A stretch of DNA of 8,114 nt, taken from the IMG/VR virus record IMGVR_UViG_2700989165_000007. The stretch is one strand, 5' to 3'. The stretch is from a virus. Its lineage: Duplodnaviria > Heunggongvirae > Uroviricota > Caudoviricetes. The notes beneath the pieces are model-generated. The model had not been told where the DNA came from, ran no database searches, and saw only the letters and a program-made list of their open reading frames with translations. Below are positions 1 through 8,114 of the stretch, one piece after another. Made by a program: the position numbers and the translations under genes. Numbering within the stretch: the stretch's first letter is position 1; each line of letters starts with the position of its first letter.

Positions 1-58
1 TAAGACTATCACTTAAATAAGTGATACTGGTTGTCTGGAGATTCAGGGGGCCAGTCTA
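1..58 (-). mobile_element. IS2 terminal fragment (left inverted-repeat end; body of the element lies beyond the window start)
   Basis: Reverse complement of 1-58 reads TAGACTGGCCCCCTGAATCTCCAGACAACCAGTATCACTTATTTAAGTGATAGTCTTA, which I recognise as the IS2 left terminus. Match is from memory, not an alignment. Unrelated sequence starts at 59. Confidence 0.6.
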
Positions 59-600
59 GCAGCTGCTCTACGGTCATATTTTTAATTGCGCTCCGGTTTA
101 CAAGAGCCCACCCCTGTTTTTCCAGATAAAACTGGAAAGTATCCAGGGTACAGACCAGTGCACCGTCAGGAACAGTTTCGGTGAATCTGATATTGCCGTG
201 TTCGTCGAAGTGCACAACCAGAGTGCGACCGTTACCCGGAATCATCTTGTCAGCGGACGGGGTATTATTCTGGTGCAGTTCTGCCTCCATGCGGTCGAAC
301 ATCAGCGATGTAGGCCTCTTTGAATGCAGCGGCTTTTTTCCCAGTGAAGCCCATCACCAGGAAAACGAAGCCGTTTTTGGTGATTTGGTACATTGGGCGT
401 TTTTCGCCTTTGGTGTCGGTGTAGGTGACGTCCTCAAAATTGAGGGCGTTAAATTCAGGTGAGCATTCAGTATTTGCGATGGCACGTAACACATTGTCGT
501 GTCGTTTGTGGAAGAACTCTGCAACCGCAACAGACGTAGTGACAGCGCGACCGTTTTCGATGGTTACGTCAGGGTGAGAAAGGGCAGGGATAGTAGCCAT
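59..600 (-). pseudogene. Rha-family phage regulatory protein (antirepressor-like), frameshifted near 300 and 3'-truncated by the IS2 insertion
   Basis: Minus-strand ATG at 598-600 with GAGGA about 7 nt upstream. Translation (MATIPALSHPDVTIENGRAVTTSVAVAEFFHKRHDNVLRAI...FNALNFEDVTYTD...KNGFVFLVMGFTGKKAAAFKEAYIA) fits the phage pRha domain pattern. This frame stops at TAA 265-267, but the expected continuation (FDRMEAELHQ...) is in another frame (ORF 9..302), implying a 1-nt indel near 300-303. That frame then runs into IS2 sequence at 58, so the last ~16 codons are IS-derived. Confidence 0.6.
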
Positions 601-765
601 GATGGCATCCTCGAGTGATAAGTTAATTAACTCACCACCGAGGTTTTCCACGACCATAAGGGTGGTGAGACGTACAGGGGTGGAAATACCGGTCACTCGA
701 GAACCCGGCCAGTCTTGCGACTGCCCTGCACATCCCACCATAATTTGAATGGAGCTGTGCATTAC

Positions 766-796
766 GCATAAAAAAACCGCTTCAGCGCGGCTATGC
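766..796 (-). terminator. Candidate intrinsic-terminator-like hairpin followed by a T7 tract (minus-strand sense)
   Basis: Minus-strand sense reads CGCATA-GCCGCGCTGAAGCGG-TTTTTTT-ATGCG. Inner stem CCGC/GCGG (4 bp, extendable with A-U and G-U pairs), then seven T; outer arms CGCATA/TATGCG (766-771 and 792-797 on the plus strand) enclose it. The stem is short, so this is weak. Confidence 0.2.
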
Positions 797-1301
797 GCTC
801 GAGTAACGTTCGGGTTTCCACGCCCGGCCCCCGTTTTATGAGGTGCAGATGCACTATAATTCCACCCGTTCTGGTTTTCAATAGCTACATTCAACATTTT
901 CTCTTACCTTTCATCACCGAAGTGAACTTTGTTGATGCGGTGCCTGGTGCCTCCAGGTGACGTTAACCAGTTAACAATTAACGCCGGATACAGGGAAACC
1001 CATAACCACCCGATACGTGGGAACTAATCGCTTTTTAACTGTTCCGCGTGCGCTCAGCCGCATTCACCGCATCACAAAATTCACTTTAAAAAGGGCGGAC
1101 ATCAGCCAGCAATGAAACTGATGCCGCCAAAGGTACCAATCAACATGGAGTGTTGTGGCGTGGTTGTCACTTAAGCGTATGGTCAACCTGACAACCCGGT
1201 GTCCTCAACGGGGAAGGAATAACTCCGCCATACTTACCGCCGCGTCATTTCGCGTTGTGTGCCTGCTTTTAACTACGTCAGGCGAGGTGGTTCCTGTTAT
1301 T

Positions 1302-1349
1302 CCCCAACAACAAGAAATTTGTATAATCTGAATACCCCAACAATAAGAA
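1302..1349 (+). promoter_or_regulatory. Candidate promoter: TATAAT -10 hexamer (1322-1327) bracketed by two 15-bp direct repeats CCCCAACAA(C/T)AAGAA
   Basis: Perfect TATAAT at 1322-1327 about 50 nt upstream of the ORF starting at 1374. Direct repeats at 1302-1316 and 1335-1349 differ at one position. No convincing -35 hexamer was found. Confidence 0.25.
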
Positions 1350-1373
1350 GAGTGAGCAAGTGATGTATTAGCG

Positions 1374-1610
1374 ATGTCAGCTCTCAAAGAGACTGCATCA
1401 ATGTTAAAATTATTCAATGAAGCAAAAACTCAGGCTGAGGTTGATCGCGCTGTGTCTGAAATAAACTCTAAGTTGTCAAGCATTCAGCTTGAATATTTGT
1501 CTCTCATTGATGAGCTGACAATCTCTAAAAGCAATGAGGCTGCGCTCAAAGCAAAACTCACGGAGATAGAAAAGTTTAAGTTCCAAAGTGAAGACTGCGA
1601 ACCTCGCTAA
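1374..1610 (+). CDS. Hypothetical alpha-helical (coiled-coil-like) protein, 78 aa; probably the N-terminal part of a 148-codon ORF interrupted by an in-frame TAA
   Basis: ATG at 1374 (alternative ATG at 1401), K/E/L-rich helical-looking translation, stop TAA at 1608-1610. The next ORF begins at 1611 in the same frame. Region is visibly AT-rich relative to its flanks. Shine-Dalgarno is weak. Confidence 0.35.
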   Translation: MSALKETASMLKLFNEAKTQAEVDRAVSEINSKLSSIQLEYLSLIDELTISKSNEAALKAKLTEIEKFKFQSEDCEPR

Positions 1611-1820
1611 TTGATTACTGGAACGATTGTGTATGCCAGACAGTGCAATACTAGCTCTGGCAAGATTACCATGTATTTTTGTCCAGAATGTTTTGCGAAG
1701 AGAGCAATATCTATATTGCAACCTTTCCCTATCGAGGAAGGCGATAAATATACGAAAACTCAATGCCCCTCCTGTAAAAATGAGTATCTCATGGACTACA
1801 ATTTCAATAATGATTTTTGA
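1611..1820 (+). CDS. Hypothetical C4 zinc-ribbon protein (CPEC ... CPSC), 69 aa; may be the C-terminal part of the upstream ORF
   Basis: Same frame as 1374-1610, starting immediately after its TAA. Contains CxxC-x24-CxxC. As an independent gene it would need a TTG start at 1611 or ATG at 1671 with a poor ribosome-binding site. Confidence 0.3.
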   Translation: MITGTIVYARQCNTSSGKITMYFCPECFAKRAISILQPFPIEEGDKYTKTQCPSCKNEYLMDYNFNNDF

Positions 1821-2037
1821 GTCAAGGTATTCAGATTTTTAAAGAACATGCCGGATACTCACCCGTGTCCGGCGCACGCACTCCACCTCACCCGTGGAGA
1901 ACTCCTTAATTACCAACCTTGGCTTCGTTGGTTAGCCATTAACGCTGGTATGTAATCATTCTGGCAATGCTTAATTTGAAGTGGCACACTGAATTTGGCC
2001 ACCTGAACAGAGGTGATATGCTCACCTCAGAACAACA

Positions 2038-2561
2038 GTAAGCGCCCCATCAGCGACGTCTTGTGAAAATTGTCCTGTCTGGCAACAATCGCGCCCATCT
2101 ATATTGATGGACACGAACGATGAATTCCCAGACAACAAAAGATATTCCCTGCTTCCGTTCTTATTTGCCTGATGCCCTGCGTTTAAGATTTGAAGATAAA
2201 CTGACCATCCGGGCCATCGCTCAGCGTCTGGGTCTCAGTCATTCCACAATACATACGCTTTTTCAGCGATTTCTTGCATCCGGTATCGCATGGCCATTGC
2301 CCGATTCAGTTTCATTCGCTCAACTTGACGCCATCCTTTATGCCAACAGAAAGAAGGAATTAACAGAGCCTCAAATCAGAGAAGGCTCATGGCGAAAAGA
2401 ACGGCGAACCAGCTATAGCCGTGAATTTAAGGTCCGTCTGGCTAAGCAGGCATTACAGCCTGGGGCTGTTGTTGCCCGGATCGCCAGAGAACACGATATC
2501 AGGGATTTCAGTGCCCAGTACTCCCACCGGAACGTATATAGCATCCCCACAATTTTTCATT
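2038..2561 (+). mobile_element. IS element left end, IS66-family-like, with orfA; body of the element unresolved in the N-run
   Basis: Sequence from 2038 begins GTAAGCGCCCC; a terminal GTAAGCG is characteristic of IS66-family inverted repeats. An HTH transposase-accessory ORF starts 82 nt downstream. Family assignment is tentative and from memory. Confidence 0.35.
2120..2561 (+). CDS. IS transposase accessory protein (OrfA/TnpA-like, helix-turn-helix), partial; 3' end lost in the N-run
   Basis: Translation has two HTH-like segments: LTIRAIAQRLGLSHSTIHTLFQRF, and RRTSYSREFKVRLAKQALQPGAVVARIAREHDI. The second resembles the IS3/IS66 OrfA transposase_8 motif. The ORF runs without a stop into the Ns at 2562. 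Confidence 0.45.
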
Positions 2562-2904
2562 NNNNNNNNNNNNNNNNNNNNNNNNNNNNNNNNNNNNNNN
2601 NNNNNNNNNNNNNNNNNNNNNNNNNNNNNNNNNNNNNNNNNNNNNNNNNNNNNNNNNNNNNNNNNNNNNNNNNNNNNNNNNNNNNNNNNNNNNNNNNNNN
2701 NNNNNNNNNNNNNNNNNNNNNNNNNNNNNNNNNNNNNNNNNNNNNNNNNNNNNNNNNNNNNNNNNNNNNNNNNNNNNNNNNNNNNNNNNNNNNNNNNNNN
2801 NNNNNNNNNNNNNNNNNNNNNNNNNNNNNNNNNNNNNNNNNNNNNNNNNNNNNNNNNNNNNNNNNNNNNNNNNNNNNNNNNNNNNNNNNNNNNNNNNNNN
2901 NNNN
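2562..2904. other. Run of 343 N (unresolved or masked sequence); a second 10-N run at 2960-2969
   Basis: Directly visible. The X-filled ORFs in the track across this interval are artefacts. Confidence 0.99.
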
Positions 2905-2905
2905 C

Positions 2906-3089
2906 TCACTGGGCCGCCTGTCCCCGGTAGTCATGCTGGCAAAATCTGTCACAGCACAANNNNNNNNNNGCAGAACAGGAGGCGAAGCTGTTCACGTTTG
3001 AATGGAACGGTCGTATCTGGAATGCTGGTCCCGATTCACTGGGCCGCCTGTCCCCGGTAGTCATGCTGGCAAAATCTGTCACAGCACAA
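2906..3089. repeat. 54-bp exact direct repeat (2906-2959 and 3036-3089) flanking the 10-N gap
   Basis: TCACTGGGCCGCCTGTCCCCGGTAGTCATGCTGGCAAAATCTGTCACAGCACAA occurs twice, 130 bp apart. The first copy sits as an island between the two N runs. Confidence 0.9.
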
Positions 3090-3284
3090 ACACATATGGC
3101 GTGGAGCGATGCCGATAATCAGCAGGTGAAACTGTCGATGCCGGAACTGGAAGAACTGGCGGCAGCAATGGTGCAGGCGCAGGTCGATCGCAACGATGAG
3201 ATTTATCGCCGTCAGCGGGAGCTGAAGGAAGAGCTGAATAGTCTGAAGGATTTGAATTCGGTTAGGAATTTTATCGTGGAATAA
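2970..3284 (+). CDS. Phage-module protein, C-terminal fragment (possibly tail-fibre-assembly/DUF4376-like); 5' end lost in the gap
   Basis: Open frame from the gap edge to TAA at 3282-3284: ...FEWNGRIWNAGPDSLGRLSPVVMLAKSVTAQTHMAWSDADNQQVKLSMPELEELAAAMVQAQVDRNDEIYRRQRELKEELNSLKDLNSVRNFIVE. The W.DADN..V.L...EL..LA motif is reminiscent of tail-fibre-assembly-like C-termini. The family call is weak. Confidence 0.3.
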   Translation, partial: AEQEAKLFTFEWNGRIWNAGPDSLGRLSPVVMLAKSVTAQTHMAWSDADNQQVKLSMPELEELAAAMVQAQVDRNDEIYRRQRELKEELNSLKDLNSVRNFIVE

Positions 3285-3292
3285 CAGAAGCT

Positions 3293-3321
3293 GCGGCACG
3301 TCGTATGCAGGAACGTGCCGC
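3293..3321. terminator. Perfect 9-bp inverted-repeat hairpin (GCGGCACGT / ACGTGCCGC, 11-nt loop) between convergent genes
   Basis: Lies 9 nt after the plus-strand stop at 3284 and 164 nt past the minus-strand sitD stop. No flanking U-tract on either strand, so intrinsic-terminator function is uncertain. Confidence 0.3.
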
Positions 3322-3484
3322 GGTTGGCTGGTAAACTTTCGATAGTGCGAGTATTGAATGATTTCTAGGCGTTATCGATTTTACGTATTTTTTGCATGAT
3401 AGAATTCGTACCTCCTCCCAACGACCTTCCATGGCTTTCCGGACTTCTGTAGGCTGGCGGACGATGCTGTCCTCGGATGTTGTG

Positions 3485-4342
3485 CTAATTGGGTGATAAC
3501 AGATCCTGTGTATGGGCGTTTCCCTTTGTGCGTGCGTTGATGCTGGTAACGGTAAACGTCATGATGAACACGACCGCGAATAAGACGACAATCGTCGGAG
3601 CTGGTGCGCTGTCGATAAAAAAGGACAGCCAGACACCAGTCATTGACACTATTACCGATATGCCAGTCGCCAGTAGGAGCGCAATATGAAAGCGTTGTGT
3701 CAGGAGTACTGCAATGGCGCCAGGCGCAATGAGCAGAGAAATAGAGAGAATGATACCTACTGCTTTCAGCGTCGCCACAATGGTCAGGGAAACCATGCAC
3801 AGCAGCCCATAATGCAGCCATCTCGTATGCAAACCGCTTACCTGCGCCTGTTGATAATCAAAGCTGAACAGCAAAAAATCCCGCCATTTTACGCTAATAA
3901 CAAGTGTAACCAGCCCGGCAATAATCACCGTCTGGATTATATCGCCGATGGTTATCCCGAGCATGTCGCCGAAAAGAATATGGTCAAGATGTACGTCTGG
4001 TTTAATTGCAATATACAAGATCAGACCTGCGGCAAACATGCCAGAAAAAACAATCCCCATAACTGTATCTTGCTTGATTCGGCTGTTGTCTTTCAGGTAT
4101 CCCGTCGCCACCGCGCAGAATACTCCGGCGACGAATGCCCCTGTAGCCAGAGGTAACCCCAGAATCCAGGTAAGCACGATGCCAGGAAAAACCGCATGAC
4201 TCATCGCGTCACCCATCAGTGCCCAACCTTTCAGGACCAGAAAGACCGACAGCAGCGCACAGGGTATGGAAACTACCAGTGAAATCAGCAGTGCGTGACT
4301 CATAAAGGTGAACTGCAGTGGCTCCAGTAATAATGCCATCAT
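3485..4342 (-). CDS. sitD: Mn/Fe ABC transporter permease SitD (ABC-3 family membrane protein)
   Basis: 285 aa, highly hydrophobic multi-helix translation. Start overlaps the sitC stop in an ATGA arrangement (4339-4342). Last gene of a four-gene binding-protein/ATPase/permease/permease operon. Confidence 0.85.
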   Translation of the reverse strand: MMALLLEPLQFTFMSHALLISLVVSIPCALLSVFLVLKGWALMGDAMSHAVFPGIVLTWILGLPLATGAFVAGVFCAVATGYLKDNSRIKQDTVMGIVFSGMFAAGLILYIAIKPDVHLDHILFGDMLGITIGDIIQTVIIAGLVTLVISVKWRDFLLFSFDYQQAQVSGLHTRWLHYGLLCMVSLTIVATLKAVGIILSISLLIAPGAIAVLLTQRFHIALLLATGISVIVSMTGVWLSFFIDSAPAPTIVVLFAVVFIMTFTVTSINARTKGNAHTQDLLSPN

Positions 4343-5196
4343 GAGCGATCCTCCAGCGCTTTATGCGCACGCCGACGATTTGCCAAAAGTCCATGGGTGG
4401 GCGCAAATACAAATGCTAAAAGAAACAGCAGTGTCTGCGCCACCACGATGATTCCACCTGTCGCGCCGTCCAGAAAGTAACTGACCCACGCGCCGAGGAA
4501 ACTGGTTACACTGCCAATAGTTACAGCAATTATGAGCAGGCGGGGAAAACGATCGGTTAACAACCATGCTGTTGCACCGGGAGTCACCACCAGACAGATC
4601 ACCAGAAACGCACCAACCGTTTGCAGCGCCGCAACGGTCGAAACCGACAGCAGGGTGAAGAAGAGGATTTTTAATCTGCCCGGATGTAATCCAATAGCAC
4701 GGGCGTGATTCTCGTCGAAAAAGGTCACCATAAGATCTTTCCATTTGAAAAAAAGCACGATGATCGAGAGAATGCCAATGATAGTGAGTTGCAGGATATC
4801 CGCCGGATCGATTGCCAGAATATTGCCCAGGACGATGGTCTGAATGTTCACGGATGTCGGGTTCAATGACACCATAAACAGCCCCAGGCCAAAAAAGGAC
4901 GAGAAGATCAGGCCGATGATGGCATCTTCTTTTAAGCGGGTGCGTTGGTTAAGAAACAGCATGCTGCCCGCTGCCAGTCCGCCGGAAAAGAAGGCTCCCA
5001 GAGAAAACGGAAGCCCCAGCATATATGCCCCCGCAACACCCGGGACAATAGAGTGCGACAGCGCATCGCCAATCAGCGACCAGCCTTTTAGCATCAGATA
5101 GCATGACAGGAAAGCGCAGAGACCGCCGACCATTGCCGAGACCCACATCGCATTGAGCATATATTCATAGCTGAAGGGTTCCAGTAGCACGTTCAT
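4339..5196 (-). CDS. sitC: Mn/Fe ABC transporter permease SitC (ABC-3 family membrane protein)
   Basis: 285 aa hydrophobic protein, paralogous in pattern to the downstream permease. ATGA overlap with the sitB stop (5193-5196). Confidence 0.85.
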
Positions 5197-6020
5197 CTTG
5201 CTTCCCTCTGCACCGCTGACGGTCGATGTGCCACAAAAGGGCGTTCATCGTCAGTAATAATGCTTTCTTCCGAGCCGTTAAGTGTGACATGGCGCAGTAC
5301 GCCGCTAAAAGCCAGCTCCAGGTTCTCGGCTGTAAAAGTGGTGTCTGTCGGCCCGCTTGCCAGGACGGTGCCTTTGACCATGACCGTATAATCGCAAAAT
5401 GTCGTGACTGAGCCGAGATTGTGCGTTGAGACAAGCATCGTTTTGCCTTCCGCGCGTAACTCCCTCAACAGGCTGATGATTTTCGCTTCGGTTTTCACAT
5501 CAACGCCGGTAAAAGGTTCATCCAGCAGGATCACATCACCCTGCTGTGCAATTGCTCTCGCCAGAAAGACGCGTTTCTTTTGTCCACCGGAAAGCTCGCC
5601 GATTTGACGATGGCGAAAATCCACCATATCGACACGTTCCAGCGCATCGGTGACAATCTGACGATCCCTCTTTTTGGCTATACGCAACATACCCATATGC
5701 CCATAGCGGCCCATCATCACCACATCTTCCACCAGTACAGGAAATGACCAGTCAACCTCTTCTGACTGAGGGACGTAGGCAACCAGGTTTTTCTGTAGCG
5801 CCTGTCGCGTGGGAATACCCAGAACAGATATCTTTCCGCTGGTCAGACGCACAAATCCCATAATCGCTTTAAACAACGTCGATTTTCCGGAACCGTTTAC
5901 CCCAACCAGAGCGGCAATAGATCCACTTGGTACTGTGAAGGATGCATCGCGCAGTGCTGTGTGCCCGTTACGCCAGGTGACAGTAACATCATTAACGACA
6001 ATGCCTGCAGATTGCATCAT
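5193..6020 (-). CDS. sitB: Mn/Fe ABC transporter ATP-binding protein SitB
   Basis: 275 aa with Walker A (GVNGSGKST), ABC signature (LSGGQKKR) and Walker B ([11 protein letters not shown]). GGGAGAA ribosome-binding site inside the 3' end of sitA. Start overlaps the sitA stop by 1 nt. Confidence 0.9.
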
Positions 6021-6934
6021 TATTTCTCCCTTTTCCCGGCTTTAATTCCCTGTACCAGCGTACTGGTAGTAACCTTAAGAAGGTCGATATACGTAGGTAC
6101 CGGGCCGTTTTCTGTGCTCAGGGAATCGACATAGAGCACACCGCCGTAGTGTGCGCCGGTTTCACGCGCAACCTGACGCGCTGGTTTATCGGAAATCGTA
6201 CTCTCGCTAAAGACTGCCGGGATATGATTTTTCTTAACTATATCAACAACCTTACGTACCTGCTGCGGTGTTCCTTGTTGATCGGCATTAATCGGCCACA
6301 GATAAAGCTCTTTTAGCCCCAAATCGCGTGCGAGATAAGAAAAAGCCCCTTCACTGGTGACCATCCATCGCTGATTCTCAGGGAGTTCCGTAATCTGCTT
6401 ACGCAGGGGGGCAAGGGTTTGGGTAATCTTGGCTTTATAAGTATCGGCATTACGTTGGTAGGTTTGTGCATTTGCCGGATCGTATTTTATCAACGCATCA
6501 CGAATATTATCGACGTAAATCAGAGCATTATCTGGCGACATCCATGCATGGGGATTAGGTTTGCCCTCATAGGGTCCTTCGGTGATCCCTACTGGCGTCA
6601 CACCCGAAGAGACAATTACTTCTGGAACCCCATTGAGATGCTGGTAAAAGCGTTGGAACCACAATTCCAGATTCATACCATTGGCGAGAATCAGTTGTGC
6701 CCCCTGCGCACGTTTAATATCGCCAGGGGTAGGCTGATACTCATGAATTTCTGCACCAGGCTTGGTTATGGATGAGACTTCTGCAGCATCTCCAGCCACG
6801 TTTTTGGCCATATCCGCGATGATGGTAAATGTTGTAATGACCTTGAATTTTTCAGTTGCACTTGCCTGAAATGCGATCGAGCAGGTGAGGGCGAGGCACC
6901 CCAAGAGCATGGTTACTTTTTTTATTGAGTGCAT
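6020..6934 (-). CDS. sitA: Periplasmic Mn/Fe-binding protein SitA (TroA-like cluster A-I substrate-binding protein)
   Basis: 304 aa with an N-terminal signal peptide ([26 protein letters not shown]). Gene order and sizes (304/275/285/285) fit SitABCD. The symbol is assigned from recognition, not a search. Confidence 0.85.
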
Positions 6935-6966
6935 AATTTAGTACCTATAGTGAGCAAAATTAGAAC

Positions 6967-6988
6967 AAACATAGCAACGGCTATGTTT
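6967..6988 (-). promoter_or_regulatory. MntR box: perfect palindrome AAACATAGC-AACG-GCTATGTTT in the sitA promoter region
   Basis: 9-bp arms are exact reverse complements with a 4-bp spacer, 33 bp upstream of the sitA start codon. Matches the MntR operator as I recall it from mntH. Confidence 0.6.
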
Positions 6989-7010
6989 TATAGCATAACC
7001 TATACAAAAT

Positions 7011-7029
7011 GAAAATAATTATCATTAAC
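7011..7029 (-). promoter_or_regulatory. Fur-box-like site GAAAATAATTATCATTAAC
   Basis: 15 of 19 positions match the Fur consensus GATAATGATAATCATTATC by eye. It lies upstream of the MntR box in the sitA promoter region. Confidence 0.5.
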
Positions 7030-7143
7030 AGCTTTGAGGCCTAAAACAGGGATTAGGTTGTTTCCTGCTGGCGACATGATATTGAGGAAAAAAGTAGAGC
7101 AGCTATTAGGCTTTGAAATGACTTTATGAGGAAAATTGTTGAT

Positions 7144-7215
7144 GGCAAAAATGGGGCAAAACGCTGTATAAGGGGCAAAAAAGGGGCAAAAAAGGGGCAA
7201 AAAAGGGGCAAAAAA
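7144..7215 (+). repeat. GGGGCAAAAAA tandem array: four perfect 11-bp units (7172-7215) plus degenerate copies at 7144-7151 and 7153-7161
   Basis: Directly visible. The A6 tracts recur every 11 bp, in phase with the helical repeat. Confidence 0.9.
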
Positions 7216-7220
7216 GAGTG

Positions 7221-7428
7221 GGTTATCGTAGCTTATTGTTGTCGCTGATAATGTTTAACATATTGAAAAATAAATAAAATACTTATGAGTCAGATAGTTG
7301 TGATTTTTGCCCTTACTTGTTCAGGTCGTATTGTTCTTTCTTTGTAATTTGTTGATTTTCTTGCATTATTTCAGTTCTCTGGTACTAAATGGGGCAAATT
7401 GGGGGCAAACTTTGCAACTACGATAACC
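7221..7428. repeat. 11-bp inverted repeat pair GGTTATCGTAG (7221-7231) and CTACGATAACC (7418-7428)
   Basis: Exact reverse complements. Each arm lies just 3' of a GGGGCAAA cluster. The right arm contains the integrase stop codon (7418-7420). Confidence 0.85.
7391..7409 (+). repeat. Two further GGGGCAAA copies (7391-7398 and 7401-7409); an inverted copy TTTTTGCCC sits at 7305-7313
   Basis: Same motif as the tandem array, about 180 bp away, just upstream of the integrase stop codon. Confidence 0.85.
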
Positions 7429-8057
7429 GCGCATTCAACATGGCTATCTGTTCGTCGTTCATGTCATCAATCCACATACCGTAAATTTCATACACCATTT
7501 GCGCAGTTTCATGCCCCATCTGGCTGGCTATAAATGCCGGGTTCGCTCCTGCCGTCAACAGCCAGCAGGCAAAAGTATGTCGCGTGTGGTACGGATTACG
7601 GCGGCGAATACCAGCACGTTTTACTGCTGCATTCCATCTTGTACCCAAACTGCTTACCGAGTAATAAGGTTTCTGTTTTTCGTTACACACCCTGGGCATG
7701 AAAACAAAATGCAGTTTTTGTTTTTCAGTTCTGCCGTACTCCCGATGATAAAAAGTGATTTCGCTTTTGCGATGATGCCCGGTCAGTTTGTATTGCTCCT
7801 TCAGTGCTTCAAGAGCCGGCTGCAGTAATGTTACCGTCCGGATCCCGGCATTTGTTTTTGGGGGACCGAACATATCAAGTATCGTCAGGTTTCTTCTGAC
7901 ATTCACAATTCCCTTCTCGAAATCCACATCCTCCCACGCCAGAGCTGCCAGTTCCCCGTGACGAAGCCCGGAGTAAACGGCAAATTTCCACAAGTTTTGG
8001 CTCTGTCCTTTTTCACTTTCCATTAATGCATTGAATTCTGTTTTAGATAACGGGTCA
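7418..8057 (-). pseudogene. Tyrosine recombinase (phage integrase) C-terminal catalytic domain; N-terminal part removed by the IS1 insertion
   Basis: Translation carries integrase catalytic-domain motifs (SGLRHGELAALAWEDVD; HTRHTFACWLL; VYEIYGMW). Only about 213 native codons remain. The apparent TTG start at 8069-8071 is inside IS1 sequence, and an in-frame stop lies at 8081-8083. Confidence 0.7.
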
Positions 8058-8114
8058 GGTAATGCTGCCAACTTACTGATTTAGTGTATGATGGTGATTT
8101 TAAGGTGCTTGCGT
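8058..8114 (+). mobile_element. IS1 terminal fragment (inverted-repeat end; element continues beyond the window end)
   Basis: GGTAATGCTGCCAACTTACTGATTTAGTGTATGATGGTG matches the IS1 terminal inverted repeat and adjacent sequence as I recall it, with isoform-level differences. Confidence 0.7.

Follow-up and report, generated by a model that had tools for sequence, protein, structure and literature searches.

Introduction

The closest described relative of the locus studied here is PAI sit of Shigella flexneri, in which sitABCD lies amid phage-like genes and many insertion sequences (IS). In the section of a published account that deals with this island (PMC7545054, citing Fisher 2009), PAI sit is described as unstable, rich in IS and phage sequence, kept in isolates, and subject to frequent rearrangement by homologous recombination. 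The same four genes, which specify a substrate-binding protein, an ATPase and two permeases under the control of Fur and MntR, occur as sitABCD in Salmonella SPI-1 and as yfeABCD in Yersinia (PMC3852070), where the vehicle is a pathogenicity island or the chromosome. In addition, sit has been found, together with a Fur box, on 70% of infant-gut lambda phages (Mathieu 2020, PMC6969025). The Rac prophage of E. coli K-12, in turn, integrates in ttcA; its att core lies in the first ttcA codons, and the phage replaces the 5′ end of that gene (Liu 2015, PMC4632033).

Here we describe an 8,114-nt window, by which we mean the whole stretch of DNA that was analysed. Its source lineage is S. flexneri, and the complete S. 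flexneri genomes used for comparison (loci L012–L019; CP097828.1) are 99.7–99.9% identical to it. As in the Shigella chromosome, sit is flanked in the window by IS and phage remnants; the gene order of the window departs from that of complete genomes across an assembly gap only, and nothing else of substance sets it apart from PAI sit. The content of the island is already known and fits published work on PAI sit and on sit as a phage moron (PMC6969025). Taking gene content, lesions, the type of att junction, the gene order in complete genomes and selection as observed, we conclude that the window very probably combines two parts of the sit island already known from S. flexneri, in which sit is the cargo of a Rac-type phage, a second prophage follows in tandem, and a scaffold gap has made the two pieces adjacent.

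The sitABCD operon is intact and under purifying selection

The operon and its control region comprise the following features:

3485–6934, minus strand: sitABCD operon, intact (open reading frames and domain profiles)
6020–6934, minus strand: sitA, 304 aa, substrate-binding protein, PF01297 (ZnuA)
5193–6020, minus strand: sitB, 275 aa, ATPase, PF00005 (ABC_tran); PRK15056, 594 bits against a cutoff of 393
4339–5196, minus strand: sitC, 285 aa, ABC-3 permease, PF00950
3485–4342, minus strand: sitD, 285 aa, ABC-3 permease, PF00950
6967–7029, minus strand: sit control region, MntR palindrome and Fur box

As the preliminary description had it, all four genes are intact and overlapping: each is full length, neighbours share 1 or 4 nt, and they stand in the order sitA (a cluster A-I substrate-binding protein), sitB, sitC, sitD, with RefSeq names that agree. 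E. coli O121 and S. flexneri SFBU1023 encode the same four Sit proteins, without a single nonsynonymous difference, and by identity to the characterised S. flexneri and E. coli systems SitABCD is predicted to import Mn2+ and Fe2+. In the control region we found a perfect MntR palindrome, AAACATAGCAACGGCTATGTTT, at 6967–6988 and a Fur box matching at 16 of 19 positions at 7011–7029 (0 expected by chance for each). Both predicted operator sites are thus present, and the metal-responsive promoter attributed to sit appears to be kept; regulation of sit by Fur and MntR is known (PMC3852070; PMC6969025). Promoter and terminator scans gave nothing above shuffled expectation: no canonical sigma-70 −35/−10 pair passed at the sit promoter, and no terminator was found after sitD.

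Strong purifying selection acts on the sit genes, whereas the phage genes on either side are decaying. In particular, pN/pS for sit is 0.08–0.12 against E. coli and phage copies, and the neighbours have suffered a frameshift, a nonsense codon, truncations and the insertion of IS elements. The claim of selection on the transporter made earlier therefore holds against E. coli and phage copies, whereas the comparison within Shigella yields only 2–6 substitutions, too few to measure selection.

The cassette is mobile among phages. Window positions 3465–7125 are matched at 98% in the free phages ev207, 1H12, Lambda_2E9 and Perceval, between tail genes and an icd-type attP and int, and the order tail fibre, sitDCBA, attP, int seen in ev207, 1H12 and Perceval bears out the proposal that sit occupies a moron slot after a tail-fibre module. 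The infant-gut lambda-like coliphages (ev207, 1H12, Lambda_2E9; PMC6969025) and the LF82 prophage Perceval (PMC9928086) carry the same 3.66-kb cassette in the same orientation, in the same slot between tail-fibre genes and attP/int, and with an upstream Fur box; however, they are viable and of icd-type integration, whereas the carrier in the window is dead and has Rac-type (ttcA) att and int. The same sit cassette is thus found in phages with another int module. In E. coli, the sit operon is found at the right end of Rac-like prophages, beside uspF. Alternative cargo in the same slot includes cdtABC, an MFS gene with sit and, in S. flexneri, ipaH after a second DUF4376 gene. Unlike the Salmonella and Yersinia operons, the operon in the window has a lambdoid phage as its vehicle. 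These comparisons suggest that sitABCD would be a self-contained cargo cassette of about 3.7 kb with its own Fur/MntR-controlled promoter, lodged between the tail-fibre genes and the attP of a lambdoid phage of Rac type with ttcA as its integration site, and that the host may keep it for the import of Mn2+ and Fe2+.

An intact attP joins sit to a truncated integrase

Between sit and the right end of the window lie the following:

7153–7409, plus strand: attP arms with seven GGGGCAAA motifs (0.35 expected)
7317–7359, no strand: att core, 43 bp, common to E. coli attR and attL
7418–8057, minus strand: Rac-type integrase gene intR, C-terminal 213 codons, PF00589, cut by IS1 at 8058
8058–8114, plus strand: first 57 bp of IS1, 100% identical to the IS1 end in locus L001

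An intact Rac-type attP, with P arm, core and P′ arm contiguous (P-O-P′), separates sit from the integrase. By BLAST, positions 3297–7359 match the sit/attR side of integrated prophages and positions 7317–8059 the ttcA-intR attL side, the two matches overlapping by the 43-bp core. Five of the GGGGCAAA motifs lie at 7153–7212 and two at 7391–7409, and an 11-bp tandem array occupies 7170–7216 within the arm region; the motifs are probably arm sites of the integrase. The core falls in the phage-borne first 17 codons of ttcA (7366–7316, minus strand; translation MQENQQITKKEQYDLNK), as in Rac, and at the DNA level the integrase shares about 96.5% identity with the Rac-like gene annotated as intR in E. 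coli. The window differs from Rac, however, in that it contains neither attL nor attR but the attP form, with its two phage arms, and in that the S. flexneri copy lies away from ttcA.

The integrase is disrupted by IS1, as had been noted before. In S. flexneri SFBU1023 a full IS1 continues past 8058–8114. Beside IS1, 421 bp of int are deleted, and the first ~170 nt of int, with xisR, survive beyond IS1. The integrase next to attP is truncated, and IntR activity would have to be supplied in trans.

Because the spacer is of attP type, the integrase probably opens a second, tandem prophage, in agreement with the earlier suggestion that it belonged to an adjacent or tandem element. Tandem lysogeny would account for the junction, which recurs in 38 of 5426 E. 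coli genomes, including H22 and APEC O1 at the ttcA/uspF locus. A 'metal ABC permease' pseudogene by uspF in APEC O1 was considered as the sit remnant of the second prophage and rejected, as it has no nucleotide similarity to sit in the window.

The left half of the window is probably a decayed early region

The left half of the window contains the following:

1–58, minus strand: terminal 58 bp of IS2 (IS3 family), its body beyond the left window end; 96.6% identical to an IS3-family end in E. coli (locus L003)
59–600, minus strand: Rha-family regulator pseudogene (TIGR02681, 106 bits; PF09669, 99 bits)
658–745, minus strand: C4 antisense RNA (Rfam, 76.7 bits against a gathering score of 45)
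770–846, minus strand: isrK RNA (Rfam, 59.6 bits against a gathering score of 50)
1374–1820, plus strand: phage gene of unknown function, phrog_1244, 148 codons, GC 0.385, with a nonsense codon inside
1939–1975, minus strand: ydfC remnant, last 11 codons and stop, remainder deleted
1977–2037, no strand: terminal fragment of an IS3-family element, 61 nt
2038–2501, plus strand: 5′ fragment of ISSfl3 (IS66 family; NF038385, 181 bits; 99.8% identical to ISSfl3 copies)

Disruption of rha by IS2, proposed from the first inspection, was confirmed by alignment to the intact gene of E. coli RMDEC465: the IS2 end removes the last 13 nt of rha including the stop, and a +1 insertion at 301 additionally splits the frame into open reading frames 265–600 and 9–302. 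In S. flexneri this end belongs to a longer element, which carries the annotation IS3-like IS2 family transposase, and window 1–2561 corresponds to 8628–11188 of locus L012, directly after a 409-aa IS3-family transposase. Upstream of rha, the C4 and isrK RNAs (658–846) are the antirepressor-control module of the downstream prophage; other Rfam matches (DicF-like, STnc100-like, CssrB-like) were weak and below their gathering scores. A CAA-to-TAA change at 1608–1610 inactivates the phrog_1244 gene, and the resulting 78-aa allele is also found in S. flexneri genomes. The 61-nt fragment, a fourth IS remnant, matches IS3-family transposase annotations in ~4000 E. coli genomes and agrees at 100% with the terminus of a complete IS3-family copy present in loci L012–L018. 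Of ISSfl3, whose full element is annotated tnpA-tnpB-ISSfl3 transposase, the window holds the left inverted repeat (first bases GTAAGCG) and the first 127 of the 225 tnpA codons, rather than a complete IS66 element with tnpA, tnpB, tnpC and both inverted repeats; the fragment abuts tail-fibre sequence at 2501/2502. Profile matches and nucleotide identities thus back the phage-like and IS calls made before.

Complete genomes separate the two halves of the window

The halves meet at these features:

2502–2561, plus strand: tail-fibre gene sequence, start of a 712-bp repeat, identical in both S. flexneri copies
2562–2969, no strand: assembly gap region, 343 N, a 55-nt island (2905–2959) and 10 N
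2970–3284, plus strand: 3′ part of a DUF4376 tail-fibre-associated gene (PF14301; tail fibre phrogs)

The two N runs in the window (2562–2904 and 2960–2969; 353 N in total) fall precisely where the Rha/IS66 half meets the sit half, and so the contiguity of the 1–8114 block is not established. Alignment to S. flexneri genomes indicates that the 343-N run stands for 432 nt of real sequence and that the sequence steps back by 120 nt after the 55-nt island, which duplicates 3035–3089; length-preserving masking was rejected on these grounds. S. flexneri SFBU1023, 99.6–99.9% identical to the window across the sit half, has no N runs. Also rejected was a complete IS66 element hidden in the gap, since tnpA homology ends at 2501 and tail-fibre sequence begins at 2502, before the gap. 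The preliminary description had passed over the N runs, the duplicate island, the IS remnant at 1977–2037 and the nonsense codon at 1608.

In the complete S. flexneri genomes, window 1–2561 lies 9.1 kb to the right (downstream) of window 2970–8114 (composite positions 21181–23741 and 6951–12084, respectively). It runs unbroken into a second DUF4376 copy and ipaH in L012–L014 and L017, and in L016 and L019 it does so with additional IS insertions; in none of the complete S. flexneri genomes shown is it followed by sit. The 712-bp tail-fibre repeat is present in two copies in S. flexneri, and it is the ipaH-linked copy that the ISSfl3 fragment truncates, the sit-linked copy keeping an intact tail-fibre gene upstream. 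These findings argue against a single contiguous remnant running from Rha through IS66 and tail fibre to sit. An IS66-like element does break a phage gene, at 2501/2502, but not the one next to sit; likewise, synteny recovers the Shigella sit island but not the Rha-to-sit adjacency. The original model, in which IS66 broke the tail-fibre gene upstream of sit and the integrase came from an unrelated neighbour, is the literal reading of the given sequence with the N runs ignored. It is scarcely credible given that the ISSfl3/tail-fibre junction stands beside ipaH, that an intact tail-fibre gene stands beside sit, and that a bona fide attP of matching phage type links sit to the integrase, which is itself collinear with the Rha block. 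Most likely, for this assembly, the adjacency of Rha/ISSfl3 to sit is an artefact of a scaffold gap in the collapsed 712-bp repeat, and gene order across 2562–2969 should not serve claims about synteny or island boundaries.

A very unlikely alternative is that the window is contiguous: recombination between the direct DUF4376 repeats, 17.2 kb apart, would have duplicated the sit-to-ISSfl3 segment in tandem or excised it as a circle. In both recombinants the new junction would read truncated ISSfl3, hybrid DUF4376, sit, which is exactly the topology of the window (ipaH-linked on the left, sit-linked on the right), and frequent homologous recombination is ascribed to the sit island in the account cited above (PMC7545054, citing Fisher 2009). 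The two repeat copies are identical for 492 and 182 nt around a single SNP; the 55-nt island begins at that SNP with C, and position 3035 has T. The 2970–3284 fragment follows the sit-linked copy at 10 of 11 discriminating sites and has the other allele at 3035; the switch there from the ipaH-copy allele to sit-copy alleles is what a crossover would leave. However, SFBU1023 has T at this site in its own sit-linked copy, so position 3035 is not diagnostic. Moreover, the join is supported solely by a scaffold that contains two N runs, a gap of incorrect length and the back-step, and the recombinant junction is in none of the complete S. flexneri genomes examined. It is highly improbable that the join is real and reflects tandem duplication or circular excision of the 17-kb sit segment through the DUF4376 repeats. 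RecA-dependent sit deletions have reportedly been seen in S. flexneri. A real join would be their reciprocal product and would amount to copy-number amplification of a metal-uptake virulence operon.

The Rha block belongs to the same downstream prophage as the integrase. In CP097828.1 the sequence beyond IS1 is collinear, running from int and xisR through recE, racC, ydaE and kilR to IS2 and then window 1–2561. In the tandem-prophage reading, the truncated integrase would be the first gene of a second Rac-like prophage and the Rha block would lie further along its early-left arm. The phage genes that surround sit, presumably dispensable, have been ruined by IS2, IS1, ISSfl3, the IS3-family remnant, the frameshift and the nonsense codon. 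The S. flexneri array is not at ttcA, its right flank being yebW/rsmF, and S. flexneri strains are listed as lacking a Rac-like prophage at ttcA (PMC4632033). Tandem lysogeny at ttcA would accordingly require a later rearrangement; otherwise a single phage genome would have arrived by another route. The latter, in which sit-attP-int is one phage genome in vegetative (circular-map) order that entered by a non-att route, such as prophage recombination or IS-mediated insertion, agrees with the absence from ttcA and with the order in CP097828.1 (late genes, tail fibre, sit, attP, int, xis, early-left genes, rha, ydfC), one circular permutation of the lambdoid map that lacks only the immunity-to-Q segment. 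We nevertheless consider it unlikely, because E. coli H22 and APEC O1 carry the attP-int′ junction at ttcA/uspF with a prophage to the left and a short remnant to the right, as tandem lysogeny predicts, and because the early-left arm is followed by another tail-fibre/DUF4376 copy, which has ipaH as a cargo of its own.

The locus exhibits textbook behaviour, a useful phage cargo operon outliving its carrier in Shigella genome decay, and opens no new question. The analysis does locate the attP junction and two direct repeats of 712 bp, and these repeats could plausibly serve as substrates for the instability reported for the sit island. Loci L015, L016, L018 and L019 each have another IS-mediated arrangement of the region. 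S. flexneri lineages vary here, and some lineage may carry a real Rha-to-sit join.

The sit island and layout of the window

The locus is the already known PAI sit of S. flexneri, which is described, in the part of PMC7545054 that cites Fisher et al. 2009, as carrying many IS elements and phage genes and as unstable through homologous recombination, yet still maintained. We laid out its features from an ORF listing and direct reading of the window sequence. Database searches bore out every identity given to the parts in the preliminary description, which left the N runs unmentioned.

Features of the window
1-58: IS end (IS2; sequence comparison)
minus strand: Rha-family gene in two frames (TIGR02681, PF09669)
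right of the Rha gene, plus strand: two small ORFs in a low-GC stretch (ORF listing)
1977-2037: 61-nt end of another IS3-family element (sequence comparison)
2120: start of an IS66-type tnpA (ORF listing)
2562-2904: run of 343 N (direct reading)
2905-2959: 55-nt island (direct reading)
2960-2969: run of 10 N (direct reading)
2970-3284: DUF4376 fragment (ORF listing, direct reading)
3485-6934, minus strand: four tightly packed sit genes (ORF listing)
between the sit genes and the integrase fragment: AT-rich spacer (direct reading)
7418-8057, minus strand: integrase fragment
8058-8114: IS1 end (sequence comparison)

The two halves lie apart in complete genomes

Whole-genome and synteny comparison, as proposed earlier, recovered the sit locus in both S. 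flexneri and E. coli, but window 1-2561 led elsewhere. In complete S. flexneri chromosomes, reached through a lineage-specific truncated 78-aa ORF, this half (99.92-100% identity) runs into a DUF4376 gene, a 59-codon ORF and ipaH, not sit. On a composite map of the complete genome CP097828.1, made by merging two overlapping loci, window 2970-8114 occupies 6951-12084 and window 1-2561 occupies 21181-23741; the halves therefore stand in reversed order with 9.1 kb between them.

The two DUF4376 regions of CP097828.1 are 712-bp direct repeats, 17,158 bp apart, in which a single SNP separates identical stretches of 492 and 182 nt. (The repeats, at composite positions 6524-7235 and 23682-24393, are 98.5% identical and bracket sit plus 17 kb of prophage DNA.) They are evident candidates for the substrate of the RecA-dependent sit deletions known from published work; recombination of that kind would fuse them into one hybrid DUF4376 with ipaH after it.

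The 55-nt island begins exactly at the SNP, with allele C (the equivalent position 3035 is T); the 343 N take the place of 432 real nucleotides, and the sequence steps back by 120 nt after the island. A length of 55 nt is typical of a k-mer, and the pattern would fit collapse of the repeat in a short-read assembly graph. None of the complete genomes examined contained a junction between the ISSfl3 remnant and sit. Because of this gap pattern and the missing junction, the join is probably a scaffolding artefact; a real recombinant between the repeats, whether it be a duplication in tandem or the junction of a circle, is less likely. The single contiguous remnant proposed earlier rests on an assembly gap and is not supported.

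An attP junction and a downstream prophage

In BLAST comparisons with E. coli, the right part of the window splits into two segments, 3297-7359 matching the sit/attR side and 7317-8059 the ttcA-intR attL side. Their 43-bp overlap (7317-7359) is the att core, which makes the spacer an attP, with P arm, core and P' arm. By direct reading the core lies inside the first 17 ttcA codons, in a copy that the phage carries, in agreement with Rac, which integrates inside the 5' end of ttcA (PMC4632033). Of 5426 complete E. coli genomes, 38 share the attP-int junction, H22 and APEC O1 among them. In these strains the ttcA/uspF locus carries it between a prophage to its left and a short remnant to its right, the layout that would be expected for tandem lysogens.

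The integrase, disrupted by IS1 as the preliminary description had proposed, lacks its N-terminal half. In CP097828.1 a 421-bp deletion accompanies IS1 in int; xisR and the initial ~170 nt of int are on the far side of IS1. Past IS1, this genome runs collinear to the left arm of a Rac-like prophage (int 5' end, xisR, recE, racC, ydaE, kilR), followed by IS2 and then exactly the left end of the window. This collinearity puts the integrase fragment in the same downstream prophage as the Rha block. The earlier suggestion of a possible tandem prophage was a correct guess.

The attP arms also contain seven same-strand GGGGCAAA motifs (7153-7216, 7391-7409), against 0.35 expected. The P arm has five, with an 11-bp tandem array of 4.3 copies among them; the other two are in the P' arm, beside the stop codon of int. 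The number of copies is variable, S. flexneri SFBU1023 lacking 34 nt of the array. These motifs are candidate IntR arm-type binding sites.

sit as phage cargo

In E. coli, Rac-like prophages carry the sit operon at their right end, in the order ttcA, intR, early genes, tail fibres, sitDCBA, attR, uspF, ompN. The free phages ev207, 1H12, Lambda_2E9 and Perceval share this cassette (window 3465-7125) at 98% identity and have it between tail-fibre genes and an attP/int/xis module that, unlike that of the window, is icd-type. Among lambda phages from infant-gut E. coli, 70% carry sitABCD, always with a Fur box (PMC6969025), and in the LF82 prophage Perceval sitABCD is a moron (PMC9928086). sit is thus phage cargo. 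The same slot holds cdtABC-IV in APEC O1 and, after the second DUF4376 copy of S. flexneri, ipaH. The slot between the DUF4376/tail-fibre genes and attP is a cargo hot spot.

Contents of the cargo slot
second S. flexneri copy (L012), 11247-13765: ipaH
APEC O1 (L030), 3509-8298: cdtABC-IV, hydrolase and omptin
E. coli H22 (L002), 6222-7424: MFS exporter and sit

Integrity and conservation of sit

SitA (304 aa), SitB (275 aa), SitC (285 aa) and SitD (285 aa) are all full length, with 0 amino-acid differences from E. coli O121 or S. flexneri SFBU1023; the operon is intact, as originally described. SitB clears the cutoff of the NCBIfam equivalog PRK15056 (594 bits against 393), ZnuA and ABC-3 domains are found in SitA, SitC and SitD, and RefSeq names sitA, sitC and sitD on DNA 99% identical to the window. 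Upstream, the predicted metal-control sites of the promoter are retained: a perfect MntR palindrome (6967-6988) and a 16/19 Fur box (7011-7029), each with 0 expected by chance.

Against E. coli and phage copies (~2-3% divergent), sit shows 40-41 synonymous and 10-15 nonsynonymous differences (pN/pS 0.08-0.12), a clear signature of long-term purifying selection on these sequences. The selection claimed earlier stands at that scale, but within Shigella and EIEC the mere 2-6 differences are too few for a lineage-specific measure. The proposed GC comparison separated sit (0.50) from only some flanks: other coding parts are close to it, but the P arm (0.35) and a 148-codon gene (0.385) are AT-rich.

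At 3267-3322, CssrB, a Shigella sRNA family, is matched weakly and in part (30 bits; gathering score 76). This match overlies a GC-rich hairpin immediately 3' of the DUF4376 stop and coincides with the left boundary of the sit module common to the window and E. coli (3297-3299).

Decay of the phage genes

The rha gene was, as proposed, disrupted by IS2, which removed its last 13 nt by comparison with the intact homologue of E. coli RMDEC465; it also has a 1-nt insertion at 301. The 148-codon gene (1374-1820) carries a CAA-to-TAA change at 1608, ydfC is reduced to 11 codons, and the IS66-type fragment, the first 464 nt of ISSfl3, is 99.8% identical to ISSfl3 copies. The 148-codon gene, intact in RMDEC465, matches phrog_1244 and no Pfam family, matches that assign no function; its product has a coiled-coil N-terminus and two CxxC pairs. 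The nonsense codon is common to the window and eight S. flexneri loci, themselves retrieved via the truncated allele.

C4 antisense RNA (658-745) and isrK (770-846) both clear their Rfam gathering thresholds comfortably. Protein models claim this stretch too: 601-897 (minus strand) is an open frame in which PGAP sees the N-terminal part of a Rha protein of 282 aa, and it hits Pfam Phage_ASH (54 bits) as well as phrog_995. Between the rha module and the 148-codon gene, at 928-1141 (minus strand), lie DicF-like (38.8 bits; gathering 48) and STnc100-like (36.5 bits; gathering 47) matches, both below threshold, in surroundings that resemble the Qin dicF region, with the ydfC remnant nearby.

The block differs among four S. 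flexneri loci (L015, L016, L018, L019), some lacking window 1668-1973 and having a complete IS3-family copy there instead. L019 has a complete IS66-family element, and just two IS elements separate its sit, truncated int and IS1, on the left, from the IS2/truncated rha block.

Follow-up and report, generated by a model that had tools for sequence, protein, structure and literature searches.

Known prophage RNA elements upstream of a frameshifted rha gene: a probable IsrK-C4 immunity module beside a DicF-like unit in a decayed lambdoid prophage

The window analyzed here, an 8,114-nucleotide stretch of DNA held as IMG/VR virus record IMGVR_UViG_2700989165_000007, belongs to a decayed lambdoid prophage that adjoins sitABCD, and the region of interest is a 773-bp interval (positions 601–1373) between a minus-strand antirepressor gene of the Rha family (265–600) and a plus-strand gene (1374–1820). 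Decay of the prophage is evident from the end of a multicopy element at positions 1–64, a transposase-like ORF at 2120–3001, and a neighboring gene split by a nonsense codon. The plus-strand gene matches the PHROG family phrog_1244, and in homologous E. coli loci a plus-strand hypothetical gene begins at the same border. Part of the 773-bp region is matched in 4,674 of 5,426 complete E. coli genomes, at a median of two places per genome. Positions 930–300 recur as identical sequences in four IMG/VR viral contigs and as near-identical sequences in Shigella flexneri genomes; the Rha product is 100% identical to its S. flexneri counterpart, and positions 930–540 are 99.7% identical to one S. flexneri genome.

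The Rha domain is recognized by both Pfam (PF09669, Phage_pRha; E 7.9e-28) and NCBIfam (TIGR02681), and the gene is assigned a nested start at ATG 600. In the window a single extra T near position 301 shifts its frame after codon 100; the insertion is seen as a one-base gap relative to homologues, and Rha is thus a pseudogene in this window. For the DNA upstream of it, the original prediction had proposed a small-RNA or immunity-control region beside the antirepressor gene, and the Rfam scan suggested at that time agrees with it: C4 and isrK score above their cut-offs directly upstream of Rha, DicF and STnc100 score below theirs farther upstream, and all four lie on the minus strand.

The IsrK/P4-SeqA-type small RNA (846–770, minus strand) is identified by a full-length match to Rfam RF01394 (59.6 bits against a cut-off of 50; model positions 1–77 of 77), by a terminator scan, and by helix pairing. 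It is preceded on the same strand by a promoter-like site (881–853) that consists of TTGAAA (881–876), a 17-nt spacer, and TATAGT (858–853), with 10 of 12 consensus matches in the promoter scan. This site is nearly invariant among 40 unique homologues and implies a start near 846, the first base of the isrK match; the annotated -10 of P4 occupies the same position relative to the isrK-family match of that phage. At the other end, the terminator scan returns an intrinsic terminator (stem 792–775, with U7 at 776–770), to which the predicted fold adds an outer GCAUA/UAUGC pairing; the nested stem-loop followed by seven T that had been noticed in the minus-strand sense is therefore present and is the terminator of IsrK. 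Promoter and terminator are both predicted from consensus matches only, and the two sites fall exactly at the ends of IsrK. The IsrK helices are 98.9–100% paired across 29 sequences, with an A-G mismatch in the first hairpin of the window copy that only 2 of the 29 sequences share. Two short segments of this RNA recur below: a1 (821–815, GUGGAAA), in the loop of the second hairpin, and b1 (806–798, UUACUCGAG). The TATAAT reported at 855–860 does exist on the plus strand, which is the wrong strand for IsrK and C4, and it is probably incidental; it overlaps the TATAGT -10 box (858–853) of the minus-strand promoter-like site.

Downstream of IsrK lies a C4/P4-CI-type antisense RNA (745–658, minus strand), which matches Rfam RF01695 over the complete model (76.7 bits against a cut-off of 45; positions 1–87 of 87; E 3.9e-14). 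A 17-bp outer stem encloses two inner hairpins; the 12-nt loop of the second hairpin (704–693) presents the segment b', which includes CUCGAGUGA, and the 3' junction (686–680) presents a' (UUUCCAC). Pairing among the 29 sequences reaches 99.6% in the outer stem, 99.3% in hairpin 1, and 100% in hairpin 2; two pairs of hairpin 1 have changed on both sides, and the changes in the outer stem are mostly one-sided (G-U wobble). RNAs of the C4 type are excised by RNase P in P1/P7 and P4, and by analogy the C4 of this locus is probably excised from a longer transcript as a stable RNA. The separate Rfam c4-a1b1 model reached 18.3 bits at this locus, under its cut-off of 46.7.

Between C4 and the Rha start, the minus-strand Rha leader (601–657) carries two further segments, recognized by their complementarity to a' and b' and by duplex prediction. 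The first, a2 (651–645, GUGGAAA), is exactly complementary to a' and has the same motif as a1 in IsrK; the second, b2 (618–608, UCACUCGAGGA), is exactly complementary to b', with a predicted duplex of -18.2 kcal/mol. Segment b2 overlaps a Shine-Dalgarno sequence, GAGGA (612–608), placed 7 nt ahead of the ATG at 600–598.

These pairings were evaluated in 160 related loci, from which 29 distinct sequences spanning 870–580 were aligned. Variation among the homologues is concentrated in six short a and b blocks that change together. When the helices, a1-a', and b1-b' are combined, 98.8% of cells pair, compared with 37–45% in slid controls. Five of the seven a1-a' pairs have changed on both sides with 100% of cells still pairing, as have six of the nine b1-b' pairs with 94.3% pairing; because the homologues are mutually related (84–100% identity), these counts represent a limited number of block replacements and not many independent events. 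The co-variation across homologues supports the proposal that C4 pairs with the IsrK sites a1 and b1. The column-based count for b'-b2 failed (55% paired, and 85.6% at a slide of -2), since b2 occurs in two registers among the homologues, so b'-b2 and a'-a2 were evaluated by duplex prediction in place of the column count. A cognate b2 duplex is predicted in all 29 homologues, and each includes GAGG at 5–8 nt before the AUG. Across ten types of b' loop, cognate duplexes average -15.2 kcal/mol versus -7.7 for non-cognate ones, with the cognate partner best or tied-best in 10 of 10 rows for b2 and 9 of 10 for b1. Pairing of C4 with the Rha ribosome-binding site is thus supported by predicted duplexes.

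The same stretch of DNA is also open for translation, and the earlier statement that it holds no credible ORF needs qualification on this point. A 210-aa minus-strand ORF (265–897) reaches 99 codons into the region, in phase with Rha; its start, ATG 897–895, lies upstream of the IsrK -35 (881), and its eta/Ash-like upstream part (601–897) crosses both IsrK and C4. It could accordingly be proposed that 601–897 encodes an "Ash" domain at the N terminus of an Ash-Rha protein of 284 aa and that the RNA matches are incidental. The ORF list and several annotation resources speak for such a protein: in RefSeq, the Rha CDS of two homologous E. coli loci (L001 and L002) is drawn by PGAP as this longer frame, Pfam places residues 14–109 in PF10554 (Phage_ASH, E 5.9e-17), and hits to several PHROG families span the stretch. 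Of 40 unique homologues, 37 also keep the frame open over 100 codons or more, and new stop codons upstream of Rha number one in the Rha phase versus 9 and 11 in the other two phases (38 of the 40 homologues, two frameshifted singletons being left out), for a binomial P of about 0.002 that is only rough because the events are not all independent. From this pattern of stops, the long frame appears to be kept open by selection.

The Ash part of the putative protein, in contrast, shows no amino-acid constraint. Among the 40 unique homologues, variable sites at codon positions 1, 2, and 3 number 37, 37, and 38 in the Ash part, against 34, 26, and 70 in the Rha part. Pairwise comparisons of the window point the same way: differences in the Ash and Rha parts are 21/20/27 and 28/25/52 relative to mEp460, 39/37/43 and 11/6/14 relative to SfV, and 18/20/20 and 4/3/9 relative to L002, and the Ash part is likewise flat relative to L001. 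Moreover, a promoter and a U7 intrinsic terminator are predicted inside the frame, and its variation sits in the very blocks that co-vary as RNA pairing partners. Of 40 loci scanned in diverse genomes, 24 have a C4 or sRNA-Xcc1 match immediately ahead of a Rha homologue, and just 2 of these 24 have a leader that is open in the phase of Rha. The Pfam family itself traces to the "putative ash gene" described for P4 in 1984, a gene that extends across the CI RNA region. When the 99 upstream residues were searched by tblastn, the matches included this P4 gene, N15 gp32, and the long Rha-type ORFs of mEp460 and SfV; at these places in all four phages, isrK and C4 both score above cut-off, so that P4 seqA is a member of the isrK family and P4 CI one of the C4 family, a relationship already noted in PMC10111431. 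P1 was not among the matches listed for this search. An Ash-Rha protein with incidental RNA matches is, on balance, very unlikely. The long frame does not evolve like a protein, and the working Rha start at position 600 is therefore defensible; nor is the region simply degraded coding sequence of a known phage gene, the outcome that would have spoken against an RNA-based reading.

For the long frame we prefer the precedent of P4 eta, in which the act of translation would matter and the peptide would not. In P4, a frame that begins ahead of the internal promoter is translated through the RNA genes when transcription arrives from further upstream, the eta/kil logic summarized in PMC10111431. An open Ash-Rha frame and an RNA module would on this analogy be compatible and not mutually exclusive, since P4 eta is itself translated through its RNA genes. 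Within the frame, an internal AUG (741–739) is in phase in 39 of 40 unique sequences, and the frame continues from it into Rha with no AUGA overlap. Gene callers and Pfam take the isrK-C4 stretch for an N-terminal "Ash" part of Rha-type proteins, and, given that the stretch shows no amino-acid constraint here, an "Ash domain" annotation is better read as a marker of an RNA immunity module. The P4 ash ORF matches PF10554; P4 epsilon does not match it, though PF10554 has served as an epsilon marker. Another small frame, a 45-aa ORF at 632–769, was considered as a coding candidate and set aside; it lies in a different phase from the counterpart of Gifsy-1 orf45 and has no family match.

Upstream of this module, positions 1254–919 form a separate, older unit on the minus strand, composed of a DicF precursor leader (1142–1254), a DicF-like RNA (1093–1141), and a structured leader (919–1092). 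The window aligns at 83% from 1254 to 923 with the Qin prophage of E. coli K-12 (locus L003, from 2264 onward), through the sequence upstream of dicF, dicF itself, and the dicF-dicB intergenic region, and the alignment ends about 18 nt short of dicB. The match to the DicF family (Rfam RF00039; 1141–1093) is under the cut-off, at 38.8 bits against 48 (E 8.3e-06), compared with 76.7 bits for K-12 dicF, and the RNA is filed as a DicF-like variant on synteny with Qin dicF and flanking homology only. It has its own intrinsic terminator in the terminator scan (stem 1125–1098, then a T run) and a divergent body. RNAduplex runs of the whole DicF-like RNA against the ftsZ leader gave long, non-specific duplexes that did not outdo those of shuffled sequences, a fraction of 0.11–0.13 of which were at least as good. 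In Qin, the DicF precursor is a 190-nt RNase III product that is trimmed by RNase E (PMC10448788), and positions 1142–1254, aligned to the Qin sequence, may be processed in a comparable manner.

The structured leader (1092–919) is homologous to the Qin dicF-dicB intergenic region and is described here from alignment, fold, and pair counts. It resembles STnc100, with a match (Rfam RF02076; 1081–928; model positions 22–154 of 206) of 36.5 bits that is under the cut-off of 47, as is that of the Qin counterpart (34.4 bits). The fold z-score is -4.0, and pair counts over 39 unique sequences show a 22-bp closing helix (1086–1065 with 942–920) that is 99.2% paired; a CCUGG/CCAGG hairpin pairs 957–953 with 947–943. 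The middle of the leader (approximately 1034–990) is hypervariable, and the helices predicted there are unsupported by the pair counts.

Within this leader lies the TTAAC triple that had been noticed as part of the presumed immunity-control region. Three copies are indeed present (963–967, 971–975, and 978–982), at a spacing of 8 and then 7 bp and not a uniform 8, and the exact pattern has a single occurrence in the window, whereas 200 shuffles did not reproduce it. The three repeats make up one hairpin that is 96.9% paired, the first and third giving its stem (985–976 with 968–959) and the second lying in its loop (GUUAACU, 975–969), with three doubly changed pairs that all belong to one variant lineage; the triple is identical in K-12 Qin. 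GTTAAC is palindromic, and an inverted repeat in DNA would suit a dimeric protein, so the triple could alternatively be a DNA operator whose direct or inverted repeats are recognized by a regulator; the near invariance of the repeats in the 39 unique sequences, K-12 Qin included, would fit such a site. Against an operator, the sole variant (L103 and L154) changes three adjacent positions in each arm and keeps the pairing (TTA to CAG with TAA to CTG), although this co-variation is thin evidence because it is a single event. The repeats are furthermore enclosed in a leader closed by the well-paired 22-bp helix, and the promoter scan found no promoter-like site adjacent to them. An operator is thus highly doubtful, and the pairing and the homology to Qin instead point to one RNA hairpin of a conserved leader, within a unit after dicF that is separate from the immunity module.

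Several other candidates in this part of the region were weighed and gained no support. A 30-aa small protein in the dicF leader (ATG 1063 to TAA 971) is unsupported, as its frame is found in 26 of 39 unique sequences but in only 9 of 17 types of the middle segment, the conserved ends show no variation at any codon position, and a suitably spaced Shine-Dalgarno sequence is absent. The 22-bp closing helix was considered as the RNase III site that makes DicF; the published RNase III cut lies upstream of DicF (PMC10448788), so a nuclease role for the helix would be pure inference. A dicB remnant was also set aside: PGAP annotates a partial DicB at the equivalent of 927–1001 in E. coli A19, and in K-12 that stretch is the non-coding dicB leader. 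Positions 879–857 show weak similarity to mid-dicB (E 0.039 in a tiny search). The remaining intergenic spacer (1255–1373), between the minus-strand dicF unit and the plus-strand gene at 1374–1820, yielded no Rfam match and no conserved ORF.

Taken together, positions 897–601 are very probably an RNA-based immunity (anti-induction) module of the kind found in P1 c4, P4 CI, N15, and Gifsy-1 IsrK, with Rha as the gene under control. The family matches, the conservation of structure, the co-variation of a1/b1 with a'/b', the predicted a2/b2 pairing, the overlap of b2 with the ribosome-binding site, and the unconstrained open frame were all computed here. The isrK-C4-rha module is well formed, ordinary, and already known, given that its RNAs belong to curated Rfam families, that this type of locus has been dissected in Gifsy-1, P4, and P1, and that it is nearly ubiquitous in E. 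coli. The seemingly empty interval of about 770 bp is fully explained by known prophage RNA elements.

Experimentally studied relatives suggest how such a module may work, from transcription and processing to the sign of regulation and the translation of the long frame. A constitutive promoter (881–853) would start transcription near 846, and most transcripts would end at the intrinsic terminator to give an RNA of about 77 nt of the IsrK/SeqA type that carries a1 and b1. Transcripts that read through would contain the C4/CI-type RNA (745–658), whose exposed segments, b' in the hairpin loop and a' in the junction, would pair with b2 and a2 in the Rha leader. The Shine-Dalgarno sequence is covered by b2, so such pairing would block translation of Rha, and transcription would then probably end early; the mode of repression may be a translation block (P1-like) or termination (P4-like). 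IsrK would compete for C4, since it offers the same two sites as a1 and b1, and an excess of IsrK would free the Rha ribosome-binding site, as in Gifsy-1. Transcripts from an upstream operon could be translated from ATG 897 through the control region and so escape repression, like P4 eta, a logic of translation through the RNA genes that was reportedly set out by Forti et al. in 1999.

In the window itself, Rha is frameshifted and the prophage is cut by insertion sequences, so the module may have nothing left to control in cis, and only trans effects of C4 and IsrK could remain. It is a short step from here to regarding the whole stretch as an inert relic in a decayed prophage, with a dead Rha and RNAs that are no longer made or active, and the Rha frameshift, the multicopy element end, the transposase-like ORF, the nonsense-split neighbor, and the sub-cut-off scores of the DicF-like and STnc100-like matches would all be consistent with this. 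Yet the window has lost none of the parts of the module, its promoter, terminator, helices, and six pairing sites all being intact, and positions 930–300 are preserved identically in the four IMG/VR contigs and nearly so in the S. flexneri genomes. In addition, P1/P7 and Gifsy-1 provide precedents for trans action by C4 and IsrK, and the loss of a cis target would therefore not alone silence them. We consider an inert relic unlikely.

The a and b types, at least four and ten in number, are mixed independently of each other in E. coli and Shigella prophages. This raises the rather speculative idea, which we hold to be unlikely as it stands, that specificity is encoded by combinations of a and b sites and that relic modules are nodes in an RNA cross-immunity network between prophages. 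If so, resident modules, even ones with a dead Rha, would reach in trans to phages of matching type, whether these share the host or are just entering it: C4 would veto and IsrK would trigger the antirepressors of other phages, and the open frame would be a built-in bypass. The clear modularity of the a and b types in itself offers a simple way to read from sequence which prophages could cross-talk through their C4 and IsrK RNAs.

Among the known systems, the isrK-orf45-anrP locus of Gifsy-1 in Salmonella has an isrK-family RNA with its own promoter and a leaky terminator, then a C4-type element and an antirepressor gene; the locus described here has these elements in the same order, with a promoter and a terminator predicted at the ends of its IsrK. 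Supplied in trans, IsrK (STnc1160) raises anrP translation 139-fold (Hershko-Shalev et al. 2016, PMC4825925). The middle part of Gifsy-1 IsrK is complementary to a downstream element, and the compensatory mutants G28A/C162U and G31A/C159U (PMC4825925) map to a1-a' at our locus, where G28/C162 and G31/C159 have their counterparts. The first AUG of orf45, at +107, corresponds to AUG 741 (approximately +106) in the window. Antirepressor translation in Gifsy-1 requires translation of orf45 (PMC4825925), which ends in an AUGA overlap with anrP, whereas the frame of AUG 741 runs on into Rha. The window also differs in that the module follows a DicF-like RNA in a Qin-like operon and in that its Rha is frameshifted.

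The P4 immunity region (PLE, seqA, CI RNA, seqC, and nested eta/kil) shares the placement of a promoter inside a long ORF that begins upstream of it and crosses the RNA genes; P4 seqA matches isrK, CI matches C4, and the translated region matches PF10554. What follows downstream in P4 is Kil/Eta, then epsilon and alpha, and not Rha. Immunity in P4 relies mainly on premature termination, whereas b2 at our locus lies on the Rha ribosome-binding site, an arrangement closer to that of P1. In the immI region of P1/P7 (c4, icd, and ant1/ant2), the partners of a' and b' are a1/b1 on the upstream side and a2/b2 on the downstream side, b2 likewise lies at a ribosome-binding site, and a processed antisense RNA controls an antirepressor, with processing at our locus suggested by family membership. 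Citron and Schuster reportedly found in 1990 that the specificity of P1/P7 heteroimmunity is set by a few bases, as it would be at our locus. Unlike in P1/P7, no icd lies between C4 and the antirepressor in the window, and a Rha-family antirepressor stands in place of Ant. Finally, the Qin dicBF operon of E. coli K-12 shares the DicF precursor leader, dicF, the intergenic leader, and the TTAAC triple with the upstream unit of the window; it differs in that the body of DicF is divergent in the window and the isrK-C4-rha cassette replaces dicB, and in E. coli A19 an intact dicB follows rha.

The isrK-C4 module, which precedes the Rha antirepressor gene on the minus strand of the window, is a mobile cassette. 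Its place in Qin-like prophages is between the dicF leader and dicB (3244-4401 in L001, the E. coli A19 locus), while in phages mEp460 (L166) and SfV (L167) it sits mid-way inside a long ORF that belongs to the cro-side operon and overlaps the gene before it; the C-terminal part of this ORF in SfV returned no Rha match in Pfam. Shigella flexneri CP182556 carries a second isrK-C4-rha module in the same genome (888979-894278; L006), whose specificity blocks are unlike those of the window (a type UUGCUAC and b type UGACUAUCG). Since cross-pairing between the L006 and window types is predicted to be weak (about -5 to -8 kcal/mol), the two modules would be heteroimmune.

At position 829 on the minus strand, the window's IsrK carries a G in place of the U found in 27 of 29 homologues; as a result, its first hairpin has an A-G mismatch in place of an A-U pair. 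The Rha gene (265-600, minus strand) contains one extra T near position 301 relative to every homologue compared; because of this single base the frame is lost after codon 100, with the C-terminal part carrying on as an ORF at 9..302, and Rha in the window is a pseudogene. Homology to Rha-type genes ends at position 64. The stretch 1-64, which E. coli genomes carry at 18,455 places on both chromosomes and plasmids, is the terminal part of a multicopy element, presumably the IS2 terminal repeat.

The interval from the DicF-like RNA to the TTAAC hairpin holds a 30-aa ORF (MRLSARGTVK...SGVNC; 971-1063, minus strand), for which no usable Shine-Dalgarno sequence was found. Of 39 unique homologues, 26 keep this frame despite a hypervariable middle, and K-12 Qin is among the 26 (with a version 26 aa long); when distinct middle types are counted, only 9 of 17 are in frame. 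A plus-strand gene that belongs to PHROG family 1244 (1374-1820; unknown function, 157-position profile) carries an in-frame TAA at 1608-1610, which leaves it as two ORFs, 78 and 69 aa long; its E. coli homologues are single ORFs of 148-170 aa, and weak zinc-ribbon-like matches fall in its second half. Farther along, near 1977, an IS3-family-like end stands ahead of an ORF (2120-3001) that is transposase-like and has an HTH_Tnp_1 domain, and sitABCD (3485-6934) is flanked by a phage integrase fragment (7418-8071).

In several loci (L009, L011, L017, L018, L025, L040, and L046; about 2340-2470), the RNA reported directly 5' of Rha is not C4 but Rfam sRNA-Xcc1 (RF02221). These sRNA-Xcc1/Rha loci belong to Morganella, Providencia, Edwardsiella, Pantoea, Arsenophonus, Phlomobacter, and Symbiopectobacter. 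The two RNAs seem to fill the same niche, and their families may be related. In phage P4 itself (X02534; L164), the old "putative ash gene" spans the CI RNA region and matches Pfam PF10554 (Ash), whereas epsilon matches PF25738 and not PF10554 (positions 1324-1737 and 1730-2017). A survey of P4-like satellites used PF10554 as the epsilon marker (PMC8628076); given these matches, what the marker in fact labels is the eta/immunity-RNA region.

Follow-up and report, generated by a model that had tools for sequence, protein, structure and literature searches.

The locus considered here raises the question of whether two short, abutting reading frames on the plus strand of a prophage-derived stretch of DNA are two genes or the halves of one, and what such a gene would have encoded. 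The window (i.e. the whole stretch that was analysed, 8,114 nt, IMG/VR record IMGVR_UViG_2700989165_000007) had been described beforehand from its letters alone, and this preliminary description wavered between a recently inactivated gene and a tightly coupled two-gene module, for which it could name no known family. We consider it very probable that the locus is a pseudogene of a Rip1-family anti-phage gene, in a moron cassette that a degraded lambdoid prophage of the Rac/Qin type carries in its early-left region, on a Shigella flexneri-type chromosome.

The frame pair and its nonsense codon

The features on which the question turns are the following:

1363-1371, plus strand: remnant of the ancestral start, ATG TAT TAG, recognised by alignment with E. 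coli VL40, WGI31CT and PSJ-22
1374-1610 (codons 1374-1607), plus strand: reading frame of the N-terminal half, ATG start, 78 codons (78 aa)
1608-1610, plus strand: TAA nonsense codon in place of Gln79 (Gln86 when counted along the 155-aa form)
1611-1820, plus strand: reading frame of the C-terminal half, 69 codons plus the stop codon 1818-1820
1680-1775, plus strand: zinc knuckles CPEC (1680-1691) and CPSC (1764-1775), cysteines invariant in the family

In the window sequence both reading frames lie in one and the same frame, with the TAA at 1608-1610 as their sole separator; read through, they give a polypeptide of 148 aa with a helical N-terminal half and a CxxC-x24-CxxC pattern in its C-terminal half (cysteine codons 1680-1682, 1689-1691, 1764-1766 and 1773-1775), exactly as had been described. 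The apparent TTG start of the second frame is a mere leucine codon after the stop, since the program that listed the reading frames takes the first ATG, GTG or TTG following a stop.

The cassette that holds the pair is carried by four E. coli chromosomes (RMDEC465, VL40, WGI31CT and PSJ-22) at 94-99% DNA identity, and the codon equivalent to 1608-1610, at which the preliminary description had proposed to look for a sense codon in related genomes, is CAA (Gln) in 4/4. RMDEC465 has a single intact coding sequence of 148 aa, VL40 and WGI31CT have one of 155 aa each (the intact VL40 allele encodes WP_052327206.1), and PSJ-22 has kept the CAA, yet two other independent nonsense codons break its gene of the 155-aa form. 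As judged from these alignments, 1374-1820 is a single gene, broken at 1608-1610 by a CAA-to-TAA transition (one C-to-T change). The earlier suggestion of an ochre mutation is thus upheld, and that of a two-gene module falls, since the family consistently shows a single gene of about 150 aa across both halves. Furthermore, the TAA is no read error of the window, since the 40-mer that contains it occurs in identical form in two independent assemblies (S. flexneri SFBU1023 and ECMA0423, the latter 4.44 Mb and labelled E. coli).

The nonsense codon is accompanied by a second lesion at the 5' end of the gene, where a 10-bp deletion (TTGATCTATC, between 1366 and 1367), common to the window and RMDEC465, has removed the ancestral N-terminus MFDLSLA. 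By shifting the frame, this deletion turned the ancestral start into a two-codon dead end (ATG TAT TAG), so that the internal methionine at 1374 must serve in its place. Moreover, SFBU1023 and ECMA0423 combine the TAA allele with a +1 insertion of A after window position 1501. The order of lesions, as read from this distribution of alleles, is the 10-bp deletion, then CAA to TAA (window), then the frameshift (SFBU1023 and ECMA0423). The adjoining prophage genes are broken too (the Rha gene is frameshifted, ydfC is cut by an insertion sequence and the integrase is fragmentary), and in its three steps the decay illustrates on a small scale how a prophage that has become defunct loses a defence gene.

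Kinship with Rip1 and the proposed loss of defence

The homology searches that had been recommended for the read-through and for each half gave concordant matches to phrog_1244 and to Rip1. The PHROGs profile phrog_1244 (157 positions, unknown function) is colinear with the read-through (E = 5.5e-34), its positions 9-82 corresponding to the N-terminal half and 90-146 to the C-terminal one. An exhaustive HMMER search recovered 243 representatives at E <= 1e-3, nearly all of 145-175 aa and aligned across both halves; a word-indexed protein search returned two proteins only. Single-gene homologues were found by tblastn in HK620 (hkaP), HK629/HK630, HK446, Klebsiella phages, Pseudomonas phage D3112 (orf25) and a Rhodobacter phage. 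Within an alignment of 105 members the four cysteines are the only invariant columns (Y82, G90, Y94 and L122 being nearly invariant), and HK446 Rip1 has all four cysteines of this putative metal site, as does the window. Against chain L of PDB 9oox ('ring interacting pore 1 (Rip1)') the family profile scored E = 6.5e-39, its positions 4-150 falling on 14-160 of the chain, and the window read-through alone scored E = 2.6e-7; hhalign placed HK446 gp37 in the family with 99.9% probability (E = 1.5e-33, 146 columns). The N-terminal half of the window aligns to residues ~15-94 of HK446 Rip1 and the C-terminal half to residues 95-160. The missing family assignment and the candidate undescribed function of the preliminary description therefore give way to a family (Rip1) whose structure has been solved (9oox).

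The predicted fold points the same way. An AlphaFold2 model of an intact Salmonella relative (P0001, 88% identical; mean pLDDT 93) comprises helices at 4-23 and 27-79 and thereafter a beta-rich domain with strands between 83 and 149, the predicted order of parts being that of the Rip1 cryo-EM structure. The structure prediction that had been suggested for a zinc-ribbon fold thus shows, for this relative, a helical half and a beta-rich C-terminal half. As a gauge of amphipathic N-terminal helices, the maximum helical hydrophobic moment (0.44, against 0.43 +/- 0.08 in shuffles) is unremarkable, but it is equally so in the genuine HK446 Rip1 (0.42) and does not discriminate. Neither half, nor an intact relative, gave more than sub-threshold zinc-ribbon and coiled-coil noise in Pfam, NCBIfam and PADLOC; PADLOC-DB v2 (2023), with zero matches, is a library older than the description of Rip1. 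The literature searched on hkaP, D3112 orf25 and phrog_1244 yielded no functional data.

The mechanism of Rip1 was described by Patel et al. (Nature 651:1060, 2026), whom we cite through a review (PMC13434031); a meeting report also summarises it. According to the review, intact Rip1 is harmless on its own, and the trigger is the small-terminase or portal ring of the infecting phage, made late in infection. Twelve Rip1 monomers surround an 11-mer small-terminase ring, which they contact through their C-terminal half, and the N-terminal amphipathic helices form a pore by which the inner membrane is breached and the infection aborted (PMC13434031). Liposomes leak their dye when exposed to the Rip1 complexes, and the membranes of infected cells lose their integrity before the phage has finished maturing. 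Escapers are mutated in the portal, in the case of Pseudomonas phages, or in the small terminase, in the case of E. coli phages, as stated in the same review (PMC13434031).

Projected onto the window, the N-terminal half (1374-1607) would be the counterpart of the helical, pore-forming part of Rip1 (amphipathic according to the literature), and the C-terminal half (1611-1820), a beta-rich putative zinc ribbon, that of the part in contact with the phage ring. In the P0001 model the stop (at Gln79) comes after the long helix and before the first beta strands, and a stop exactly between the helical and the ring-binding half would mean that the former is made without the sensor and assembly half. 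The 78-aa product would then lack the sensor/oligomerisation domain and the zinc ribbon would not be translated from the start of the gene, which would leave the defence non-functional; on the strength of this domain split, the defence is most likely inactive in the window genome. The window holds no uninterrupted polypeptide that joins the sensor and pore halves, and since the TAA splits the halves and the ancestral start is deleted, we file the locus as a Rip1 pseudogene and not as a working member. A defence module, which had been put forward earlier as a possibility, agrees with the published function of the Rip1 family, and we infer by homology the trigger, and even the defence activity, of the window subfamily (~25% identity to HK446 Rip1).

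The two fragments could also form a functional split system, in which a helical protein and a zinc-ribbon protein, produced by termination and reinitiation (at the TTG 1611 or at an internal ATG), act together or separately; the helical fragment could, for example, be an inhibitor of, or a decoy for, other Rip1 proteins. Such a reading would draw on the TTG immediately after the stop, on the position of the break exactly at the domain boundary of the model (so that each half could fold alone) and on the occurrence of the TAA allele in at least three genomes. However, no homologue is split and all close relatives have CAA, no Shine-Dalgarno-like sequence was seen in the 20 nt that precede 1611, and the stop is followed by T, TAA-T being a strong termination context in E. 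coli. Moreover, the other two genomes with the TAA are frameshifted in the N-terminal half, which would be unexpected under selection, and the published model needs ring binding and pore formation in one chain (PMC13434031). We regard a split system as very unlikely.

A protein of another kind, i.e. a SieB-like superinfection-exclusion protein or a zinc-finger regulator of the DksA/TraR type in place of a Rip1-type pore, is suggested by the HK620 record, which labels hkaP (located between N and cIII on the opposite strand) a 'putative superinfection exclusion protein', and by the superficially similar layout of a coiled coil and a C4 zinc site in DksA/TraR. SieB is a membrane protein, whereas the window protein has no hydrophobic segment (maximum Kyte-Doolittle mean over 19 residues 0.72) and so is not a SieB-like membrane protein; on the other hand, no Pfam match above threshold to zf-dskA_traR or to any other family was obtained, and Rip1 is the only strong match in both sequence and fold. 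Either identity is, in our view, extremely unlikely.

Programmed read-through or recoding of the TAA, which would supply the full 148-aa protein at a low and regulated level, is exceedingly improbable: the downstream frame is still intact in the window, but this is to be expected after a recent mutation anyway, the stop is not conserved (CAA in the relatives), no recoding signal is apparent and the lineage gathers further lesions. That the frames are spurious, or the stop an assembly or sequencing error, has next to no likelihood, as nothing besides their small size speaks for it and both the strong family homology and the same TAA allele in two independent complete assemblies speak against it. 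On the evidence given for each, we reject all of these alternatives, namely a two-gene module, read-through, a SieB-like or DksA-like protein and an artefact, and adopt a broken Rip1-family gene as the identification.

The cassette, its repeats and its surroundings

The gene lies in a compact insert with the following parts and neighbours:

1093-1141, minus strand: DicF-like small RNA with terminator (Rfam RF00039, E = 8e-6, sub-threshold at 38.8 bits against a gathering score of 48)
1257-1849, plus strand: AT-rich moron cassette with the Rip1-family gene, between the DicF-like RNA/dicB side and ydfC
1302-1316, plus strand: first copy of the direct repeat, CCCCAACAACAAGAA, upstream of the -10 element
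1322-1327, plus strand: -10 hexamer TATAAT (consensus) of a putative promoter, with a weak -35 (at most 3/6)
1335-1349, plus strand: second copy of the direct repeat, CCCCAACAATAAGAA, downstream of the -10 element
1325-1336, unstranded: left arm of an inverted repeat, AATCTGAATACC, perfect over 12 nt and overlapping the -10 element
1826-1837, unstranded: right arm of the inverted repeat, GGTATTCAGATT, 6 nt past the stop codon
1850-1873, unstranded: backbone hairpin, GCCGGATACTCACCCGTGTCCGGC, directly right of the cassette and present in the empty slot too
1939-1975, minus strand: 3' remnant of ydfC (coordinates transferred from the annotated ydfC of RMDEC465), cut by an insertion sequence at 1975/1976

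The limits of the cassette were obtained by aligning the slot with that of phage vB_EcoS-689R5 (empty), E. coli GB089 (paralogous cassette) and PPompW prophages (unrelated cargo), which placed the homology breakpoints at ~1256/1257 and ~1849/1850; as the backbone homology ends at ~1256 and resumes at ~1850, 1257-1849 is a moron cassette that can be present or absent. Its GC content (38.6%, against 48.7% in the rest of the window) makes it the only stretch of the window below 42% GC besides the spacer between sitA and the integrase, and substantiates the AT-richness relative to the flanks that had been noted at the outset. The neighbours of the slot are on the minus strand (to the left the DicF-like RNA, with a terminator-like hairpin at 1125-1098, and then dicB or Rha; to the right ydfC-ydfB-ydfA and the repressor), opposite to the cassette on the plus strand. 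Present or absent at a fixed prophage slot and equipped with its own -10 element, the cassette agrees with Rip1 as a single-gene prophage moron; the earlier proposal of a horizontally acquired moron holds in the same terms. The 5' region of the cassette was detected in 77/5426 E. coli genomes; its identity is for the most part 90-95%, as it is for GB089.

A comparable position is occupied by the intact relatives, since HK446 gp37 is flanked by N on one side and the anti-restriction/cIII genes on the other, and HK620 hkaP by N and cIII, both on the opposite strand. The variable slot of the window matches the N-cIII slot of HK446 Rip1 as its equivalent. D3112 orf25 is found between the genes for the small and the large terminase, the position that the review gives for Pseudomonas Rip1 as well (PMC13434031).

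The TATAAT at 1322-1327 does lie, as first described, between two 15-bp direct repeats, which are 14/15 identical (16/18 over 1299-1316 and 1332-1349) and for which 0/200 shuffles held two such matches. The hexamer is conserved in every cassette that was aligned. A strict two-hexamer promoter scan left it uncalled because of the weak -35, and its promoter activity is therefore something we infer. The direct repeats are conserved in the GB089 cassette (whose coding region has diverged to 41% protein identity) and in other relatives. The self-regulation that had been ascribed to the locus found no counterpart in our analysis, which detected no DNA-binding domain and no link of the repeats to the protein. 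The reading frame is furthermore bracketed by the inverted repeat (1325-1336 and 1826-1837); a non-overlapping 12-mer inverted repeat arose in 11/1000 shuffles, and the GB089 cassette displays a matched A-to-G / T-to-C change in both arms. It could be that this repeat serves RNA pairing in a minus-strand read-through transcript, or that it is a recombination signal. We see a slim chance that the break at the domain boundary is more than decay and that the free 78-aa helical fragment, or a reinitiated zinc-ribbon one, may keep a function (e.g. as a dominant inhibitor or decoy against pores of the Rip1 type, to the benefit of the cell or of resident prophages; esc, the product of internal initiation in P22 sieB, offers an analogy) and, as a separate matter, that the direct repeats and the inverted repeat might be a regulatory or cassette-exchange signal for the Rip1 morons of the dicB-ydfC slot.

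Several observations concern the backbone next to the cassette. A 10-nt direct repeat (CTCACCCGTG, 1858-1867 and 1887-1896) lies inside and just beyond the hairpin at 1850-1873; it belongs to the prophage backbone, and the region of both copies is present in the empty slot too. The DicF-like RNA segment (1093-1141) differs markedly from the canonical DicF at the equivalent place in GB089 and phage 689R5, and differs from S. flexneri SFBU1023 as well. Further to the left, a C4 antisense RNA (658-745, minus strand, 76.7 bits) and isrK (770-846, minus strand, 59.6 bits), both above the Rfam gathering scores, are situated upstream of a Rha/Ash-type regulatory gene (reading frames 265-897 and 9-341, minus strand), in an arrangement that resembles the immI-like antirepressor control module of P1/P7; compared with the intact RMDEC465 protein of 282 aa, the Rha-type gene has a frameshift near 300-340.

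To the right of the junction at 1975/1976, positions 1975-2037 match an IS911 end at 100%, and a chimeric transposase-like reading frame (2120-3001, HTH_Tnp_1) is interrupted by a masked run of N at ~2560-2900. Between the insertion sequence and the sit operon there is a 73-aa reading frame with a DUF4376 domain (3063-3284, plus strand), which we take as a candidate for a stranded prophage fragment of the tail-fibre-assembly type, and a weak, sub-threshold match to the Shigella small RNA CssrB (3267-3322). The four overlapping or abutting reading frames of 285, 285, 275 and 304 aa at 3485-6934 (minus strand) are, from the look of their sequences, presumably a putative sitABCD-type Mn/Fe ABC transporter operon inside the prophage remnant. 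The spacer that separates the sitA-like gene from the integrase fragment is rich in AT and strongly G-skewed; it contains a perfect tandem repeat (7170-7216, 4.3 copies of the 11-nt unit AAGGGGCAAAA), and is followed by a phage-integrase-family reading frame (7418-8071, minus strand, 216 aa, TTG start) that comprises the catalytic domain only and is probably truncated at its 5' end.

Comparison with known systems

The Rip1 family is already known, and the locus is an ordinary, divergent and pseudogenised member of it; loose ends are confined to the conserved direct repeats flanking the promoter and the inverted repeat at either end of the reading frame. For annotation, this means that the 'hypothetical protein' met with widely in enterobacterial prophages (phrog_1244, HK620 hkaP and the genes of the dicB-ydfC slot) can now be named as Rip1-family defence, and that the Shigella-type copy of the window should be labelled a pseudogene.

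Four points of comparison are at hand. SieB (lambda, P22 and Rac) is an abortive-infection gene of the early-left region that is expressed from the prophage; the window gene is alike in its early-left placement but has no sequence or fold relationship with it (Pfam, NCBIfam and PHROG give no link between the two) and its product is without the hydrophobic segment. HK620 hkaP, HK630 gp40 and D3112 orf25 (phrog_1244) share with the window gene the family, the architecture and the orientation against the neighbours, and differ in being intact and only 25-29% identical to the window protein. The paralogue of the GB089 type (WP_000559912.1, 151 aa), to which most of the 77 of 5426 E. coli genomes with the 5' region of the cassette belong, occupies the very slot of the window cassette and has a near-identical promoter region, both direct repeats and the same 3' flank, whereas it is intact and its coding region is only 41% identical in protein. 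Lastly, HK446 Rip1 (gp37, YP_007111990, PDB 9oox; Rip1 is known also from P. aeruginosa prophages) is ~25% identical to the window protein; it has a Gly/Ala-rich start and lies in the N-cIII slot of an HK97-type phage, whereas the window protein has a shorter N-terminus without such a start, and its gene, in the DicF/dicB-ydfC slot of a Rac/Qin-type prophage, is disrupted by a 5' deletion as well as a nonsense codon.

What the first reader, a model, noticed from the sequence alone, without database searches (positions are those of the whole stretch)
7141..7430. Phased GGGGCAAAAAA array with bracketing inverted repeats between the integrase 3' end and the sitA promoter
About eight copies of GGGGCAAA(A) sit in roughly 270 bp: four perfect 11-bp tandem units (7172-7215), degenerate copies at 7144-7161, two more at 7391-7409 and one inverted at 7305-7313. 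Each cluster is followed by one arm of an exact 11-bp inverted repeat (GGTTATCGTAG at 7221 / CTACGATAACC at 7418). The A6 tracts recur every 11 bp, which is the classic arrangement for intrinsically bent DNA. In lambdoid prophages the attachment site with integrase arm-type sites lies just downstream of the int 3' end, so this could be an att-site remnant. Iterons, a binding array for a regulator, or an H-NS nucleation element are alternatives. I do not recognise the motif as a known site.
Basis: partly seen in the sequence, partly recalled or inferred. Interest (0 to 1): 0.7.

Follow-up and report, generated by a model that had tools for sequence, protein, structure and literature searches.

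The report
Rac-type phage attachment site (attP)
The repeat array is a complete attachment site of a Rac-family prophage that targets the ttcA gene, and its GGGGCA repeats are most likely the integrase's arm-binding sites, so it is an ordinary kind of element with one instructive detail.

Summary
Seven exact GGGGCAAA copies lie in 7153-7409 and none elsewhere in the window. There is a perfect 4 x 11-bp array and an exact 11-bp inverted repeat.

The region 7141-7430 is a contiguous P arm, core and P' arm, i.e. an attP-type junction of a Rac-family lambdoid phage. The core (7317-7342) is the 26-bp identity shared by Rac attL, attR and the empty ttcA site. The minus strand 7366-7313 encodes a 17-codon mimic of the TtcA N-terminus.

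The junction sits between a sitABCD-carrying prophage end and a second Rac-type integrase cut by IS1. This looks like a tandem-prophage relic.

GGGGCA-N5-GGGGCA, with an 11-bp period, lies at the integrase 3' end in 50 of 73 IntR relatives (31-99% identity, many genera). It also does so in 60 of 60 streptococcal-type phage integrase loci, often with a second pair about 215 bp away. So the repeats are almost certainly arm-type integrase sites. Binding itself was not tested.

The four-unit array is a strain-specific expansion; relatives carry 0, 2 or 3 units. The predicted bend is real, but the A-tracts are not conserved across the family.

Verdict: a new member of a known kind, of moderate interest.

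The parts
7141..7430 (.). Whole attP-type junction (P arm, core, P' arm) of a Rac-family, ttcA-targeting lambdoid phage
   Evidence: 7317-7430 matches Rac attL (the ttcA|intR junction) at about 98% identity. 7175/7190-7359 matches Rac attR beside uspF at 88-94%. Homology to K-12 Rac attR begins at the first degenerate repeat unit, about 7141.
7141..7161 (+). Distal P-arm pair of repeat units (GATGGCAAAAA, then TGGGGCAAAA), 11-bp register; candidate arm-type Int sites
   Evidence: Conserved in K-12 Rac, Rac-SA53, SPF_0923, E. coli H22 and EC2.
7172..7215 (+). Proximal P-arm array: four perfect GGGGCAAAAAA units. The commonest form among the sequences read has two, so two units here are a strain-specific expansion
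   Evidence: TRF result. Unit numbers elsewhere are 0, 2 and 3. Strongest predicted curvature of the window.
7221..7231 (+). Left arm of the 11-bp inverted repeat (GGTTATCGTAG), 8 nt after the last P-arm unit; function unknown
   Evidence: I4. The K-12 equivalent is GGATTATCGTAG, so it is only partly conserved.
7256..7285 (.). Two one-mismatch matches to the IHF consensus in the P arm (7256-7268 on the minus strand, 7273-7285 on the plus strand)
   Evidence: These are consensus matches only.
7304..7313 (-). Inverted, degenerate repeat unit (AGGGCAAAAA on the minus strand), 4 bp from the core
   Evidence: I8-I11. Conserved in K-12 attR.
7317..7342 (.). Core: the 26-bp identity block TTGTTCAGGT(C/T)GTATTGTTCTTTCTT shared by attL, attR, attB and this junction (25 of 26 here)
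   Evidence: Annotated as attB in phage Rac-SA53. A reconstructed empty site is intact in 2489 of 5426 E. coli genomes.
7313..7366 (-). Phage-borne mimic of the ttcA 5' end: MQENQQITKKEQYDLNK followed by a stop. After integration it replaces the native TtcA N-terminus
   Evidence: Translation. attL in E. coli MBT-5 continues in frame into annotated ttcA. Literature: PMC4632033, PMC6379469.
7345..7357 (-). Perfect match to the IHF consensus WATCAANNNNTTR between the core and the P' repeats (same position as lambda H')
   Evidence: This is a consensus match only.
7391..7409 (+). P' arm tandem pair GGGGCAAAttgGGGGCAAA, 8 nt from the int stop codon; candidate arm-type Int sites
   Evidence: The same pair at the same place occurs in 50 of 73 IntR relatives and in 60 of 60 streptococcal-type integrase loci.
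7418..7428 (+). Right arm of the 11-bp inverted repeat; it equals the int codons Leu-Ser-stop and part of the Arg codon before them
7418..8059 (-). 3' part (residues about 198-411, catalytic domain) of a Rac-type IntR integrase. The N-terminal arm-binding and core-binding parts are missing from the window
   Evidence: 96% identical to intact intR over 7317-8059.
8060..8114 (.). End of an IS1 copy that splits the integrase gene
   Evidence: The nearest relatives (S. flexneri SFBU1023, E. coli ECMA0423) have a 766-bp insertion here. It encodes InsA and an IS1 DDE transposase.
6020..6934 (-). sitA, the first gene of the sitABCD cargo operon at the right end of the upstream prophage (context)

Best explanation
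Positions 7141-7430 are an intact attP-type recombination site of a Rac-family lambdoid phage whose integrase (IntR type) integrates the phage into the first codons of the host gene ttcA.

Parts of the site:
- The 26-bp core (7317-7342) is where strand exchange with ttcA takes place.
- The phage carries its own copy of the ttcA start (7366-7313, minus strand), so the gene stays intact after insertion.
- The GGGGCA(AA) repeats are the arm-type sites. There is a tandem pair in the P' arm next to the int stop codon. The P arm carries two pairs, the proximal one expanded here to four units. One inverted copy lies beside the core.

How it most likely works (inferred):
- The N-terminal arm-binding domain of IntR (Pfam PF12167) binds the repeats while the C-terminal domains hold the core.
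- The 11-bp spacing puts neighbouring Int molecules on one face of the helix.
- The phased A-tracts pre-bend the P arm, and IHF-like and XisR sites between arms and core help to fold the intasome, as in phage lambda.

Why an attP is in a chromosome or island: two Rac-type prophages once lay in tandem. The left one carried sitABCD as cargo at its right end. Only the right prophage's int survives in the window, split by IS1.

Shown here: the homologies, the core, the empty site, the domain content of the integrase family, the positional conservation of the motif, and the copy-number variation.

Inferred: protein binding, the functional role of the bend (the bend itself is a model prediction), and the tandem-lysogen history.
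For: Identity of the site:
- BLAST splits the region exactly into a Rac attR-like left part and a Rac attL-like right part, overlapping at the core.
- K-12 attR and an attL with annotated ttcA, intR and xisR share the 26-bp core that is present at 7317-7342.
- That core is annotated as attB in phage Rac-SA53.
- A reconstructed empty site is intact in 2489 of 5426 E. coli genomes.
- The ttcA mimic is encoded on the minus strand.
- Literature: Rac sits in ttcA and IntR plus XisR excise it (PMC4632033).
- A metagenomic viral contig (L019) carries a full-length IntR next to the same contiguous attP.

Context:
- E. coli H22 and APEC O1 show a full Rac-type prophage, then the attP junction, then an int fragment, other fragments, and uspF.

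Arm-site assignment:
- IntR has an arm-DNA-binding domain, PF12167 (E = 3.8e-26), plus a catalytic domain.
- GGGGCA-N5-GGGGCA lies on the strand opposite int within -170 to +90 of the int stop in 50 of 73 relatives. These are 31-99% identical and come from Enterobacterales, Vibrio, Pseudomonas, Halomonas, Thiobacillus and others. Nine more have it farther downstream on the same strand. Background is 11 hits in 829 kb.
- The flanks and the five spacer bases vary, while GGGGCA is nearly invariant.
- An 11-bp period cannot be imposed by codon structure.
- Independent replicate: integrase-selected streptococcal-type phage loci have the pair at -19 to -30 from the stop in 60 of 60 cases. Many have a second pair at -235 to -246. 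Background is 0 in 476 kb.
- Window geometry is alike: P' at -27/-16 and P at -246 to -213.
- The phiEf11 paper independently flags AAAGGGGCAAA repeats in both arms as potential integrase sites (PMC12540744).

Bend:
- The global curvature maximum of the window is at 7196.
Against: - No binding or recombination data exist for IntR arm sites. Nothing was found in the searchable literature.
- The integrase next to this copy is truncated by IS1, so the site is probably not used by its own element.
- The four-unit array is unique to this window. Relatives have 0, 2 or 3 units, so part of it is dispensable.
- Six P-arm units are more than lambda's two. Some could belong to the excisionase rather than to Int.
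- 14 of 73 IntR relatives show no tandem pair by my criterion.
- The arm-binding domains of the proteobacterial and streptococcal families show no detectable sequence similarity (hhalign probability 2.8%). The cross-phylum parallel is therefore analogy, not proven homology.
- The inverted repeat and the inverted unit beside the core remain unexplained.
Confidence: 0.85

Rival explanations
1. The tandem P-arm units are binding sites for the excisionase XisR (DUF1233) or another directionality or accessory factor, not for the integrase. Lambda Xis likewise binds direct repeats in the P arm.
For: - XisR is encoded next to intR.
- Lambda Xis sites are direct repeats confined to the P arm (established knowledge).
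- The P arm here has more units than expected for Int alone.
Against: - The same motif, as a pair, sits in the P' arm against the int stop codon throughout the family. Xis sites are not expected there.
- The motif tracks the integrase in streptococcal-type phages too; their excisionases were not examined here.
Confidence: 0.08
2. The array is a neutral simple-sequence repeat produced by replication slippage, with no function of its own.
For: - Unit number varies among close relatives: a collapsed form in S. flexneri SFBU1023, E. coli ECMA0423 and pAPEC-O2-ColV; 2 in K-12; 3 in E. coli EC2; 4 only here.
- The site lies in a decayed element.
Against: - This explains the extra units, not the motif.
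- GGGGCA pairs are positionally conserved at int 3' ends in 50 of 73 and 60 of 60 loci, against a background of about 0.003 per zone.
Confidence: 0.04
3. The array is a regulatory or nucleoid-protein (H-NS) nucleation element for the sitABCD promoter, acting through intrinsic curvature.
For: - It lies about 210-280 bp upstream of sitA.
- It is the most strongly curved DNA predicted in the window.
Against: - The array is present in Rac prophages without sit genes, such as K-12 and Rac-SA53.
- Most plasmid-borne sit loci share homology only up to about 7149 and lack the array.
- A-tracts are not conserved in IntR relatives.
- No promoter enrichment was found.
Confidence: 0.02
4. The repeats are iterons of a replication origin.
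For: They are direct repeats with helical phasing in AT-rich DNA.
Against: - No initiator gene is nearby. The flanks are sitA and int.
- The region maps base for base onto the attL and attR of a site-specific recombination system.
Confidence: 0.01

Closest known systems
Phage lambda attP (P1, P2, P'1-P'3 arm-type sites; H1, H2, H' IHF sites; Xis and Fis sites)
   Same: - About 240-290 bp in total, with a long P arm (about 176 bp here) and a short P' arm (about 75-90 bp).
- Tandem arm-type repeats in the P' arm about 60-80 bp from the core centre, next to the int 3' end.
- Further arm repeats 115-190 bp away on the other side.
- An IHF-consensus match between the core and the P' repeats.
   Different: - The integrase belongs to another subgroup (PF12167 arm-binding domain, IntBPP-1 type per PMC8138268).
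- The motif is GGGGCA rather than lambda's arm-type motif.
- The identity block is 26 bp and lies inside a coding region.
- The P arm carries 4-6 same-orientation units.
- Nothing has been shown biochemically.
Rac prophage attL and attR in E. coli K-12 (ttcA / ttcC, IntR, XisR)
   Same: - Same core and the same ttcA N-terminal replacement.
- Same P' arm (about 98% identical) and same P arm (about 94%).
- Excision by IntR plus XisR is documented (PMC4632033).
   Different: - Here the two arms are joined on one molecule (attP form) inside a chromosome or island.
- The cargo next to the P arm is sitABCD.
- The proximal array has four units instead of two.
- The int gene is split by IS1.
Enterococcus phage phiEf11 attP and streptococcal phage attP regions
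   Same: - Tandem (A)AAGGGGCAAA repeats in both arms.
- One pair abuts the int stop codon and one pair lies about 215 bp away.
- The repeats are proposed as integrase-binding sites (PMC12540744).
   Different: - The hosts are Gram-positive and the cores differ (ffs and others).
- The integrase N-terminal domain has no detectable similarity to PF12167.
Tandem (poly)lysogens of lambdoid phages
   Same: The order attL, prophage, attP, prophage, attR leaves an intact attP between two prophage copies. E. coli H22 and APEC O1 show a full prophage, the attP junction, an int fragment and then uspF.
   Different: The second copy is reduced to fragments. The history is inferred, not observed.
e14 and phage 21 integration into icd
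   Same: The phage carries a substitute end of the target gene, so the gene remains functional after insertion (PMC6379469).
   Different: Those phages replace the 3' end of icd. Rac-type phages replace the 5' end of ttcA, and therefore also its upstream region.

Membership tests
Rac-type (ttcA-targeting) prophage attachment site | Core identical to the 5' coding sequence of ttcA and shared by attL, attR and attB | tested here: met
   25 of 26 positions at 7317-7342. The reconstructed attB is intact in 2489 of 5426 genomes.
Rac-type (ttcA-targeting) prophage attachment site | P' arm contiguous with the 3' end of an IntR-type integrase gene, carrying a substitute ttcA start | tested here: met
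   7317-7430 is about 98% identical to ttcA|intR junctions. The mimic ORF is shown.
Rac-type (ttcA-targeting) prophage attachment site | P arm homologous to the prophage side of Rac attR | tested here: met
   88-94% identity to Rac-SA53 and K-12 attR.
Rac-type (ttcA-targeting) prophage attachment site | Int- and Xis-dependent recombination at this site | not testable with these tools
   Shown for K-12 Rac in PMC4632033, not for this copy. The adjacent int is truncated.
Heterobivalent tyrosine-integrase attP with arm-type sites (lambda paradigm) | Integrase with an N-terminal arm-binding domain in addition to core-binding and catalytic domains | tested here: met
   IntR has PF12167 at residues 5-69 (E = 3.8e-26) plus PF00589. 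The window's own copy retains only the catalytic part.
Heterobivalent tyrosine-integrase attP with arm-type sites (lambda paradigm) | A repeated motif, different from the core, on both arms | tested here: met
   Two units in the P' arm, six in the P arm, one inverted near the core.
Heterobivalent tyrosine-integrase attP with arm-type sites (lambda paradigm) | The motif follows the integrase family across different target sites | tested here: met
   50 of 73 IntR relatives, plus 9 with the pair farther downstream. 60 of 60 streptococcal-type loci.
Heterobivalent tyrosine-integrase attP with arm-type sites (lambda paradigm) | Physical binding of the Int N-domain to the repeats | not testable with these tools
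   No data were found in the literature searches.
Heterobivalent tyrosine-integrase attP with arm-type sites (lambda paradigm) | Accessory bending-protein sites (IHF, Xis) between the arms and the core | tested here: inconclusive
   One perfect and two one-mismatch IHF consensus matches. No Xis motif is known for DUF1233 excisionases.
Iteron-type replication origin | Direct repeats adjacent to a cognate initiator gene | tested here: not met
   The flanking genes are sitA and int. No rep gene was found.
Intrinsically bent A-tract element / H-NS nucleation site | A-tracts phased with the helical repeat | tested here: met
   Four A6 tracts at an 11-bp period; predicted curvature maximum of the window.
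Intrinsically bent A-tract element / H-NS nucleation site | Conservation of the A-tracts, rather than of another motif, in related loci | tested here: not met
   Across relatives GGGGCA is invariant while the following five positions vary.
Phase-variable simple-sequence repeat | Copy number varies between strains | tested here: met
   0, 2, 3 and 4 proximal units.
Phase-variable simple-sequence repeat | The repeat lies in a coding region or in the promoter spacer of a switched gene | tested here: not met
   It lies about 240 bp upstream of sitA, outside the conserved sit upstream region. No promoter hexamers flank it.

The most novel reading that the evidence does not exclude
GGGGCA-N5-GGGGCA may be a shared arm-site 'code' with a common attP geometry: one pair against the int stop codon and a second pair about 200-216 bp away in the same orientation.

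It appears to be used by two integrase groups whose arm-binding domains show no detectable sequence similarity. One is the PF12167 (IntBPP-1 type) group of Proteobacteria. The other is the MWxEEL-type integrases of streptococcal, enterococcal and lactococcal phages.

This would mean either very deep conservation of a protein-DNA recognition mode across phyla or convergence on it. It would also give a simple sequence rule for finding the true ends of thousands of prophages.
Probability: 0.45. Interest if true: 0.55.

Novelty: new member of a known kind. Interest (0 to 1): 0.35.

Why it matters
For this window:
- The finding settles where the mobile elements begin and end. The sit iron/manganese transporter is cargo at the right end of a Rac-type prophage.
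- The junction with the next integrase is a phage attachment site, not a regulatory region of sitA.

More generally:
- The analysis gives a testable arm-site consensus (GGGGCA at an 11-bp period) for a large, biochemically uncharacterised integrase subgroup that includes Rac IntR.
- The same motif and geometry recur in Gram-positive phages.
- This could improve prophage boundary calling. At least one published att annotation appears to have taken these arm repeats for the att site itself (L. lactis phiKW2, PMC3757294).
- It would also guide the design of minimal attP substrates for these integrases.

Tried and rejected
- Profile-profile comparison of the IntR-family and streptococcal-type N-terminal domains gave no homology (probability 2.8%).
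- Sequence searches of both N-domain profiles against PDB chains gave only chance-level hits.
- Pfam on the streptococcal-type N-terminus gave no arm-domain family.
- Rfam on the whole window found nothing in 6935-7430, so there is no known RNA element here.
- The promoter and terminator scan of 6900-7500 gave counts no higher than shuffles, and found no promoter in the P' arm upstream of the ttcA mimic.
- A second viral-contig scan with distant IntR relatives was meant to find P arms of diverged family members. It returned only integrated (attL) forms, so two-arm architecture is shown only for Rac-type and streptococcal-type phages.
- Literature searches for IntR arm sites, and for GGGGCA together with 'arm-type', found nothing specific. 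The only related statements are in the phiEf11 paper and the phiKW2 table.
- I considered structure prediction of IntR to check the arm-binding fold. I did not run it, because the Pfam match and PMC8138268 already cover that point.
- I could not locate the 7-bp overlap region or core-type inverted repeats inside the 26-bp core by inspection.
Full report
**1. The observation**

Reading 6800-7700 and searching the motif confirm the description.
- Exact GGGGCAAA occurs seven times, all on the + strand, at 7153, 7172, 7183, 7194, 7205, 7391 and 7402.
- It occurs nowhere else in the 8114 bases. One inverted copy with a single mismatch lies at 7306-7313.
- Tandem Repeats Finder reports 7170-7216 as 4.3 perfect copies of an 11-bp unit.
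- The repeat finder shows a further degenerate pair in register at 7141-7161.
- It also shows the exact 11-bp inverted repeat at 7221-7231 / 7418-7428.

On the minus strand, sitDCBA runs from 6934 down to 3485 (sitA start at 6934). An integrase fragment ends with its stop codon at 7418-7420.

**2. What the region is**

BLAST against phage records and 5426 complete E. coli genomes splits the region into two parts.
- 7317-7430 matches, at about 98% identity, the junction annotated ttcA | intR. This is the left end (attL) of Rac-type prophages.
- 7175/7190-7359 matches the right end (attR) of Rac-type prophages next to uspF. In phage Rac-SA53 a 26-bp 'attB' is annotated there.

I read K-12 attR (BW25113) and an attL with annotated dbpA, ttcA, intR and xisR.
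- The two share exactly TTGTTCAGGTTGTATTGTTCTTTCTT.
- The window has this block at 7317-7342 with one mismatch.
- Left of it, the window follows the prophage side of attR. Right of it, the window follows the prophage side of attL.
- So the window holds P arm, core and P' arm on one molecule, which is the attP form.

I built an empty site from the bacterial sides of attL and attR. It is present in one piece in 2489 of 5426 E. coli genomes, which confirms the boundaries.

The minus strand 7366-7313 reads MQENQQITKKEQYDLNK-stop. This is a copy of the TtcA N-terminus that the phage brings with it. It agrees with published work:
- Rac lies in the 5' end of ttcA.
- Excision by IntR plus XisR changes four N-terminal residues (PMC4632033; also PMC6379469).

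A metagenomic viral contig (L019) has a full-length, 100% identical IntR next to the same contiguous attP. The junction is therefore the vegetative phage arrangement.

**3. Why an attP sits here**

In E. coli H22 and APEC O1 the same junction lies between two elements.
- On one side is a complete Rac-type prophage. Its last cargo genes are sitABCD in H22 and cdtABC plus others in APEC O1.
- On the other side are the decayed remains of a second prophage: a 231-bp int 3' fragment, a DUF1627 fragment and a sitD fragment, followed by uspF.

This is the pattern left by tandem lysogeny followed by deletions. The history is inferred, not observed.

The window's closest relatives are S. flexneri SFBU1023 and E. 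coli ECMA0423 (100% and 99.6% over 4869-7161 and 7196-8114). In them the int gene is split by a 766-bp IS1. The window ends inside that IS1, so only residues about 198-411 of the integrase remain.

**4. What the repeats are**

IntR carries an N-terminal arm-DNA-binding domain (PF12167, residues 5-69, E = 3.8e-26) and a tyrosine-recombinase catalytic domain. A published classification places PF12167 integrases in the IntBPP-1 subgroup, next to IntTn916 (PMC8138268).

First test. If the repeats are arm-type sites, they should travel with this integrase family whatever the target site.
- I collected relatives and fetched 80 loci from one genome per species.
- In 50 of 73 usable loci, a pair GGGGCA-N5-GGGGCA (at most one mismatch in 12) lies within -170 to +90 of the int stop codon. 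It is always on the strand opposite int.
- These loci are 31-99% identical to IntR. They come from Enterobacterales, Vibrio, Pseudomonas, Halomonas, Thiobacillus and others.
- Nine more have the pair farther downstream on the same strand.
- Elsewhere in these loci there are 11 hits in 829 kb, or about 0.003 per zone of that size.
- GGGGCA is nearly invariant. The five bases between the units, and the flanks, vary.
- In many distant relatives the pair overlaps the last codons of int. An 11-bp period cannot be a by-product of codon structure.

Second test.
- The exact 20-mer GGGGCAAAAAAGGGGCAAAA was found in more than 120 viral contigs. 118 of the 120 read are not Rac.
- These are low-GC phages. 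Among the roughly 34 loci with enough downstream DNA, about 26 have a tyrosine integrase whose stop lies 0-4 bp or about 203-238 bp from the pair. I tallied the 26 of 34 by eye from the listing.
- Copies lie at about -235/-224 and -20/-9 from the stop.
- That set was chosen by motif, so I repeated the test choosing by integrase.
- 60 of 60 loci with at least 25 nt downstream have the pair at -19 to -30.
- Many with enough sequence have a second pair at -235 to -246.
- There are no hits in the remaining 476 kb.
- Named relatives include S. pneumoniae phage IPP27 and S. pyogenes phage 315.3.

The window has the same layout: P' at -27/-16 and P at -246 to -213.

A 2025 paper on Enterococcus phage phiEf11 independently points to AAAGGGGCAAA direct repeats in both arms as potential integrase sites (PMC12540744).

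Taken together, arm-type integrase sites are by far the best reading. No binding experiment exists for IntR as far as I could find.

**5. The array length and the bend**

Among close relatives the number of proximal units differs.
- Collapsed form (0 units): S. flexneri SFBU1023, E. coli ECMA0423, pAPEC-O2-ColV and two viral contigs.
- Two units: K-12, SPF_0923, H22 and others.
- Three units: E. coli EC2, in an apparently normal attR.
- Four units: only this window.

The four perfect units are therefore an expansion of a two-unit site. Steps of 11 bp keep the helical phase roughly constant, which may be why such changes are tolerated.

A wedge-model calculation puts the largest curvature of the window at 7196. 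It gives about 137 degrees of deflection over 7140-7240, and about 102 degrees with two units, against 34 +/- 17 for shuffles. The parameters were recalled from memory.

The A-tracts are not conserved in the wider family. The bend is therefore an accessory feature of Rac-type P arms at most.

**6. Other features**

- A perfect IHF consensus lies at 7345-7357 (minus strand), between the core and the P' repeats. Two one-mismatch matches lie in the P arm. These are consensus matches only.
- The 11-bp inverted repeat is only partly conserved. K-12 has GGATTATCGTAG in attR, and the E. coli MBT-5 attL has CTATGATAACC.
- The right arm of the inverted repeat is the end of the int reading frame. I cannot assign it a role.
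- Rfam finds no RNA family in the region.

**7. Rivals**

- Excisionase sites: possible for some P-arm units, but they do not explain the P' pair across the family.
- Neutral slippage: explains the extra units only.
- A sitA regulatory or H-NS element: unlikely. Rac prophages without sit have the array. Most plasmid sit loci share homology only to about 7149.
- Iterons: there is no initiator gene.

**8. Comparison and novelty**

The element works like lambda attP and is a member of the Rac att family by every sequence criterion tested. The Rac core and the ttcA effect were already known. The arm sites of IntR were not described in the literature I could search.

Two observations appear to be new: the family-wide GGGGCA pair rule, and its recurrence in Gram-positive phages whose arm-binding domains show no detectable similarity to PF12167. 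Both concern a well-understood kind of element.

I rate it a new member of a known kind, with interest 0.35.

Noticed in passing
window 6967-6988 and about 7010-7030: A perfect 9-bp palindrome, AAACATAGC-N4-GCTATGTTT, lies 33-54 bp upstream of the sitA start (I6, 65). From my own knowledge it looks like an MntR operator. An AATAATTATCATTAAC stretch nearby looks like a Fur box. Together these would be the real sitA control region, well separated from the repeat array.
   Followed up: no
window 6935-7131: The 197 bp upstream of sitA are 91-93% identical to a segment of phage 21 and many lambda-like phages at about 25 kb on their maps. The first 137 bp are 96% identical in others. So part of the 'sit promoter region' is generic lambdoid DNA near the attP end of the genome.
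   Followed up: no
L377 (pAPEC-O2-ColV, NC_007675.1) 6001-6309: This ColV plasmid carries sitABCD together with the same attP junction (collapsed repeat form, 99.4% identical) and the start of the int fragment. This suggests its sit locus was captured from a tandem Rac-type prophage. Most other plasmid sit loci share homology only up to about window 7149.
   Followed up: partly
window 658-846 (minus strand), within ORF 265-897: Rfam finds a C4 antisense RNA (76.7 bits) and an isrK Hfq-binding RNA (59.6 bits). They overlap an ORF with Rha and Ash phage-regulator domains, which looks like a P1/P7-type immunity module in the left part of the window.
   Followed up: no
window 2562-2904 and 2960-2969; 2120-3001: The window contains two runs of N (masked sequence) inside an IS-like region whose ORF has transposase HTH domains. 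The left 3.3 kb matches many places per E. coli genome.
   Followed up: no
window 7367-7417 (P' arm, minus strand): In lysogens the 51 bp between the int stop and the substitute ttcA start codon must supply ttcA expression. No sigma-70-like promoter was found there. This suggests ttcA is read through from int or uses an unconventional promoter overlapping the arm sites.
   Followed up: no
L258, L260, L262-L264, L267, L270, L273, L277 (Pseudomonas and relatives): In these distant IntR relatives the GGGGCA pair lies 0.8-2.3 kb downstream of int, on the usual strand, instead of at the stop codon. Genes may therefore sit between int and the attachment site.
   Followed up: no
literature: L. lactis prophage phiKW2 (PMC3757294, Table 2): The published 'attR' of this prophage is aaaggggcaaaaaaggggcata, i.e. 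the arm-type repeat pair itself. The flanking repeats were probably taken for the att core.
   Followed up: partly
L227-L229, L378 (Atlantibacter, Pseudescherichia and a viral contig): A few IntR relatives lack the GGGGCA pair downstream of int. They share instead CTACTATACCCCCCTA(C/T)AGTA. This may be a different arm or core element.
   Followed up: no
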